From Candidatus Hodarchaeota archaeon (GTDB taxonomy: Archaea; Asgardarchaeota; Heimdallarchaeia; Hodarchaeales; Hodarchaeaceae), in NCBI GenBank assembly GCA_016839815.1, contig JAEOTM010000204.1:1-64000 (forward strand): a DNA stretch of 64,000 nucleotides. Direction: 5' to 3'. The position numbers were made by a program, and so were the translations under genes. The notes beneath the pieces were generated by a model that was not told the DNA's origin, searched no databases, and saw nothing but the letters and a program-made list of their open reading frames with translations. Of the stretch, positions 1-64,000 are shown one piece after another; within the stretch, counting starts at the first letter, position 1, and every line of letters starts with the position of its first letter.

Positions 1-109
1 CAATTATAAGAAAAAAGTAATATGAGGTAAAATTAACCTATCTATTTACCAATACAATATTAATATATCAAGATTTACATAACTAAGAATTCAATAACAA
101 AACAAATTA

Positions 110-610
110 GTGATAAGAATGAACGGATTAAATTTCTTTGCTCAGATTGGCCCAGAACTCTATATATTTGCTTTTGTTGTGCTAATAGTAGCTAGTGCTT
201 TGGTCTATTACTTTCGAGAACGAATTATAGATGCTTTAGGAATTACTGCAGCTAAAAAGACCATTCTCGAACAAGAAATTGAACAGCGACTAGTTCAAAT
301 ACGACAATTGGCACGACAACAAATGTTTAAGGATGCTGCTGTTCTAATGTGGCAAACTATGACTCTTGCTTCCGAAGGTTTCCTGGGAGTGGGTCGCGCA
401 CCAAATGAATCCGCACGACAGCTTGGTGTTAAACTCATGAACAGAGGTGATCTTGATCCTGGAGCAATTAACGCAATTATTATTGCATTCGAAAAAGCAA
501 GATATGGTCAAACTCCCTTAACTAATCAAGAATTCAAAGATGGCTTGTCAGGCCTTCATCAATTCCTCCAAATGGCAACATCACTTGGAGAAATTCCTAT
601 GGCAGAATAA
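110..610 (+). CDS. DUF4129-like membrane protein (MoxR operon)
   Basis: N-terminal TM helix, C-terminal 'NESAR...AFEKARYG' motif typical of DUF4129; first gene of a MoxR/DUF58 cluster. Confidence 0.7.
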   Translation: MIRMNGLNFFAQIGPELYIFAFVVLIVASALVYYFRERIIDALGITAAKKTILEQEIEQRLVQIRQLARQQMFKDAAVLMWQTMTLASEGFLGVGRAPNESARQLGVKLMNRGDLDPGAINAIIIAFEKARYGQTPLTNQEFKDGLSGLHQFLQMATSLGEIPMAE

Positions 611-651
611 ACGAAATAAAAAACTTCAACACTTTTACGAAGTGAATATTC

Positions 652-2361
652 ATGGCTGAAATCAATAGAACAACTAGTGCTCTTATTATTCTAGCCATTT
701 TCATATCTTATCCATTTGTTTCTGCATCGATGCTAGGATTTCTTTTTACGAGGAATACAACCAATTTCTCAATATACAATACTGGTTGGAACGGGGCTAG
801 CACATTTAAAGACCTTTTTGAAGAGGAAGGAGCGGAAATAGCCACAATTGTTGGCAGTAGTAATGTTCTCAATCGTCTGAATGAAACGGATCTAGGAGGA
901 AATAGAGGTTCATTAATTATCCTCGGTCCCTCAGTTCACTACGATTTTTCAGAATCGCTGGCAGTGCTAATGTATGCAATAAATGGGGGACGAGTAATAA
1001 TTGCTGATGATTTTGGTACAGGTAACGATATTCTCAGTGTTTTATCAATTTTCTTAGGATTTATCTCCGAACTTGATCTTGGTTCGATGGGATTTGGAGA
1101 CTCAGGAGGCACCAATCCCCTTGGAATGAATACTAGTACCGCTGGTCAAAATACTTCACTTCCATTCCCGATTGCAGGCATTGCCATTAATGGAAGTTTA
1201 TTAGCTGATCAAGGTAGTTATGACGATACCCCACTCACACCTGTTTTTCATTCTCCAAGTACATCACAAGAAGGAACAACCTATAAAATGCCTGCGCCTT
1301 GGGTAACTGACTTTACTACGGGATTAAGTGGAAATGGAGTAATTGGAAATTTTGCTTCAATTATTACCATGAAAGTACGGTATCCAGACCCAAACACTAC
1401 TGAAACAAATCCTAACGCGACTGAATATATTACCAAATGGGTACCAATGGGAGAATTTCCAGCTTCTGCTGAAGCAGCCTATGAAAACCTCGAATTACCT
1501 CCTGGAATTGAGCTACCAGATATGTCATTTAGTCTCCAAATTGCTGTTCTGTATAGTAGCACAGAAGCATGGATGGAGTCTGATATTTCATCAGCAAAGT
1601 CTGATGTTAATAGCATTGAACCAAATCTGAACGAATGGGGAAACCCGAATATAGGATTTCCAGTTTTTGTATATTTCCCGTTTCCACTAGGTGGACAAAT
1701 AATCTTATGCTCAGATCCATCTATCTTTATTAATCAGTATCTAGATTCTGATAATGAAGATTATCCACTCGCTGACCAGTATGATAACCGAGCATTTGCA
1801 GATAATGTCATTAGAATTATGATGGAGAAGCGACCAGGGCAAACGATAATTTTTGATGAAGGTCACCTTGCCAACAATCCATTAACACCAATATTCCCCT
1901 TGAGTCTATATCTAAAATTCTTAGATATGATAACAATGTTTCCACTATTCGCAATATTTCTTGTACCTATTGCAGTAATTCTGTCACGTAAATTCATTCC
2001 TAGAAAAACTCAAGCAAAACCTTTACTATTCACAAGAGTTGAACGGTACTACGGCCGAAGTTTCTTTGCTGTAAAAATGAGATGGTTCCTTGAATATAAA
2101 CAATACTCAAGAGGACTTGAATTAATATTTAGACGATTAAAACGCAATATTATCAAACGATACAGTCCTGAAGAGGAGTTAACTCCTGATGTTATTGCAA
2201 CTTATTTAATAAATGAATTTCCAGAGAATTTTTCCTATAAAAACCTCGTAGAAAATTTTATACTTATTGAAACAATAATCGAAACACGATCATTAATATC
2301 TGAAGAGGAATTCCTTGATCACTACTTTTTCCTGAAGAATGTAGGGTCGACAATTAACTAA
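652..2361 (+). CDS. DUF4350-like membrane protein (MoxR operon)
   Basis: 'FSIYNTGWNGAS', 'GGRVIIADDFG', 'SDPSIFIN', 'IIFDEGH' motifs; N- and C-terminal TM segments. Confidence 0.75.
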   Translation: MAEINRTTSALIILAIFISYPFVSASMLGFLFTRNTTNFSIYNTGWNGASTFKDLFEEEGAEIATIVGSSNVLNRLNETDLGGNRGSLIILGPSVHYDFSESLAVLMYAINGGRVIIADDFGTGNDILSVLSIFLGFISELDLGSMGFGDSGGTNPLGMNTSTAGQNTSLPFPIAGIAINGSLLADQGSYDDTPLTPVFHSPSTSQEGTTYKMPAPWVTDFTTGLSGNGVIGNFASIITMKVRYPDPNTTETNPNATEYITKWVPMGEFPASAEAAYENLELPPGIELPDMSFSLQIAVLYSSTEAWMESDISSAKSDVNSIEPNLNEWGNPNIGFPVFVYFPFPLGGQIILCSDPSIFINQYLDSDNEDYPLADQYDNRAFADNVIRIMMEKRPGQTIIFDEGHLANNPLTPIFPLSLYLKFLDMITMFPLFAIFLVPIAVILSRKFIPRKTQAKPLLFTRVERYYGRSFFAVKMRWFLEYKQYSRGLELIFRRLKRNIIKRYSPEEELTPDVIATYLINEFPENFSYKNLVENFILIETIIETRSLISEEEFLDHYFFLKNVGSTIN

Positions 2362-2397
2362 TTAAAAAAAATTACTATACATGCTAATAAATAAGAA

Positions 2398-3465
2398 GTG
2401 GAAGAAATGAGTAATACCAGTGCAAAAGGTAAGGATTTCACAAGTGATGAAATCACCTATGAAATGCTTGAAGTGAGTGATATCGCACGAGCATACCAAC
2501 AAATCATGGGAGAAATCCGGAAAGTATACATTGGAAGAACTGAAATATTTGAAATGCTTTGGATAGCAATGCTAACTGGAAAGCATGTCTATCTAGAAGG
2601 GGTTCCAGGAATTGGAAAAACCTACATGGCCAATGCATTCTCACAATGTCTTGGAACTGAATTCAGTCGTATTCAGTTCACTCCTGATATGCTCCCATCG
2701 GACATAGTTGGTACGAATATCTTTAATCCGAAAACAGGCACTTTTAGGCTGAAAAAAGGACCTATTTTTGGCAACGTCATCTTAGCTGACGAGGTAAACA
2801 GAGCTCCACCTAAAACTCAATCCGCGATGCTTGAAGCAATGGGTGAAGGCCAGGTTTCGATTGAAGGAGAAACCCACAGATTAGAAAAGCCATTCGTTGT
2901 CTTAGCAACTGCCAATCCAGTCGAACAAGAGGGTACATATCCCCTTCCTGAGGCTCAGCTTGATCGATTTATGATTAAGGTAATTATTCATCATTCATCT
3001 CCTGATGATGAATTAAGAATTATCAAATTCAAAAATGAACCAGTTCCCGCCATAATCAAGCAGGTAGTCTCCCCTCAAACAATCGTAGCAATGATGGATG
3101 TTGTCAAACGTGTTTATGTAAGTCCAGAAATATTAGAAATGATCCGTGATATCACTGTATCTACTCGTACAGATCCAAGGTTAATTCTTGGGTGTTCTCC
3201 CAGAGGAAGTGAAAGCTTATTGCTTTCAGGAAAGTCACGGGCAGCTATTCACGGTCGAGATTTCGTGATTCCAGACGATATAATTCTCATGATCCCACAT
3301 ATCGTACATCATCGTCTGATTCTTAAACCTGAGGCTGAATTAGAAGGGATTACACAAATTCGAATTTCCGAGGATATACGAGATAGTTTAACAATTCCTG
3401 TCGACCCTGTTGAGGAAGAAATGGTGTATGAAGAATACATCGAAGAAATCGATGATGAGGATTAA
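2398..3465 (+). CDS. moxR: MoxR-family AAA+ ATPase
   Basis: Walker A 'GVPGIGKT', 'RIQFTPDMLPSDIVG', Walker B 'LADEVNRAPPKTQSAMLEAM', 'PLPEAQLDRF'. Confidence 0.97.
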   Translation: MEEMSNTSAKGKDFTSDEITYEMLEVSDIARAYQQIMGEIRKVYIGRTEIFEMLWIAMLTGKHVYLEGVPGIGKTYMANAFSQCLGTEFSRIQFTPDMLPSDIVGTNIFNPKTGTFRLKKGPIFGNVILADEVNRAPPKTQSAMLEAMGEGQVSIEGETHRLEKPFVVLATANPVEQEGTYPLPEAQLDRFMIKVIIHHSSPDDELRIIKFKNEPVPAIIKQVVSPQTIVAMMDVVKRVYVSPEILEMIRDITVSTRTDPRLILGCSPRGSESLLLSGKSRAAIHGRDFVIPDDIILMIPHIVHHRLILKPEAELEGITQIRISEDIRDSLTIPVDPVEEEMVYEEYIEEIDDED

Positions 3466-3511
3466 GTAAAGATTCCAAACAATTGAATGGAGTACAAAGG
3501 TGTATCCTTGA

Positions 3512-4981
3512 ATGCTTTCGTCTCGTGGTGCGTTTATTGCAATTGGAGGAATTTTGCTTCTCTCGATTGGACTAAGTGCTAAGGGAATTGGAACTGTTAC
3601 TACTATGGTTCCTATTCTCTTCAGTGGAGAGGGATTAATTCAACAGTCCGGTAACCAGACAGCAAGCGGACTTCCAGAGGGAATGGAATTTCTGGAAGCG
3701 TTTGAAATTCTAAATAGTTCTCCAATTGTGGACTACAGTATGTTTCTGGGAACATTACTTATTCTGGCTAGTGTTATTGGATTACCATTCTTCAGAGCGT
3801 CAGCTAATGCATCTCTAATACGAGTTACTCGTATGGTTGATAGAGAAAAGGCTTTCGCTGGTGAATATGTACATGTAACGGTTAAAGTGGAAAATACAGG
3901 TAGAAAACGGATCGACTTCTTAGAAATATATGATGCTATTCCTGATATGTTCGAGATTGTTTTGGGAGAGAATTTTATTATTACCCAACTTGCTGGTCAT
4001 GAAACAAAGGAGTTTTCGTATATTGTACAGGTGAGTACTCGGGGAGTTTATCAGATTGGCCCTGTAAAAGTTATCATCCATGATCGGTTAGGCTTTTACT
4101 TTGAAGAAGATGTAAGACATTTTTATACTGAAGTGCTGTGTTACCCTTCATACGAAGATATACGCAGAATGGAAGCATTAAGTAAGCGAAGACAGCAAGG
4201 AAAAATGTTTGGTGCCCATAAAACCAAACAAAAGGGTATGGGTGATGATTTCCATTCACTGGCCCGTTATTATCCTGGTGCTCCATTCAAATCGCTGGAT
4301 TGGAAAGCTTTTAGCCGAACAGGGGAATTAATGGTACGTGAATTCGAAGCAGAAAAAAATATCCGAATTGTTCTATTTCTTGATCATAGTGGGAGTATGG
4401 GAGCAGGAATCCCAAACAATACTAAACTAGATTTTGCTATTCGATCAGTTATGCTTGTTATGAAAATGGCGGAAGAGCGTCAAGATCTTTTTGGACTCAT
4501 AACATATGCAGATAGACCTACCTCTTACTTACCCCCAGGAGGTAGTAAATCGATGTTCCATCAATTATTAGAAATTCTTGCACTGGTGGAGCCAGAAGGA
4601 CGATCTGATCCTCTTGCAGCTGTTGATTATGTCATGCAAAGATTACCACGGGCATCATTCTATGTTTTCTTAACTGATCTCGAATCCTCAGATTCTGAGA
4701 TTTTTACTGAAGCAGCTAAACGTGCACGTTCTACTAAAAACAGGATAACAGTGATTTCACCCTTTGGTCCGTTATTTGAAACCAAATTAACAGATTTATC
4801 AACTACTGAAAGAGCCATTGCAGAAGCTATCTTTGAGGAATATTTAGGTTATCGTAAACAGGTAGAAGATAGCTTAAGGGGACTTGGGGTAGAAATTATT
4901 AATGTAGGACCTGATGATATACTACCTAATGTGATTAAGACCTATATGAAAGGCAAACAAGCTGGTAAAGGATCGGTGTAA
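3512..4981 (+). CDS. DUF58 / vWA-domain protein
   Basis: 'DFHSLARYYPG...LDWKAFSRTGELMVREFE', MIDAS-like 'DHSGSM', 'FLTD'; directly after moxR. Confidence 0.92.
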   Translation: MLSSRGAFIAIGGILLLSIGLSAKGIGTVTTMVPILFSGEGLIQQSGNQTASGLPEGMEFLEAFEILNSSPIVDYSMFLGTLLILASVIGLPFFRASANASLIRVTRMVDREKAFAGEYVHVTVKVENTGRKRIDFLEIYDAIPDMFEIVLGENFIITQLAGHETKEFSYIVQVSTRGVYQIGPVKVIIHDRLGFYFEEDVRHFYTEVLCYPSYEDIRRMEALSKRRQQGKMFGAHKTKQKGMGDDFHSLARYYPGAPFKSLDWKAFSRTGELMVREFEAEKNIRIVLFLDHSGSMGAGIPNNTKLDFAIRSVMLVMKMAEERQDLFGLITYADRPTSYLPPGGSKSMFHQLLEILALVEPEGRSDPLAAVDYVMQRLPRASFYVFLTDLESSDSEIFTEAAKRARSTKNRITVISPFGPLFETKLTDLSTTERAIAEAIFEEYLGYRKQVEDSLRGLGVEIINVGPDDILPNVIKTYMKGKQAGKGSV

Positions 4982-4986
4982 TCAAA

Positions 4987-6360
4987 ATGGCCACAAGTCA
5001 AAGTGCAGCATATTTCTTCCGAGTTGTCTATATAATTTTGTTTGTTTTTTCAGGATTCCTCGTGATTTCCAGTATCGATCCGGAAATGTTTGATTTTACC
5101 AACGTCTTTGAAATTTTAAATTATTTACTACTAATCGTGCAAGGAGCTGTCAGTGCGATGGGAGAGGTAGCCAAAATGATTACTAATACAATCCTTTCTC
5201 GCAAATCAGCTATTCCACTCCTCGGAGATACAAGTTTAGGAACAATAAATGTAGCTGATATCGATATAATGCTTGACTCGATCTTTGATCCCAATAATGG
5301 ATTTTACCCTCATTCAACCATTGATCTCACTAAGGTAGATATTATCAAAGAGTTCTCAATTTTTATAGGAGCTACAACGATCCTACTTTTACTCCCTATC
5401 GCATTTTTCTCAGGAATTGGATTTCTACGTGAGGGAGATACTAAGCTAGCAATTTACTCATTTCTAGGATTTCAAATGATCTTGATCGTTGCAATATTTA
5501 CTCAGAATATAAATATCTCAACTAAGATAGATACAAGCTCATTAATTTCAATGATTTTGAGTCCAATTTTTACATTAGGATTTTTATTGTACTTACTCCT
5601 AGAAGTGGCTTTTCAAACCTCGTATACACTAAATATAATTGAACCAATGACAGAAAGGGAAAAACGAATTCAAGAGCATCTCAAGCGAATTCGTACCTAT
5701 GTACCAGTAGACGAAAGTTTGAAGGCTACTGACCAATCAATACAGAATGTGCAATCCAAAAAATTCGGATTACTAGCAGCAAGCTATTTGCGCGAAATGG
5801 TCGAACGTCGAGTATTTAGAAGAGGAGATATAGTCCGTGATTCGAAATCTATGATGAGATTGCAATCTTATCTCGCTAATCTACAACAGAGTGATCCCCG
5901 TACAGATTCAAAATTAGCCGCTCAGACAGCTCAACCTGATCCATCTACCTTAATCCTGTATTTTATCCCCGCGATATTGTTTCGGATTGTTGCCGTAGTC
6001 TTGCTTTCATACTTTGTAATGTCTCCTGAGGGACTACTGAATCTTGAAATTTTAGGAATAAAGATATTTATCTTTCCCGCTCTTCTAGACAGTCTCGAAT
6101 TATCTCAACCAGAATTTCAAACAATTGCTATATTGAACATGGCACTAATCCTTATTCTCATTAGTGCAGTATTAAATTATTTATCAGGTGGAAAAACAAG
6201 AACGGTTATGAAGCGCATGGTTCAACGGATTGACACACTGGTAGATTTTGATCGATCAAGTCCCCAACCCACAACTACGAGCGAATCACCTGAAGCAGAG
6301 AGTATGATAGAGGAAGAGGACGACATAACTGACGAGGAGGAAGAGGAAGAAGATACTTAA
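4987..6360 (+). CDS. multi-pass membrane protein with acidic tail
   Basis: Long ORF, several hydrophobic helices, co-oriented 5 nt after the DUF58 gene. Confidence 0.75.
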   Translation: MATSQSAAYFFRVVYIILFVFSGFLVISSIDPEMFDFTNVFEILNYLLLIVQGAVSAMGEVAKMITNTILSRKSAIPLLGDTSLGTINVADIDIMLDSIFDPNNGFYPHSTIDLTKVDIIKEFSIFIGATTILLLLPIAFFSGIGFLREGDTKLAIYSFLGFQMILIVAIFTQNINISTKIDTSSLISMILSPIFTLGFLLYLLLEVAFQTSYTLNIIEPMTEREKRIQEHLKRIRTYVPVDESLKATDQSIQNVQSKKFGLLAASYLREMVERRVFRRGDIVRDSKSMMRLQSYLANLQQSDPRTDSKLAAQTAQPDPSTLILYFIPAILFRIVAVVLLSYFVMSPEGLLNLEILGIKIFIFPALLDSLELSQPEFQTIAILNMALILILISAVLNYLSGGKTRTVMKRMVQRIDTLVDFDRSSPQPTTTSESPEAESMIEEEDDITDEEEEEEDT

Positions 6361-6382
6361 TTTTCCTCTCGAGCGTGATACA

Positions 6383-6916
6383 ATGCCTAAATTAGATCCA
6401 GAGAGCAGCGATGCAAGAAAAAAGCTTGATAAAAAAATTCCTAGCTATCTGTGTTATGAGAAACAGCCAGATAGAAAAACCTCTGATATATCAATTAGAA
6501 ACTATTTAGAAAATCGGTTATCGACCAGTTCTGATGATGTGAAAAAAATTCAAGAAGCTGCGTTAATGAGTCAGATGATTACGACTTGGTCTGATCTTGA
6601 TCGGTTAGTATCGAGCTTTACTGATACACGATATTTGATTAAAGGTTCCAAATATGGAATTAGTACATTTTTTGATTCAGGAATTATCAAAGACTTCGAT
6701 CTGGGTTACCTCTACACCTTAGAAAAGACAATTCTTGATATCATTGACCGATTAGACGAAAAAATCAAGCAATTTGATGATTCGATTGAGAGTGGAATGT
6801 TATCGGATAGTAGTCGATTAACCAATGAAATTTTAGAGGATCTTAGTGCAATTCAGGACGCTTGGCTTGAGAGGCAAAAATTAGTTGCTGATTTTCAAAA
6901 ACTTGGACTGGTTTAA
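6383..6916 (+). CDS. conserved helical hypothetical protein
   Basis: 177-aa ORF closing the operon; 'KIPSY...RKTSDISIR' resembles a widespread uncharacterised family. Confidence 0.65.
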   Translation: MPKLDPESSDARKKLDKKIPSYLCYEKQPDRKTSDISIRNYLENRLSTSSDDVKKIQEAALMSQMITTWSDLDRLVSSFTDTRYLIKGSKYGISTFFDSGIIKDFDLGYLYTLEKTILDIIDRLDEKIKQFDDSIESGMLSDSSRLTNEILEDLSAIQDAWLERQKLVADFQKLGLV

Positions 6917-6944
6917 GGAAAAAAAAGGGAGTATGATTACTCAC

Positions 6945-8276
6945 CTATTGTCGATTTAAATATTCAGCAAAAGTTGCTAATCCTACTGCGATTACTGCTC
7001 CAACTGCGCAAATTAAGAAAGCGGGTGAATATGAAGATCCCGTGATGGTTTCACTACTGCCTTTTATTGCATCAATGACTACTGCGGGAATAATTGCACC
7101 AAGAATCCCAGCAACTCCATAGGCTGAAAAGACAAAACCGTAGTTATTACCTACGTTTTTAGTTCCAAAGAAATCTGCAGTAGTTGAGGGAAATAAAGCA
7201 AAGTTTCCTCCAAAGCATAGTCCAATGACACAAGCTATTGCGGTCAATAGAAGAACATCTGTTTGAAAGCCAAAGGTGAACATTGCTACAGCCAGTAAGG
7301 CGAACATCACAATCATAGTGGGAGCACGATTTATTTTATCAGAAACAAAGCCCCAAAATATCCTTCCACCTGCATTAAATAATGCTAAAATTCCAACAAT
7401 GGATGCAGCCAAATTATCATCGATGGTACTATTTGCTGCTTGTAAAAAGGTTTTCAAAATACCTAATGTCATTAACCCAGCAGTAGCTGCTAACACAAAC
7501 ATACTCCAGAGGAGCCAAAACTGTGGAACTTTAAGCATTTCACGCCATTCGTAATCACGACCCAATCCTGTTGCCTTAGGTGCGGGTGGTTGCCATCCTT
7601 CTGGTGTCCATCCTTTGGGAGGATTTCTCAAGAGCTGAGCTCCAAGGACAACCGCGACAAGATAAATTAATCCACAGATCAATAACGCGGGAGAGATGTC
7701 ACTTACTAAAATTTTTCCATCCAAATCACGGGCGATTACATTAATAAACGCAGTTTCTACACGTGCAAAGATAAGTGCACCAGCTCCAAAGCCAGCTACT
7801 GCAATACCAGTAATTAACCCTTTTTTGTCGGGGAACCATTTTACCAGGGCTGCAATAGGACAAACATACGCTAGTCCAATACCCGCACCACCAATCAGAC
7901 CATAGGTAATAACAAGCCAAATAAGTGTTAAAGTTGGATCGGTTTCAAAAAAAGTTACCCCTGCTGATAGAATATATCCTAATCCCAGTAAAATTCCACC
8001 TGTCGTTGCAACACGGCGGGGACCAACTTTATCCTGCCACTTTCCAGCAAAAATCATTACTACAGCAAAAGTCGCTAATCCAATCGCGAATGGTAAAAGG
8101 CTTTCGAATGTACCTAATTCGTATGGCTCCACCTTCAACGATGTCTGAAAAATTGACCAGGCATAAATCGAGCCGAGACACAGTTGAACGATAAGTGCAC
8201 CTACAACAACTAGATACCGATTATACAATGTATCAGAAGTCTCTGTCAGTTTACTCACCATTAAATTTTGAACCAT
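6945..8276 (-). CDS. MFS transporter, oxalate:formate antiporter (OFA) family
   Basis: 12 TM pattern, 'GSIYAWSIF', 'GKWQDKVGPR', 'KWFPDKKGLITG', 'FFGTKNVGNNYG'. Confidence 0.93.
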   Translation of the reverse strand: MVQNLMVSKLTETSDTLYNRYLVVVGALIVQLCLGSIYAWSIFQTSLKVEPYELGTFESLLPFAIGLATFAVVMIFAGKWQDKVGPRRVATTGGILLGLGYILSAGVTFFETDPTLTLIWLVITYGLIGGAGIGLAYVCPIAALVKWFPDKKGLITGIAVAGFGAGALIFARVETAFINVIARDLDGKILVSDISPALLICGLIYLVAVVLGAQLLRNPPKGWTPEGWQPPAPKATGLGRDYEWREMLKVPQFWLLWSMFVLAATAGLMTLGILKTFLQAANSTIDDNLAASIVGILALFNAGGRIFWGFVSDKINRAPTMIVMFALLAVAMFTFGFQTDVLLLTAIACVIGLCFGGNFALFPSTTADFFGTKNVGNNYGFVFSAYGVAGILGAIIPAVVIDAIKGSSETITGSSYSPAFLICAVGAVIAVGLATFAEYLNRQ

Positions 8277-8598
8277 GAAAAAGAACGGTTCTAAATTAAA
8301 AATATGACCTGATATTCGAAAATTTTTCTGACTATATATATTTAAAGTGAGATAAGTTGAATTAATAATGGATACAATAAAGCCGCTTTTTGGACAAGAT
8401 TTTTAGTCTCAGATAGGAATCAGAAAATAAAATCCGTTATATTTCGGTTCGTAATCTGTATTTTATAAAGAGAGCTAGCGAAATTATCCGAAAGAATGCA
8501 AATCCATTATTTATTCCTTATTTCGTGAATATTCTATTCATCTGTTATATATTAATTACAATACAAGAAAGAAACTTCTTAATCTTGAAACGAACTAA

Positions 8599-8680
8599 TT
8601 TGAATTGGATTACAGAGTTAATTAACACTCTGTAACTCAACCTTGGCAGAATTTACTTACTGTCAATGGCATCATTCAAA
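8599..8680 (+). promoter_or_regulatory. putative structured 5' leader of acs
   Basis: Nested inverted repeats: TTTGAAT/ATTCAAA closing TTACAGAGT/ACTCTGTAA and TTGGCAG/CTGTCAA hairpins, 35 nt before the acs ATG. Confidence 0.45.
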
Positions 8681-8715
8681 CAGGAATTAAATTAAAAAAA
8701 TATCTGGGCGATATT

Positions 8716-10749
8716 ATGTCTGAGCTGACAGAGACAGAGAAAGAAAAGGCAAAAAAGTATTATCCTTTGCCAAAACTGGCAGAGAAAGCTCGTATTCAAA
8801 ATATGGACGCTTACTTCGAGAAATGGAAGTACTCAGTCGAGAATTTTGAAGAATTTTGGGCTGAAGAAGCGAAAATGATTGATTGGTTCACCCCTTATCA
8901 GAAAGTGTGGCAGGCTCCAACTGGAAATCAAGATGAATTCGTAGGAAAATGGTTTGTTGGGGGAAAACTAAATGTCACCTATAATTGTTTAGATCGTTGG
9001 ATAGAAAAGGGATATGGTGACGAAGTTGCACTCATCTGGATGGGAGAAGACGATACTGTAAAGAAATTTACCTATAAGTCATTAACAGAGCAAGTTAACA
9101 AGGCAGCTAATGCCTTGAAAGCATTAGGTGTTGAAAAAGGTGACAGGGTTTGTCTCTGGTTACCAATGATTGAACATCTCGCAATCGTGATGCTTGCTTG
9201 TGCTCGTATTGGTGCAATTCACTCGATCGTATTTGGAGGATTTTCCGCTGAATCTGTAAAAGATAGAATAGATGATTCAGAATGTAAAGTTCTCGTCGTT
9301 GCTGATGAAGTACGAAGAGCTGGTAAGAATAGACCAATGAAAGATAATTTAAAAGGTATTATTGATACCTGTGATTCAATTGAAAATGTAGCTGTGATTA
9401 AACTTACAGGTGGAGACGTTTACACATATGAAAAGGACGTTGATTTTCTAGCTTTAATGGAAGAACAATCTGCTGTCTGTGAAAGCGAACCCATGGATGC
9501 AGAAGATCCATTATTCATTCTTTATACTTCAGGAACCACTGGTAAGCCAAAAGGTGTTGTACATACGACTGCTGGTTATCTCGTTTTCGGAGTGTCGACC
9601 AACTACTATGTCTGGGATTATTCCTGCTTATTAGATCTCAAAGGCGATACATCTGCAAATCGAGACGTCTGGTATTGTACCGCAGACATCGGTTGGATAA
9701 CTGGTCATACCCAGATTATCTATTCACCACTTGCTCTTGGCTCTATTAGTGTAATGTATGAAGGAGTTCCCACTTGGCCCCATGGTGGTCGTTTCTGGGA
9801 AATTTGTGAGAAATTTGGAGTAACTCACTTTTATACTGCCCCAACAGCGATTCGTGCACTAATGAAATTAGGGGACGAAAATGTTACCAAATGGAATCTA
9901 GAAAAACTCAAGATGATTGGAACTGTTGGAGAAGTGTGCAATTGGCCTGAATGGAAATGGTACTGGGATATAGTCGGACAAGGCTCGAGTGGAGAAAAAC
10001 CCATTGGACGTCCCATCGTTGATAGCTACTGGCAAACTGAAACAGGATCTTACATGATGGTAAATCTTGGTTCGGTTACACCCATGAAACCTGGAAGTTG
10101 TACTTTCCCATTCCTTGGAATTAATCCCGTCTTATTAGATGAAGCAGGAGGAAAAATCGAGACTCCAAATACCCAAGCTTATTTTGCGTATGATAAACCA
10201 TGGCCAGGACTCATGCGTACAGTATGGGGTGATCATGAACGTTTTGTGAACACTTATCTAGCACAATTCCCAGGACACTACTTCACTGGCGATTATGCTC
10301 AAGTTGACGATGAAGGTTATTATTTCATACTTGGTCGATCTGATGATGTTATTAAAGTTTCAGGACATCGTCTGGGCTCTGCAGAAGTTGAAGCAGCAAT
10401 TAATTCACATCCAAAAGTTGCTGAAAGCGCTGTTATTCCTTATCCTCATCCTGTTAAGGGAGCAACAATCTTTGCGTATATTACATTAATGAATGACGAA
10501 GACGCAAGTGATGAAATGAAAAAGAATATTCAGAAACATGTACGGTCGGTAGCTGGTCCAGCTGTTTATCCTGAGATCATCATGTTCGCATCTGCTGTTC
10601 CAAAAACAAGATCAGGTAAGATAATGAGAAGAATCTTAAAAGCTGTGGCAGAACAAAGAGATATTGGTAATACAATGACCTTAGCCAACCCTGAAGTTGT
10701 TGAAGGATTAATCACTCGTCGTCAGATGATGGGCGAAATTAAGTTCTAA
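8716..10749 (+). CDS. acs: acetyl-CoA synthetase (AMP-forming)
   Basis: 'YTSGTTGKPKG', 'ADIGWITGH', 'YWQTETG', 'SGHRLGSAEVE', 'PKTRSGKIMRR'. Confidence 0.96.
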   Translation: MSELTETEKEKAKKYYPLPKLAEKARIQNMDAYFEKWKYSVENFEEFWAEEAKMIDWFTPYQKVWQAPTGNQDEFVGKWFVGGKLNVTYNCLDRWIEKGYGDEVALIWMGEDDTVKKFTYKSLTEQVNKAANALKALGVEKGDRVCLWLPMIEHLAIVMLACARIGAIHSIVFGGFSAESVKDRIDDSECKVLVVADEVRRAGKNRPMKDNLKGIIDTCDSIENVAVIKLTGGDVYTYEKDVDFLALMEEQSAVCESEPMDAEDPLFILYTSGTTGKPKGVVHTTAGYLVFGVSTNYYVWDYSCLLDLKGDTSANRDVWYCTADIGWITGHTQIIYSPLALGSISVMYEGVPTWPHGGRFWEICEKFGVTHFYTAPTAIRALMKLGDENVTKWNLEKLKMIGTVGEVCNWPEWKWYWDIVGQGSSGEKPIGRPIVDSYWQTETGSYMMVNLGSVTPMKPGSCTFPFLGINPVLLDEAGGKIETPNTQAYFAYDKPWPGLMRTVWGDHERFVNTYLAQFPGHYFTGDYAQVDDEGYYFILGRSDDVIKVSGHRLGSAEVEAAINSHPKVAESAVIPYPHPVKGATIFAYITLMNDEDASDEMKKNIQKHVRSVAGPAVYPEIIMFASAVPKTRSGKIMRRILKAVAEQRDIGNTMTLANPEVVEGLITRRQMMGEIKF

Positions 10750-10760
10750 ACTTAATCCCA

Positions 10761-10776
10761 TTTTTCTTTTTTTTTT
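10761..10776 (+). terminator. oligo-T terminator of acs
   Basis: TTTTTCTTTTTTTTTT 11 nt after the stop codon. Confidence 0.6.
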
Positions 10777-11038
10777 ACTTCAGGATTTCTAAAATTTCAA
10801 ATGGTTCAATATTAGATATCCGTAAAACTTTTGTAGTACTAGTTTGACCCGATTCTAGAACCACTTTAGTTTTAAAACGTTTCCGCATCAAGTTTATTAT
10901 AGTTTTATTGGCTTTGTTCTTTACTGGTGGATCTTTCACATATACAAAGAGTTCACCATCTACCAAGTGAATCAAATTAATGGATTGCCGTGTTTTTACT
11001 TGGATTGTGACCAATGTGTCTTTTCCTACTTGTCTCAT
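10775..11038 (-). CDS. DUF167 (UPF0235/YggU) protein
   Basis: 'VKDPPVKNKANKTII...SGQTSTTKVLRI' matches the DUF167 pattern; start overlaps the upstream stop. Confidence 0.85.
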   Translation of the reverse strand: MRQVGKDTLVTIQVKTRQSINLIHLVDGELFVYVKDPPVKNKANKTIINLMRKRFKTKVVLESGQTSTTKVLRISNIEPFEILEILK

Positions 11039-13005
11039 AGAGATTCCTTACAAAAAAGTCCTTGTTCAGTTATTGAGTCAAATTCGGAAAAAGGAATGAA
11101 TTTTAAAGCAAACTTTGATTCTATTTCCGCCATAGTATTCGGAAGCATGTTAAATTCTTCTCGCATTGGAAAGATGAAATTTAGATAATAAACTGCCAAG
11201 TTATTTGGCCATAAGCTTTCGTTTTCAGGAACTGCAAGAGCTAATGATATTCTCTTTCGAAAACGGTCAACATGTTGATGGGAATGTTTTCTTCCGACTT
11301 GTTGCACTAATTGATCTGCTGAAAGGGGGGAATACAGTACGAAGAGACGATTATCTTTAACTTTAAACCCATAGATAGTCCCAAAGCTAGTATCATTCTT
11401 ATAAAGAGATTTTCCGATTAGAAAACGTAAAGATTCTGATATCGAATGAAAATAGATTCCAATTTTTGCTCTGAGTTCTGTTTTTCTGTTAAATGCACAT
11501 GATGGAACTATAGAATAGTAGGCAATGGCAATTTCGTGGGGAGAGCGCAATATTCTTTCTTGAAAATTAACTTTCCATAAATTTTCAGGGGAAAAAACTT
11601 CACCTTCACCGACTTTCAACTTTTTTGCTAAATAAAATCGTAACTCAGCCAAATTTTGTTTACCTAATCCCTGTAAAAATATGTCCAATAAACTAGAGGG
11701 AGGAATTAAACGCTCAATTATCAAAGAGTGACCCAACGGAGTTTTTTCCATCACTCCTGCAATTTTACCGAAATGAGTTCCTGCAATTCCCTTGATATCT
11801 TCACCGATTGGAGTGCTAAAAGCTGGGGAGGGACTAGGAGACGGTATCCATGCACGCAGGGTAATCTTTTGTAAATTTGCTTCATTAACCGTAATTGAAT
11901 TATTTGCTGAAATTCGAACCTTGTCTTCATTATAAAACCATATGTTAGCAATTTTGGGTTTAACTGGAGTAAAATCTTCAGATAGAAGGCTAAGCCATTC
12001 ATTGAAGAAAGATGGTTGAAATGTCAGCTGATGAGGTATCTTCAAAGTATCAGAAATCTTATTTTGCATTTCTTCTGTTGAAATGGAATTTAGATCTATT
12101 CCCAGATCATGCAACAAGGAAGAGAATTTGGATTTCATTCGGGTCAAGGTAAGAGATTCTTCTAGAACGATGGGAAGAAAGTTAATCTGGTTGACTTGAA
12201 TTGGTGCCCTAATTAATCCGATCGGTTTTTCTTCTAAATTATATGCTATTAATCCAACAGCATTCCATAAGTTAGCTTCATCGGTGGGAACAGGAGGAGA
12301 GTAATCATTGGATTGCACATCTGGTACAGAGCTTGAAGGAAATATTGGTTTGTGACTAATAATATCAGGTAAAGGTTTAATAATTTCTTCTAATTGGAAT
12401 TTTACTTGATTCTGGTCTGAAATGGGGGAGATAAACGCTTTTAGAATATCCGATTCAATGATTTCACTAACATTGAGGGTTTCAGGAGATTTTTGACCTC
12501 CTTGCTGGGATTGATGTTTTATCCAAATTTCAAGAAACGAATCTTGAAGGTTCTTATCTACCTTAAAATCGCTTCCGGTATATTCAGTTACAAAGAATTC
12601 GTGAGAATTGAGGTTGGAATCCTTTATAATCGAAGTAAGGTAATTTAACCTATCCGTGATAAAAGAATTAAGTAAATCTCTTCGTACTCCGTATGATTGC
12701 TTTAATTCGACAAGAGAAGAAATTTCATCCCGTGCATCGTTATCTGATAATGTTTTCCCTTCCCAACCAGTAATCACCGTTTCAATTTTACTTTCAATAT
12801 CTTCCATTTTTGAGATTAATTCTTTTAAGAACTTATTTTGTTCAACGGCTTGGAGTATAGCAAGTAAAGGGGGAGGAGGAGAAGACTTTTGTTTTTTTGC
12901 TAGTTTTTCCATTCTTTCAAGCTGTGATAAGAGTAAGCTTTCTTCTATCAACTTATCTGTCCGAAGTCTCATTAGAAGTTTGCGTAAATTATTCTCCTTA
13001 TCCAA
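11035..13005 (-). CDS. coiled-coil protein with three PRC-barrel-like repeats (CdvA-like, tentative)
   Basis: N-terminal coiled coil plus three repeats beginning 'AVGLIAYNLEEKPIGLI', 'PIGEDIKGIAGTHFGKI', 'LIGKSLYKNDTSFGTI'. Confidence 0.55.
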   Translation of the reverse strand: MDKENNLRKLLMRLRTDKLIEESLLLSQLERMEKLAKKQKSSPPPPLLAILQAVEQNKFLKELISKMEDIESKIETVITGWEGKTLSDNDARDEISSLVELKQSYGVRRDLLNSFITDRLNYLTSIIKDSNLNSHEFFVTEYTGSDFKVDKNLQDSFLEIWIKHQSQQGGQKSPETLNVSEIIESDILKAFISPISDQNQVKFQLEEIIKPLPDIISHKPIFPSSSVPDVQSNDYSPPVPTDEANLWNAVGLIAYNLEEKPIGLIRAPIQVNQINFLPIVLEESLTLTRMKSKFSSLLHDLGIDLNSISTEEMQNKISDTLKIPHQLTFQPSFFNEWLSLLSEDFTPVKPKIANIWFYNEDKVRISANNSITVNEANLQKITLRAWIPSPSPSPAFSTPIGEDIKGIAGTHFGKIAGVMEKTPLGHSLIIERLIPPSSLLDIFLQGLGKQNLAELRFYLAKKLKVGEGEVFSPENLWKVNFQERILRSPHEIAIAYYSIVPSCAFNRKTELRAKIGIYFHSISESLRFLIGKSLYKNDTSFGTIYGFKVKDNRLFVLYSPLSADQLVQQVGRKHSHQHVDRFRKRISLALAVPENESLWPNNLAVYYLNFIFPMREEFNMLPNTMAEIESKFALKFIPFSEFDSITEQGLFCKESL

Positions 13006-13186
13006 GTACTCTTACATCCTTGGAATTGTTGTTTTTTTTCCTCACGATAAGATTAGTAGGAGGGTAAAAAAAGCTTATCGAAATCTAGGAACATTCTTTA
13101 CGTAATATAAACTTAAAGAATTGATAAATCTAATCCCAGTGAAGCATTAGAGGGAAAACAGTAGGAGAGATTCGTTGAATATACAT

Positions 13187-14215
13187 TTACTCTTCGTCAG
13201 ATGTTTGCGATTTCTTTTCGGTATCATCTTCCGCAAGTGATTCAGGAATTTCATATTTAAAAGGAGGTTTAGTTGTAATAATTACCCCTTCATCCTCAGT
13301 TAGAACAAATGTATGCTCATACTGAGCGACATAGCTGCCTTTTTCATCTGCAAGTGTTGGATAGACTATAACCCCACCATTGCTTAGTAACTCGCGTAAT
13401 GCAAACCGGACTCTAGCACGATTGAAATTGTCATAAGAACTTAACCATCTTTCCGCAAATGGGAGAGTCTTATATTTTTTATAAATTGTGGAGTAGATCT
13501 TTCGAGATTCTTGATTCCGAAGGGCAATTCGACGAGGAAGTAACATATATATGTATCTAGATCCTTTAATTTCATGGATACTCCCAGATCCTGTCGTAGC
13601 AAACGTCTCCAATGCATATGCTTCTCCAACTTCTAGTGCTGCTTCAGCTGGGTCAAATGGGGCACTTACACTTGGTAATCTCTTATCTCCGTGCAGTTCA
13701 AATCGTCCCAATTTATGACCTGTTAATTCCTTAATTGGACGATATCCATATCCAGTAATGGCTTCTTCAATTCTACCGCCCACCATCGATGGAAGTGTTC
13801 CAGCCTGGATAATTTCCATCCCAGCGTTAAACCCGTCCTCAGCCGCTTTCTTAAGATTTTTCAGCTCTTCGGAAAGAATTACTGTCAATGCGGTATCTGC
13901 AATATATCCATTCACATGTACACCGATATCTAGTTTAATACTACCTGAATCAGGAATAGTATTCTCATCTCCGAAGGGACTAGTATAATGGGCAGCAATG
14001 TTGTTGATTGAAACATTGGTCGGAAATCCAAACCCTTCTGCTCCCTTATCTAAGATCATCTTTTCAGCAGTCTCACAAATATCAATGATAGGTACCCCTG
14101 GCTTTATCATATCCTTGACTGATTGCAAAACTTCGTGAGCAATTTGCCCAGCCTTCCTATAATAGTAAATTTTCTCGTCCTCTGTAATCCCTTCTTCAGA
14201 TGTCCAGTCACTCAT
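13187..14215 (-). CDS. map: methionine aminopeptidase type II
   Basis: 'GFPTNVSINNIAAHYT', 'KLDIGVHVNGYIADTA', 'LTGH', 'ETFATTGSG', 'VAQYEHT'. Confidence 0.97.
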   Translation of the reverse strand: MSDWTSEEGITEDEKIYYYRKAGQIAHEVLQSVKDMIKPGVPIIDICETAEKMILDKGAEGFGFPTNVSINNIAAHYTSPFGDENTIPDSGSIKLDIGVHVNGYIADTALTVILSEELKNLKKAAEDGFNAGMEIIQAGTLPSMVGGRIEEAITGYGYRPIKELTGHKLGRFELHGDKRLPSVSAPFDPAEAALEVGEAYALETFATTGSGSIHEIKGSRYIYMLLPRRIALRNQESRKIYSTIYKKYKTLPFAERWLSSYDNFNRARVRFALRELLSNGGVIVYPTLADEKGSYVAQYEHTFVLTEDEGVIITTKPPFKYEIPESLAEDDTEKKSQTSDEE

Positions 14216-14394
14216 TTCTTACACCAATAGCTAATTTTTCTTTCGCAATCTTACAGTAGAGAGGAATAAATAAAAATAAGAAAAGATTTTTTATCGTAGA
14301 TATCCAATATACTTATCAGACCTTCTTTATGTCTGAAAAAATACTCCCTCAAATAAACTTGTGTGTGCTTCTATTCATTAGTGTGGATCCTTAA

Positions 14395-15621
14395 ATGAAT
14401 GAACTAACTGCTATAACGAAAATCAAAGAGATCTTTACCCAAGATTATCAAATTTCAGCTGAGAAAATTACAGAAGTAGTATCTATTTGTGATGAGCTCA
14501 ATGAATTATTAAGCTCTCATGAAAATCTAGAATTCGAATTCTATTTGCACATTCTCCAGAATTTACGCTTATTTTTTGCTAGTGAATTTCTATTTCTTAG
14601 AAATCGGACGGTCAAGGCTTTAAATAATTATCATAAAGTCCAAGAAGGAATCACAAAGATCCAGAGTAATTATCCAGAATTTTATTCCCAATGGCAGTAT
14701 GATATCGACCGTATTCTCTTAAGGACTGACGCCAGGATCCAAAACTTGCGTGCTCAGACCACTTTTGATGAAAATGATTTTGCACAGGCAGAGATTCTTT
14801 ATACAGAGGCAATTAAGCGATATTCCAATGAACTGGAAATTGAACAGAAGAAACAAGATTACTACCATTATTTCGATTCACTTAGGAATATGTACTATGT
14901 TACTGGACTTTTATACAATTTACGTGGTATCTCTACCTCTAAATCTGACGAAATGTATCAAGCATTACGATTCTTTCGTAAAGCTCGGTTTCTAGGTCAG
15001 GAAGCTAGTAATGATAATTTTAATAAGACACGGACTCAAATTAAAGGGATTTCTATTCAAAAATTAGAAAAACAAGCAGAATCTTTCTTCACTGCTGGTA
15101 TTCTGCACTCAGAAAATGAAGCTTATTCGCAGGCTTCTATTGAATATAATAAATCCGCACAACTGTACCGTTCTTTAGGTAAAATGCAAAGCAATATTGA
15201 ATATGAACTTCAAGAGCTTATACAAATGTCCTCATACTACGAAGCTCTTGCTAAAGATAATATGGTAAAGGATCAGAACGAGCTTGCCACAAAGAATTTT
15301 ACAAATGCCCGTAGAATCTTAGACAGTATGTTGGCAAAGCTCCCAGGAGAAGAACTGGCTACCTCCTTCCAACCTCAAATTCTGTATTTTGATGCGATGA
15401 CAATGTTTTGTACTGCCGTTGTTGAATACGATCAACTAATGCCCGAAGCAATGACACATTTTAGTGAAGCAACGGCATTACTGGAGACTGCAAAAGAAAA
15501 AGCTGAAGAATTAAATAATACTCCTCTGATTGAGGGATGCACCGAGGCAATAAATAAGCTTAACTCTTACCAGAATATCGCTGAAATAATGTTTCAGTCT
15601 GATGGCCTTTCAGAAGAATAA
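14395..15621 (+). CDS. alpha-solenoid / TPR-like protein
   Basis: Repeated helical 'A..Y..A...Y' patterns over 408 aa. Confidence 0.65.
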   Translation: MNELTAITKIKEIFTQDYQISAEKITEVVSICDELNELLSSHENLEFEFYLHILQNLRLFFASEFLFLRNRTVKALNNYHKVQEGITKIQSNYPEFYSQWQYDIDRILLRTDARIQNLRAQTTFDENDFAQAEILYTEAIKRYSNELEIEQKKQDYYHYFDSLRNMYYVTGLLYNLRGISTSKSDEMYQALRFFRKARFLGQEASNDNFNKTRTQIKGISIQKLEKQAESFFTAGILHSENEAYSQASIEYNKSAQLYRSLGKMQSNIEYELQELIQMSSYYEALAKDNMVKDQNELATKNFTNARRILDSMLAKLPGEELATSFQPQILYFDAMTMFCTAVVEYDQLMPEAMTHFSEATALLETAKEKAEELNNTPLIEGCTEAINKLNSYQNIAEIMFQSDGLSEE

Positions 15622-15935
15622 GATTGCTCGAGATTCTCCAAAATATAGAAAGCTTCAAGTAAAGGAATACTTAACCTACTGGCAAGATCTGGAGGGGTAA
15701 TTTTCGGATTTTTCGGAAGAATTTTCTGGCGAGTCCAAGCTAAATTCGCAAAAAATCCTGGTATGAGAGGGAACACTTCTTCTAGCAGTTCTAATAATTC
15801 CTTTTTTGATAAGTCATTGAGTGAGTGTGGGAGTTTGTTCCGAGTGAAAAGGATTGGTTTTTTTTTCTTGGTGGTTTCTTCGGATTTCAGTTTTCCCCCA
15901 ATTTCTTGTGAAAAAAACCGATTTAGATTTGACAT
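15594..15935 (-). CDS. small hypothetical protein, possible C-terminal HTH
   Basis: ATG start; 'ITPPDLASRLSIPLLEAFYILE' is HTH-like. Confidence 0.55.
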   Translation of the reverse strand: MSNLNRFFSQEIGGKLKSEETTKKKKPILFTRNKLPHSLNDLSKKELLELLEEVFPLIPGFFANLAWTRQKILPKNPKITPPDLASRLSIPLLEAFYILENLEQSYSSERPSD

Positions 15936-16047
15936 CCGTGCATCACAATTTATAATCTCTTCTCCTAAGGTTTAAAAACCTTTTTCGTTGAGCAGTACTC
16001 ACACTATTCTTTTCTAATACGAAATTATTTTAGGTGTCACAAAGTTC

Positions 16048-16380
16048 ATGTCTGACAAAACTGAATCGAAGGGTGGAAGCAGTACTTCAAAGGTCGGTGG
16101 TGTTCGCCGTCTGGTGCTAGATGTATTAAAACTTCATGATCCATCTCTTGTGTCGTTTGCAACAGCACTCGAACAAGTTGATGGTGTAAATGCTGTAAAT
16201 TGTACTCTTGTTGAGATAGATGCAAAAACAGAGAATCTAAAGGTTGTATTGGAAGGTTCAAATATGGATTATGAACTGATCTCAAAAGCGATAAATGATT
16301 TACACGGATCAATCCATTCAATTGATCAAGTCATCTCTGGTAAGCATTTAGTAGAAGCCATCGAAACACCTCAAGATTAA
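16048..16380 (+). CDS. DUF211 family protein
   Basis: 'VRRLVLDVLK', 'GSIHSIDQVISG'. Confidence 0.9.
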   Translation: MSDKTESKGGSSTSKVGGVRRLVLDVLKLHDPSLVSFATALEQVDGVNAVNCTLVEIDAKTENLKVVLEGSNMDYELISKAINDLHGSIHSIDQVISGKHLVEAIETPQD

Positions 16381-16549
16381 GTAATCTAGCAATAATTTGT
16401 AGGAAAAATATTGTTAGATTAAATCTCACCTTTTATTAAGGTGAAGATTATCTTTTTTAGGCACTCTTAGCTTATCCAGGGCCTTCAATATTCGTATATG
16501 TAAAGAAGAGTCTCCTAAAACATTATGGTGAAGCTATTCCTTAGGTAAT

Positions 16550-16861
16550 TTAATCTCTCAGCTCGATAGAAGATTCAGGAAAACCCTCTTTGACTAGGAT
16601 AGGGGCAACTAATCTCATGAAATTTCCTTGAAGTTCAATACGGCCTTCCTTTGTTGTACCACCCGTAGCTAACTTTTTCTTCAAGCGTTTAGTTAAGGGT
16701 TTTAAATCGATATCTTTTGATAAACCCGCTATCACAGTTACTTCTCTTCCCCATTTTCTTCTTTCAATAAAAACACGAATACTCGTCTGTTCTTCTCTTG
16801 CGATATCCGAACAGGCACATAGCTCTGTCGGTAAACCACAGGTTTTGCAAATTTCACTCAT
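16550..16861 (-). CDS. sui1: translation initiation factor aIF1 (SUI1)
   Basis: 'CKTCGLPTELCACSDIAREEQ', 'LKKKLATGGTTKEGRIELQG'. Confidence 0.95.
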   Translation of the reverse strand: MSEICKTCGLPTELCACSDIAREEQTSIRVFIERRKWGREVTVIAGLSKDIDLKPLTKRLKKKLATGGTTKEGRIELQGNFMRLVAPILVKEGFPESSIELRD

Positions 16862-16961
16862 TTTTTAATTATAGCCTCAGATTTCTGGTTGAATCAGCTG
16901 ACATTCACTAATTTATGAGAGAATATAAATTTATCTAGAGGATTCGGACATCCGACACTGA

Positions 16962-17108
16962 TCAATCGGTTTTTAATCGTTTGATAATTGGGGGTCGTTT
17001 TTTCAAAAGAATCCTATGTCCGCAAATAATACATCTAATCCCGGGTAATGTTTCCAATTCGGCAGGATCAATCTCTTGATGGCATTTTTGACATAAATAC
17101 GACGTCAT
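16962..17108 (-). CDS. rpoP: RNA polymerase subunit P (Rpo12), absent from the ORF track
   Basis: Manual translation MTSYLCQKCHQEIDPAELETLPGIRCIICGHRILLKKRPPIIKRLKTD: C4 zinc ribbon and 'CGHRILLKKRPP' motif. Confidence 0.93.
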   Translation of the reverse strand: MTSYLCQKCHQEIDPAELETLPGIRCIICGHRILLKKRPPIIKRLKTD

Positions 17109-17145
17109 GTTTTAACCCAAAATTGTAGGAGTGTGGAAATCGATA

Positions 17146-17562
17146 TCACTCTTGTATGGTACGTTTAAGATTTGTTTTGATATAATTTGCTATGTCATCA
17201 GTTTCAGCCCCAGGACCGAAAATACCTCTTATTCCAATTTTTTCAAGTTTTGGCACATCATCATCTGGGATAATGCCTCCTGCGATAACAAGTGTATCCT
17301 CTTCCATTTCCTTTTCTGATAAGAGTTGCATAATTCGGGTGAATAAGGCCATATGCGCTCCACTTAAGCTAGAGAGACCGATAACATCGGCATCTTCTTG
17401 CAAAGCAGCCTCGATAATTGCTTCTGGACTCTTATGTAAACCTGTATAGATCACTTCCATTCCAGCATCCCGGAGAGCTCTTGCAACGACTTTAACTCCC
17501 CTATCATGACCATCTAATCCTGGTTTTGCTAATAAGACACGTATTTTTTGACTTGGTTTCAT
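17146..17562 (-). CDS. acyl-CoA mutase small, cobalamin-binding subunit
   Basis: '[10 protein letters not shown]' (DxHxxG), 'SSLSGAH', 'GGIIP'. Confidence 0.95.
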
Positions 17563-17580
17563 CTTCTAACTTCCTCAATC

Positions 17581-19296
17581 CTAGAATAGCAGATCTCCTT
17601 TCCATTCACCGAAAACTTCCCTAAAAACATCACATATTTCCCCAATGGAAGCATATGCCTTAACCGCCTCCAAAATTGCTGGGAATACATTTTCATCTCC
17701 TTTTGCGGCTATCCGTATTTTTTCTAAAGCATTTTGCACCTTTTCAGAACTTCTTTCTTGTTTAACTTCTTCTAGTCGCTTTTGTTGTCGTTCAGCAATT
17801 TCATCACCGATTTGTAAGATTGGAATCTTAATTTGTTCACCTTTAGTAAATTCATTTACCCCTACAATGGTTCTTTGATTTGCCTCAATTTCCTTTTGAT
17901 ATTGATAAGCCGCGTTTGCGATTTCTTGTTGGAAGAAACCTTTCTCTATCGCAGGTATTACTCCACCAAGTTGGTCAACTTTCAGTATGTATTCCTCTAC
18001 CTCATCTTCCATCTTATTGGTAAGGCTCTCTACAAAATAACTACCAGCCAAAGGATCAATTGTATTTGTTAATCCACTTTCGTGAGCAATTATCTGTTGT
18101 GTACGTAGTGCTATTTCCACAGCATCCTCACTAGGTAATGCTAATGCTTCATCCAGTGAATTCGTATGTAATGATTGCGTACCTCCAATTACAGCAGCCA
18201 TAGATTGAACTGTTGTACGAATAACATTATTATATGGTTGCTGAGCAGTTAGCGAGCAACCAGCAGTTTGTGTGTGAAATCTAAGCCAAAGTGATCGTTC
18301 ATTCTTTGGTTTGTATTCTTTCATTTTTCGCGCCCAAATTCGACGTGCTGCTCTGAACTTTGCTATTTCCTCAAAAAAATCATTGTGAGAATTAAAGAAA
18401 AATGATAGTCGTGGAGCAAAATCATCGATATCTAGTCCTGACTTAACTGCCCATCTGACATATTCTAATCCATTAATGAGGGTAAAAGCCAATTCTTGAG
18501 CGGCTGTAGATCCAGCTTCACGAATATGATATCCGGAAATTGAAATTGTATTCCATCTCGGGACGTTTTCTGAACAATATTTAATAGTATCAACGATTAG
18601 ACGCATCGATGGTTTGGGGGGGAAAATATATGATTTTTGGGCCATATATTCCTTTAGAATATCATTCTGAATTGTTCCTCCGATTTGATCAGCAGATACT
18701 CCTTGTTTCTCTGCTACAGCAATATACATTGCAAGCAAGATAGCTGCTGGAGCATTTATTGTCATCGAAGTTGTAACCTGTTCAAGAGGAATCCCATCAA
18801 ATAAGATTTCCATATCTCTTAATGTATCGATAGCTACTCCAAGCTTTCCCACTTCTCCCAAGGACATTGGATGGGTGGATTCACGTCCATAAAGAGTAGG
18901 AAGATGAAAAGCAACGCTTAAACCTGTCATTCCATTTGCTAATAGAAATTTAAATCTTTTATTTGTCTCCTCTGCTCCTCCAAATCCAGCAAACTGCCGC
19001 ATTGTCCACAAACGCCCACGATACATGGTTTGTTGTACCCCGCGGGTATAAGGAAATTCACCTGGATAGCCCACATCGTTTGAGTAATTCCAATTACTGG
19101 GAATATCAGTAGGTCCATAAAGACGATCGATTGGAACGCTTGATGTTGTAATAAAACTAGATAGTCTTTCAGGTTTCTTTTTAACTAATGATTCATATTT
19201 TTCCTCCCACTTCTTTCGTTTCTGAAGGAGCTCAGCACGTGCAGAAGAATTCTCTGCACTAGAAACTTTATTGGATTTATTTGGAGACGTAGTCAA
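17581..19296 (-). CDS. B12-dependent acyl-CoA mutase large subunit, isobutyryl-CoA mutase type
   Basis: MCM-family motifs 'PGEFPYTRG', 'SISGYHIREAG', 'GGTQSLHTNS'; specificity residues 'RQFAGF' and 'KEYMAQK'. Confidence 0.9.
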   Translation of the reverse strand: MTTSPNKSNKVSSAENSSARAELLQKRKKWEEKYESLVKKKPERLSSFITTSSVPIDRLYGPTDIPSNWNYSNDVGYPGEFPYTRGVQQTMYRGRLWTMRQFAGFGGAEETNKRFKFLLANGMTGLSVAFHLPTLYGRESTHPMSLGEVGKLGVAIDTLRDMEILFDGIPLEQVTTSMTINAPAAILLAMYIAVAEKQGVSADQIGGTIQNDILKEYMAQKSYIFPPKPSMRLIVDTIKYCSENVPRWNTISISGYHIREAGSTAAQELAFTLINGLEYVRWAVKSGLDIDDFAPRLSFFFNSHNDFFEEIAKFRAARRIWARKMKEYKPKNERSLWLRFHTQTAGCSLTAQQPYNNVIRTTVQSMAAVIGGTQSLHTNSLDEALALPSEDAVEIALRTQQIIAHESGLTNTIDPLAGSYFVESLTNKMEDEVEEYILKVDQLGGVIPAIEKGFFQQEIANAAYQYQKEIEANQRTIVGVNEFTKGEQIKIPILQIGDEIAERQQKRLEEVKQERSSEKVQNALEKIRIAAKGDENVFPAILEAVKAYASIGEICDVFREVFGEWKGDLLF

Positions 19297-19883
19297 TATT
19301 CTACACCTTTTCGAGCGTTAATGTTCTGTTGATACGGATGTTTTTTGGATTCTACTATCGTATAATAATCAGCGATTTCAAAAAGGGCTTTAGTTGCATA
19401 TCTGCCTGTTAGTATAACCTCAAGATTTTTAGGTTTTGCGCTCAGAAGATCAAGAACCTCATCCTCTGGAATGAGCTGATAATCAATTGCCATATTTATT
19501 TCATCTAGAATAATGATATCCCATTCCTTTTCCATTTCTTTCTTGAAGTAAGCTAATCCTGCTCGTGCCTCACGAAAATCGATATGTAACGGACTTTTTT
19601 TATTTATAAAGTCAGGAGTTCCGTATTGGACAATCTGAAAATTTGGTAAATACTCTGCTGCTTTCAATTCTCCATAATCCCATCCTTTTTTCATGAATTG
19701 GATCATTAATATCTTAAATCCATGACCAGCTGCACGAAGTGCAATTCCTAATGCAGAAGTTGTTTTTCCTTTTCCATTTCCTGTTATGAGATTAATACAC
19801 CCAAGAGAAGAGGAATTAGTTTTTAAGTTTTCATTCTTCATAAAATCATTCCCAGGTTCACAATTATTATTCATTAACTGCAT
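19293..19883 (-). CDS. cobO: ATP:cob(I)alamin adenosyltransferase, CobA/BtuR type
   Basis: 'TGNGKGKTTSALG', 'QFMK', 'ILDEIN', 'ILTGR', 'KHPY...ARKGVEY'; true start probably a downstream ATG. Confidence 0.95.
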   Translation of the reverse strand: MQLMNNNCEPGNDFMKNENLKTNSSSLGCINLITGNGKGKTTSALGIALRAAGHGFKILMIQFMKKGWDYGELKAAEYLPNFQIVQYGTPDFINKKSPLHIDFREARAGLAYFKKEMEKEWDIIILDEINMAIDYQLIPEDEVLDLLSAKPKNLEVILTGRYATKALFEIADYYTIVESKKHPYQQNINARKGVEY

Positions 19884-19974
19884 CCTACCAGACTAAAACT
19901 TATCACTTCTTGACTGTTTCACTCAAAAACGCATCAACATAAATAAATTGGTACTTAAACAAGTATAAAATGAG

Positions 19975-20075
19975 GGCCGATGCGGGGAATCGAACCCCGA
20001 CATGGTGGGCCACAACCACCGAGACTACCAATAGTCTATACACAAATATCTGTGTATATTTATCCTACATCGGCC
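19975..20075 (-). tRNA. tRNA-His(GTG), genome-encoded G-1, 29-nt D-loop intron (about 20031-20059, position 15/16)
   Basis: Acceptor GCCGATG/CATCGGC, anticodon arm GGTGG-TTGTGGC-CCACC, T arm CGGGG-TTCGATT-CCCCG; intron hairpin TATACACA/TGTGTATA in a relaxed BHB. Confidence 0.88.
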
Positions 20076-20162
20076 AGTCCTTGAAATAATTTCGATTTTC
20101 ATTGATTTAAATCGTTATCTGTTATATTAGGTTTTTTATAAGCCTATTTCAATGATAATAAA

Positions 20163-20275
20163 CGTCGGGAGGGGGATTTGAACCCCCGAGTTCAAAGAAC
20201 ACCAACTTAGCAGGCTGGCTCCATTCTGGTCAAGTATGAACCTCATGGTTGAATACCAGGCTTGGATATCCCGAC
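20163..20275 (-). tRNA. tRNA-Ser(GCT) with 28-nt D-loop intron (20225-20252, position 20b/21)
   Basis: Acceptor GTCGGGA/TCCCGAC, anticodon loop CT-GCT-AA, long variable arm; BHB central helix TGGT/ACCA. Confidence 0.9.
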
Positions 20276-20471
20276 TTATTGTGTTAGCGACTATCCTATC
20301 CCTTTCTAATTAACTTTCGTATCTTGATGAAGGAAGGATAGATAATTATATCGTATTATTACTCACCAATATTAATGAAAGACCAACTTTTTTCCTGTAT
20401 TATGTTCATAATCTCTCATCAACCTAAGTGACTTCCTCTCCGTGTCACAACTATAAATTATTAGGAATTAG

Positions 20472-20963
20472 ATGATAATGACTGCCCAAAACTTACTCTT
20501 AGCTCTTCATAACACTCATAGCCCCAATACTGTGAAATTATTTGCAAACACTGTTGTGAATTTTCCTTTTTTATGTAAGAATGTAATCTTCAGTAAAATT
20601 ACCTCATCTGCGGCCTCAATGGGAATTCCCGATGCTCAAAAACTTATTCTTGCTTCTAATAAACATGGAAGCTTATTCTTTTTTGCTGAAATTTCTGACA
20701 TCGTTGACTCCTTACATCCTGACAAGATCTATTTACTAGTACCTCGGCGTTTTAGTCAGAACGTGGTTTCATTTAAGCAGATCACTCATGAATTAAAGGA
20801 ATCTAAAGTTTTAGTTGTTGTTGGAGGATCTTCTTCTGGTCTAACACGAAAGGAATTAGATTTAGGAGAATGTATTTCCCTAGAAGAATCTATTACTGAC
20901 CTTAATCCTGTTTCTTTAACGGCTATTTTTCTTTATGGACTGTCCCAACTGAGTTCTGAGTAA
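20472..20963 (+). CDS. SPOUT-fold methyltransferase-like protein (often mislabelled RecB-family nuclease)
   Basis: 'LHNTHS', 'SSAASMGIPDAQK', 'VVVGGSSSGLTRKELDLG' knot-like motif. Confidence 0.7.
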   Translation: MIMTAQNLLLALHNTHSPNTVKLFANTVVNFPFLCKNVIFSKITSSAASMGIPDAQKLILASNKHGSLFFFAEISDIVDSLHPDKIYLLVPRRFSQNVVSFKQITHELKESKVLVVVGGSSSGLTRKELDLGECISLEESITDLNPVSLTAIFLYGLSQLSSE

Positions 20964-20965
20964 TT

Positions 20966-21937
20966 ATGGACTCTCAAACCATTCTTGACCTTTTTTGTGG
21001 AGCAGGGGGCTTTTCTCTGGGTTTCAGTTTAACTACCGACCGAAAAAAGGCAAGGTTGGCTATTGACAAGAATAACTGGGCTCTTGAAACTTACAAGAAG
21101 AACTTTCCATTCGCACGTACTCTCCAACGAGATATTACCCAGCTTCACTCCTTGGAACTCTTAAAACTATTAAATGTGACAGAACCAGATATCGTATTAG
21201 CAAGTCCTCCCTGTGAGGCGTTTTCCTCTGCGAACACGAATAGAAAATCTACTGATTACGATCGTTTATATTCTGACTCTACTGGGAGAAATATGCTACA
21301 TGCAATTCGTCTCATCATCGATCTTAATCCTACTTTTTTTTTCATTGAAAATGTCCAGCAAGTTGCCAATTATAATATGCAAAAGTATCTTCGCCGTGAG
21401 TTCTCGGATTCGACCTATTCAAAAATTTATTTCAATGTATTAGAGTCATTAAACTTTGGGGTACCAAGTGCGAGAAAAAGAGTCTTCATCTCGAACATCG
21501 AAATACCCTCAATTCCACGTGATAAAGAGTTTAGTAAAGTAAAAACTGCATTACAGGGATTAGAGGATACTGAGAGTTTTCATGAGTTTTTAAATCATGA
21601 AGAAGTTCCCCTTTCCCATAAAATTGCAAAAAAAATTCCAAGAACACCACCAAATGGAGCCTTGATTTATTTTCGGGGAAGTGGACGAAGAACGTTCCGA
21701 AACTATATCCGTCTGGATGCACAGTCATATGCACCTACGGTAATGGGGAAAAGTCGATTTATTCATCCACTAGAACATAGATTATGCACAGTCCGTGAAC
21801 ATGCCCGTTTAATGTCGTATCCAGACAATTTTGAGTTTATTGGTCCCCTTGTTGCCCAATATAATCAAGTTGGAGAAAGTGTCCCTCCCCTCATAAGTAA
21901 GGGAATTGCGAATTGCTTATCTCAAATAACTCAGTAG
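20966..21937 (+). CDS. cytosine-C5 methyltransferase (orphan)
   Basis: Motif I 'DLFCGAGG', IV 'SPPCEAFS', VI 'ENV', VIII 'RKRVFI', IX/X 'TVREHARLMSYPD', 'QVGESVPP'. Confidence 0.92.
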   Translation: MDSQTILDLFCGAGGFSLGFSLTTDRKKARLAIDKNNWALETYKKNFPFARTLQRDITQLHSLELLKLLNVTEPDIVLASPPCEAFSSANTNRKSTDYDRLYSDSTGRNMLHAIRLIIDLNPTFFFIENVQQVANYNMQKYLRREFSDSTYSKIYFNVLESLNFGVPSARKRVFISNIEIPSIPRDKEFSKVKTALQGLEDTESFHEFLNHEEVPLSHKIAKKIPRTPPNGALIYFRGSGRRTFRNYIRLDAQSYAPTVMGKSRFIHPLEHRLCTVREHARLMSYPDNFEFIGPLVAQYNQVGESVPPLISKGIANCLSQITQ

Positions 21938-21977
21938 TATAAAAGAAAGTATTTGAACCTAAAACAGAAAGCTTTCA

Positions 21978-22289
21978 TTGATAAATCAATTACTTCTGGA
22001 GCGAAATTATCAATTGCAAGCCAAAGTCGTCCGAAAAGAAGAATCTTTACTTGAATTTGAGGTAGCAGGAGAAAATCATACCTTCTTAAACTTACTTAGA
22101 GAATCGTTAACGGATCAAAAAGGCGTTTTGTTTGCAGCTTATCGATTTCCTCATCCACTTCTTGAAAATCCAATATTCTACCTTCGCACTGCTGGTATCA
22201 ATCCTATTGACGCACTAGCAACTGCAGCAGAGAGCATCAATAAGCAATGTGACGAATTAACTAAGCAAATTAGTGAAAAAATAGATTGA
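21978..22289 (+). CDS. rpoL: RNA polymerase subunit L (Rpo11)
   Basis: 'GENHTFLNLLR', 'VLFAAYRFPHPL'; true start may be TTG at about 22014. Confidence 0.93.
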   Translation: MINQLLLERNYQLQAKVVRKEESLLEFEVAGENHTFLNLLRESLTDQKGVLFAAYRFPHPLLENPIFYLRTAGINPIDALATAAESINKQCDELTKQISEKID

Positions 22290-22315
22290 AAAATTGATGA
22301 TGAACCCAAAGGAAA

Positions 22316-22783
22316 ATGGGTTTAAATTTGCCGTTCATTCAGGATCAACTGAAAACCACCTTCCAGGGAAAGGATGCTCAGAAAATCATTCGTGATTTTA
22401 TTTTTACCAAGGGAAACGCAAAATTGGGTGATTCGCTAGTAAATTTCATCTATTCTCTAGCGAAAAGTGGAATAACTGAATCTTCTACAGGCACCAAAGT
22501 ATCAGACCAAATCTTAGCTTTGGCTTTTAGATCGTCTCAATGGACTAAAGGGGATTATTTAAAGTTAAAGGGGAATAAAGGGCAGTTAGCTGATCAAGTC
22601 GAAGCGCTTATCCTTTTCTTTTGGATACAAGAGTTAATTTCTATTGATGACTATGTTAAATGTTTGATGCAAAATTTGAACCCTAAAAAACTACAGCACC
22701 CTCGAGAGGAAAAAGAAACAGCTATTCAAGGATTTATAGGGGTGCTAAATTTGTGCAATTCAACCTGGATTAACCTTATGTAA
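22316..22783 (+). CDS. hypothetical protein
   Basis: 155-aa ATG ORF filling the gap after rpoL; no motif recognised. Confidence 0.55.
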   Translation: MGLNLPFIQDQLKTTFQGKDAQKIIRDFIFTKGNAKLGDSLVNFIYSLAKSGITESSTGTKVSDQILALAFRSSQWTKGDYLKLKGNKGQLADQVEALILFFWIQELISIDDYVKCLMQNLNPKKLQHPREEKETAIQGFIGVLNLCNSTWINLM

Positions 22784-22831
22784 AGAAATAAAAAAAGGCC
22801 TCAATCAATATACCTAAAATTTCGATTAACT

Positions 22832-24025
22832 TTAGGTATATTCATTCTGACCGGTTATCGATTCTTTTTTCTTTGCAATCACTTTTCCAATTGCTGAACG
22901 GAAATGTTCTGACTTCACCATTGTGCCTCGCTCCCGAATAGCAAACATACCAGCTTCCTGTGTTATAGCACTAATATCAGCACCAGAGGCTTTCTCCATT
23001 TGTGTTGCAACCGACTCTAAGTCTACTTTTTTATCGATATTCATATTCCTGGTATGAATCTTCAAAATTTCTAATCTTTCTTCAAGATTGGGTAATGGAA
23101 CCTCAATATGGCGGTCAAATCGGCCTGGACGCATTAAGGCTGGATCAAGAATATCTACACGATTCGTCGCACCGATAATTTTTACGTCCCCTCGTGGGGA
23201 AAATCCATCTAACTCACTTAATAGTTGCATTAATGTTCGTTGTACTTCACGATCTCCACTTGTTGCAATATCAAGTCGTTTACTGCCAATTGCATCGAGT
23301 TCATCAATGAATAAGATACTAGGAGAATTATCACGGGCATAAGCAAATACTTCCCGGACAAGTCGGGCTCCTTCACCGATATATTTCTGAACGAGTTCTG
23401 ATCCAATGACACGAATGAATGTAGCTTGTGTTTCATGAGCTACTGCTTTTACCATCAATGTTTTTCCTGAACCAGGAGGGCCATGTAGCAGAACACCTTT
23501 GGGTGGTTCAATTCCTACCTTTTCAAATAACTCAGGTTGTAATAGTGGGAGTTCGACTGTTTCCCGAAGGTCTAATAGTTGATCACGCAGTCCACCGATA
23601 TCTTCGTAAGTTTCAGATGGTTTAGTATCAATTTCCATACTTCGTACGAGAGGATCTGTGCTTTGGGGAAGAATTTCTAAGATAGCAAAGTTTCTCTGAT
23701 GAAGAGCCACTCGACTATTTGGGACCAGTATATCCTTTGGAATGGTTGAATCAATCACAACAACAAATGAAGGGCCAGTAGAACTCTTCACAATAGCTTT
23801 TCCATTCTCTAGAACTTCCAATAATGTACCTGTAAACAGAGGAGGTTGTTTAAGTTTTTGTAGTTCAAGTCGTAAGTTATCTCGATCCTCTTCAAGCTTA
23901 TTTCGTTGAACTTCTAACAATTGTTTCTCTGTTTCCAGTGTGCGTATCCGACGTTCCATTGTACGAGTATAAGAATCAGTGAACTCATCGAACGTGGCTT
24001 TTTTATCATCCACAGTTTCTGGCAT
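22832..24025 (-). CDS. pan: proteasome-activating nucleotidase
   Basis: Coiled coil + OB + AAA ('GPPGSGKT', 'FIDELDAIG', '[10 protein letters not shown]'); penultimate Tyr at the C-terminus. Confidence 0.97.
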
Positions 24026-24377
24026 AATAATACCTACTTGAGTGATTAAGGTTAAACTCGTTCAAATCCTTACTAAAGATTCAAAGCGTATAAGTACTTG
24101 AATTTAAGGATAGAAAGAGCTTTTTTCCACTAATAGTTACAGACTGAATGATCCTTTATTTTTCTTTTCATACGGGTTACTGAAAAAACGACTTTTTTTT
24201 GTCCGTTCATTGAGATAGTCTGTGGAGTATCTCCTTCCTCTTCAATCGTTGAAAACGAATTTTCCGAGTTGATACTATAAAATTAGCTTTTGTCATCTTG
24301 GCCGAATTTTAATATTTTTAGCTAAGAGGTTAAATAGAAGTCAGGAATTTATTTTATATGTTGAGGAAGTCTTATTT

Positions 24378-24893
24378 TTGAGTAAAATACAGCAATGTGA
24401 AATGTGTGGGTCTGAAGGTTTTCTTTCACTTGTTGAAATTGACCATGTAGAACTTTATGCGTGTCCAAAATGCGCGAAATTTGGAAAACCTGTAATAAAA
24501 CGTCCAAAATCTGACCAACGAGCAAGATACAAAAAACACCAAGCTCAACCTCGAGCTAAGGCAAAACCTGTTATCCGAAAACCTCCAAAGAAAGATTTCT
24601 TACATGATAAAATCCTTGTGGATGGTTATGGACACCTGATCCAAGAAGCTCGCAAAGAACGAGGGTATGGACGAGCTCAGTTTGCTGGTTTAATAAAGGA
24701 AAAAGAGACTTTATTAGCACGAATCGAAGCTGAACGGGTTATTCCAACAGACAGAGTGGTCGCCAAGATTGAGCGGGAATTAGATATTGAGCTCAAAACT
24801 GAAATCGCTGATGAAAGCTCTACGGTGGAGGATATCATACCCCGAGCTACGACTATTGGTTCAATTGCAAAAATAAAACGAAAACAAAAGTAA
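24378..24893 (+). CDS. mbf1: archaeal multiprotein bridging factor 1
   Basis: N-terminal 'CEMCG...CPKCAKFG' zinc ribbon, Cro-type HTH, 'TTIGSI' tail; adjacent to pan. Confidence 0.92.
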   Translation: MSKIQQCEMCGSEGFLSLVEIDHVELYACPKCAKFGKPVIKRPKSDQRARYKKHQAQPRAKAKPVIRKPPKKDFLHDKILVDGYGHLIQEARKERGYGRAQFAGLIKEKETLLARIEAERVIPTDRVVAKIERELDIELKTEIADESSTVEDIIPRATTIGSIAKIKRKQK

Positions 24894-25017
24894 TCCTTGC
24901 CAATAGGATGGCTTACACAATCCAATATATTAGAAAAACCTTTACAGCGTATTCTGATAGTCTAACTACTATTTCCACTTCACGATAACCTTTAACAAGT
25001 GGGTTTAAGGACGGTAT

Positions 25018-25078
25018 AGATGGATGGTAAGGTAAAGTAGGCCTCTCTAATCCAATAATTCGGCCTTACTAGCCATTT
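25018..25078 (+). promoter_or_regulatory. hairpin in the 5' leader of rps8-rpl6
   Basis: AGATGGATGGTAAGGT pairs with GCCTTACTAGCCATTT (about 15 bp including G-U, one mismatch). Confidence 0.45.
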
Positions 25079-25111
25079 TCATTTGAATCAATCCTAAAAG
25101 AGAAGAATATT

Positions 25112-25498
25112 ATGGTTATGCATGACCCCTTAGCTAATGCGATGTCCACAATAGCAAACGCGGAAGTTCTCGGTCGTAAAGAAGTCACAATTAGACCTGC
25201 TAGTAGAATTATTGCGAATGTTTTGCGTGTGATCCAAAAATACGGAACCATTGGCGAATTTGAAGTTATGGAAGATTTATGGATTATCTCTGTTCAGCTC
25301 TTAGGCCGAATTACTAAAATTGGCGTTATAAAACCCAGATATCCAGTTAAAGTCAATGATTATGTAGAGTGGGAAAAAAGGTTCCTTCCTGCTAGAGACA
25401 TGGGAATTCTTGTTGTTTCAACTTCGGAAGGAGTCATGTCACATCATGAAGCTGCAGATAAAAATCTTGGTGGGAGACTATTAGCTTACGTATACTAA
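25112..25498 (+). CDS. rps8: 30S ribosomal protein uS8
   Basis: '[10 protein letters not shown]', 'GVIKPRYPV', 'STSEGVMSH', 'GGRLLAYVY'. Confidence 0.97.
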
Positions 25499-25505
25499 TC
25501 TTGGA

Positions 25506-26069
25506 GTGAACATACCGATGACACATTTTACTGTTGAAAAAACTGTTGAAATCCCCGATGATATAAAGGTTGACATGAAACAAATTCGTGGGGGATATAC
25601 GGTTGAAATAGAAGGACCCAAGGGTAAAATTGAAAAGGATTTTACACGATTAAGTGTTAAAATCTCGCTTGAAGATAAGAAATTTGTTATTACAAGTCAT
25701 TTCGGCAAAAAAAGAGAAGCTTCAATGGTGGGTACTATTGCAGGTCATCTTAAAAATATGATCCAGGGTGTGAAAGAACTCTACACATACCAAGTCCAAA
25801 TCATTACTTCTCACTTTCCTGCTACAGTTGAAGTCCAAAAATCTGTTGTCCTCATAAAGAATTTATATGGAAGAAGAGATCCTATAGAAGTTCCATATGA
25901 TTCATCTGTTGATATAAAAGTCAAGGGAGATCTAGTCACTTTAACTGGTATTAATAAAGAATTAGTTTCACAAGCTGCTGCTCGATTAGCAGAATCTTCA
26001 AGATTACGAGGTCGTCGAAGTAAAGATCCAACCGTCTTTCAAGATGGGCTTTATGTACTAAATACATAA
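25506..26069 (+). CDS. rpl6: 50S ribosomal protein uL6
   Basis: 'GPKG', 'HLKNMIQGV', 'SHFP', 'KDPTVFQDGLYV'. Confidence 0.96.
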   Translation: MNIPMTHFTVEKTVEIPDDIKVDMKQIRGGYTVEIEGPKGKIEKDFTRLSVKISLEDKKFVITSHFGKKREASMVGTIAGHLKNMIQGVKELYTYQVQIITSHFPATVEVQKSVVLIKNLYGRRDPIEVPYDSSVDIKVKGDLVTLTGINKELVSQAAARLAESSRLRGRRSKDPTVFQDGLYVLNT

Positions 26070-26128
26070 ATAACCAAGAATCTCAAGTCACTTAAGCAAT
26101 CTTGCTACAAAACAGATTAACATCTATT

Positions 26129-26234
26129 GGGCCTGTAGCTCAGTCTAGGATGTATATCGTCTTCATCCTCTGAAATGGTTAGAGCGTCCGGCTCATAACC
26201 GGATGGTTCGTGGGTTCAAATCCCCCCAGGCCCA
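26129..26234 (+). tRNA. tRNA-CAT (Ile2-type) with 30-nt D-loop intron (26146-26175, position 17/17a)
   Basis: GGGCCTG/CAGGCCC acceptor typical of Ile2, TCCGG-CTCATAA-CCGGA; BHB TCAG/CTGA with intron helix AGGATG/CATCCT. Confidence 0.9.
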
Positions 26235-26250
26235 CATTCTAGGTAAAAAA

Positions 26251-26417
26251 GGCATCATAGCTCAGTTAGGATAAAGATTTGATCTTTATCTCTGAAGAGG
26301 TAGAGCGTTCGGCTGTTAATTAATATCTTTCATTCAGAAGGAGACACAGACACCGAGTGGTCGCAGGTTCAAGTGTTAAACACGTTTAGTCTTTAACTGA
26401 AAATCCTGCTGGTGCCG
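26251..26417 (+). tRNA. tRNA-Asn(GTT) with three introns: 26268-26297 (17/17a), 26319-26351 (37/38), 26374-26403 (59/60)
   Basis: Removing three BHB-flanked segments (central helices TCAG/CTGA, CTGT/ACAG, TTCA/TGAA) leaves a normal 74-nt cloverleaf. Confidence 0.92.
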
Positions 26418-26525
26418 CTTCCTTCTTTTTATTCTATAAGCTCTAAAGATTTGATTACTAGAGAATTATAATCCCACTGTGAAAGCTTCAAGTGTTTAGA
26501 ATCAGTGGAGAACCTATCTAGGTTT

Positions 26526-28517
26526 TTACTCTTCTACTGTCTCTTTCGGGATTCTAGTTTGAAGGAAAGCTGTAAGCATTTCTTGAATCAATTGATAAGG
26601 AATGCCTTTGGTTGCAATAAGACTACTTACGTACATTAAGTTGAGGTGTTCTTCATCCTCTACTGGGAGTTGCGCTCCTCCTAGTTGGACGTTTATCAGC
26701 TGTGCAGTTAAAAATGGAAATTCCTCATCATCAACTGGTACTGTCTTCATTACGGTCTTCATATTCTGAATAAAAGAGATTCCGAGGTCGATAAAAAAAT
26801 TGGTCAGTGGAAGTTCAAAAAAATCATAATTGTAAATCAGTTCTTCAATTTCAATCTTTAAAGGTTCAGTTTCACCTCTGAGGATAGTATTCTGAGCAAA
26901 ATTTTCTAGTAATAATGCCCATCTTTTTTTCTTGAATAAATTATCAGTGCGTAGAAGATTCTTCACGCTTAAACGAACTTCATGATAATAGACATCATCG
27001 CACTCATCTTCTAGGTAGTGGATTGCCTGAAGGAGGGAAAGGATTGTCCGACTAAAGAGCTTAAATTTAAATTCCTCCCCTAAAAATACACTTTCTCTTA
27101 AATCTCGGGTAATTATCATAATTGACAATTTAATGAGATTCTGAAACATAAGTGGGGGAGAAGTTGCATGTTCAGTTGTCTCATCAATACTCTCTTCTAA
27201 TTCGAGAATTTCTTCTTTACTGATCTCATATCGTTCCATTTTAGTGGTTAGTTCTTCAATATTCTTCTTTTGAATCCCTTGAAGATGTTCTTTTTTATAA
27301 ATGTATGAAGCTTTCAGGATTGGAATCATTGCCATGTATTTTCTTTCTTCAGTTTCTTTACTACTGTAAAGCTCTTCTAAAAGTTCAGCTGCTTTGAAAA
27401 GATGATAGTACCAAAAATCTTCCCCAAGTAGATATTCAAGAGCCAAGTTGAAAATAGCTCCATACCATTTACGATGAAAACTCTTAGAAAACGAGAAACT
27501 TGTTAAGAATACATTTTCTATATGCCACATTTCTCGTGTAATCAATGACGGATTGATATAATACTTGTCAAACACGAAGTGTTTCAAGGCTCGGGAAGGC
27601 TTATAATCTTTAGAATCTGCTTCAAGTACCATGAAGGGTAGCCAGATTGGGATCAGTGCGACTGTATAATTGAAAGCCTCAGCAAAAGCATCTAGATCTT
27701 TAACCTTCTTAGGACCTCTACCAAACTTAACGCCGAAACGAGGAGGTTTAATATCAAAATTATCCCCAAATCCCAGTTCATCTCGGTAGAAAATTACCAG
27801 CCATTCCGCAAATCCTCGTTTAATTAGTTCAACATTTACAAATATGTCTTTTAAGGCGAATAAGGCAATTTGGGAAATTTTTTGAAGGAAAGAAAGTATC
27901 TGTTCCCGATTATGTTTGTCTGGAGGAATTATATCAGCTAATTGAGAAAAGAAATCCAAGCTGAAATCTAAAGAGTCGTGTAGACGAATCTCTAATCCTC
28001 GTTGTCGTTGTACGCCATGTAAAACCTCATGAATGATTAATCCAGTTAATCCTTTTCGATTTTTCTTTAGAAATAATTTTGTGCTCTCTTCCAACCGAAT
28101 GAAGACAAATTCTTTATCCTGGAATCCCCATGAAAATGAAGATTGGAACGGCCGATCAAAAAACTGTAGTATGTCTTTTAGATGATTTTCTGGAATTGTC
28201 AATGCTTTGAGATATTTCTTTAATTCGGTAGACTTTTGTATATCTGAAAAAATTATTGTCATATCAGTCAATGGTTCAAGAAAGGTCTGAACTTCATCAG
28301 ATCTCAATACTTTGTGAAGAATAGCCTTTTTTTTCTGAAAAAAGTCTAATAGGACGATTTTGCAACCATCTATCTCAAATTCCATTTTTAGTCCATCCAA
28401 GAGTGATCTAGCTCGAGCTATATTAATTAATCCTAGATGAACGAGAGTCACAAGAATACTAAATATTTCTATTCTTTCTACGAAACTGGATCTGGTCAGG
28501 CCTAATATCATGTTCAT
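26526..28517 (-). CDS. large hypothetical protein with HExxH motif
   Basis: 'LIIHEVLHGVQR'; true start possibly ATG at about 28385 (MEFEID). Confidence 0.7.
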   Translation of the reverse strand: MNMILGLTRSSFVERIEIFSILVTLVHLGLINIARARSLLDGLKMEFEIDGCKIVLLDFFQKKKAILHKVLRSDEVQTFLEPLTDMTIIFSDIQKSTELKKYLKALTIPENHLKDILQFFDRPFQSSFSWGFQDKEFVFIRLEESTKLFLKKNRKGLTGLIIHEVLHGVQRQRGLEIRLHDSLDFSLDFFSQLADIIPPDKHNREQILSFLQKISQIALFALKDIFVNVELIKRGFAEWLVIFYRDELGFGDNFDIKPPRFGVKFGRGPKKVKDLDAFAEAFNYTVALIPIWLPFMVLEADSKDYKPSRALKHFVFDKYYINPSLITREMWHIENVFLTSFSFSKSFHRKWYGAIFNLALEYLLGEDFWYYHLFKAAELLEELYSSKETEERKYMAMIPILKASYIYKKEHLQGIQKKNIEELTTKMERYEISKEEILELEESIDETTEHATSPPLMFQNLIKLSIMIITRDLRESVFLGEEFKFKLFSRTILSLLQAIHYLEDECDDVYYHEVRLSVKNLLRTDNLFKKKRWALLLENFAQNTILRGETEPLKIEIEELIYNYDFFELPLTNFFIDLGISFIQNMKTVMKTVPVDDEEFPFLTAQLINVQLGGAQLPVEDEEHLNLMYVSSLIATKGIPYQLIQEMLTAFLQTRIPKETVEE

Positions 28518-28897
28518 TCTTTTTCCAAACGTTTAAATAGAAATCCATCCGTATAATAGTTTTTGCCATTTTAGACACGGCTATTATCACTTTAACGGAG
28601 AATCCGTTAAGGAAAGAGAGAAAGAAGAAAAATAGAACAAGTACCTTCAAATATAGGCGCGCTTAACATCTATCTTATTGGTAAATTACCCGACTTAAAT
28701 CCTCAATCTAGAAATAAAGTTATATAGTCATGTAGATATTCGAACTAAATGAGGATTTTTTACTTCCAAAAAAAAAATGGGGAGTAAAAAAATGAAGAAA
28801 TTTAGACAAATTTGAATGCTAAAAATGTGAAGTTTTAGAATTTCCCATTGTCAAATTTGGTTCAACACAACTTAACTTACTGTGGAGTAAAAGAACT

Positions 28898-29497
28898 TTG
28901 CCACGAGGAAACGCTGATGAAACCGACGAAGAATTACTCCACAAACTCTCAAAATTTGAACGTCCTGTTACTATCAATGATTTGGTATATCGATTAAATT
29001 GGAGCCGAGGAAAAGTTGATGGTTCATTAGCACGATTGGTTGAGAAGCAAGCAATTGCGGTAGTAAACATTTCAAAACCAAAAGGTCAACGTCAACGATA
29101 CATTGGCCTCCCAGAAAAAGAATACTGGCAATCGTTCCATGAAAACTATATTATTGAACAGAAAGCTGTTTTAATTTACGATTCCTTTGGGGTTCTTCAA
29201 CCTTTTACCAGTTTCATTTTAGAAGCAACAGCTTCTAGCCGTAATACAAACGTTGATTCAACCATTCTTTCAGTCATTAATGATTATCTTGCTCAAATTA
29301 CTGAGGTTATCCAAGAAAGAGATCTATCAGCCGCACAGTTCATAGAAAACGCCATTCAATACTACATCAATCCAGAGTACGCAATATTAGCAAAAAATCT
29401 TGTTAATGTCGTAGTAGAAGCAATGAAATCTGAGGAAAATACAATTGAGAGCGAAACTGCAAGGTCTTTTGTTAAAAGAGCAGAATTATTAGGTTAA
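28898..29497 (+). CDS. winged-helix DNA-binding protein
   Basis: 'VTINDLVYRLNWSRGKVDGSLARLVEKQAI...QRYI' wHTH. Confidence 0.75.
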   Translation: MPRGNADETDEELLHKLSKFERPVTINDLVYRLNWSRGKVDGSLARLVEKQAIAVVNISKPKGQRQRYIGLPEKEYWQSFHENYIIEQKAVLIYDSFGVLQPFTSFILEATASSRNTNVDSTILSVINDYLAQITEVIQERDLSAAQFIENAIQYYINPEYAILAKNLVNVVVEAMKSEENTIESETARSFVKRAELLG

Positions 29498-29513
29498 TTT
29501 GGAGATATAACTG

Positions 29514-30572
29514 ATGACAAAGAAAAGGAGGCAAATTCCGAGAAAAAAAGGCTCAACAGTTAACACGATTTTAGAGAGTCCATTTGAAAACTTGGAAAAG
29601 GTGATATCTCATTTAAAAACAGGTAATAGTCGCTCAGGATTATTATTAGCAGCAACTGATTCAAAAGGATCACTTAAAAAAAAGAAAACGAGGAATAAAC
29701 AATTCAAGCCCATTTTTTCAAAATTTGACGAGGTTTTTGTAGTCTGTCAAAATTGTGGTAAAAGATCAATATACAATGAGTTAATCTCTGGAATCTGTTT
29801 CACTTGCCATAATCAAGAAGAATTGAATCGTGTGGAGAAACAACTTAAGGAATCCAAGACTGAACAGCAAATTGTTAAATTAATTTCTCGTCTGGGTGAA
29901 TTAGAGACACAAATGAAATCTCTGGAAAACAAGCAACAAGAATTCACCTCGGAGGATTATTTATCAACAGTAATCGAAGAAATTAGTGGTACAGTCCGAG
30001 ACAGTATTACTTCTAATCTTACACAGCTTACAAGTAGTACACACTCCCCTTCCTCTCCCTCAAGTTTTAAAGTGATCAATCCCCCACCCCCGCCACCACC
30101 TCCAGGAGCCATACGTTCCCCAACACAACAACTTACTCCATCAGCAACTACTTCACATATCAATTTTTCCGAGCTAACTTTAGAGGAGTTATCAGCTTTT
30201 TCTTCACAAACACTGAATTCTCTATCATTAGAACAACGAAATAAATATACTCTTAGAATCAAAGAGCTACAACGACTTGAAAAAATGTCCCCCGCTGAAC
30301 GGAAAGCATATTTTCAAGAAAAAACAACTTTCAAAAAACAACACTCCGACCGCCAAAGCGTTATTACTAGTCTTGAAGATTTATCCAACCCTCTATTCAG
30401 AAAGATGAAGGAACAGGCAGATAAAACTATATTGGCGGGGAAAGGTACATTTGGCTTTTTTGCAGAAAAAAAGGTATTCATGCACTGTCACAACTGTAAC
30501 AACACGAATCAGATTATTGAGGGAGAAGAAGCGACCTGTAAATTCTGTAAGTCCCCCCTCAGCAATCGATAA
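29514..30572 (+). CDS. zinc-ribbon / coiled-coil / polyproline protein
   Basis: Two CxxC..CxxC ribbons, coiled coil, Pro8 run at 30081-30104. Confidence 0.75.
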   Translation: MTKKRRQIPRKKGSTVNTILESPFENLEKVISHLKTGNSRSGLLLAATDSKGSLKKKKTRNKQFKPIFSKFDEVFVVCQNCGKRSIYNELISGICFTCHNQEELNRVEKQLKESKTEQQIVKLISRLGELETQMKSLENKQQEFTSEDYLSTVIEEISGTVRDSITSNLTQLTSSTHSPSSPSSFKVINPPPPPPPPGAIRSPTQQLTPSATTSHINFSELTLEELSAFSSQTLNSLSLEQRNKYTLRIKELQRLEKMSPAERKAYFQEKTTFKKQHSDRQSVITSLEDLSNPLFRKMKEQADKTILAGKGTFGFFAEKKVFMHCHNCNNTNQIIEGEEATCKFCKSPLSNR

Positions 30573-30578
30573 TTTCAA

Positions 30579-30677
30579 TTGACTTGTCCGATATCAACTT
30601 CAAAATATTGACTTTTTGTATGACAAGCTTTAAAAGTTAACAAGTCATTTGACAAGTTAAGATAGTTGACTTGTCAA
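30579..30677. promoter_or_regulatory. array of TTGACWWGTCAA-like palindromes around the satD promoter
   Basis: TTGACTTGTCCG 30579, TTAACAAGTCAT 30637, TTGACAAGTTAA 30649, TTGACTTGTCAA 30666; TATA-like TTTAAAA at 30629. Confidence 0.7.
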
Positions 30678-30724
30678 CAAACCAATTTGTAGATATTGAA
30701 AAACATCCGAGTAGTGAAGATACA

Positions 30725-31360
30725 ATGTTGTATTATGTGTTAACTTGTGATATCGTACATTCAAAAGAGATCACTAATCGACTTGCGGTTCAAGAAGAAT
30801 TAAAAGCAGTAATTAATCAAATTAATGTTGATTATTCAGAAAAACTACTTTCTCCCCTAATCATAGTATGGGGAGATTCATTTCAAGGGGTACTAAAAGA
30901 GTTGAAATATTTTAACCAAGTTTTTGAGCGTTTAGAAGATGACCTTTCATTTAAATTTCGTTGTGGTTTAGGAATAGGAACGATTAGCACTAAATTCTCT
31001 AAGATATCAATGGAAATGGATGGTCCAGCTTTTCACAGATCACGAGCGGCTTTGAAGATTGCAAGTGAAAATCGTCGTACAGTTTGGATACAATCAGAAA
31101 ACAAATCATTTGACCAATTGACAAATTCCTTATTAACTCTTTTAACTATCTTAAAATCAGGATTGACAGAAAGGCAAAAACAGGTAATTGCACTTCGAAA
31201 ACAAGGTTTAACATATGAAAAGATAGGAAAAACAGTTAAAACAGATAATAAACTGAAAATTACTAAACAAGCTGTTTCAAATATCCTTTCTAGTGCCCAT
31301 TGGGAGGAAATCTCATTAGCAATAGAAACATTAAATAATTTAACCTATTTAGAGAGTTGA
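30725..31360 (+). CDS. SatD-family protein (cyclase-like domain + HTH)
   Basis: 'LTCDIVHSK', 'WGDSFQG', 'MDGPAFHRSR', 'LTERQ...TKQAVS'; ATG 30725 preferred over TTG 30671, which lies inside a palindrome. Confidence 0.88.
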   Translation: MLYYVLTCDIVHSKEITNRLAVQEELKAVINQINVDYSEKLLSPLIIVWGDSFQGVLKELKYFNQVFERLEDDLSFKFRCGLGIGTISTKFSKISMEMDGPAFHRSRAALKIASENRRTVWIQSENKSFDQLTNSLLTLLTILKSGLTERQKQVIALRKQGLTYEKIGKTVKTDNKLKITKQAVSNILSSAHWEEISLAIETLNNLTYLES

Positions 31361-31377
31361 TCCTAGGAGGCTATTAA

Positions 31378-31794
31378 TTGTTTCAATGGGATTTATTTGT
31401 AATTCTTGTATTGCTTTACTTATGCGCTTACATTTGGGCAATTTTTGGGGGGGCAGTATTTGTAGGTCGTCTCTTATCACCCTATAAAGATAAAGATTCA
31501 ACCAAAAAACCAATGGGTCTTTCAGGAGCAGGAAGAAAGATTGGGCAAATCGAAAGAGCAATTATTCTAACATTGGCATTGATGGGAGAATTTGGTACAA
31601 TTTCTTTTGTATTCGTTGCTAAATCAATGGCTAGATTTGAACAATTAAAAGAGCGTGAATTTGCTGAATATTATTTGTTGGGAACATTATTGAGCATTTT
31701 CTTCGCACTATTCACCGCAATTTTAATCCAAGGTATAATCACATTGATTACAGTTACTCTAATTCCAGAATTACAAACTCTATGGGGATCATAG
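31378..31794 (+). CDS. DUF3307/SatE-like membrane protein
   Basis: 'GAGRKIGQIERAI', 'AKSMARF', 'AEYYLLGTLLS'; usual partner of SatD. Confidence 0.85.
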   Translation: MFQWDLFVILVLLYLCAYIWAIFGGAVFVGRLLSPYKDKDSTKKPMGLSGAGRKIGQIERAIILTLALMGEFGTISFVFVAKSMARFEQLKEREFAEYYLLGTLLSIFFALFTAILIQGIITLITVTLIPELQTLWGS

Positions 31795-31932
31795 GAATAG
31801 TTATCAGCTTTGCGAAATTTAATAGTGCAATAAATCGAAGAAAGTTTCTCCTACAAACTTAAATATTGCTAGAAATATACAACTCATTTGATTATTCACA
31901 TAAAAATTCAAGGTCATTTGAGGAAATAAAAA

Positions 31933-33057
31933 ATGACATTAAGATCACTAAAAGAATTTGGACTAGAATTTATTAACGAAATGGCTAAAGACCGAAAGGT
32001 TTCTCAACAAGAGATTGGCGTAGTGGTCTCAGGTACGAAAAGTACACTACTCTCTCAGGGACTTCCGCACTTCAGTTATCAAGATATTGACAAATTAGTC
32101 AAGACTATTCGTAAAGAGACAGCTCGTATTGTGGATAGTGAATTAACGCGGATAACCATCAAATCATTGGGTCGATTCAAGGAGGGATTATCTGAAGGTG
32201 GTTTTATTGTCCAAGATGAATTATCACCTGAACAGAAAGAAGAATTAGAGAATCTGCGAGAATCAAATCAAGAATTTAAGATTCTAATCAAAGAAAAAAA
32301 TTCTGAGCTAAAGCAACTAGAAGACGAAAGGACTGGAATCCTTTCTCAGCTTGCTGAAAAAACGGATAAAATGACCACATTAGACGCTGATGTCAAGCGT
32401 GTTCGATCGCAGCTCGAAAATCAACAAAAAGAGCTTGAAGTTCATCAAACTCAATCTAAGGAATTGATCACTGAACTTGAAATGAAAGAAGCCTTAATCA
32501 ACAAATTGAAAGAAAACGAGCTGATTCATGAGAAGGATATCCAAGAAGCATTAGCTTCCGTAGCGGAAACTTACCAAATTCAAGAAAACTATTATCAGCG
32601 GATGCTTGAAGAAGGAATTCAGTCTCGGACAAAGGAAATCCGTCAAGAAATGAAGATTGATCTGGAAGAAATGAAAACAAAATTAGACACACAAAGTCAT
32701 CGATTAGAGGAAACCACACGACAACATAGAATTACTGTAGATCGATTGGAAGAAGCTCTGACTCTTGCTGAAGAAGAACTTTCAGATGCTAAATCCGAAT
32801 TGAAAAAAGCAATTACTGAACGTCTTGAGAAGAATGTACTGCTTGATTATACACAACGATTACTATCCACTCACCCGTTATACGCTTCAATCCTCATTTT
32901 ATTGAATTTAGGAGGTGTCCTCGATCTTCCGACATTAGCCATGTCTGTAGGGGCACATCCACTTAAATTGAGACAGATGCTTGAAGACCTCGTAAGTAAG
33001 GGTTTAATTACCATATCTTCAGACGATCCTCCAACAATCGCTGCGGTAATGGTTTGA
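31933..33057 (+). CDS. long coiled-coil protein with C-terminal winged helix
   Basis: About 210 aa of heptad-rich sequence followed by 'LDLPTLAMSVGAHPLKLRQMLEDLVSKGLITI'. Confidence 0.75.
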   Translation: MTLRSLKEFGLEFINEMAKDRKVSQQEIGVVVSGTKSTLLSQGLPHFSYQDIDKLVKTIRKETARIVDSELTRITIKSLGRFKEGLSEGGFIVQDELSPEQKEELENLRESNQEFKILIKEKNSELKQLEDERTGILSQLAEKTDKMTTLDADVKRVRSQLENQQKELEVHQTQSKELITELEMKEALINKLKENELIHEKDIQEALASVAETYQIQENYYQRMLEEGIQSRTKEIRQEMKIDLEEMKTKLDTQSHRLEETTRQHRITVDRLEEALTLAEEELSDAKSELKKAITERLEKNVLLDYTQRLLSTHPLYASILILLNLGGVLDLPTLAMSVGAHPLKLRQMLEDLVSKGLITISSDDPPTIAAVMV

Positions 33058-33076
33058 GAATTCAGAAATTATTGAA

Positions 33077-35212
33077 TTAGTCGAAAGTAGGTTGATAATA
33101 GTTTTCAGCATAACTTTCTCTAAGACGGATCTGAACAGGCTTATTTTTGAGCATTTCAAAGATAGAAGAACTTGAGGAATTTAGCTCGAATTGGTCAGTT
33201 TTTATTAGTGTCACATTCTTATTAACTGATATCAAACACCGTCGTTCATCAGGTTTTGCTTTTAATAGGGAACTCATTTGATCATAAGTCTCTTTTGTAA
33301 CTCCTAATAAATTCGCAATTTTATATGGATCAAATTTCGAATAAAACATTGTAAGAACACCCGCATTCGTCAGCATGGGCAGATCTATTATTGGGTCTGT
33401 TCCTATAAAAACCATTGACACATCATATGCTCGTAATGTCCATGGTCCTCGACCAATTATTGATTTAGGGGTTGAATGCTTAAAGGGTGTTTGTGGTAAA
33501 AGCTTGTTAATTTCGTCCAGGATAATTACATTCTGAGGTAGTTTTTCCTCCTTGAAAGGAGGCCGAAATTTTCGAATGTAATAGTAAAGATACTGGAATA
33601 TTACTTCCAGGAGTAATTGACGGCCTCTAATATCCTCCATTGCTTCAAATGATGATAAATCCAAGATGATATTATGAGAAAGAAATTGAGAAATATCAAA
33701 AGTACTAGAAGTTACGGTAAAGCATCTTCCTGTATTCCCAAATAATAATTTTGTAATACGATTGATAGTGCCCGCAGAGGTGTTTTCTAAATATGCACCT
33801 TTAAGACCAAGGGCATTAGGTTTATTTAACCATTGCAGAAATAGTTTGAAGTCACCTTTTTCTTTGATAGTCTGAATTGTTGCTAATTGGATTAACCGTC
33901 TCATCTGAGGAGATAAAGAATCAGTATCATCAACTATATTCTCAAGTAATGAAACCACAAATTGAATATGATCTTCTGGGGATATTAATGGTTCACCCCG
34001 GGGATCTAATGGAATGTCAAAGATATTGATTCCCCAAGGAAACGAATTAGATCCAAGTTTAATATAGATAAAATCCTGACAAAATGTATGTACGGGGTAT
34101 ATATATTCACCTTTAGGATCGATAATTAGGAATTTCACTTGATTTTGATGAAATTCTTGAATTAAATTGAAGATAAATCTACTTTTCCCTTCTCCTGTCA
34201 TCCCGAATACCCCCATGTGTCGTGATAAATCTTTCCCTGAAAGAATCATAGGAGAAGATGATGTTTTTCCACTCATAATTGGTATACCAATTTTAATAGT
34301 TTCATCTGTATCAAGATGAGATGCTGGAGAAGATACTCTGTATTTTTCCTTATGAGGAACGATTTGATAGCCAAAAAGCGAGTACTGATTGGTAGGAAAT
34401 GATAGAAATCTCATGAGTGTAAAACCATCTGTGAGAAGAGATGGTTGAATTGAACGGTTTCTAACATGTGCTTTAAATCGATTGAAAGATCGTAAAAAAG
34501 CAGGATATTTTCGTGTCTTGATTCCATGGGCCTTTAAAAAGACAGCGACTCGTTCCAACTTAGTCTTAAGCTGCTCCTCTGTACGTTCGACTGCTAAAAA
34601 TCGAATCGCTAGATTAAAACAGCCAGATTCTTCCATAAGATTCATACTATAAGGTTGAAAGCGATGTTCAACTTTTCCTTCGTGAATATTAAATCTGACT
34701 TGGTTTCTATTGTTATTCTCTTCTTGGGAACGGAATTCGTTAGGAATTTTTTCAGAGATGAAATTAATCTGAAAAAGGGCAAAAGTGGGATCTTCAGTAA
34801 TGATTTCAAGTAATCCATTCATAAAATTTACGTGTGTTGTAGAGGGGATGGAATCTAACTCCAGACCGAGTAAACCTCCACTGTGAAGACACGGTTCTTC
34901 AGGATCGAGAAAAAATTTTGATTCAATCATACTCAAAAGCTTGGGTATCGGATCTCTACTTGGTTCCAAAAAATCTGAATGGAGTCCAAGAGAAGTTACA
35001 AATTGTTGAAGTGTCGCTATTGCAGATTGGGTATTCTCTTTGAAAAAACGTCTCTTAGGTTTAACATGCATGCATATGTGAACCGTTTTGGGTTCAAATA
35101 TTGCATATTCTAAAGTAAAAGTATGATGTACGTTTCTTAGAATATTAATGCAAGAATGATCAGTTTTTTCAGGTACGAATTCGAAATGAAATGAGGTAGG
35201 CCTAGCTTGCAA
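33077..35212 (-). CDS. HerA/FtsK/VirB4-superfamily ATPase (DUF87)
   Basis: 'RHMGVFGMTGEGKS', 'IIDPKGEY', Walker B 'IILDEIN'. Confidence 0.88.
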   Translation of the reverse strand: MQARPTSFHFEFVPEKTDHSCINILRNVHHTFTLEYAIFEPKTVHICMHVKPKRRFFKENTQSAIATLQQFVTSLGLHSDFLEPSRDPIPKLLSMIESKFFLDPEEPCLHSGGLLGLELDSIPSTTHVNFMNGLLEIITEDPTFALFQINFISEKIPNEFRSQEENNNRNQVRFNIHEGKVEHRFQPYSMNLMEESGCFNLAIRFLAVERTEEQLKTKLERVAVFLKAHGIKTRKYPAFLRSFNRFKAHVRNRSIQPSLLTDGFTLMRFLSFPTNQYSLFGYQIVPHKEKYRVSSPASHLDTDETIKIGIPIMSGKTSSSPMILSGKDLSRHMGVFGMTGEGKSRFIFNLIQEFHQNQVKFLIIDPKGEYIYPVHTFCQDFIYIKLGSNSFPWGINIFDIPLDPRGEPLISPEDHIQFVVSLLENIVDDTDSLSPQMRRLIQLATIQTIKEKGDFKLFLQWLNKPNALGLKGAYLENTSAGTINRITKLLFGNTGRCFTVTSSTFDISQFLSHNIILDLSSFEAMEDIRGRQLLLEVIFQYLYYYIRKFRPPFKEEKLPQNVIILDEINKLLPQTPFKHSTPKSIIGRGPWTLRAYDVSMVFIGTDPIIDLPMLTNAGVLTMFYSKFDPYKIANLLGVTKETYDQMSSLLKAKPDERRCLISVNKNVTLIKTDQFELNSSSSSIFEMLKNKPVQIRLRESYAENYYQPTFD

Positions 35213-35244
35213 TGATTCCGACTCTTCTATGACGTACTCTCAGA

Positions 35245-35280
35245 TTATTTGTTCGAGGGTTCTGTTCTTGGTGGCATCAT
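35245..35280 (-). CDS. candidate 11-aa micro-ORF MMPPRTEPSNK
   Basis: Manual translation; TATA-like CTTATAA 22 nt upstream; same length and ends as the micro-ORF at 48452-48487. Confidence 0.35.
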   Translation of the reverse strand: MMPPRTEPSNK

Positions 35281-35401
35281 AGAATTGATTTTTGTACCTG
35301 AATTATAAGCTCCTAAGAATTTCTAACCTCCTAGGATAGTCCTAAGATAACAGTTTCATTAAGAAAGAATGACGTAAAAGGATGATTTGACGACGATGAG
35401 A

Positions 35402-35752
35402 TTATTCTTTTGTCCAATTGCGCTTTTTATTAATTTCTTCTTTTTCTCGAAATGCCTCTTCCAAATCGATACCATACCGATTAGCAATTGCGCATAGGAA
35501 AATAAAAACATCCACTAATTCGTAAGATATTTGAGATGTATTCGAATTCAGGTCAATATTTAATCCTTCTTTCTTACGTACAGCTTTAAATAATTCTCCT
35601 ACCTCTTCTCCGAGTAGTAAGCATTTGTCAATGACTGATTGATCTTTAAAGTCTCTCTCCTGTTCTAGTTCAGCCACATACTTTTGATAATCAATCAAAG
35701 GTGGATTTACTTTAAGAAACGGCATTAGATATTCTCTTTCCTTCCAGGCCAT
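35402..35752 (-). CDS. MazG-like (RS21-C6 type) nucleotide pyrophosphohydrolase
   Basis: 'LGEEVGELFKAVRK', 'ELVDVFIFL', 'KEEINKKRNW'. Confidence 0.9.
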   Translation of the reverse strand: MAWKEREYLMPFLKVNPPLIDYQKYVAELEQERDFKDQSVIDKCLLLGEEVGELFKAVRKKEGLNIDLNSNTSQISYELVDVFIFLCAIANRYGIDLEEAFREKEEINKKRNWTKE

Positions 35753-35777
35753 TTTCTTATACGATAATATTCAAACT

Positions 35778-36299
35778 TTATTGCCTCAGTATCATATCAG
35801 AATAAGAAATATCAATCAAGTCTTCTGCAGGGATTTGGAATAACTGTTGATAATAATCACATTGTTCCTGTAATTTTGCAGTACCAATTGATCCATCACT
35901 ATCAATTGCTTCTACTTCGACGAAATTTCCAAGATTCTTCACAGTATCAATATGAAATTTGACATTATCAATAAAAAAGATTTCACGCTCTTTATCGACA
36001 ATTGTTAACACACCTAAGGTTTTTATCAAGATTTCTTTTAATGAAGAAGTGTTATCTGCTTCAGGATGATGAAGAATTACTGTCGATTGCTTAGCATTTG
36101 CCACATTAGGCCTTTCATAATGAATCAATGCATTTTCAATATTTCCTTCCCGAAGCTTTAAGCGTCCAGATTGCACTTTGAAGTAGGTGTCAATTTGGTG
36201 ATCTTTTCCCTTAAAAAATGGATCTTTCGATAATAAGATCGACCGGATCTCCTTGGAATTCCTGCAATGAGCCTTAAACTCAATATTGATGTGTATCAT
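35778..36299 (-). CDS. CYTH-domain protein (class IV adenylate cyclase / triphosphatase family)
   Basis: 'NIEFKA', 'QIDTYF', 'RLKLRE', 'HIDTVKNLGNFVEVE', 'SYSD'. Confidence 0.92.
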   Translation of the reverse strand: MIHINIEFKAHCRNSKEIRSILLSKDPFFKGKDHQIDTYFKVQSGRLKLREGNIENALIHYERPNVANAKQSTVILHHPEADNTSSLKEILIKTLGVLTIVDKEREIFFIDNVKFHIDTVKNLGNFVEVEAIDSDGSIGTAKLQEQCDYYQQLFQIPAEDLIDISYSDMILRQ

Positions 36300-36983
36300 C
36301 TAGAGTAAATCCCTAATTATCCCTAAAACTTTTTGTATGGATTCTTCGGATTCTTCTGTGTTATTAAAAGGAAGGCGGATTACTTTCATTCCGCGACTCC
36401 ATGCTGGATAGGCCGATTCGATTTCGGATAACAACTCCAAATAGCCCTGTTCTAATTCTTGAAGATAAGCCAGAGGAATAAGATCTCCACGTTCAGCTTT
36501 CCGATCTCTATTCTTAATTCGGTGTTGGGCAATTTCTGGAGATACTTCCATAAAAATAATAACACTGGGAGGGATGAGTGAATTGGTCATAACTGAATAC
36601 GCTCGTTCGTAAATAGCCCATTCAATTTTATCCATTTTTCCTGCGTTATACAACATCTTAGCAAAAACACGATCACCTGGAAGTCCTCTATCAATAACTA
36701 CTCCCTTTCCTGTAATAGATTCAAAAGAACCCAGTTTTTGTAATGCATACCGGCGATGGAGAAGATCTATCTGCATGGCAAACGCCCAGCGGTCCTGATC
36801 TTTGTAAAACATTTCTAGTAATTCTAAATTTACAGGTTCATATATAGCACGAAAATCTAGTTTTCTGGAAATAGCTTTGGTCAATGTAGTCTTACCACAC
36901 CCAATTATCCCTTCAATCCAGATAACTGGTTTAGGGGTTGCTTCAAAAAGCTTATCTAGTTGAGTTTCCATTGCATACGACAT
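36300..36983 (-). CDS. deoxynucleoside kinase
   Basis: 'IEGIIGCGKTT', 'FYKDQDRWAFAMQ', 'DR', 'RIKNRDRKAE'. Confidence 0.92.
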   Translation of the reverse strand: MSYAMETQLDKLFEATPKPVIWIEGIIGCGKTTLTKAISRKLDFRAIYEPVNLELLEMFYKDQDRWAFAMQIDLLHRRYALQKLGSFESITGKGVVIDRGLPGDRVFAKMLYNAGKMDKIEWAIYERAYSVMTNSLIPPSVIIFMEVSPEIAQHRIKNRDRKAERGDLIPLAYLQELEQGYLELLSEIESAYPAWSRGMKVIRLPFNNTEESEESIQKVLGIIRDLL

Positions 36984-37320
36984 CCATAGAAGAAATAATT
37001 CTTATTTCTATTTCTTAAATCGGTTTCAATTAAGCTTACAATATTACGTATGATAAAGGAACACCAAAATCTAACTTTTATGTTTCTCAAATGTGATTGA
37101 TTTTGATGTGAGTCGGAATAAATACTATTTTACTCTCAGGATTAAAAATCCATTCGTCTACTCGGGAAGTAGTACCCAATTGATACATTTTGAGACGTTC
37201 AATTGATTACTTCTTAGAATAAAGCGAATAAAACTTTCTAGACTAAAATAAATAAAATTCTATTGAAAGAAGTATCAACCAAAGGATGGAGAGTAACCTA
37301 AATTTACCCATGTACATCTG

Positions 37321-37385
37321 TGTTCTAAAGTTAGTACAGGTTTATAGGGTGTTAGAACACCTCAGAGCGATAGAAAGGTTTAAAT
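37321..37385 (+). promoter_or_regulatory. palindromic operator + half-site + BRE/TATA of the SBP-wHTH operon
   Basis: TGTTCTAA-AG-TTAGTACA (37321-37338), TTAGAACA (37352-37359), TAGAAAGGTTTAAA (37371-37384). Confidence 0.7.
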
Positions 37386-37405
37386 CCAGTGTTTGTAAGG
37401 AAAAA

Positions 37406-39631
37406 ATGATATATCTACAACGATTAACAGTGGAATCAAAGGATAAATATGAAATGATAAAACGAAATGTCTTTTTATTGCTTCTAATAAACTTATTTCT
37501 ACTTTCATTTCTAAATTCATCTTATACTCCAATTTTGTTAACGCTACCTACTTCTTCAAATCAAAAAATTCAGGTTATTGATTATGGGGGAGATTCAAGT
37601 GAAAACCCACCTGAATCAATTACAATGATTAATCTTGTTATTGGAAGGAACAGGGTACCAATTTTCCACCCTATGCGTGATATTCACAACATTCTTTCAC
37701 TCCCATTTGATACGCTTGTAGAAGTAAATCCGACGACCGGGGAAGTACATCCGTCTTTAGCAAGACAATGGTTTGTTACCAGTGACAGTATGCATTACAC
37801 ATTCTATCTTCATGAAAATATTTATTGTCATGATGGATCAATTCTAAATGCTAGTGCTGTAGAGAGAACTTTTAATGCAATCCTTAATGAAAACAATTCA
37901 AGATTTCATCGTGAAGGTGGGTTACAGGAATTCTATACTACACCTCTTGACTCTGTAGAAATACTGAGTGAATACTCAATTCGAATAAATTTCTTTGAAC
38001 CATTTTCACCTTTCATCATGTCAATTGCTTCAAGAATTAGAATAGAATCACTCCTGGGTCCTGCTAATACTAGTACAGTAGAAGAAGTAGATTATGATTG
38101 GCCCATGGGAAGCGGTCCTTATGTTTTTCAGGGCGTAACTGCTGAAGAGGAATTTTATAACTATTCTTTCACTCGTTTTGAGAATTATTTCCGAGGATTA
38201 CCTCCTTTTAAGAACCTTCAGTATCATTTATACTTTGATCGCGAGTCTGCTGTTGAAGCTATAATTGCAGAAAAGGGGGATACCGCCCCTTACTTATCAT
38301 CTGTAATGAATTCCTCAGAATTAAACGAAAATTATTGGCAATATTACCCACTTCCCAGAGGGTTAGATTATGCTCTTCTAAATCATAATCGTGTTGAATT
38401 ATCTAATGAGAAAGTACGTCTAGCCCTGAATTATGCAATTGATAAAGAAGAGCATCAGAAGTACTTTAGTACTGATAAATATAGGAAATTTTATTACACA
38501 CACGATTTTATTTTAGACAACTCCTTACCGAGTAATTTCTCACGGCCTTTATATCCATATGATCTTTCGTATGCAAACCAGTTGTTGGATGAAGCTGGAT
38601 ATCCTGAAGGAATGGATGGTTATCGATTCTCCTTGGAAATTACAGGTCTTCCATGGATGGAATCCCATATTTTATTCTTACGTCCCTATCTTGACGCAAT
38701 TGGTATAAATTGTACCTATAAACCCCTAACTCCAACAAATTGGTGGGAAGTATACTATGCTGGTACATACGATATTTATATTGCTGGATATTCTTTTGAG
38801 TGGGATTGGATCTATAGTGCCTATTTAATGTTCCATTCAGATGGAACCGAGAATACTTGTGGAATTTCCGACCCTGATTTAGATTATTATATTGCACTCG
38901 CCTATCGAACTCCCCTGGGGATAGGACAGGAAAGACAAAGTTATCTAAACAGAATAAAACAGATACTCATAAATTACGCACCCCATATTCTTCTGAATGA
39001 ATTCGATTATGGCTGTTTAAAGACAAAAGAAGTCTCATCTTACGTTTGGTTCGATCCTATTCCATACTGGGGAATTTACTTCAATTATACCAGTTTTACT
39101 GAGACATTTCAACCACTAGTTGAGAGAGCAATAATTGACAGAGAATCAGTTTTTTTTCCATCAACAGATGGATTAATAACCACCGAGGATACATTAACAG
39201 TTTCGATTGAGCTTAGTCACGAACTACAGACATTTCTGCATGAATCAACAGAAACAGGGAAATTCTACAAAATTCTCGTCTCAAATCAAACAAGTAAATA
39301 CAGGCTTCGTTGTTTCTATGACTCAGACGAACTTCAAGGATTCCTTCCCGATGAACTTCATCTAAATAAGTGGGATAGCAATAGTCAGGTATGGAAGAAT
39401 ACTCAAATGGTTGAAAGAAATATCCTGTTCCAATATATCGAGATAGAGTTACGTGGTGATTCGATAATCCGCTTGGGAGAGAAAATTGAGGAATTTCTGC
39501 ATGTGATTACCTACAGGTTTCTACCAGGAATAACTATAGCCGTAGGAGTTCTTGTAACAATTGCAGCAGTGAGTATTCTTGCTAATAGAAAATTCACAAG
39601 GTATTTTAAGGAGGAATATCGATTAAAATGA
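37406..39631 (+). CDS. family-5 (OppA/DppA-like) solute-binding protein with extra C-terminal domain and TM anchor
   Basis: 'PSLARQW...YTFYLHENIYCHDGS', 'PMGSGPY', 'KVRLALNYAID', 'ANQLLDEAGY'; start 37406 or 37454 (track start 37286 lies upstream of the promoter). Confidence 0.88.
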   Translation: MIYLQRLTVESKDKYEMIKRNVFLLLLINLFLLSFLNSSYTPILLTLPTSSNQKIQVIDYGGDSSENPPESITMINLVIGRNRVPIFHPMRDIHNILSLPFDTLVEVNPTTGEVHPSLARQWFVTSDSMHYTFYLHENIYCHDGSILNASAVERTFNAILNENNSRFHREGGLQEFYTTPLDSVEILSEYSIRINFFEPFSPFIMSIASRIRIESLLGPANTSTVEEVDYDWPMGSGPYVFQGVTAEEEFYNYSFTRFENYFRGLPPFKNLQYHLYFDRESAVEAIIAEKGDTAPYLSSVMNSSELNENYWQYYPLPRGLDYALLNHNRVELSNEKVRLALNYAIDKEEHQKYFSTDKYRKFYYTHDFILDNSLPSNFSRPLYPYDLSYANQLLDEAGYPEGMDGYRFSLEITGLPWMESHILFLRPYLDAIGINCTYKPLTPTNWWEVYYAGTYDIYIAGYSFEWDWIYSAYLMFHSDGTENTCGISDPDLDYYIALAYRTPLGIGQERQSYLNRIKQILINYAPHILLNEFDYGCLKTKEVSSYVWFDPIPYWGIYFNYTSFTETFQPLVERAIIDRESVFFPSTDGLITTEDTLTVSIELSHELQTFLHESTETGKFYKILVSNQTSKYRLRCFYDSDELQGFLPDELHLNKWDSNSQVWKNTQMVERNILFQYIEIELRGDSIIRLGEKIEEFLHVITYRFLPGITIAVGVLVTIAAVSILANRKFTRYFKEEYRLK

Positions 39632-40203
39632 ACTCTCCACTCCAAGAGAATGATAATTCGAATCCTCCAATATTCTCATTATCATCTCATTATGGATCTG
39701 CAACCTTCATTCAAAATATTCTAGACTCAGGATCACCAACCATGTCAAAAGAATCACAAAAAACGTTACATGAAGATTTATTAAAAGGAAAGACTCTTCA
39801 AGTGTACTGGTGCCTTCTTACACATGGTAAAACAGGGGTTCGGGAAATCCAGCGTCTCCTTGATTTTTCATCGCCTGGAATTGTATCTTATCAACTGAAT
39901 AAATTAATTGAAGCAGGAATTGTAGCTAAAGACGAAGTGGGTGAGAAATATTATATTACTGAGGAAGTAAGGACCGGTATCCTAGGCTTTTATATCCGAT
40001 TTGGTTATCGAATTATTCCCCGTTTCACGATTTACTTATGTTTATGTATTTTAGGTTTATCTCTGTTTTTTTTGCTTGCATTGGTCATGGGAGATGACTT
40101 TATACAGCATCCAGGTAGTATTTTATTTTTTATTTCAATGGTTCTTGGAATTTTAGTTTTTGTTTTGGAATCAAAGAGAATTAGAGATCTGAAAATGCAT
40201 TGA
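39628..40203 (+). CDS. membrane-anchored winged-helix transcription factor
   Basis: 'GKTLQVYW..GVREIQRLLDFSSPGIVSYQLNKLIEAGIV' wHTH followed by two TM helices; ATGA overlap with the SBP stop. Confidence 0.85.
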   Translation: MNSPLQENDNSNPPIFSLSSHYGSATFIQNILDSGSPTMSKESQKTLHEDLLKGKTLQVYWCLLTHGKTGVREIQRLLDFSSPGIVSYQLNKLIEAGIVAKDEVGEKYYITEEVRTGILGFYIRFGYRIIPRFTIYLCLCILGLSLFFLLALVMGDDFIQHPGSILFFISMVLGILVFVLESKRIRDLKMH

Positions 40204-40301
40204 AGAGGATATATTTCTATTTTTCAAATCTAAATGACTAAAGGTTCAGCTAAACGTATTGATGTGACATTTCTTTTAACCTTCAAATGGCCTTGTCAAG
40301 A

Positions 40302-40376
40302 TGTACTAACCATAGAACAGGTTAGTTCATTGTGTACCAACGTTAGAACGACAGAAAACCTAGAAACGTTTAAAAA
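40302..40376 (+). promoter_or_regulatory. two palindromic operators + BRE/TATA upstream of the secreted protein
   Basis: TGTACTAA-CC-ATAGAACA (40302-40319), TGTACCAA-CG-TTAGAACG (40333-40350), TAGAAACGTTTAAA (40361-40374). Confidence 0.72.
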
Positions 40377-40446
40377 TATCTTTATTTTCTTAATTAGAAC
40401 ATGTATAGGGGTTGAAATGATAAACTATACATATTGAGGACAAAAA

Positions 40447-40956
40447 ATGAATAAAACAAAGAAATTTTCAGCTATTATAGGACTTACATTATTGGTAAGC
40501 ACCTTTTTGGCAGGAACAATGATAGTACAAGCGAAATCTTCACATACAAGGCTTAGTTTCGTATACACGCTAGTTCCTACAGATATGGGAGACCCTGAGC
40601 CATGGCAATCAGGGAAAGTATGGCATCTTCGAAATGTTGGTCATATCGGTGAGGCTTGGAGTGATACGGCAGATTTCTACGGAACGGTTAGTTACCTGGG
40701 GAATTTGAATCTTTTTGATGATCTAAATGCACCTACAACTATGAACAGCGTGGGTTGGGGTGCCTTTAGTTTTACAGGGTGGTATAATGGGGAATATGTG
40801 AGCTTTGAGGGGACCCTTGTTCTGAAGATAAACGATTTTTATGTAACAGGGATGTTTGTCTGCAAGGGAAGTGATGGATTTCAAGGAATGCGAATCATGG
40901 GGATTTTTGAAGGAATCATTGGGACAGTTTATTCTGCTCAATGTATTATTCATTAA
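40447..40956 (+). CDS. small secreted beta-rich protein
   Basis: Signal peptide 'MNKTKK...VQA', Gly/aromatic beta pattern, SD GAGG, oligo-T terminator at about 40980. Confidence 0.8.
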   Translation: MNKTKKFSAIIGLTLLVSTFLAGTMIVQAKSSHTRLSFVYTLVPTDMGDPEPWQSGKVWHLRNVGHIGEAWSDTADFYGTVSYLGNLNLFDDLNAPTTMNSVGWGAFSFTGWYNGEYVSFEGTLVLKINDFYVTGMFVCKGSDGFQGMRIMGIFEGIIGTVYSAQCIIH

Positions 40957-41011
40957 ATAAACCAGGATTCCCCTTCCTCTTTTTTTTTGACAGATCTGTA
41001 TTCTACTAAAT

Positions 41012-42010
41012 TTACCAATGATCTGAATATTCATGTGCGAGAGTGAAGTATTTCTTAGAAAGTAAGAATAAATCTTCTTTTTTCTGATTGTCCTTCTCTT
41101 GAATCGCCTGAAATCCATAAACTTTACCACGAACAAATGCACGGTAACATTTAAAGAAGTCTATATTCTCAAGTATGAGATCATCTCCACTAAACTCAAT
41201 ATACATCTCTACAAAGTAATCTGATAGATCTTTTTCTCCCCAAAAATCGAGATCCATCGAAAGGAATCCAACATCCTCAGCTACATCTCCATATCGAAGG
41301 AGCGAATTGAATTCTATACAATCAAAAATCACAATTTTTGAATCAGGAGGTAAACAGATATTTCTAGCTTGGAAATCACCATGATTATCGGTTATCCGAT
41401 TTTCATTCATCCGCTCACGAAATAATCCTCGATTTCCTCGTAAAAAACAGGTCACCTTTTCACGAAATGTTTTATCTGCTGGATAGAAAGAAGCTGTTGT
41501 CCTAAAATTCTCGTCCCACTTCTCCCCGATATATTTCAAACCACCATATTCAGGAACTTTTGTAGTTTCATCATGAAAATTTGCAAGGGTTTCAGCAACT
41601 ACAGCTACAGATTCTTTTGTCACCTTTTTTTCCTTTAATAGGTTAACTAGGAGATAAGCTTCGTCTAAGCGTTTCATTTTTACGCCATACTCAATAATCG
41701 TCCCAAATCCATCAATCTTACCTGTATTATCTATTGTAAATGTATCTATATACAACTCAGGAGAAAATCGGGAATTTAACAATATTTCCTGTTCACAGAA
41801 TTCTTTTCGTAATTCGAGAGTGGTGAAATCTAATATTTCACCGAATTTAATGGGTTTTTTCACCTTATAAGCGAAATCTCCACTCAAAAAAACCCAAGAA
41901 AAGGGAGTTTCTCTCATAATGATGTTTTCCACTGGATACCCATAAGTAGAAGGACTGAGAAGCATTTTAGGTTGGAATTCATTCATTTCTTCTCTACCTC
42001 TATAATGCAT
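41012..42010 (-). CDS. aminoglycoside phosphotransferase-like kinase (COG2187-type N-terminal domain)
   Basis: 'AYKVKKPI', 'LDFTTLELRK', 'HGDF', 'FDCIEFN', 'YRAFVRGKV'. Confidence 0.85.
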   Translation of the reverse strand: MHYRGREEMNEFQPKMLLSPSTYGYPVENIIMRETPFSWVFLSGDFAYKVKKPIKFGEILDFTTLELRKEFCEQEILLNSRFSPELYIDTFTIDNTGKIDGFGTIIEYGVKMKRLDEAYLLVNLLKEKKVTKESVAVVAETLANFHDETTKVPEYGGLKYIGEKWDENFRTTASFYPADKTFREKVTCFLRGNRGLFRERMNENRITDNHGDFQARNICLPPDSKIVIFDCIEFNSLLRYGDVAEDVGFLSMDLDFWGEKDLSDYFVEMYIEFSGDDLILENIDFFKCYRAFVRGKVYGFQAIQEKDNQKKEDLFLLSKKYFTLAHEYSDHW

Positions 42011-42066
42011 GAACTAGGAATGTAAGGAATGATATGAGGTCGAATCTATCAAAGATAAAAATTTAA

Positions 42067-43743
42067 TTGCCTAGGAAGAGACTTAAAACGAGAAGTGAAC
42101 TTTTCTACTTTCTAAACGAATATAAGAGGAATAGCCGATTGGGATATCAAAAAAGTTTGAAATTTAAGATCCTTGGATTAAGTCTGTTATTATTGAACTT
42201 AAGAATAATTCCAGTCGTATCCAGTACAGAATTAGGAATGAATATTACTACCAGTCATTCAAGCAGTAATGGAGTCTCAATAATCTTGATGATTGGTGAT
42301 GGGATGGGATTTGAACACGTAGAACTAGCACAATGGGTTGAAAAAGGAGTTAATGGATCATTAAATATGCAGGAACTTCCTATCAAAGGAAAAGTAACAA
42401 CTCATAATATATTGAATGCAATAACTGACAGTGCAGCCAGTGCAACCGCTATGGCCACGGGTTACAAAACTCATAATAGTATAATCTCACAAAGTTTAGC
42501 GGGTGTCGATTTAGTAACAATATTGGAACTTTCTGAACAATTAAATAAATCGACAGGCATCATCACCACAACTGAAGTTACCCACGCAACTCCTGCGGCC
42601 TTTTATGCTCATACGTTAAGTCGTGATAATGAATACGAAATTGGACAACAGCTGATTCCGAGTGGTCTTGATACAATTATGGGTGGGGGAAAAAATAAGT
42701 TCCTTTCCCAATTAGACACTCTTCAAACCCAAGGATATACAATTTTGGAAAATCGATCTGAACTCTTAACAAGTTCTGCCGAGAAAATCTTTGGTCTCTT
42801 TACAAATAGTGCATACCCATATGAGCAGGATCGAGATCGGGAACTAGTTCCATCCCTAGCTGAAATGACAGAAAAATCGATAGAAATCCTTTCCCATAAC
42901 GATAATGGGTTCTTCTTACTAGTGGAAGGAGGACAAATTGATTGGGCTAGTCATGTAACCGAAGCAAAGAACACTGCGCTAGAGACAATTGAGTTTGATA
43001 AAGCAGTAAAGAAGGCTATTAATTACGTAGAAAGCCATAATAATACGATCCTAATAGTTACAGCTGACCATGAAACAGGAGGATTGGTTATTTCCTCAGA
43101 AATGTTTAAGACTCCTCTTCCCAATGAAAATAATACCGATGAGTTGAATGAAGAGTTAAGAATTAATCGAACACGTGAGATCGCTCTTTCTTGGGATACA
43201 GGGGGCCATACAAAGGCAAATGTTCCGCTTTTTGCATACGGAACTTATCTTGAATCAATTCATAATTCCACCATTGATAATACGTATATACATTTGATAA
43301 TGAAGAATTATCTTCTACCTTATGATCAGGGGAAACCTGAACTCACAATTGTCTCCCCAGAAAATCGATCGTATGACAAATCAACACTTATCCTATCACT
43401 CGATTCAAATGAGTCTCTTACATGGGTTGGGTATTCATTAAATAATGGCCCCAATGTATCTGTTCACTCATTAACGAAACACCTTTCTCTTAGTGATGGA
43501 AACTATTTCCTAAAGGTGTATGGGAACGACACAATGAATAATTTTGCGTCTGCCGAAGTCTACTTTACAATTAGTGAAACACAAGAGTCTTCAACAACCA
43601 CAAGCTTAGAAACAACAACTGAATCAACAGTTTCCTCCTTGGATACATCAACTCCAGCTTTTCGATTCGACGCAGTGATGTTTATCTCATTCATAGCACT
43701 ATTCTACTTATCTAAGAAAAGACATCTAAAAGTCAAGTCATAA
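42067..43743 (+). CDS. surface-anchored alkaline phosphatase
   Basis: 'MIGDGMG', catalytic 'TDSAASATA', 'THATPA', 'EGGQIDWASH', 'TADHETGG'; Ser/Thr linker and C-terminal TM. Confidence 0.93.
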   Translation: MPRKRLKTRSELFYFLNEYKRNSRLGYQKSLKFKILGLSLLLLNLRIIPVVSSTELGMNITTSHSSSNGVSIILMIGDGMGFEHVELAQWVEKGVNGSLNMQELPIKGKVTTHNILNAITDSAASATAMATGYKTHNSIISQSLAGVDLVTILELSEQLNKSTGIITTTEVTHATPAAFYAHTLSRDNEYEIGQQLIPSGLDTIMGGGKNKFLSQLDTLQTQGYTILENRSELLTSSAEKIFGLFTNSAYPYEQDRDRELVPSLAEMTEKSIEILSHNDNGFFLLVEGGQIDWASHVTEAKNTALETIEFDKAVKKAINYVESHNNTILIVTADHETGGLVISSEMFKTPLPNENNTDELNEELRINRTREIALSWDTGGHTKANVPLFAYGTYLESIHNSTIDNTYIHLIMKNYLLPYDQGKPELTIVSPENRSYDKSTLILSLDSNESLTWVGYSLNNGPNVSVHSLTKHLSLSDGNYFLKVYGNDTMNNFASAEVYFTISETQESSTTTSLETTTESTVSSLDTSTPAFRFDAVMFISFIALFYLSKKRHLKVKS

Positions 43744-43768
43744 TATATTGTATATTTTTCGCGTAAAC

Positions 43769-44785
43769 TTAGGAGAGTGCTTCCTCAAGAATTGGAAGAC
43801 GTAGACCTGTAATATTCTTTACAATTTTTGCTAGATAAGTAGTATAAGAACGATAAGTAGTTAGAAACATTTTTTTTGTGATTTCTGTTTCCCCCGTAAT
43901 CTGGGGATTAAGTAATGCACTATAACACCGTAAAAGATTATGTAAAATTGATAAAATCAGGAAATATTCAATATTGGTTACTTGTAAATCCGAATAAGTT
44001 TGATATAAGTCTACAAACGTCTCTTGAACATCTGTTCCTGCAGACGATGTAGCTACAATCGCAAAGGCTAAATCATGACGGAAATCACCAAGTTTAATAT
44101 CTGCCCAATCAATGACTACGAGCTTTTTCTGTGGAGTTATAATCACATTATTCATGTGATAATCTCCGTGCAATAATGATAAATTCTCAGTTTTAACCTT
44201 ATTATCATCTAACCAATCTATCAATGGTTTTAAATCGTTAATGTTATGGAGAGAGGTCATTCTTTTAGGAAAGCTAATGAGATTATATACATATACATAC
44301 GGATTGGACTTAATATCAAGGATGTTAAAGGAGAAGGAATTATTTAATTCATTCCTCCAATCATAATTATGAATATGAACCATCTCTCGAATAAACATGG
44401 TAATTCCTTCCATCTTTAGCTTATCTGAGTTAGAGTGGAAAATATAATCCGAGAGTAACTTTCCTGGGATCTGTTCCATTATTAAGAAACTTCGAGAGAG
44501 TGTCTCGGAGTTTTTTTTCCAAAGATAGGGACTTGGAACGGAAATTCCCCTAGATTTTAGAGCACTCAATATGCTAAATTCGATCTTTGCACGGTTAGAG
44601 TTTCGTCTATACACTCGTAAGATGAGAGGAATAGTATGATTATTGGTGTTAAAAGAAAAACTAAAGGTTTCTGTATCCGCTCCCTGTAATTTATGAAATT
44701 TGTCAACAGTTGATGTTTCTGAGGAAGGAAATACTTTCGTTAATTCAGTTATTAATTCGTCTTTCAGGTCTTTGCTGATTTCCAT
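43769..44785 (-). CDS. APH-family phosphotransferase
   Basis: 'FLIMEQIPG', 'LLHGDYHMNNV', 'VIDW'. Confidence 0.88.
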   Translation of the reverse strand: MEISKDLKDELITELTKVFPSSETSTVDKFHKLQGADTETFSFSFNTNNHTIPLILRVYRRNSNRAKIEFSILSALKSRGISVPSPYLWKKNSETLSRSFLIMEQIPGKLLSDYIFHSNSDKLKMEGITMFIREMVHIHNYDWRNELNNSFSFNILDIKSNPYVYVYNLISFPKRMTSLHNINDLKPLIDWLDDNKVKTENLSLLHGDYHMNNVIITPQKKLVVIDWADIKLGDFRHDLAFAIVATSSAGTDVQETFVDLYQTYSDLQVTNIEYFLILSILHNLLRCYSALLNPQITGETEITKKMFLTTYRSYTTYLAKIVKNITGLRLPILEEALS

Positions 44786-45399
44786 CTTGATCTAGCTGAA
44801 ATCATTGTTAATATATATTTTCCGTTAAAAAATTCTGCTAATTTCTCTAACAAGCCGCATCAAAAGCAGGAGGAGCACACCAACAAATTAATATTTCACA
44901 GAAATAAATAATATCAAGGAGGATGTTAGGAAGGATACGTATATATAGACCTTTGAACCAGAATAACGTGGAGGTAAAGAAAGCCAACAATAGAATGAAA
45001 AGTATAGAAAAAAAAGAGCGAAAAATAATCAAAGGCTCCCCTAAACCCAAAACTCAAGCGAAAATTAAAACTCATCTCAATTCTAAAATTTCTATTAACA
45101 AAGATCGTGTTCAATCCGTTAATATTTTCCTCTATTCCTACCCCTTTATGCAAAGATATCGATCAAATTCTTACTATCGCCCTACTCTTTAGAAATATCA
45201 CAAGTCCACAAAAATGAATCTTGGACTTTAGTAATAGACCACACCCTTTATTTTTTTGTATCCTATGAGCTTCATATCGAATGAAGTAATCAAGAGATAT
45301 ATATGCCTAAATTTCTTTTACGAGGAGATTTCGATTTAGTAAAGAATTTATAGTCCGTAACCTATAAATTATTAGAAAAACTAATGAGGGATAAAAATC

Positions 45400-46260
45400 A
45401 TGAAAAATCGAACTAAAAGTTTTACGCTTAGTATTGCATTTGTTATATTATTATTCGGGTTAACTATCTCAACGACTCAAGTTTCTGTGGGAACCAGTCC
45501 CATGATAGAAATTCCTGGCAGTTTTGTTTATACGGTAGATTCTAACCATTTTGATATCGGAATGTTAATTGGAAATTCAATGTGTTTGGAATTCACTAAA
45601 TTAAATCCTACTGAATTACCATACAATGTAGAAGATAGAATGAATTATACATTGATCGACGTACAACCTGACCAGTACATATTTGACGAGATCATCTATT
45701 CACCTAATGGTACTATTCATATGGAAGGAAATTATTCAGTTTCCAGACTCGAAATTAGAATTCCATTATTTGTTACAACAAACAACCAAACACTGATTCA
45801 GGAGGCTTTCAGTACCACTCCAGATTGGAATATCTCTTACTTCGAATATTTTCTTTACATGAAACAAACAGCTTATGATTATCCTGAACTCGGAGATACC
45901 ATGTACTCAGAGTATGTTTACGACAGTCGTTCTGGATGGTTGATGAGCTTATACCAAAAGAGGACAGCAGCAGATCAAACAATTACAATGGAAATGGAAC
46001 TTATTGCCATTACTGCGACATTGCCCCCAATAACAACTATTCCCCCTACCTCAACTGAAATCCCAACAACAATGGAAGAAACTTCAGAATCAACAACAGA
46101 ACCGACATTGGAAAATACAACAACATCAGAGCTGACAACTGATGATTCAAATACTTCAACTAATACCACGACTATCCCAGATATCTCGAGTTTTGTAGGA
46201 TTCGCGGAAATTCTCGGAGTAATCGCTTTCGTAATTGTCATCTATCGTAGGAAAAGATAA
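45400..46260 (+). CDS. cell-surface protein with Thr-rich stalk and C-terminal anchor
   Basis: Signal peptide, 'YDSRSGWL', Thr/Ser-rich linker, 'VGF'-TM-'RRKR' tail. Confidence 0.8.
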   Translation: MKNRTKSFTLSIAFVILLFGLTISTTQVSVGTSPMIEIPGSFVYTVDSNHFDIGMLIGNSMCLEFTKLNPTELPYNVEDRMNYTLIDVQPDQYIFDEIIYSPNGTIHMEGNYSVSRLEIRIPLFVTTNNQTLIQEAFSTTPDWNISYFEYFLYMKQTAYDYPELGDTMYSEYVYDSRSGWLMSLYQKRTAADQTITMEMELIAITATLPPITTIPPTSTEIPTTMEETSESTTEPTLENTTTSELTTDDSNTSTNTTTIPDISSFVGFAEILGVIAFVIVIYRRKR

Positions 46261-46852
46261 TATTCGTTTTCAGAATAATCTATAGTAGAACTTGACTATC
46301 ATTCTAGGTGAAAGTAAGGGAAAACTACAATTAATTCTGAATCCTATCTCTTCTACTAGAATTCCTAGAAAATCTCCATGTTACAAGGAATTAAAAGAAA
46401 GTGAAATCAGTGAAATTCAATTTAAGTGACATATTTGTCATTTTCGGTTATCTCAGTAGAGGAAATCAACGCTGATCCCATTCCAGTGGAGGTGAAGGGG
46501 TGCAAAATTAATGGGCCCGTGAAATTATCTGAGTAAAATCGGAAAGTTAAAAGAGCACGGCATTTTTATTGAACTACCCACGTTACGCGGTAAAAAACGC
46601 TTTTTACATTCGCTAAATTACTTATTTACGACTTTTCGATAATTCTTAGTAATTCTTTTGGTCTGAACAAATTAGGAATATTTAGACTTAAGCATTCATT
46701 ATAGTTGTGTATTTTCTTCAATCTTGAGAAACTCAATCTAAATTCATTATAGTGCTGAGGTTATCTCTGAGAGTTGTTGTTCTGCTAAATTGAGAATGGA
46801 TGAATCCTCATGTCCAGAACTCTTTTAAAAGAATTATTAGATAATTTCAATT

Positions 46853-48382
46853 ATGAGTAAGATAGAGAATTTGAAGAAAAGCCTCAACACTATCTTACTC
46901 CAATTTCCCAAGTTTGTTGAAAAATATTCACTAGAGGATCAGCAATTAATAGCTGAGTTTTTAAATGTAATAAAATTTTATGAGGAGGCAGATAACCGTC
47001 GAAATGTACTATTAGCACGCTTTACGGAATTTATCACTAAAACGAGAAATAGAAAACAATACTACGACTTACCCTTTCTCGGATTAACTGTAGTAATCGC
47101 AGAGAACGCAGTATATCACTTAAGTATTGCACGATTCTACCCCTTGGAGTTTTACAACTCACTTTTACAGCAGCTTCGGCCCCTTTTTCAACTTATTAGG
47201 CGAATAGAACCATTAATTAGCTTGAAGTATGAGGAAACACTCCAGGCGACAAGAAGTCTGTACTCACCATTATCCTCTGATGAATATCGACTGTTACAAT
47301 ATACATATTCTCTTCTAAAATCAGAAGGATTAACATCTTTAAATTCTAATTATATTAAAACAGAATTTGGAAAAAAAGAAGATATTCCCAGACGATTAAA
47401 AAAGGAAATAGAAATTTCTCGTTTTTATACATTAATTGAGGGCAGATGGTGGATTCATTTTCATTTTCCAGCCTTTGGATTAAGTCAAGTAGTATTTCAT
47501 TTTGAATTAATTGATAACACATCATTAATTGATCTAATTGACCTTAATAATCCGAATAACACAGTTTTAACCTATAGTAACGTTTTTCAAGTTTTGAATT
47601 CAAACAGTGAATATATTGGTATTTTCACTATTCCCAATAACGATATTAATCTTCTTAAGGATCTTTTTCAACGGTATGAACAGAGTAGATTAGTCAAACG
47701 AAAAGAATTAACTGTAATCAGTCATCGACTAAGGAGTACATCTTTTGATTATTATAAGGAGGAAAAGGGGTGGAGGAACTTATCAGCTAACAAAAAACAA
47801 AGTATTAAACAAGTATTGAGTTCTACAGATCCTGAAGTATATAATTTGGAGCAGAGTTCCTTTAATATTCCAAATTTTAACAATTCAAATTGGTCATTCT
47901 CTGAACACCAATCTCCTGAAAAAATTATCAAATTTTTTTGTACAACACCTTCTGAATTCGCTTATACAGGTCTTCCATTAAACATACCTTCATCAGACTA
48001 TCCTAACTCTCTTAATAGGGATGACATTGAGTTAATACATTATTTTTATTCACAAAAGGTATTAAGTATAGGTTTTATTCCTTGGCGTTTAATAGATGAT
48101 TATTCGTTAAATATCTATGTTGTAAAGGTTCCAGCTGTGCCATTAGCGAAGTTAGAGCACTTCTTAAGTGTTATTCCTTATGCCGAGATTTATTTTGCTC
48201 CAGATAGTTACTATCTGTGGACCGTTCTCCCACCCACTATAATCAGCTGGATAAAAAATACTCTTAAATGGTCTATCATTCCTGTACAACGAATTCATGT
48301 AAGACAGGAATTAACATCAGAGTGGTTTGATACGAAATCACTATTATGGACTAGACCTGAAATTTTGGGACGAAATAAGTAA
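46853..48382 (+). CDS. large putative regulator with Lrp/AsnC-like segments
   Basis: 'PLSSDEYRLLQ...FHFPAFGLSQVVFHF' and a second copy 'LNRDDIELIH...'; TATA 29 nt upstream. Confidence 0.55.
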   Translation: MSKIENLKKSLNTILLQFPKFVEKYSLEDQQLIAEFLNVIKFYEEADNRRNVLLARFTEFITKTRNRKQYYDLPFLGLTVVIAENAVYHLSIARFYPLEFYNSLLQQLRPLFQLIRRIEPLISLKYEETLQATRSLYSPLSSDEYRLLQYTYSLLKSEGLTSLNSNYIKTEFGKKEDIPRRLKKEIEISRFYTLIEGRWWIHFHFPAFGLSQVVFHFELIDNTSLIDLIDLNNPNNTVLTYSNVFQVLNSNSEYIGIFTIPNNDINLLKDLFQRYEQSRLVKRKELTVISHRLRSTSFDYYKEEKGWRNLSANKKQSIKQVLSSTDPEVYNLEQSSFNIPNFNNSNWSFSEHQSPEKIIKFFCTTPSEFAYTGLPLNIPSSDYPNSLNRDDIELIHYFYSQKVLSIGFIPWRLIDDYSLNIYVVKVPAVPLAKLEHFLSVIPYAEIYFAPDSYYLWTVLPPTIISWIKNTLKWSIIPVQRIHVRQELTSEWFDTKSLLWTRPEILGRNK

Positions 48383-48451
48383 GATTAAAGATGTGTTCTG
48401 TAGAAAAAAAAAGGAGGAAATATAAGGAATAGTATCCTTAAGTTATCACAA

Positions 48452-48487
48452 TTATTTACCGTTTCCACGGTCTCCTGGGGGCATCAT
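48452..48487 (-). CDS. candidate 11-aa micro-ORF MMPPGDRGNGK
   Basis: GC-rich 36 nt in an AT-rich gap; SD GAGGT 7 nt upstream, CTTAAAAA at 48521-48528, hairpin 48423-48440 and T9 tract 48404-48412 downstream. Confidence 0.5.
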   Translation of the reverse strand: MMPPGDRGNGK

Positions 48488-48650
48488 CTTAAAGACCTCA
48501 ATTCTTAGATTTGAAAGAGCTTTTTAAGAACCTTAAAATCCACCCAGTGTCACTAAATATTAAAGAGATAAAATAAAAATAATTAATACACTTCTGCAAA
48601 CTGTTTATGAAAATAAATATTAAACTGAAGAACAGGATAACTTACTCTGG

Positions 48651-50747
48651 ATGAAAGGGATAATGAACTCACAACAAAAGGGAGAAAATCAAACTGAGGA
48701 AATCCAGATGGTTGAGCGTATGATTAGAGAGGGGGAATATAACGACGCTCTATCACTAATCAATACAGCCATAGATAAGTTACCGAGTAATTATCGTCTA
48801 GAAGATGAAATTCAGTATAAATTACCGAAAACAGAAATTTTAATACATCAAGGTAAGTATAAGAAAGCTTTAGAGATAATAAAACCTTTAAATGCTCAAA
48901 TTATAAATGTAGAAAATTGTATTTTAAAAATAAGGATTATCACAGTTTATGCTGATGTATTATACTATTTAGGAACTTTCACAGACGGATTGGAAGTTCT
49001 GTCAAATGGGGAGAAGTTATTGGAGGAAGCATTGTCATTTACCAATCAGAATTGTTCGAAAGAACAAGCACATTTATTGAAAGTGAAAGGAAAGATTTTA
49101 GAGAAACTGGGAGAGGAGGAAGAGTCATTAGCTCATTATCAGAAGAGTCTAGCATTATTTCAGGAGATTAAAGATCAAATAGGAATTTCTTCAATTTTGA
49201 ATAATATAGGCATAATTTATCGTAAACAAGGGGCATTAAACCAAGCATTGGAATATTATCAACGAAGTTTGGCCATTAGAAAGCGATTGGATAATAAACT
49301 TGACATTGTTGCCACTCTTAATAATATTGGGATTATTTATATGTTCCAAGGTGACCTGAATAGGGCTTTAGCTCATTATCAGGATGCACTGACTATCCTA
49401 GAGGAAATTGGGCATAAACAATATATGGCCGCAATCAACAACAATATAGGAAATATTTTTTTCGATAAAGGGGAGCTAGATACTGCTTTCAGTCATTATC
49501 AAACAAGTTTAACCTTATGGGGAGAATTAGGCCATCAACAATATAATGCTTATGGAATTAACCACCTTGGTAAAATCCATAGACGGAAAGGTGATCTTGA
49601 AGAGGCATTAGTCCATTATCAACAGGCACTATTATTATTAAATGAAATCGGGAATAATCTGGATATTTCAATCACCTTATTCGATCTTATTTCGACTGCA
49701 TTAGACAAGAATGATGATCAGCTTGCACAGGAATATTTACTGGCTTTAAAACAGATAAAAGAGCAAGAAAAAAATAGAGTAATCGATCAAAGATATCGAG
49801 TGGCAAAAGCTCTACAATTGAAAAATGATGAACGATCTCGAAAGAGAACTAAGGCCGAAGAATTACTGGTTCAGGTTATTAATGAAGAAATTATTGATCA
49901 TGAAATAACTGAATATGCTATGCTTAATCTGTGCGAATTATATATCGATAATCTAAAACGTACAAATGATAGAACCATTTTAATGAAGGTACAGAAGTTA
50001 GTTTTAAAATTATCAGAGGTAGCAAAAGATCAACATTCACATTGGTTAATAGCAGAGGCCTATTTTCTAAAAGCGAAACTATTCCTAATTGATTTAAATC
50101 TCGATAAAGCCCGCGAATTCTTAGGACAAGCGCAGATTATAGCTGAAGAACGAGGAATGAAAAATCTTGCAATGAAGATATCATATGAGCATGATTTACT
50201 ACTCCATGATCTACCCAAGTATGCTGAACTTAGCGAAAAAGACGCCCCCTTAGCCGAACGATTGGAATTCGCAAAATTAGATCATCTTATCAAACGATTA
50301 ACACATATGCGATTATTAGAACTTCCAGCGCTGAAAGAAGAAGAACCAGTATTAGTTTTGGTAATGGCGGAAAACGGATTAAGCTTATTTTCAAAACCAT
50401 TTCTTCCAGAAGGAGAAATCAACCCTCAATTATTTGGAGGTTTTCTTTCTGCTATCCACTCCTTTTCAGAAGCGGTTTTTTCGAGAACATTGGACCGTGC
50501 CCTCTTAGGTGAATATACCCTTGTCATGAAAACAGAAGAACCTCTACTAATGTGTTATATCTGTAAAGGACAGGCATTCTCTGCTCTTCAGAAGCTTAAT
50601 CAGTTTATCCAACATACCACTAAATCTGATAAGTACTGGAATGCTCTATTGCAAGGGAGTCAAACAGGAAAAACCCTTGATAACTCAGACTATGCGTCTC
50701 TTGAACATTTGGCCAGCTCTATCTTTTCACAAACAAGAGAAGAGTAA
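48651..50747 (+). CDS. TPR-repeat protein with C-terminal longin-like domain
   Basis: Repeats 'LNNIGIIY...G.L..AL..YQ.SL'; C-terminal 'GLSLFSKPF..PQLFGGFLSAIHSFS'. Confidence 0.88.
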   Translation: MKGIMNSQQKGENQTEEIQMVERMIREGEYNDALSLINTAIDKLPSNYRLEDEIQYKLPKTEILIHQGKYKKALEIIKPLNAQIINVENCILKIRIITVYADVLYYLGTFTDGLEVLSNGEKLLEEALSFTNQNCSKEQAHLLKVKGKILEKLGEEEESLAHYQKSLALFQEIKDQIGISSILNNIGIIYRKQGALNQALEYYQRSLAIRKRLDNKLDIVATLNNIGIIYMFQGDLNRALAHYQDALTILEEIGHKQYMAAINNNIGNIFFDKGELDTAFSHYQTSLTLWGELGHQQYNAYGINHLGKIHRRKGDLEEALVHYQQALLLLNEIGNNLDISITLFDLISTALDKNDDQLAQEYLLALKQIKEQEKNRVIDQRYRVAKALQLKNDERSRKRTKAEELLVQVINEEIIDHEITEYAMLNLCELYIDNLKRTNDRTILMKVQKLVLKLSEVAKDQHSHWLIAEAYFLKAKLFLIDLNLDKAREFLGQAQIIAEERGMKNLAMKISYEHDLLLHDLPKYAELSEKDAPLAERLEFAKLDHLIKRLTHMRLLELPALKEEEPVLVLVMAENGLSLFSKPFLPEGEINPQLFGGFLSAIHSFSEAVFSRTLDRALLGEYTLVMKTEEPLLMCYICKGQAFSALQKLNQFIQHTTKSDKYWNALLQGSQTGKTLDNSDYASLEHLASSIFSQTREE

Positions 50748-50776
50748 CAGTAGGTTTACATTTGATTTAAACGTTC

Positions 50777-51565
50777 TCAATCAGAAGAACAGGAGAAAAT
50801 TGAATAATTTCTTTTGTGAGAAAACCCTACTTTTTGATAAAGGCGTATAGCAGGAAAATTATCTTCAGCCACAAATAATGAAACTATCTCTTTCTTTTTC
50901 AGGATCTCTTTTCCAATAGTAGAGACTAAGTTCTTACCAATCGACTGGCCGCGAAATTCTGGCAGGACAAGGATATTCCCTAAATGTGCTAATTCGGGAG
51001 TTTCAAAATGAGTGCCACCACATGCAATGATAAATCCCTTTTTCTTCTTAAAGAAGTAGAATTGGCTTTCTAGCTGAATTGGATTCCAAGGAAAGGTATT
51101 ATTTTTTTTATAAAATGCATTTATGTGGGTTAAATCTGCGGTAGAAGCATGAGTAAATGAAATATCTGCCTCATGAAAGAGTGCGCAAGTACGATTGGTT
51201 ACCATACAAAATTCCGCACTTTGATCATTGAGAGAGAAATTCTGGCGTAGTAAAGTTGCATCGATGGTTGAGGAAACCAATACAAACTGTCTAGGAAGGA
51301 TTGAACGCAACCTGGATAGGATAAACTCCATTATTGCATCGGATGTGTTTAATATTACGACAGAGGGAACTTGAAACCCTTTAAACACCGTAAAAAAGGA
51401 GAGAAGATTATTTCCCTCAAAAACACCAAAAATATCAGATAAATCTAAGCAAGGAGGAAATAAATCACCAATCAACACAAGATTTTCGTATAGGTCTTTT
51501 TTGGCATATTGATAACAACGATTGAGTAAATCTTGATTGTCTTGCGAAATTGGATGGATTTTCAT
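50777..51565 (-). CDS. GNAT acetyltransferase
   Basis: 'VLPEFRGQSIG', 'NFPAIRLYQKVGF'. Confidence 0.88.
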   Translation of the reverse strand: MKIHPISQDNQDLLNRCYQYAKKDLYENLVLIGDLFPPCLDLSDIFGVFEGNNLLSFFTVFKGFQVPSVVILNTSDAIMEFILSRLRSILPRQFVLVSSTIDATLLRQNFSLNDQSAEFCMVTNRTCALFHEADISFTHASTADLTHINAFYKKNNTFPWNPIQLESQFYFFKKKKGFIIACGGTHFETPELAHLGNILVLPEFRGQSIGKNLVSTIGKEILKKKEIVSLFVAEDNFPAIRLYQKVGFSHKRNYSIFSCSSD

Positions 51566-51582
51566 GAAGAAAATTCAGCACC

Positions 51583-52083
51583 TTATATTTGGTAAACCAT
51601 CTGATAATGAGTTTCAGTTTCATCTTTTGTGACGAAACCCAAATTTTTATACAGATTAAAGGCTTTATGATTCACTTTGAGGACCTGCAACATGATATTT
51701 TTGTTTTCATTTTTTCCTCGTTCGATAATCTCCTTAATTAGCTTTGATCCAATTCCTTTATTCTGAAATATTGGAAGAATTTCTATCACACTAAGAACGA
51801 GTGTATCTGATCTCTGATCAACCTCGATACATCCAATATCCTTCCCAGATATTTGAATAATCTTATACAATTCAGGATTCACAGTCTGTTGATGACGTGT
51901 ATATTGAAAAGCATCATCCCAACCCCAAATTTGGGCTACATACTCTTTAAGTGTTGCTTTCTTGAGAACAAACAGAAACTCTAAGTCCTCTGGGATCCCC
52001 GAACGAAGTGTGATATTTTCCAGCATAAATAGTTGAAAAGAATTAGGGGTTTTTTCTCTTTCTTTCTCACTCAAATGATTCAT
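51583..52083 (-). CDS. GNAT acetyltransferase
   Basis: 'ILPIFQNKGIGS', 'AFNLYKNLGF'. Confidence 0.88.
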   Translation of the reverse strand: MNHLSEKEREKTPNSFQLFMLENITLRSGIPEDLEFLFVLKKATLKEYVAQIWGWDDAFQYTRHQQTVNPELYKIIQISGKDIGCIEVDQRSDTLVLSVIEILPIFQNKGIGSKLIKEIIERGKNENKNIMLQVLKVNHKAFNLYKNLGFVTKDETETHYQMVYQI

Positions 52084-52104
52084 CTATAAACCAGTATATT
52101 CATC

Positions 52105-52887
52105 TCAAAGTAGAATAATAAGCTTACCATGCCAACCGATATTTAACTGATTTTCTCCCTGATAAGTATTCACATGGCCAAATTCAACTCTTATTTGGGT
52201 ACCAACTTGCACTTGGGAAATCTGCTCATTCCATAAAACAAGAGTAATATTACCAGTAGTGTCTCTAAGTTCAGCATGAGCTACTGATAATCGCTTACCG
52301 GTCGATCGAGAGATTACTTCCTTTGGAGATGAGATAGAATGAACAACCCCTTCCACATTAATATCTTTCAATCCCTCTGTTAGGTCATGTATCTTTTGAA
52401 GTATAAATGGAGAAGAAGTTGTCAGTGCTTTTTGATACCAGATTCCTCGCCAATCGAAAGGTCCGACCTCCCAGCCGACCTGGACAAAACCGTGTTTTTT
52501 GTAGAAGTTCTGAGTTCTCTTATTCCAGTCTGGGGTCCCTAAAGTCCAGAACTGGACCTGAGGATATCTTTTCCAGAGCAATGTCATAGCACGAGAGGCT
52601 AATCCCTTGTTATGGAAAGGAGGATCAATAAATATTCGTTCAAGAACACGATGATGTTTTCCCCGAGCTGTTACTAATAAACCTCCCACAATGTTTTCAC
52701 CCAACATAATTTTATAATAATCAAGAAAGCCCATAAAGCGTTCTTGAAAGGAGGTAGAGTCGTAACCAGGAGGACCCCCCAATCCAGGGGCTCCTACTTC
52801 AGTATCACTATCAAACGCTCGCTTGGAGATTGCAGTTAGTTCCATAACATCTTTTTTTTCGGCAGCTTCGAGTCTAATGATATCCAT
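52105..52887 (-). CDS. GNAT acetyltransferase fused to an SSB/RPA-type OB fold
   Basis: 'IDPPFHNKGLA', 'FYKKHGF' then 'AELRDTTGNITLVLWNEQ...VNTYQGENQLNIG'. Confidence 0.85.
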   Translation of the reverse strand: MDIIRLEAAEKKDVMELTAISKRAFDSDTEVGAPGLGGPPGYDSTSFQERFMGFLDYYKIMLGENIVGGLLVTARGKHHRVLERIFIDPPFHNKGLASRAMTLLWKRYPQVQFWTLGTPDWNKRTQNFYKKHGFVQVGWEVGPFDWRGIWYQKALTTSSPFILQKIHDLTEGLKDINVEGVVHSISSPKEVISRSTGKRLSVAHAELRDTTGNITLVLWNEQISQVQVGTQIRVEFGHVNTYQGENQLNIGWHGKLIILL

Positions 52888-53047
52888 ACAACCATTCTCC
52901 GTTCTCAGTCATCAAATCGTCAATCGGTGTCTAAAATGTTCTATTCTTTTTCTCGTATTAACCAGATGATTGTGGTAATAAAAGTTGCTATTGACTTGGG
53001 ATTGATTATTATTCTGAAATTAAAACTGATAAATTTTGAGAAAACAG

Positions 53048-53701
53048 TCAGTCATCTGATTTTTTGGATGATTTACATGTAGGAATGATGTTGAATAGGT
53101 GTGAAATTAACCGAAGAAAATAAGAAGTAAGATAAGCACGATAAAGGGAGAAGAATAGCGCAATTGACTTAAGAATTTCTTTAGCGGGATGAGTAGAGGG
53201 ATAGATGACGTTTCGTGCTAAGGATGAAAAAACGTGGGCAATTTCGGGACACGATTTAGACCGACATTCAAAATACTTCCCGTTGAAAGATTTAGCAACC
53301 ATCAAAGCTTCTTCATGGGATACAACAGGTGAGGATGAAGTAATTCCAACAAGAGCAAGGGGAACTTCTGGTAGGATATATTTTTGAAATTCAATTATAT
53401 GGTTGGGAATTTCTAAAAATGATTTTCGATTATTTCGATCAAAAAAGATGATACAGGCCGAAGCTCCACGATAATAACTAGGTCTCAGTTTACCAAAGAA
53501 TTCCTGTCCAGCTGTGTCTACTATGATCAATTTAACCCCGATACCATTTAGAGTGATCTTTTTTGTAGTAATATCGACGCCCAATGTTGGTAAATAATTT
53601 GTGTCAAACTTATTTTCCGCAAAGCGTCGGATAAGGGGGGTTTTTTCCACGCTCCCAGACCCTATTGCACATATTTTCAAGAGATATTCATTTGAATACA
53701 T
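53048..53701 (-). CDS. Rab-like small GTPase, degenerate G1/G4
   Basis: 'YLPTLGVD', 'DTAGQE', 'YYRGA'; P-loop reads GSGSVEKT and NKxD is absent. Confidence 0.88.
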   Translation of the reverse strand: MYSNEYLLKICAIGSGSVEKTPLIRRFAENKFDTNYLPTLGVDITTKKITLNGIGVKLIIVDTAGQEFFGKLRPSYYRGASACIIFFDRNNRKSFLEIPNHIIEFQKYILPEVPLALVGITSSSPVVSHEEALMVAKSFNGKYFECRSKSCPEIAHVFSSLARNVIYPSTHPAKEILKSIALFFSLYRAYLTSYFLRLISHLFNIIPTCKSSKKSDD

Positions 53702-54030
53702 CAGTAACTAGCTCAGCTAGAATCCAGCTTTTATAGCCGACGAAATCCACCATTCGTTTTATGGTTAACTAGTATGATCGATAACAGTTAAAGAATTAAC
53801 TAGAGAATGTATTCGAGAAAAAGGGTATACGAAAAATAGAAAAAAGAGGAATACTACAAATATTAACCAGTATTGTGTTATTCACCTCACTACTTTAGAA
53901 TCCCTCAAGATAGTCGAAAATCCTTTTAGAAAATTGTACGAACTAGGAGGTACAGGTACTTTTAAAGTGGAAAAAATCGTCAATTTGCAGGGAAAAACAC
54001 ATTCTCCTAGCAATACCTAAGGGTGAGAAG

Positions 54031-56706
54031 TTGCCTATATTTAACAGGTATCTATTCAAGAAACTCATTAGAGATTCCGGAAGGACAAAATTATTAGTAA
54101 CATCTCTCCTTCTCTTGAGCATTATTGGGGTGGCATCATATATTGCTTTAGTAATGGGATATCAATCTCTTGAGTACTCGTATGAGCGATTTTACATAGA
54201 AAGTAGCTTCCACGATTATGAAATTCAGGCAACGGAAGGACAATGGTTAGATCAAAGCCAGCTGAGTACCCTTACTGAAGGTTTCCTAGTACAAAATACT
54301 GCTATCCAGGCGATTAATTACCGTTTGTTAATAGAAAGTGGTTATAACTATTCTAAGAAAGACATCTTCATCACTGGGGCAGGAAAGATTGTAGGATACA
54401 ATACAAGCACTCCGTACGAACAGCAAATTAACCGTTTATCCATTAAAGATGGAAAGGAGTACATCCCGAATGGAAACTCGAGTATCTCATCGAATGGATC
54501 ATCGAATCAGGTCATAGTGAACAACCAATTTGCAGACAGGCTAAATCTAAAAATTGAGGACCAGATTACCCTTCGAATGAATAAAGGAAAACAGGTTACG
54601 ATACGAGGAATTGCGTATTCCCCAGAATACGCTGTGGTTATTCCTTCTAAGTGGGGATCTATCATTCCGATGAACCAATATGGAATATTTTACATGCCAC
54701 TTTCCACTGTTCAGATGGATCTTAACTTAACAGGGAGAATTAATAACATTCTAATTAAATTTATACCAGAAACCACAGATTTGGTACAAAAACAAATCAT
54801 AAAAGATTATCAGAATTTAATCATACAATCATTAAACGTCAGTCTCCTTGATCCTGTATCATCAGAATTTCAAGTCTCTAATTGGTTTATAAGACTGAAT
54901 ATTGAAGGATTCAGAGAAATTGCACAATTCTTACCCTTTCTTGTATTGTGTGTGGCCACTCTTACCATTTTTGTATCGTTTAATCGACTAATCTATCACC
55001 AAAAACGTGAAATTGGGGTCATCCTCTCCTTAGGATTTACTCCAAATGATATTCTTATCCATTATATCAGCTATATCCTAATAATTGCTGGAATTGGAGC
55101 CATTTTAGGAACAATCACAGGGATATTCTTCACTCATGTGGTTGCGAGTTTTTTCGGGATAATCTCTTCGATTCCACATATATTAGTTAAGATTGATCCC
55201 TTGGTTATTCTCTTTGCAGGTTTAATGGGATTTCTAGCTTCTTTTATTGGCGGATTCTATCCAGCTTTTATTGGAAGTCGCTTAAATCCAAAACAGGCAA
55301 TAGGGAATTACACTAAAGCACTAAACCTTGGAAAATTGGCAAAATTAGGGATTATTGACAAATCTCGTCTTAATGTACAGATAAAGATGTTATTTAGGAA
55401 CATCTTCAGAAATGGATGGAGAAGTCTCACAAACACCATGGGGGCTGCAGCTACCATGATAGTTCTATTTATATCACTTACTCTACTCTTTGCCATGACG
55501 ACAACTATAAATACAGAATTTAACCAGATTAATGATTACGATCTAGAACTTACATTTACAAAACCGAAATTAGGAGATTTAAATCTTTATAGTGAATTAT
55601 CAAAATTAAAAACTATAAAGACGGAATATGGAATAGAGGCTTACGACTGTGTTTTGGAAATTCCAGTAATTTTTTTTTCCGATGACCTAAAAAAGTCAAA
55701 TGAAGGAATGTTAATTGGATTTAATTCCAGCACTCCTATCACTCACAATTTTAAGTGGGATACTCAGTTTTCTACTCAGTGGGAGAGTCCTAAATCAACC
55801 ATAGTGTTAACATCCGGACTGGCAAATTTTTTCGGACTTGAAAATAGTGTAGACAATGAGATAGTTGTAAAACATCCACGAGTACTTAGCGTAGAAGAAG
55901 AACTGTGGTTACGATTATTTTATTTCCAGAATGGAAGAAATACAACTCTCACTCTATTACAGGATCAATTCGAGGATAGTCCATATGTAATGAACTACAA
56001 TCAAAGTACTGAGTTCCAGACAAAGAACAGTCGAATCTCTGTTGGTGGAGTATCAAAAGAACTCTGGGGAACAATGAATTACGTTTCATTAGACAAAATG
56101 ATAAGTATGTTAGGCCTGAGTTTATTTAATGAATTAGGAATCGATCTGACTCCAGTGTCGAAAATTTATATCAAACTCAATTCACACGGAATAAAATTTC
56201 AATCACAAATTGAAAGTAAACTATTATCCACTCTGAATGATATTGAGTCTATTACAACAATAACACAAATTCAAGAAGGAACGGAAGCGTACTTAGAAAT
56301 TTTAAATGTCTTAATCCTTCTCCTAATAATTGTAGCTATTATAATTTCAATCTTATCACAAATAACAACCGTTTTTCTCAATACTCATGAAAGAAAGAAG
56401 GAACTCCTAACTATGCAAGTCCTAGGATCCTCAGATTTTGAAATTTCGTTTGGTTTCTTAGCTGAAAACTTACTTCTTACAGTACTTGGATTGATATTAG
56501 GGGCCCCTATTGGCTTCAGATTGACCCAAATGATCGTTACTACCATGTTCCCAATGATGGTGTATCTTCACATCACATTCGAGGTTGAAATTGTCATTCT
56601 CATTATTCTAAGTGTCATAATAACAAGTATTGTTACTCAAATTCCCACATTATTATCTCTTTTCAAATTAGATTTATCATTGATCTCAAAAGAGTTTATT
56701 GGATAA
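54031..56706 (+). CDS. FtsX/MacB-type ABC permease (duplicated)
   Basis: Two repeats of TM + extracellular domain + 'QKREIGVILSLG' / 'ERKKELLTMQVLG'; 'GIAYSPEY'. Confidence 0.9.
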   Translation: MPIFNRYLFKKLIRDSGRTKLLVTSLLLLSIIGVASYIALVMGYQSLEYSYERFYIESSFHDYEIQATEGQWLDQSQLSTLTEGFLVQNTAIQAINYRLLIESGYNYSKKDIFITGAGKIVGYNTSTPYEQQINRLSIKDGKEYIPNGNSSISSNGSSNQVIVNNQFADRLNLKIEDQITLRMNKGKQVTIRGIAYSPEYAVVIPSKWGSIIPMNQYGIFYMPLSTVQMDLNLTGRINNILIKFIPETTDLVQKQIIKDYQNLIIQSLNVSLLDPVSSEFQVSNWFIRLNIEGFREIAQFLPFLVLCVATLTIFVSFNRLIYHQKREIGVILSLGFTPNDILIHYISYILIIAGIGAILGTITGIFFTHVVASFFGIISSIPHILVKIDPLVILFAGLMGFLASFIGGFYPAFIGSRLNPKQAIGNYTKALNLGKLAKLGIIDKSRLNVQIKMLFRNIFRNGWRSLTNTMGAAATMIVLFISLTLLFAMTTTINTEFNQINDYDLELTFTKPKLGDLNLYSELSKLKTIKTEYGIEAYDCVLEIPVIFFSDDLKKSNEGMLIGFNSSTPITHNFKWDTQFSTQWESPKSTIVLTSGLANFFGLENSVDNEIVVKHPRVLSVEEELWLRLFYFQNGRNTTLTLLQDQFEDSPYVMNYNQSTEFQTKNSRISVGGVSKELWGTMNYVSLDKMISMLGLSLFNELGIDLTPVSKIYIKLNSHGIKFQSQIESKLLSTLNDIESITTITQIQEGTEAYLEILNVLILLLIIVAIIISILSQITTVFLNTHERKKELLTMQVLGSSDFEISFGFLAENLLLTVLGLILGAPIGFRLTQMIVTTMFPMMVYLHITFEVEIVILIILSVIITSIVTQIPTLLSLFKLDLSLISKEFIG

Positions 56707-56800
56707 CAATGTGATGTGTAATCTCTGATATACTCCCTCTCATGAGTTTACTCGGAAGGGAGTTAAGTTTATGAATATATAGTTCTCCTCAGCTACCAAG

Positions 56801-58228
56801 ATGGTTTCTTCAAGATTCTATTTGATTCTCATTTTAACCTCATTTTTTGCATTTTTCCTTGGACAAATAAGCACAATAACAGTGACATACCAAATACTAC
56901 AAGATCCTATCCCAGATTATATTTTTTATAATGGAACTGTTATTACCATGGAAAATAATCAACCTAGTGCGGAGGCAGTTGCGGTTATGGGAAATCTCAT
57001 TAGTACTGTTGGAACAGAAGCAGAAGTTTTTTCTTACGCTGATTCTACAACCGTATTGATCAATTTACACAAAAAAACACTGGTTCCAGGATTTATTGAT
57101 TCGCACTCTCATTGGATTGGAGATCGTGGATTAACCAATACCACAGAATTGAATGATGTCATCAATGCCTTAATCTCTTATGGATGGACCAGTATTTCGG
57201 AGCTATTTGTAAATCAGGATCGGCTAACTGAACTCCAAGCTGTAGATGACTCTAACTTATTAAAAGTTAGAGTTAATTGCTATCTCCCTTTAGGTTATGG
57301 ATTTGATAGGTTTGGGGATTGGTATCAAGCTTATACTCCTGGTCACGAATTTAGCTCTCGGTTACGAATCGCTGGAGTGAAATTATTTGCAGATAGGTGG
57401 TATTTTGAACCTCTAATTCTGATCAATCAGTCTGAAATGTATCAACTGGTTCAAGAAGCGCATGCATTAGGATTTCAAATTGCTACACACAGCGTAGTTC
57501 CTAATGCAACGGATATTGTCCTTAATGCTTACCAATCGGTGATAGGTAGCGGAACAAATGAGCTTCGACATCGAATCGAACATCTGGTGTTGCTCAGAAA
57601 TGATCAAATTACGAGGTTGGCAGAACTGGCGATTCTTGGATGTATTCAGCTTCCTTGGTTTAATTCAGATTGGAATGATAGAATTGAACCTGCAATTGGT
57701 AGAGATAGGGCACTTCTGGTAGGACGATGGCGAGATCTACTTAATGTAGGAGTTCACCTCATGGGGAGTACTGATTATCCGTACGTCCTTGGGGAGGTAA
57801 AGACTCCAATGGGTTGTTTAGCCTCTGCGGTCACAAGGATAGGTACATTGGGTGAGACTCCTGTCGACTTTATGTTAAACGAAAGGATAACTCCTGAACA
57901 AGCTTTACGTACATTGACCATAAATGGTGCTTACGGAACTTTCCAAGAAAATGTAAAAGGCAGTATTCGATTTGGCAAGTTAGCTGATTTGGTCGTCTTA
58001 TCAGACAATCCTCTAATGGTTCCTGAAACCAATATCCAAGATATTGAAGTACTATTAACAATGATTGATGGAAAAATCGAATATTTGAATCCAGAAGGTC
58101 CTGAAATTACTAATTTTCTCTCTAGTCGAACTGCTCCCATAAGCTCTGCAACATCAGTTGGGATTCTTCCTTTAATTATTACTTTTGGTGTCCTCTTCCA
58201 AATTAGAAATCTACAGAAAAAATCCTAA
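56801..58228 (+). CDS. YtcJ-like amidohydrolase, secreted and C-terminally anchored
   Basis: 'PGFIDSHSH', 'RHRIEH', 'GSTDYP', 'KGSIRFGKLADLVVL'; signal peptide and C-terminal TM. Confidence 0.9.
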   Translation: MVSSRFYLILILTSFFAFFLGQISTITVTYQILQDPIPDYIFYNGTVITMENNQPSAEAVAVMGNLISTVGTEAEVFSYADSTTVLINLHKKTLVPGFIDSHSHWIGDRGLTNTTELNDVINALISYGWTSISELFVNQDRLTELQAVDDSNLLKVRVNCYLPLGYGFDRFGDWYQAYTPGHEFSSRLRIAGVKLFADRWYFEPLILINQSEMYQLVQEAHALGFQIATHSVVPNATDIVLNAYQSVIGSGTNELRHRIEHLVLLRNDQITRLAELAILGCIQLPWFNSDWNDRIEPAIGRDRALLVGRWRDLLNVGVHLMGSTDYPYVLGEVKTPMGCLASAVTRIGTLGETPVDFMLNERITPEQALRTLTINGAYGTFQENVKGSIRFGKLADLVVLSDNPLMVPETNIQDIEVLLTMIDGKIEYLNPEGPEITNFLSSRTAPISSATSVGILPLIITFGVLFQIRNLQKKS

Positions 58229-58271
58229 TCTCAAAGCTTGAACACTAAAGCAAGAATTCGGGATTAGGTTC

Positions 58272-58835
58272 TTAATCTTGAGTCAAGATCAATTCCGTAA
58301 GTCTAGTGAAAATAAGATCCATTTGTGATAGATCAGAAAGAGGACATTCAAAATAATGAAGATTAAGTGTCTTTGCTAATTGTTGGCCTTCCTCGGAGGA
58401 AATAGATTTATTGTTTCCATTCACCGCAACAAGACCTATGGGAACTAATTTACCTTGAATTTCCTGAAATTCGTGACACAATTCTTCAACTTTCTTAAAA
58501 GAATCAAGATCGCCTTTATCATAGAAAATAAGACACCCGTGGGCCCCTTGATAATACATACTACGTAACGCTTTATATTTTGCTCTTGAAACGATGTAAA
58601 TTTTCAATTTGACCTCAGTAGACCTTATCTTAACAGTCTTCAAGCCAAAATCGCTCCCTACAGTCGATGAATAATCAATTTTAAATGTAGAATCGGCTGT
58701 TAAACGGCCAAGATGTTGAATCAAGTGAAAATTGGTACCAATCATACAAATCTTGAAATTAAGTTTATCAGAGGTCATTTTACACAAACTCATACACTTC
58801 TCTCCACAAACTCCAAAATGAGAAGTGATCTTCAA
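58272..58835 (-). CDS. Rab-like pseudo-GTPase
   Basis: 'FKICMIG', 'STVGSDF', 'YYQGAHGCLIFYD', 'EEGQQLAK...YFE'; P-loop, DxxG and NKxD not conserved. Confidence 0.75.
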   Translation of the reverse strand: MKITSHFGVCGEKCMSLCKMTSDKLNFKICMIGTNFHLIQHLGRLTADSTFKIDYSSTVGSDFGLKTVKIRSTEVKLKIYIVSRAKYKALRSMYYQGAHGCLIFYDKGDLDSFKKVEELCHEFQEIQGKLVPIGLVAVNGNNKSISSEEGQQLAKTLNLHYFECPLSDLSQMDLIFTRLTELILTQD

Positions 58836-58921
58836 TTCGAAAATTTCAATTTACCATAAAATAAAGATTCTTATTCCACACGCTTCTAGAAAGAACGAGA
58901 TACTAACAAGGAGGTTTACGT

Positions 58922-59827
58922 ATACGCGCTTATGATTTTATTCAAACGAGTGTTTTTACTGATGATCGATATGGATTCTCGGGAAACCAGTTGGCAACGT
59001 TTTGGAATCTAAAAGAGAATGATCTAACACAGGAAGAGATGCAAGGTATTACTCGTGAAATGAATTTCTCTGAAACAACATTTGTATTTCCCTCTACAAT
59101 TAAGAAATGTATTAGAAAAGTACGAATTTTTACTCCAGGTCTTGAAATCCCATTTGCAGGCCATCCAACATTAGGAACAGCATTTGTATTAAAACATCAA
59201 GATATACTTAGTCATGATCAAATGACAGCATTTTTAGAGTTGGGAATCGGTCCAATTGAGGTGAAATTTAAAACAAACCATCATATACAGATGTATCAAT
59301 CGAAACCTGAATTTCAGGAAGTATTCGAGGACAAAGAAGTAATGGCACAAATTTTAGGAGTATCTCCTGGCGTAATTGCAGATTATGGACCCATGCAATT
59401 TATTTCAACAGGTTTTCCATTCTTAATCGTCCCTATTACCACACTAAAAGCGATTCAAGCAATCAAACTTAATTCAACTCTTTTGATGGACACTTTAAGC
59501 AACTATCCATCTCAGGATTTAGTAGTGCTTACCCCTGAAACCATTCATCCTGATTCACAGGCACATGTGCGAATGTTTGCGCCATCTGCTGGAGTTTTTG
59601 AGGATCCAGCTACAGGAAGTGCAGCTGGACCGATTGGAGGATATATTGAAGCCCATAGAATTCTAAAAAATCATGTTAAGGGGTCAAAAATATCTTTAGA
59701 GCAGGGACATGAGATTAATAGACCAAGTAAACTTATTGTAGAGTGCCTCTTCGAAAAAGAGGAATTTCAACAAATAATTGTTGGTGGTACAGTGAAGTTA
59801 ACTGCGGAAGGAAGATTTGTGCTCTAG
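58922..59827 (+). CDS. PhzF-family isomerase, probable ATA start
   Basis: 'MNFSETTF', 'EIPFAGHPTLG', 'EDPATGSA', 'EQG..INRPS'; conserved N-terminus extends 23 codons upstream of the track start 58991. Confidence 0.9.
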   Translation: MRAYDFIQTSVFTDDRYGFSGNQLATFWNLKENDLTQEEMQGITREMNFSETTFVFPSTIKKCIRKVRIFTPGLEIPFAGHPTLGTAFVLKHQDILSHDQMTAFLELGIGPIEVKFKTNHHIQMYQSKPEFQEVFEDKEVMAQILGVSPGVIADYGPMQFISTGFPFLIVPITTLKAIQAIKLNSTLLMDTLSNYPSQDLVVLTPETIHPDSQAHVRMFAPSAGVFEDPATGSAAGPIGGYIEAHRILKNHVKGSKISLEQGHEINRPSKLIVECLFEKEEFQQIIVGGTVKLTAEGRFVL

Positions 59828-60750
59828 GGTGACTTAAGCAGAATCCTCTCAATTTGATCTTTCTGTTCATAGATCCAGTAGAAAATCTCCTCTGCACGTT
59901 TTGCTTTTGATATATCTACAGGATGGTAATAAAGTAAGAAAAACAGCTGGATTTGCATTAAAACTGACCAAAATCCTTTTTTTTCATTTTCATTCATGAT
60001 ATTGGTTTGTAAGTATCCATTTACCATAGAATGTAAAATTGTGTACCAACTAGCAGAAAAATTTGTATTATGGGAATCAAAGATCGCACTTAAGACTCCT
60101 GATACAAGATAACATAAATCAAAAATCTTTATCCCATATGTAACTAATTCAAAGTCTAAGATGGCAATAAGTTGTGCATTTTTATGAGTTCCTTGAAAAA
60201 GAAGGTTTTCTAGATGAAAATCTCGGTGAATAACTTGCCTGGAGAACACTTTTTCGAAAGAGGAGAAACTACTTTCAACAAGATCAAGATAGGGAAGGAT
60301 TCGACTTGCATTATACCTTCCAGAGGCTTTCTGAAAGAACTTCAATACTCTTTCTCTCAACCCTTCAAAGAGTGGAGGAATATCACTGAAGTTCAACAGT
60401 GGAGCGGGAAAAAGACTAAGACTGCTATGTAATGATCCTAAAATGATTCCAAACCGTTCACACCAAGAAACATTTTCTGAAATTATTTCTAGATCAATAG
60501 TAGTACCTTCAAGGAAGGTATATAAGCAATAAGGAGTATTCTCTGTTATGGTAAACTGAGAATGATCTTGTGTTCTTAATGGAGAATTTACTGGGATTCC
60601 CTCCTTATGTAAGAATTCAAGGATTAAATTTTCTCTTTGTAGCTGATTCAAATCTTGTTTAGATTTCAGAATATACCGTTGTTCGGGAGTAATGATCAGC
60701 TTACTCCTCTTATCTTGACCAAGCTCTTTAATTTGATGGGAATGTGCCAA
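59824..60750 (-). CDS. APH / homoserine kinase type II-like phosphotransferase
   Basis: 'VIHRDFHLENLL', 'ILDFE'. Confidence 0.85.
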   Translation of the reverse strand: MAHSHQIKELGQDKRSKLIITPEQRYILKSKQDLNQLQRENLILEFLHKEGIPVNSPLRTQDHSQFTITENTPYCLYTFLEGTTIDLEIISENVSWCERFGIILGSLHSSLSLFPAPLLNFSDIPPLFEGLRERVLKFFQKASGRYNASRILPYLDLVESSFSSFEKVFSRQVIHRDFHLENLLFQGTHKNAQLIAILDFELVTYGIKIFDLCYLVSGVLSAIFDSHNTNFSASWYTILHSMVNGYLQTNIMNENEKKGFWSVLMQIQLFFLLYYHPVDISKAKRAEEIFYWIYEQKDQIERILLKSP

Positions 60751-60951
60751 TTTCCATGCTTGAAGAATCTTTTCCAGATTTTACCCTCAGATACGTTTAG
60801 TTGTCTCCGTAGATTTAGTCTTAATCTACATACTTAACTTTGATTTATTTTTGTGATATACATTTGATTAGAGGGATATTACAGGAAAATTTGTAAGGAA
60901 TCAAAATTTATACCCCCAGAGGAGTAAAATCAATTTCTGAGAGTTAAGATA

Positions 60952-61476
60952 ATGAATTCAGCAACACAACACAAGTTCAAGTGGCCTATAGGTGTTACTT
61001 TACAATTCTCCGCATCCGCCGAAGAAGTATGGGATCTAATATCCACTCCAGAAATTTTGGAGAAAACTCATCCATTCTGTAAAAGAAACCCAGTTCATAC
61101 CTGGTTTGGTGAGGGATCCAAGGATACTATTGAATATTACAATGGTAGAATCATGCATAGAGAGTTTTACTTTTGGAAAGAAGGACTGGGATATGATCTC
61201 TTGATTGGTCGAGAAGGAGGACGAAAATCAAAAGTGACATGGAGAATTAAACCTCAAGATACAGAAAATAGTGCTCTAACGATTACGATTTTTCCGAATA
61301 ATCTACAGGAGCGGTCGTGGATAAGATCAGTGCTTTTATACTACAGTGTAGTCAAACCTATGCTTAAAAAATATCTTCTTTCGGTATTAACTGGATTCGA
61401 TCATTACCTCAACACTGGTGAGCCAGTCTCCAAAAACCAGTTTGGTACTCATAAATGGTTCTCTACTCAAGATTAG
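60952..61476 (+). CDS. SRPBCC (START-like) domain protein
   Basis: 'ASAEEVWDLISTP' N-terminal pattern and C-terminal helix. Confidence 0.7.
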   Translation: MNSATQHKFKWPIGVTLQFSASAEEVWDLISTPEILEKTHPFCKRNPVHTWFGEGSKDTIEYYNGRIMHREFYFWKEGLGYDLLIGREGGRKSKVTWRIKPQDTENSALTITIFPNNLQERSWIRSVLLYYSVVKPMLKKYLLSVLTGFDHYLNTGEPVSKNQFGTHKWFSTQD

Positions 61477-61574
61477 TTGTTCCAAATACATCCTCAATCA
61501 ATTCCAAGGTGAGGAGCTGGAAGGGAAATTCTACCCAAATCTATTTAAAATCATTAAAAGTGTAAAGTTGATTT

Positions 61575-62426
61575 ATGTGCCTCACCTGCTACCAACATAC
61601 ACGGAAAATCTGGTACCAACAAAAAGATGCGTATGATATCAGTTCTGGACGATTTTTGAAAATCTTTCCTGGAAAATTTCGGGAACATTGGTATAATTTT
61701 TATGGTGCACGTCTGCAAAAGATGGTAGATAATGCCACCTATGATATTGCTGCTGATGCGAATCGGAAACCGTACACAGGCCTGAAAAAAGCATTTTACA
61801 ATTATTTTGCAAGGAATTTTTTAGGGGGACAAGTAGCTTCGTCTCTTGATGAATTACTCCAAGTACTTGAGAACGCAGAGGACCTCTATTTACATTATTG
61901 CAGTTGTAAAAAGGGAGCAACAGGTGAAGCTGATCTTCGATGTATTTTTATCAATCATTTAGCTCGGTACAATCGGAAACGTCATATTGAGGGCGAAGGA
62001 CGCTTTCTCGACAAGGATGAAGCTAAAGAGATTATTATTGATCGTCGAAATCAAGGACATTATGGGACCATTTTGTGGGGGATGCGGCCCAATATTGATA
62101 GTATCTGTAATTGTGATCAGAATTGTGCTGGTTTGTATACTCCTGAAATCCGTTGGGGACTCCTCCCATCATTCATGATTAGTCAAGTTGTGAATGCTGA
62201 TAAATGTGATCCACACTGCAATAGCTGCTTAACTACCTGCTATTCAAAAGCGATTCTTAAACAAGAAGACTCTCCAGTAGATAGCGTGGATCAGGAAAAA
62301 TGTATAGGCTGTAATTTATGTGTCGAACGTTGTCCATATGGTGTGTTTGTGAGTACCCCACGAAAAATTTACTACGATGCTGCTATTGGCAAGAAAGTGG
62401 AGCTAGAAGCCTTAGAGCTTGAGTAG
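61575..62426 (+). CDS. Cys-rich protein with 2x[4Fe-4S] ferredoxin domain
   Basis: 'CSCK', 'ICNC', 'CNSCLTTC', 'CIGCNLCVERCP'. Confidence 0.85.
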   Translation: MCLTCYQHTRKIWYQQKDAYDISSGRFLKIFPGKFREHWYNFYGARLQKMVDNATYDIAADANRKPYTGLKKAFYNYFARNFLGGQVASSLDELLQVLENAEDLYLHYCSCKKGATGEADLRCIFINHLARYNRKRHIEGEGRFLDKDEAKEIIIDRRNQGHYGTILWGMRPNIDSICNCDQNCAGLYTPEIRWGLLPSFMISQVVNADKCDPHCNSCLTTCYSKAILKQEDSPVDSVDQEKCIGCNLCVERCPYGVFVSTPRKIYYDAAIGKKVELEALELE

Positions 62427-62438
62427 ATCGCTTAGAAC

Positions 62439-62780
62439 CTACTTGTGTGGTAAGGTTGAAGTAAATGCAAGTCCTTTTTCAATCCAAAAATGAAGAATAG
62501 AATCCTCTGAAACACCTTCCTCATCTACAAAGATCATTCCTCTTAATGGTTTCCCAGTAAAGTCCATTTCGCGAGTAAACTCTGTTTTTAATGCTTGTTC
62601 GTAGTGTTCCTTGCCAACTCTCACCATAAGATCGTCCTTTATTACTCCAACAGTCATATTTCCATTCAGCATGAATGCAAGTCCTCCAAACATCTTTTTT
62701 TCGGTTACTCCAGGAGCTGCATCTAAAAATTCTCGAATTCGTTGAGCTAAACCTTCATCATAGACCATTCGGGAGAACAC
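62439..62780 (-). CDS. TfoX N-terminal domain protein
   Basis: 'EKKMFGGLAFMLNGNM', 'LMVRVG', 'MDFTGKPLRG'; true start probably MVYDE. Confidence 0.9.
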   Translation of the reverse strand: MFSRMVYDEGLAQRIREFLDAAPGVTEKKMFGGLAFMLNGNMTVGVIKDDLMVRVGKEHYEQALKTEFTREMDFTGKPLRGMIFVDEEGVSEDSILHFWIEKGLAFTSTLPHK

Positions 62781-62936
62781 CTGTTGAAGATGGATAATTA
62801 AGTAGAAGATTGTGTAAGAAAATATAGATACTTGTGTGAAAATCTCGTTTTGAGATTTATAAATTCACCCTGCCAGAATGACAACGTAATGAGCGAGATT
62901 TTAATAGAAAAGTCAGAAAAAAGAAGAGAATGGGTA

Positions 62937-63131
62937 TTAATACCCAATAGGGGGATAAGGTCCTTCTAGCGGGTCAGCTATCCCTTGACTGAGAGCAAAG
63001 AATGTTACAACCAGCCAAAGGGTGATCCAGAAGATTTTCATCCAATTTTTTCGCTTCGGGATTCGATTAAACACTTTTGGTCTCCTTCTGTATAATTTGT
63101 CAAAAAGGACTCTGAGCAATCTACTGCTCAA
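62937..63131 (-). CDS. small secreted peptide precursor (putative)
   Basis: Basic N-region, hydrophobic h-region, G-I-A cleavage-like site, 12-aa tail DPLEGPYPPIGY; TATA at 63151-63157, pyrimidine/T tract downstream. Confidence 0.55.
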   Translation of the reverse strand: MSSRLLRVLFDKLYRRRPKVFNRIPKRKNWMKIFWITLWLVVTFFALSQGIADPLEGPYPPIGY

Positions 63132-63218
63132 TGAGTATTGTGATTCAGGCTTATATATTCGAAAGCAGTTCTTGGGAGACTTTAATCAAAAAGAGGGGTA
63201 AACTAATGGGGAAAGTTA

Positions 63219-64000
63219 ATGCACCAAAGTCAGGAAGTAGAGCCTCTTTTTGAATCTACTGCCATTGTAGATCCTTTTGTACGAGATTTCTGTGCATTTT
63301 GGGAACACATTCACACCGAAGTGATAAAACGTAGGGTACGGAAAATATCGAAAACCGCAGAAATCACTCAAGCTCTCAAAGATGTCCAAACTATTCGTTT
63401 TTATGAAAAGTACAAATCTCATCCCTTACTTGAATACTCGGAAGCGTGGATGAAAACATTGGGGTCATTCTCAATCCTCTGGTATGGAGGTCGTGTGTTA
63501 ATTCCCCTTCGATTAGTAACTTATGAGCTAGCATATGCACAGGATCAATTATTACATACGTTCTTGAAGAATATCTCAACCAATCAGATCCAAGGAAATG
63601 AGGAGACCTTATTTCGGGTTCTTTTTCCCAAGTTACTTGAAATGGCACTTCCTTTATCTAAATCAGATCTTATTTTATTGAAAGGATTCCAAACGGCATA
63701 TATAAAAAGTCAGAACCGTCGAACTGGACCCTCCACTCAAACCTTTGCATACCATATTCCGGAATTAAACGCTGAGACGATCCGCAATAAACTAGAATAT
63801 TTCCGTTATTTTCAGCTAGCCATCCCTATGCATTTTCTCGATATGGGAAAATTAGGTTATGAAACATATCTAACAGTCCATTCGAGCATGGTACCTGACC
63901 AGCTTTCACGATATTGCCTAATAGATATCAACATGGGAAGTGCACGATTAGGCCTTTTCCAACTGCCTTATAGTAGACCGGAACTACTTACACTTCTAAA
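63219..64000 (+). CDS. large Lrp/AsnC-like regulator, runs off the window end, absent from the ORF track
   Basis: Open frame MHQSQEVEPLF...PLSKSDLILLK...ETIRNKLE...FLDMGKLGYETYL... with no stop to 64000. Confidence 0.7.
   Translation, partial: MHQSQEVEPLFESTAIVDPFVRDFCAFWEHIHTEVIKRRVRKISKTAEITQALKDVQTIRFYEKYKSHPLLEYSEAWMKTLGSFSILWYGGRVLIPLRLVTYELAYAQDQLLHTFLKNISTNQIQGNEETLFRVLFPKLLEMALPLSKSDLILLKGFQTAYIKSQNRRTGPSTQTFAYHIPELNAETIRNKLEYFRYFQLAIPMHFLDMGKLGYETYLTVHSSMVPDQLSRYCLIDINMGSARLGLFQLPYSRPELLTLL

Follow-up and report, generated by a model that had tools for sequence, protein, structure and literature searches.

A candidate sensor-regulator operon in a Hodarchaeales genome

The DNA analysed is a 64,000-nucleotide window from Candidatus Hodarchaeota archaeon (Hodarchaeales, Asgard; GCA_016839815.1, contig JAEOTM010000204.1), whose genome measures 4.24 Mb. 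Within this window, a compact locus holds two overlapping genes, a third gene with its own promoter, and a repeated palindrome. Its features are as follows.

37321..37338, unstranded: operator site 1, an 18-bp palindrome with 0 mismatches, at the same position in orthologues
37342..37359, unstranded: operator site 2, half-degenerate with the right half intact, 21 bp after site 1 (from sequence)
37371..37384, + strand: probable BRE/TATA of the operon, TAGAAASGTTTAAA (from sequence; the same element lies 40-41 nt after site 1 in orthologues)
37454..39631, + strand: sensor candidate with signal peptide, family-5 solute-binding domain, all-beta stalk, one TM helix and short basic cytoplasmic tail (Pfam, AlphaFold)
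39485..39631, + strand: conserved C-terminal membrane tail of the sensor candidate, T-F/Y-x-Y/F-L-P ... N-R/K ... EE-Y/F, a proposed docking helix (tail profile)
39628..40203, + strand: membrane-tethered winged-helix protein of 191 aa, with N-terminal extension, wHTH and two TM helices joined by a loop of ~9 residues (Pfam, hydropathy)
40302..40319, unstranded: distal operator of the target promoter, 1 mismatch, 15.9 bits
40333..40350, unstranded: proximal operator of the target promoter, 31 bp after the distal site, 2 mismatches, 21.0 bits
40361..40374, + strand: probable BRE/TATA of the target gene, TAGAAASGTTTAAA, with 13 of 14 bases as at 37371
40447..40956, + strand: secreted 169-aa target with a signal-like N-terminus, probably an 8-stranded barrel like DUF3224 (model; a lead only)
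40981..40989, + strand: T-tract, probable terminator of the target gene (from sequence, by analogy with archaeal oligo-T termination)

The first gene of the operon matches SBP_bac_5 (PF00496) over residues 96-463 (E 1.3e-47). Its AlphaFold model (pLDDT 85.9) comprises a solute-binding protein (SBP) body, an all-beta domain of ~120 residues and a single 42-residue C-terminal helix. No ABC permease or ATPase was found among the ORFs adjoining the gene, nor in the orthologous cassettes read, where a permease-like ORF ~4 kb away at locus L037 is the single exception. Thus, the original prediction of an OppA/DppA-like protein lacking an adjoining transporter, and carrying an extra C-terminal domain with a TM anchor, agrees with Pfam, AlphaFold and the neighbouring ORFs. 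Translation likely begins at ATG 37454, since orthologues begin at the equivalent place; ATG 37286 was rejected because it sits 5' of the promoter.

Sequence identity to the NikZ and DppA structures is ~20%, and fold searches, made with the whole model and not with the stalk alone, returned SBP5 matches only. The stalk has no PDB sequence match, and its atlas scores do not exceed 0.81. All NCBIfam equivalogs fall far under their cut-offs. Against the family profile, chitin-binding proteins of Vibrio reach E ~1e-24, far below DppA/NikA-type matches. Because the nearest structures are so distant, with nickel complexes, peptides or glutathione as their ligands, the ligand is not predictable. The SBP scaffold is well kept, with 37 invariant columns across 21 sequences. 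Segments that line the pocket vary strongly across the family, which in sequence terms may reflect either a ligand that changes between members or no ligand.

The start of the regulator gene overlaps the stop of the sensor gene by ATGA, as had been predicted. Both this overlap and the ~40-residue N-terminal extension recur in orthologues, and a start at internal Met39 with overlap by chance was rejected on this ground. Pfam wHTH matches of the regulator itself lie below cut-off (TrmB, E 4.7e-4; ArsR, 4.9e-4); TrmB is matched by 23 of 24 family members, the best wHTH-type E being 2e-7. By hydropathy alone, hydrophobic helices lie near residues 135 and 162, and nearly all members have two such helices. 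The protein has no outer domain, and ~25 residues separate the wing from the first helix. Its family numbers 857 representatives at E<=0.001, and sequence search found no related solved structure. Some members, namely 4-TM forms and the G000:C117 subclade, are without a tailed partner, so the regulator can exist alone. In four loci, DppB-type permease genes lie opposite the 4-TM relatives, with the operator between them. Homology of the extra N-terminal helices in these forms to the tail was rejected, as the tail profile gives them no score.

The membrane tail and its linkage to the regulator

A tail profile was built from 20 SBP5 tails, all of other genomes. Among the 7630 ORFs of this genome its only matches were the two SBPs linked to a regulator (E 1e-16 and 4e-9), the next hit being at 0.05. 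Thirteen other SBP5 genes of the same genome are outside these matches, and most carry ordinary sorting anchors. Asn710 of the tail is invariant. Elsewhere the profile identified 13 non-SBP5 partners (E<=2e-5), whose outer domains are unrelated: NosD beta-helix, SBBP propeller and SBP_bac_1. Judged by these profiles, the constant part of the cassette is the membrane tail, and the SBP is one outer domain among at least four that can be interchanged. The binding protein had been proposed as the sensor module; the tailed SBP is indeed tied to the regulator, but the role would be shared with the other domains that the tail carries.

Strong homologues of the tailed SBP lie directly 5' of a wHTH-2TM gene in every case (32/32; 28 in its own genus, found by stalk and tail matches, and 4 in another Asgard family), and an SBP-only search, blind to the wHTH, recovered the same places. 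The SBP-wHTH linkage, for which a lack of conservation had been named as grounds for refutation, is therefore conserved. At locus L182 a related SBP5 protein has the stalk and an ordinary anchor, and no wHTH gene follows. In a tree of 142 columns with a midpoint root, the deepest branches within the tailed clade carry SBP5 partners.

Four sequences are natural fusions in the order signal peptide, beta-helix, TM helix, wHTH and two TM helices; no SBP5-wHTH fusion occurred among the four longer homologues returned. The TM helix of the fusions differs from the tail and, unscored by the tail profile, was rejected as its homologue. At the syntenic locus L190 a similar beta-helix gene is unfused and has an ordinary anchor. 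Given this arrangement and the different helix, the fusions are probably secondary. A predicted 2:2 complex of sensor and regulator scored 0.55 against 0.00 for the best control; this lends weak support to contact. Of 80 solved pairs 58 attained the mark, as did 2 of 110 mismatched pairs, but only 7 of the solved pairs, and both mismatches, did so at <=0.60. The runs share at least 95% of contacts, with partner pLDDT of at least 65.

Operator sites and promoters

The palindromes predicted at 37321, 40302 and 40333 were all recovered, as were the near-identical BRE/TATA elements expected about 19 nt after a half-site: from the last operator base to TTTAAA the distance is 19 nt at the operon promoter and 18 nt at the target promoter. 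The 21-bp spacing at the operon is the commonest secondary operator spacing in related loci, and the two-site 31-bp layout after the wHTH gene is also present in three other genomes.

Site 37321 is the sole perfect consensus match in the genome. A scan with the earlier consensus was discarded as circular; in it, only sites with 0-1 mismatches exceeded permuted palindromes (5 versus 0.8). As that consensus came from these very sites, the matrix was retrained on foreign promoters. With it, the genome scan proposed at the outset ranks 37321 at the top of the whole genome (22.6 bits), followed by 40333 (21.0 bits); four sites reach at least 19 bits, compared with a mean of 0.7 and a maximum of 2 for permuted matrices. 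Unseeded Gibbs sampling of 23 foreign promoters yielded TGTACTAACGTTAGTACA at 15.4 bits, shuffles giving 8.1-8.5. Variable operator positions co-vary on both arms, positions 6/13 being complementary in 33 of 50 sites (18.8 expected), counts that are inflated because the sites were selected with a symmetric matrix.

Across loci, a TATA-like element lies 19-20 or 40-42 nt downstream of operator sites. All mapped sites are upstream of the BRE/TATA at a fixed helical phase, with none over it, and upstream is the usual place for archaeal activators (PMC5512572). The activator-like position proposed originally thus holds across loci, and predicted autoregulation is supported by the operator that precedes the sensor-regulator operon. 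The motif, whose absence at homologous loci had been the other ground for refutation, is conserved there, an observation partly explained by co-inheritance because the operator is in cis to the cassette. Operator variants also precede the partner-less 4-TM forms; hence the operator follows the wHTH.

Target genes

The third gene is a secreted-protein ORF with its own promoter, in accord with the original prediction. Its low-confidence model (pLDDT 47) aligns with 2q03 (Z 11.4, rmsd 3.5, 124 aligned), and the DUF3224 lead has an atlas score of 0.83. A single homologue, 73% identical, was found in one other genome; other loci carry other surface proteins. Operator sites accompany 14 of 38 secreted neighbours and 1 of 50 others, that one being a surface protein too; the Fisher p of 1.6e-5 overstates this enrichment, as related genomes are not independent. 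The proposal of a secreted target is consequently upheld for the class of neighbouring genes, but not for the 169-aa protein as a widespread component. A large regulon is not supported, as genome-wide site counts equal controls below ~17 bits. Additional operator candidates lie at C45:823, ahead of a secreted protein, at C78:16101, where no gene was found to follow, and at C135:9037 and C119:1017.

Discussion

Sequence comparison establishes the architecture of the cassette, the linkage of its genes, the specificity of the tail, the conservation and position of the operator and the class of target. The best explanation, which we hold to be reasonably probable, is a two-protein, kinase-free membrane signalling unit acting as an intramembrane sensor-activator. 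The upstream protein would be a single-pass surface receptor whose TM helix and short cytoplasmic tail pack on the two TM helices and cytoplasmic face of the regulator. Since the regulator lacks an outer domain, contact would occur in or at the membrane; such contact through the tail is likely. Translational coupling would deliver the regulator 1:1 with its receptor. A wHTH dimer would bind the 18-bp palindrome, with several dimers on one DNA face 21 and 31 bp apart, and DNA binding by this wHTH is very likely. Bound just upstream of the BRE/TATA, the regulator would activate the operon that encodes it, along with nearby genes whose products are surface proteins, secreted or anchored, and promoter layout makes activation a good deal more probable than repression. 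A change in the outer domain, most likely a ligand in the SBP5 cleft, would be relayed along the stalk and helix, so that the regulator is either switched or stabilised; as the trigger, ligand binding is slightly favoured.

The same pair could feasibly carry a signal other than a ligand. The tail may serve as chaperone, anti-activator or protease shield while the outer domain reports envelope state through its own folding, cleavage or shedding, such that the unit balances the supply of surface proteins. The beta-helix and SBBP propeller of the sensors belong to the same classes as the regulated targets, one ligand-driven movement common to four unrelated folds is unlikely, and SBP pocket segments are variable; moreover, ToxS has been proposed to protect from degradation, with TcpH named likewise (PMC9214523). 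Set against this, two outer folds of the four, SBP5 and SBP1, belong to binding proteins, SBP5 occupies the deepest branches of the tailed clade, and its scaffold is well conserved. We consider a non-ligand signal unlikely, albeit credible. A further explanation dispenses with signalling contact: the tailed SBP would be the first target of an autoregulated membrane factor, an ordinary uptake receptor that works with an Opp/Dpp permease in trans, while the regulator senses membrane state or transport. Several ABC permease pairs, Opp/Dpp-type among them, and other permease-less SBP5 genes do lie elsewhere in the genome, and the partner-less regulators and the 4-TM forms opposite DppB-type genes accord with this idea. 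It nevertheless seems improbable, for the tail is restricted to proteins directly 5' of the regulator and kept through three outer-domain changes, some tailed folds serve no ABC transporter, and neither the retained ATGA overlap nor the lost wHTH gene after the tail-less relative is explained.

Finally, the regulator might be a repressor, or be freed from the membrane by proteolysis, in which case the circuit would work by derepression or by regulated intramembrane proteolysis. Repressors are known among TrmB/ArsR-like wHTH domains. The position and phase of the mapped sites, in the usual activator place (PMC5512572), and the lack of a conserved protease gene in the loci read make this highly improbable. 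The intramembrane sensor-activator remains our preferred reading.

The closest parallels are the co-component systems VtrA/VtrC, ToxR/ToxS and TcpP/TcpH (Kinch et al. 2022, PMC9214523), a report with 0 occurrences of archaea. Like the cassette, these are neighbouring, often overlapping gene pairs of a membrane-tethered DNA-binding protein and a separate anchored sensor, with no kinase. Their factors combine an HTH, one TM helix and a ToxR-like periplasmic domain, whereas the cassette regulator has two helices and no outer domain. Their partner is a lipocalin-like barrel; that of the cassette is SBP5, or elsewhere beta-helix, propeller or SBP1, with a gene that precedes the regulator, a C-terminal anchor and swappable folds. 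The ToxRS/CadC-like scheme put forward originally therefore stands as a kinase-free gene pair, but a periplasmic contact of the ToxR/ToxS kind is impossible. In CBP-ChiS of Vibrio cholerae, a family-5 SBP directly controls a membrane-sited DNA binder (bioRxiv 10.1101/2020.01.10.902320), as would the SBP of the cassette. CBP, however, is periplasmic, has a second role with an ABC transporter and is presumed to contact the hybrid kinase ChiS at its periplasmic domain, in contrast to the single-pass SBP and the 191-aa regulator, devoid of kinase and outer domain, found here. On the best reading, the cassette works like ToxR/ToxS or CBP-ChiS, yet belongs to neither. The SBP5 fold is common to Opp/Dpp/Nik ABC importers, whose operonic permease and ATPase genes are absent here. 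SgrR is a cytoplasmic single-chain wHTH-SBP5 protein, as opposed to two genes with an exported SBP, and its model NF010149 scores 21.6 bits against a cut-off of 476.

Within archaea, ArnR/ArnR1 of Sulfolobus acidocaldarius share the N-terminal HTH and two C-terminal TM helices; ArnR is an activator that binds an imperfect inverted repeat and controls surface structures (PMC6396743). It is a one-component protein in which HAMP and sensor domains separate the HTH from the membrane; the cassette regulator has only ~25 residues there, and its gene is coupled to that of a distinct tailed surface protein. BasB/BasT and CosB/CosT of Halobacterium salinarum are signalling SBPs that feed a membrane receptor, but their receptor has a dCache-like outer domain and their output is chemotaxis rather than transcription (PMC8050422). 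Transmembrane transcription regulators (TTRs), a census class defined by a DNA-binding domain and TM helices, include 1,384 counted in archaea (Demey et al. 2023, PMC10269533). The regulator has the predicted DNA-binding domain and at least one predicted TM helix of this class; in that paper, ArnR is the only archaeal entry noticed in the table of characterised membrane-bound regulators, and the main text has 0 occurrences of Asgard or of a solute-binding partner. The original claim of novelty accordingly applies to the combination, not to its parts: no published description of this kinase-free outside-to-gene cassette in archaea was found in the literature searched, which covered few subscription papers.

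Archaeal routes from outside signals to genes are poorly known, and 62% of archaeal histidine kinases are without a predicted membrane segment (PMC5847659). The cassette brings together receptor, regulator, operator and targets for an Asgard lineage; therefore each step is testable, either in vitro or within a heterologous host. Should the tail be a true docking module, it would represent a minimal natural design in which single-pass receptors are wired straight to transcription. It is tempting to go further and envisage a plug-and-play receptor platform in Asgard archaea, in which any outer domain joined to the conserved tail switches a membrane-bound activator by intramembrane helix-helix contact, although we give this somewhat less than even credence. 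If true, it would constitute a signalling class apart from one-component, two-component and known co-component systems, found in the closest prokaryotic relatives of eukaryotes.

Architecture of the cassette

Re-reading of the sequence found the three open reading frames and all motifs of the original prediction in place. Homologues carry the labels Hodarchaeales or Hodarchaeota, which places the host among the Asgard archaea. The cassette and its surroundings comprise:

37454-39631 (likely start 37454): binding-protein gene, encoding a signal peptide, then a solute-binding domain of family 5 (SBP5; Pfam E 1.3e-47), an all-beta stalk and, at the C-terminus, a single long membrane-spanning helix with a basic tail at its end (AlphaFold pLDDT 85.9)
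39628-40203: regulator gene (wHTH-2TM), starting inside the binding-protein stop codon (ATGA) and encoding a weakly TrmB/ArsR-like winged helix, then two membrane helices separated by a ~9-residue loop
40447-40956: predicted target gene, whose secreted 169-aa product has a single known homologue and is tentatively modelled as a DUF3224-like barrel
37321, 40302 and 40333: sites of the 18-bp palindrome, the predicted operator

Behind the cassette, 42067-43743, 45400-46260 and 46853-48382 encode an alkaline phosphatase with an anchor (PF00245), an anchored, Thr-rich surface protein and a protein of 509 aa that matches no Pfam family; none of the three has a strong operator site. The stretch 29514-35212 holds genes for a protein of 352 aa, which has two Cys-x-x-Cys pairs and a run of prolines, and for a coiled-coil protein of 374 aa, as well as a 711-aa ATPase-like ORF on the opposite strand.

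Linkage of candidate sensor and regulator

Regulator and binding protein, used as separate queries across 41 related genomes, converged on the same loci. A stalk-and-tail profile searched over 301 genomes of the phylum matched strongly (E below 1e-30) at 32 places, of which 28 belong to the organism's own genus and four to another family. All 32 lie directly upstream of a wHTH-2TM gene, bearing out the proposed linkage. A second copy occurs in the window's own genome (C119). As originally noted, the binding protein has no adjoining ABC permease, either in the window's operon or in the homologous cassette operons examined; several permease pairs are encoded elsewhere in the genome, whose SBP5 genes number 15 in total.

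Among individual loci, a 19-kb locus (L035, G018:C282) is a surface-protein island, with three cassettes (two SBP5, one SBP_bac_1) amid about eight secreted anchored proteins. One SBP match (G009:C1:1101511-1103421) contains a single TGA stop, and at G020:C157 (L043/L103 entry) the wHTH is seemingly broken or mis-called, as a 94-aa ORF.

The membrane tail as the constant part

Other Asgard genomes may have a different protein encoded upstream of the regulator, namely a beta-helix of the NosD type, a propeller of the SBBP type or an SBP_bac_1 protein, and most cassettes with non-SBP5 partners have the 4-nt gene overlap. A profile built from 20 SBP5 tails, all from foreign genomes, matched 13 non-SBP5 partners at E 2e-5 or better; no other hit in those loci fell below 0.01. 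Among the 7630 ORFs of the window's own genome, its only matches were the two SBPs linked to a regulator; most remaining SBP5 proteins end in ordinary sorting anchors, and an SBP5 relative with a stalk and an ordinary anchor has no regulator gene behind it. Judged from these sequence comparisons, the tail is the constant element of the cassette. The anchored solute-binding sensor originally proposed is real as to binding protein and anchor, but elsewhere its outer domain is exchanged while the tail persists.

In a regulator tree of few columns and midpoint root, the tailed forms make up a single clade (support 100/96); SBP5 partners occupy its deepest branches, and the other outer domains are nested within. 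In four sequences, signal peptide, beta-helix, membrane helix and regulator are joined in a single chain. Their membrane helix differs from the tail helix and the fusions are probably secondary; their existence nevertheless shows that this regulator can be built into one unit with an outer domain and a single helix.

The operator and its predicted target genes

Sampling without a seed on 23 foreign promoters recovered the same palindrome (15.4 bits versus 8.1-8.5 in shuffles), and the resulting foreign-trained matrix ranked the two window promoters first and second in the genome. Variants of the operator are also present upstream of cassettes with a beta-helix and of four-helix regulators that have no partner; the operator therefore tracks the regulator rather than the SBP. 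At its variable positions, a change on one arm tends to come with a change on the other, a tendency that symmetric scoring and kinship inflate. Sites recur with a spacing of 21 or 31 bp, and a TATA-like element follows 19-20 or 40-42 nt after their end, which puts them in the upstream position usual for archaeal activators (PMC5512572); the activator-like placement first read from the window thus holds.

At a threshold of 12 bits or more, tailed loci carry a site at 24 of 28 sensor genes, at 14 of 38 secreted neighbours (one of them a truncated sensor copy) and at 1 of 50 other neighbours, the single exception being a mis-sorted surface protein. This enrichment marks the probable targets as surface proteins that differ between loci. 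The predicted secreted target is accordingly upheld as a class, but the particular gene is not conserved: three other genomes retain the arrangement of two sites behind the regulator, while the gene changes from barrel to propeller. By its predicted sites, the regulon in the window's own genome looks small.

Two further strong sites were observed in this genome. One, at C45:823 (20.8 bits), precedes a minus-strand secreted protein with Kelch-like ends. The other, at C119:1017, is accompanied by a BRE/TATA and lies about 500 nt upstream of the second SBP; no gene was found in the interval, and the element is possibly an orphan promoter or small RNA.

Proposed mechanism

Prediction of a 2:2 complex of regulator and stalk plus tail weakly favoured the pairing (0.55 versus 0.00 for the best control), with runs sharing at least 95% of their contacts and partner pLDDT of at least 65. 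The score mark was reached by 58 of 80 solved pairs and 2 of 110 mismatched pairs; scores of 0.60 or under, the range of our value, include only 7 of the 80 solved pairs but both mismatches.

We consider it probable that the receptor helix would dock on the regulator, packing onto it inside the membrane, and that regulator dimers would occupy the phased palindromes and activate their own operon together with local surface-protein genes, a change in the outer domain acting as the switch. The main rival keeps the same pair and makes the tail a stabiliser that reports the state of the envelope; overlap between sensor and target folds and the wide variation in SBP pocket segments speak for it, and we hold it to be rather unlikely. 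Plain co-regulation of an SBP whose transport partners act in trans leaves the tail unexplained and seems more doubtful still. Least probable is a regulator that represses or is released by proteolysis, which fits the position of the operator sites poorly.

Other branches of the regulator family

At L109, L111, L113 and L131 (upstream of the match), four-helix regulators (2TM-wHTH-2TM) stand opposite DppB-type permease genes, with the operator in the intergenic region between them, and L111 and L113 also have a second, fused permease-like gene nearby; these forms are a possible transporter-linked branch. Other subclades (L126-L129, L133, L139, L140, L142; L132, L134, L135, L137, L138, L141) lie behind partners anchored at the N-terminus, either a DUF3160 protein of 730 aa or an unknown protein of 230 aa, and have three degenerate operator copies at 21-bp spacing. 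L150-L152 and P0172 add a third helix and an outer domain C-terminally (550 aa), and at G000:C62:8555-11393 an upstream gene of the same kind is followed by an unfused wHTH. In L086 and L087, a 352-aa seven-helix form joins wHTH-2TM to a copy of the adjoining gene's membrane protein, and the operator lies upstream of that adjoining gene. A conserved subclade in a housekeeping neighbourhood (G000:C117:38154-38645, L163-L167) has neither surface partner nor operator match.

Comparison with known systems

No description of the cassette was found in the literature searched, and a review places archaeal signalling SBPs only with chemoreceptors (PMC8050422). By its predicted domains, the regulator falls within the broad TTR definition (PMC10269533) and resembles ArnR in outline (PMC6396743), but lacks its HAMP or sensor domain. 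In its proposed working, the cassette is like CBP-ChiS, without the kinase. The ToxRS/CadC-like, kinase-free system originally envisaged survives in part: the cassette resembles bacterial co-component systems in its proposed working (PMC9214523) but lacks their periplasmic domain and lipocalin partner.

Taken together, and on the strength of the sequence data, the cassette is real, conserved and richer than first read. It is best read as a variant of the partner-controlled membrane transcription regulators, with a swappable-receptor design.

Follow-up and report, generated by a model that had tools for sequence, protein, structure and literature searches.

A minus-strand ORF of 11 codons, MMPPGDRGNGK, lies between the gene for a 509-aa protein (P0001) and the gene for a 698-aa TPR protein (P0002) in a stretch of Candidatus Hodarchaeota archaeon DNA of 64,000 nucleotides, the whole of which is referred to here as the window. 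Since both flanking genes are on the plus strand, the minus-strand unit runs towards the 3' end of the 509-aa gene and is divergent with respect to the TPR gene, in agreement with the original prediction. All elements listed in that prediction (TATA box, Shine-Dalgarno GAGGT, 11-codon ORF, hairpin and T9 run) are present (Table 1), and the description of the unit as self-contained, with no downstream gene to lead, also holds: on the minus strand the T9 run is followed by the 3' end of the convergent gene, whose stop codon (48380-48382) lies 21 nt from the end of the run.

Table 1. Features of the locus, with positions counted from the first nucleotide of the window
Feature	Position	Strand	Description or basis
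Partner gene, 509-aa protein P0001	46853..48382	+	ORF call; AF2 model pLDDT 91.6
Micro-ORF MMPPGDRGNGK	48487..48452	minus	ATG ATG CCC CCA GGA GAC CGT GGA AAC GGT AAA TAA, 11 codons + TAA
TATA-like box CTTAAAAAG	48528..48520	minus	Read in sequence
Predicted micro-gene promoter	48520..48535	minus	Short G-containing AAGGTTC, then TATA-like TTAAAAAG; centre ~37 nt before the first ATG
Shine-Dalgarno-like GAGGT	48499..48495	minus	7 nt 5' of the ATG at 48487
Small 3'-UTR hairpin, AAGGA-N6-TCCTT	48439..48424	minus	Sequence and fold
T9 run after a pyrimidine tract (TTTCCTCC)	48412..48404	minus	Probable archaeal oligo-T terminator of the micro-gene

Where the predicted promoter at 48520..48535 has AAGGTTC, relatives have a GGG-containing BRE-like element, and a genome-wide count places the GAGGT peak 6-9 nt before the ATG of long ORFs. 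Judged within the window alone, the MMPPGDRGNGK ORF does not stand out from chance: 48340-48700 contains nine ORFs of at least 8 codons, this one included. The fold energy of the unit is ordinary (z -0.35), a scan for bacterial-type intrinsic terminators gave no match at the micro-gene, and neither did Rfam and tRNA scans at its locus. A reading of the spacer as a repeat or mobile element was rejected because the spacer is single-copy in this genome, which has only one micro-gene of the MMPPGDRGNGK type.

Elsewhere in the window, a second conserved micro-ORF, MMPPRTEPSNK (35280..35245), lies upstream of a DUF87/HerA-like ATPase gene on the same strand, like a leader peptide. The DUF87 gene near another member of the 509-aa family (L096) has no MMPP ORF upstream.

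The flanking proteins

The labels originally given to the two neighbours hold at the level of fold. In its model, P0001 comprises an N-terminal helical bundle (1-135) and two Lrp/AsnC-like modules, each with an HTH and a ferredoxin-like domain (142-509), and its predicted fold is that of a tandem Lrp/AsnC-like protein, in which a winged HTH is followed by a ferredoxin-like beta-alpha-beta-beta-alpha-beta domain. The best solved match to the model is NirDL (4czc_A; Z 12.2, rmsd 5.1, 266 residues aligned, range 142-509), with the next unrelated structure at 7.9, and Foldseek returned 4ch7 at E 5.6e-5. It should be noted that this nearest solved structure is an enzyme and not a regulator. Shape matches in the ESM Atlas reached TM 0.51-0.69 to archaeal clusters (best 0.66-0.69); the clusters matched carry HTH_AsnC-type/HTH_24, with HTH_AsnC-type in up to 99 % of members. 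By sequence, P0001 had no match in Pfam at E<=0.01 or in NCBIfam, the weak Pfam matches of 66 family members at E<=1 include no Lrp/AsnC-type model (HTH_AsnC-type, HTH_24 or AsnC_trans_reg, the RAM model), the family profile matched no PDB sequence at E<=10, and PADLOC assigned 0 families to three family members at E<=0.1. The only invariant residues in the protein family are E127, Y301 and W499, no catalytic motif was identified in it, and the family accounts for 193 clusters among 1.84 billion representative proteins.

Residues 142-509 thus resemble Lrp/AsnC proteins and NirDL/AhbAB in having two modules of HTH plus ferredoxin-like (RAM-type) domain, joined in one chain as in NirDL. However, the P0001 family has no sequence match to Lrp/AsnC or NirD models and carries the N-terminal helical bundle in addition. 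Lrp/AsnC RAM domains bind small ligands, and the ligands known for Lrp/AsnC proteins and NirDL comprise amino acids or tetrapyrroles; a gene-encoded peptide is not known among them. The siroheme decarboxylases NirDLGH/AhbAB are set apart by sequence membership and by a haem d1 or alternative haem context, both of which are lacking here; no haem-synthesis genes lie near the pair.

P0002 consists of TPR repeats and a C-terminal longin fold (Z 13.2 to synbindin and 13.1 to the VAMP7 longin domain), and no HTH was found on it. Its gene belongs to a very large paralogue family.

A family of Met-Pro-Pro micro-genes

Related micro-ORFs, described by the pattern M(x)PP, have 10-13 codons (one has 16), with Pro-Pro right after the start followed by 7-8 residues rich in Gly, Pro and Asp. 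This spacing is narrow, with 7-8 codons after Pro-Pro in 50 of 57 copies against a chance expectation of ~8 %. GC contents at the three codon positions after Pro-Pro are 70/62/20 %, compared with ~31 % in the flanks, and variation in the two Pro codons is confined to the third position. Between the ORF studied here and its closest orthologue (G018:C28), whose partner proteins are 50 % identical, there are 7 synonymous changes, no non-synonymous one and a difference of a single in-frame Gly codon. Among nearest-neighbour protein pairs, the micro-ORFs show 81 non-synonymous versus 31 synonymous codon changes; these pairs were picked by protein, and picking by peptide identity was set aside as circular. 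The sequence of the peptide tail therefore changes fast, with its composition and length held. At the first Pro position, 68 % of copies use the rare codon CCC, versus 16 % genome-wide, and GGC is enriched threefold. The family is composed of 27 % G, 20 % P and 9 % D and is hydrophilic without any hydrophobic stretch, in keeping with the absence of a signal sequence that had been noted for this peptide. The last residue is K in 17 of 57 peptides, L in 6 and N in 6.

The signals around the ORF recur as well. A Shine-Dalgarno-like motif stands at GAGGT-type spacing before ~50 of the 57 related micro-ORFs, and most of the 57 loci have a promoter layout of GGGTG or GGGAG followed by TTAATAAG, TTTATAAA, ATTATATT or TTTAAAAG; the centre of the TATA-like box usually falls 35-38 nt 5' of the start codon. 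A run of at least 5 T (often 7-10) lies within 120 nt past the stop in 56 of 57 micro-genes, mostly 30-65 nt past it. Folds of 56 related transcripts gave no signal of conserved RNA structure (mean z -0.5), and the AAGGA-N6-TCCTT hairpin is not a conserved feature of them. It is this conservation in relatives that raises the ORF above chance, and the comparison identifies 48487..48452 as a genuine micro-gene, predicted to code for protein, that has a promoter-like box, a ribosome-binding site and a probable oligo-T terminator of its own.

Linkage with the 509-aa protein family

In 22 genomes from one genus, 54 of 73 homologues of the 509-aa gene are accompanied, at a distance of up to 300 nt, by a convergent M(x)PP ORF 9-14 codons long, and none of the 73 by one on the gene strand. 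The pattern ATGATGCCNCCNNNNGA has 18 matches in the same genomes and its reversed control 0; 14 of the 18 are convergent and directly downstream of a 509-aa gene homologue, and the other 4 fall within, or antisense to, long ORFs. In blastn searches with the spacer, nucleotide matches of 74-77 % cover precisely the micro-gene, whereas the adjoining proteins are merely 31-36 % identical. More distant family members in metagenome assemblies (L105 and L106) also have a micro-ORF, and two micro-ORFs persist next to family-gene remnants. Altogether, ~55 copies of the Met-Pro-Pro micro-gene lie tail-to-tail with genes for ~510-residue double Lrp/AsnC-like proteins in one genus of Hodarchaeales (Asgard archaea), with a gap from the micro-gene to the 3' end of the large gene of typically 40-160 nt.

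The peptides are clade-specific on the protein tree and are found on its deepest branches. The micro-gene is absent from three clades of the protein family, among whose members are both other paralogues in this genome, and the ~510-aa protein can therefore work without one. Comparative evidence of this kind indicates that micro-gene and large gene duplicate, diverge and persist jointly as a two-gene cassette. A comparison of the region upstream of the family gene with the micro-gene promoter, aimed at a shared locus-specific operator, showed no excess: in a set of 20 loci only, the longest common word averages 8.35, versus 8.08 for mismatched loci. A 485-aa tandem-HTH protein encoded at 63219-64676 was set aside; it is not a family member by HMM and has no M(x)PP ORF downstream.

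Outside the genus, matches in a pattern search of 301 genomes of the phylum were sparse and are not counted there as evidence of the module, and the family profile gave nothing convincing (1 weak match in 61 other genomes of the class). A contig scan with P0001 confirmed no relative. The public annotations examined for related loci call no micro-ORF, and literature searches found no description of such a pairing of a peptide gene with an Lrp-like gene.

The gene on the other side of the micro-gene varies by locus, encoding an Arf-like GTPase in G018 and a 792-aa protein elsewhere, and among 22 relatives the TPR gene has no homologue next to a 509-aa family gene or a micro-gene. Neighbours across the loci include an APH kinase, GNAT acetyltransferases, a TPR protein, Arf-like GTPases, a peptidase and an MFS transporter. 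The pair has no further biosynthetic, export or immunity gene as a conserved neighbour. The synteny thus indicates that the TPR-longin gene is not part of the predicted cassette. The original prediction had assigned the peptide to one neighbour, by analogy with TPR proteins of the RRNPP type, and had proposed a search for short ORFs beside homologues of both neighbours. The assignment to one neighbour is borne out by the specific link to the Lrp-like family, as is the occurrence of short ORFs beside homologues of the 509-aa gene; homologues of the TPR gene are not linked to them, and the RRNPP analogy is not supported.

Possible roles of the peptide

In the most likely reading, to which we assign a probability of about 0.45, the peptide would serve the neighbouring Lrp-like protein as a partner or ligand in the cytoplasm, as suggested by the linkage and joint diversification of the two genes. 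The unprocessed peptide would stay in the cytoplasm and act as a specific partner of the adjacently encoded protein, be it a ligand, an effector or an antagonist. The most plausible sites of action would be the Lrp-type ligand-binding or wHTH modules of that protein, and each paralogue would hold its own private peptide. On the strand of the large gene, 42 of 56 loci lack a run of at least 5 T before the micro-ORF, so that the mRNA of the large gene probably runs antisense across the micro-gene; such an overlap would give the pair reciprocal control at the RNA level. The clade-specific peptides and their presence on deep branches would support the partner reading, as would the tandem Lrp/AsnC fold predicted for the partner, a fold known for small-ligand binding. 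Fast sequence change in a tail of maintained composition and length is as expected for paired specificities; however, the same fast evolution (81 versus 31) fits a compositional requirement equally well. Also against this reading, co-inheritance by itself would make neighbouring genes diversify jointly, the structure nearest to the predicted fold is an enzyme, and the large protein can, to judge from the three clades, dispense with the micro-gene. A further extension, in which private intracellular deca- to trideca-peptides are ligands of an expanded set of tandem Lrp/AsnC-like transcription factors, forming a peptide-receptor class without bacterial or eukaryotic counterpart, with Pro-Pro coupling output to aIF5A/polyamine status and convergent antisense transcription providing a switch for each pair, is speculative and rather unlikely.

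Known systems offer partial parallels to a peptide-protein pair. In Rgg/SHP group III of streptococci, a tiny peptide gene is convergent with, and directly downstream of, the gene for its cognate cytoplasmic regulator, and there are many paralogous pairs with different peptides. The convergent tiny gene and the paralogous pairs are shared with the present family; however, SHPs are hydrophobic, exported and cleaved, and their receptor is a TPR-type RRNPP protein, none of which applies here. The tiny gene of microcin C, mccA, is among the smallest known translated genes (7 codons), and it too has its own Shine-Dalgarno sequence and a short terminated transcript. MccA ends in an Asn that is adenylated by MccB, whereas Asn ends only 6 of 57 tails here and no MccB-like gene is adjacent. 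On the Enterococcus faecalis plasmid pCF10, the peptide transcript of prgQ (iCF10) and the regulator gene prgX are convergent and give mutually antisense RNAs, the short prgQ RNA being both peptide mRNA and regulator (PMC3181467). The likeness lies in a short peptide-coding unit convergent with the gene for a putative peptide-binding protein. PrgX is, however, an RRNPP-type receptor and the partner here has a tandem Lrp/AsnC-like fold; iCF10 derives from a longer precursor that is exported, processed and re-imported, whereas the present peptides have 10-13 residues and no export signal; and prgX/prgQ overlap at the 5' ends of both operons on a bacterial plasmid, whereas an overlap here would involve the large gene's 3' end, on an archaeal chromosome.

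The main rival, possible but on the whole unlikely, is a translational sensor acting in cis. Translation of Met-(x)-Pro-Pro just after initiation would depend strongly on aIF5A and Pro-tRNA, and the state of the ribosome would set the life or length of a short RNA antisense to the 3' end of the Lrp-like mRNA, tuning the neighbour and leaving the released peptide without a role. The start-proximal Pro-Pro pair comprises the only invariant residues and, with the rare CCC, is the most constrained part of the family, which points to translation kinetics rather than peptide recognition; the GGC enrichment, the fast divergence of the tail, the probable overlap with the large gene's transcript and the leader-like position of the second MMPP micro-ORF before the DUF87/HerA-like gene also favour it. 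Proline-rich leader peptides such as MgtL and MgtP are precedents. Leader peptides of this kind and polyproline regulatory ORFs dependent on EF-P or eIF5A (MgtL, MgtP, AZIN1 uCC) share with the micro-gene a very small size and Pro codons that follow one another close to the start, and with the ORF at 35280..35245 also the position upstream of a same-strand gene. Polyproline motifs in bacterial leader peptides, together with EF-P, are reported to affect transcription-translation coupling (PMC5021804). In leader-peptide attenuators, however, the ORF lies upstream of the regulated gene in the same transcript, whereas the micro-gene at 48452..48487 has no gene following on its strand and its own terminator, the T-run being found in 56 of 57 loci. 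At 30-65 nt past the stop, that run is too far away for a terminating ribosome to mask, no conserved RNA structure toggled by the ribosome was detected, a stall at codons 2-4 would leave the constraint on amino-acid composition and length of the whole tail unexplained, and the divergence of the G018 orthologue is purely synonymous.

It is improbable that the peptide is a precursor or substrate of the 510-aa protein. The protein would in that case be an enzyme or scaffold resembling the siroheme decarboxylases derived from Lrp; it would bind the peptide through a winged-helix module, in the manner of RiPP recognition elements, and would modify it or build a small product from it. The NirDL match, the lack of any sequence match to HTH_AsnC-type models in the family and the strict one-to-one pairing of peptide and protein genes, which is typical of precursor-enzyme pairs, would all fit; however, 10-13 residues are too short for leader plus core, there is no conserved modifiable residue apart from Pro-Pro, no catalytic motif was identified, and no accompanying biosynthetic, export or immunity gene is conserved. 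A non-coding antisense RNA with an incidental ORF agrees with the short self-contained transcription unit and its probable overlap with the neighbour's 3' UTR, but is made very improbable by the three-base GC periodicity, the conserved start codon and Shine-Dalgarno-like motif, the narrow range of ORF lengths, the Pro codons that vary at the third position only, and the absence of a conserved fold. RRNPP receptors bind peptides through TPR domains, and the TPR protein, its repeats confirmed, is both adjacent and divergent; a peptide ligand for it is nevertheless hardly credible, because the synteny is lacking in the relatives searched and the gene on that side varies. Moreover, RRNPP systems fuse TPR to an HTH or phosphatase output, whereas no HTH was found on P0002, which ends in a longin tail; their peptides are exported as pro-peptides, by a signal sequence or dedicated exporter, and matured outside the cell, whereas the peptide here carries no export signal. 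A chance origin of the ORF in the AT-rich spacer might be suggested by the nine short ORFs that fall within 360 nt and by an ORF length (11 codons) near the chance expectation, but the conservation (linkage, pattern matches, Shine-Dalgarno-like motif and codon GC) refutes it, leaving it a negligible probability.

With 10-13 codons, these micro-genes would rank with the smallest conserved protein-coding genes known from archaea, and they escape gene callers. The coding evidence is unusually clean for so short an ORF, and the family is therefore a good test case for micro-gene discovery. That it is paired with an expanded Lrp/AsnC-like family specific to the lineage suggests a module for regulation or recognition that only one genus of the Hodarchaeales has, an order placed nearest to eukaryotes in current phylogenies. 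If the peptide is a ligand, as in the partner reading, the pair would represent a new receptor-peptide class; if Pro-Pro is instead a stalling sensor, it would be an archaeal counterpart of eIF5A/polyamine-sensing ORFs.

Conservation of the micro-gene beside P0001 family genes

The original prediction described a self-contained minus-strand unit, with an 11-codon micro-ORF, between the plus-strand genes for P0001, a 509-aa protein, and P0002, a TPR-longin protein, and every element of this unit was found in the sequence (see table). The window is contig C196 of an archaeal MAG of 4.24 Mb in 206 contigs, and one close homologue of P0001 carries an annotation to Hodarchaeales, an Asgard order. 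Upstream of 2,344 long ORFs of this genome, the motifs GAGGT, GGAGG and GGTGA peak 5-10 nt before the ATG, and the 7-nt spacing of the micro-gene's GAGGT lies inside this genome-wide peak. Nine ORFs of at least 8 codons occur in the 360 nt around the spacer, fold energy analysis found the folding of the region to be ordinary, and Rfam, tRNA and terminator scans returned no match at the locus. Without comparison, none of this exceeds chance.

Features of the window discussed in the text
Feature	Coordinates	Strand	Basis or detail
TATA-like box CTTAAAAAG	48528..48520	-	sequence
GAGGT (SD-like)	48499..48495	-	7 nt before ATG
micro-ORF, MMPPGDRGNGK	48487..48452	-	ATG ATG CCC CCA GGA GAC CGT GGA AAC GGT AAA TAA
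small hairpin	48439..48424	-	sequence
T9 run	48412..48404	-	sequence
P0001 gene	46853..48382	+	509 aa
P0002 gene	48651-50747	+	698 aa
second 11-codon micro-ORF, MMPPRTEPSNK	35280..35245	-	conserved in three other genomes
DUF87/HerA/VirB4-like ATPase gene	33077-35212	-	711 aa
three GNAT acetyltransferase genes	50777-52887	-	
tRNA match	26251-26417	+	167 nt

Judged by its conservation, the micro-ORF is a gene. P0001 belongs to a multi-copy family. All 21 of the genus's other genomes carry it, against 0-1 of 61 genomes from elsewhere in the class, and a search of 1.84 billion representative proteins with its profile gave only 193 matches. When the 268-nt spacer was compared with the genus by blastn, the micro-gene was the sole matching part (74-77% identity), and the matches lie directly downstream of family genes whose products share only 31-36% identity with P0001. 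The 22 genomes of the genus contain 18 matches to the pattern ATGATGCCNCCNNNNGA, and the reversed control gave none; 14 of the 18 sit immediately past the 3' end of a family gene and converge on it, and the remaining four fall within long ORFs or are antisense to them. Among the 73 family-gene 3' ends retrieved, which come from kin and are not independent samples, 54 are followed within 300 nt, on the convergent strand, by an M(x)PP ORF of 9-14 codons, and none by one on the family gene's own strand. Looser rules gave the catalogue of 57 micro-ORFs used below. Micro-ORFs also accompany more distant family members in metagenome assemblies (for example, MPPSTPPNPPSGGC and MMPPDTGGPTPK), and two remain beside remnants of family genes. 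Arrays of family gene plus micro-gene were observed at loci L046-L049, L017, L066, L068, L044 and L077 (in relatives, G017:C126, G009:C1:2825838-2868097, G004:C9 and G005:C150), with five copies in 42 kb in G017 and three in 43 kb in G009.

Coding signals and evolution of the peptide

Comparison of the copies indicates that the micro-gene is coding, more than a DNA or RNA element. After Pro-Pro, GC content is 70%, 62% and 20% at codon positions 1, 2 and 3 (flanks, ~31%), and in both Pro codons positions 1-2 are invariant and position 3 is variable. Exactly 7 or 8 codons follow Pro-Pro in 50 of 57 ORFs, against a geometric expectation of ~8%. The closest orthologue, G018:C28 in a genome of the same genus (CCC CCT GGC GAT CGC GGT AAT GGC GGT AAA), differs from the studied micro-ORF by seven synonymous changes, no replacements and one extra Gly codon, and its partner protein is 50% identical to P0001. 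An SD-like motif is correctly spaced in ~50 of 57 copies, and in most copies a GGG-rich element precedes a TATA-like box whose centre lies 35-38 nt upstream of the start codon. The transcription start predicted from sequence would therefore leave a leader of only ~10-13 nt, beginning at or near the SD-like motif. T-runs of 5-10 occur in 56 of 57 copies, mostly 30-65 nt past the stop.

The consensus peptide reads M(x)PP, x, D/G/E, G/P, G/P, x, G/P, x, often with K last, and the family includes MPPKDPGGIN and VSPPPGGIGPDQ. Composition is dominated by G (27%), P (20%) and D (9%), and hydrophobic residues are almost absent. The tail past Pro-Pro diverges quickly, even where partner proteins are 60-80% identical, with 81 replacement versus 31 synonymous codon changes in pairs picked on the partner protein alone; its composition and length are kept despite this fast change. 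In 68% of copies the first Pro is encoded by CCC, a rare codon (16% genome-wide), and GGC is enriched threefold. Peptides are clade-specific on the partner-protein tree, where the micro-gene is found on the deepest branches and is absent from three clades, including those of this genome's two other paralogues on contigs C12 and C101.

A second conserved micro-ORF in the window has the same MMPP start, length and K-stop ending but, unlike the studied one, no adjoining Lrp-like gene. It lies 32 nt upstream of the ATPase gene, with a TATA-like box ~30 nt upstream of it; no SD was found and it looks leaderless. By blastn of its spacer only these 36 nt match (94% in G018:C28, 84% in G013:C10 and G002:C50), and no alignment of the surrounding spacer was found across relatives. 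The peptides there are MMPPRTEPSNK or MMPPRTEPTNK, and the changes are mostly synonymous, including Arg AGA to CGT.

Partner protein, TPR-longin neighbour and surroundings

P0001 has no sequence match in Pfam, NCBIfam, PADLOC or PDB. A structure model built from a 66-sequence alignment (pLDDT 91.6, pTM 0.86) shows residues 1-135 as a helical bundle and matches residues 142-509 to NirDL, an Lrp-derived siroheme decarboxylase that fuses two Lrp/AsnC-like modules (Z 12.2, next unrelated row 7.9; Foldseek E 5.6e-5). Because of this match, and since its neighbours in the ESM Atlas, large archaeal proteins, carry HTH_AsnC-type/HTH_24, the model bears out the Lrp-like label at the level of fold, a role as regulator being putative.

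The TPR-longin label of P0002 likewise stands: TPR repeats are present, and its C-terminal domain of ~135 residues adopts a longin fold (Z 13.2 against synbindin and 13.1 against the longin domain of VAMP7). Its very large paralogue family extends across the class and reaches 17 strong matches in a single genome. Short ORFs beside homologues of both neighbours had been proposed as a check; they accompany the P0001 family (54/73), but in the relatives searched neither a family gene nor a micro-gene adjoins any P0002 homologue. As the gene on the micro-gene's far side also differs at other loci, the module consists of the Lrp-like gene and the micro-gene.

At L095, the G018:C28 locus, Arf/Rag-like small GTPase genes (9937-11616 and 12052-12954) flank the orthologous cassette, and in both genomes a gene for an APH-type kinase is found a few kb upstream of the cassette. 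The surroundings indicate partial synteny between the window and G018. Elsewhere in the window, three GNAT acetyltransferase genes stand in a row, the third fused to an OB-fold domain (tRNA_anti-codon / Ssb-like), and a tRNA match covers the full 71-position model without an ARAGORN call, its extra length implying a long insert, possibly an intron.

Possible roles of the peptide

The large gene's strand lacks a T-run ahead of the micro-ORF at 42 of 56 loci, and in the window the first plus-strand run is a T5 at 48521-48525, complementary to the TATA box of the micro-gene; hence the two transcripts probably overlap. The overlap, predicted here from sequence only, recalls the convergent peptide/receptor pair prgQ/prgX of Enterococcus faecalis pCF10, which are under reciprocal antisense control (PMC3181467).

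Our leading reading, at a probability of roughly 0.45, is that the peptide would act in the cytoplasm as a partner of the neighbouring protein, or as its ligand. This is consistent with the strict one-to-one linkage, the clade-specific peptides, the constraint at the amino-acid level along the entire tail and the ligand-binding fold of the partner; it should be noted that neighbouring genes would be expected to co-vary simply because they are inherited together. Ranked second, and in our judgement unlikely, is a cis-acting Pro-Pro translational sensor with a short RNA antisense to the neighbour's 3' UTR. The invariant Pro-Pro near the start, the CCC bias, the fast-changing tail and the leader-like position of the second MMPP micro-ORF would all suit such a sensor, but the micro-gene has a probable oligo-T terminator, its tail is under constraint and a switchable fold is absent, no conserved RNA fold being found across micro-genes (mean z -0.5). 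That the peptide serves as precursor or substrate for a partner resembling an enzyme ranks third and appears improbable, and any further readings are minor.

This genome's other paralogues, L022 and L023 (C12:32917-34416 and C101:107974-109491), belong to clades whose internal branches are shorter and in which no member is followed by an M(x)PP micro-gene; they may represent core orthologues able to function without a peptide. Across the genus, the comparison shows that the micro-gene, which looks translated, and its convergent partner share one history of inheritance, duplication and diversification.
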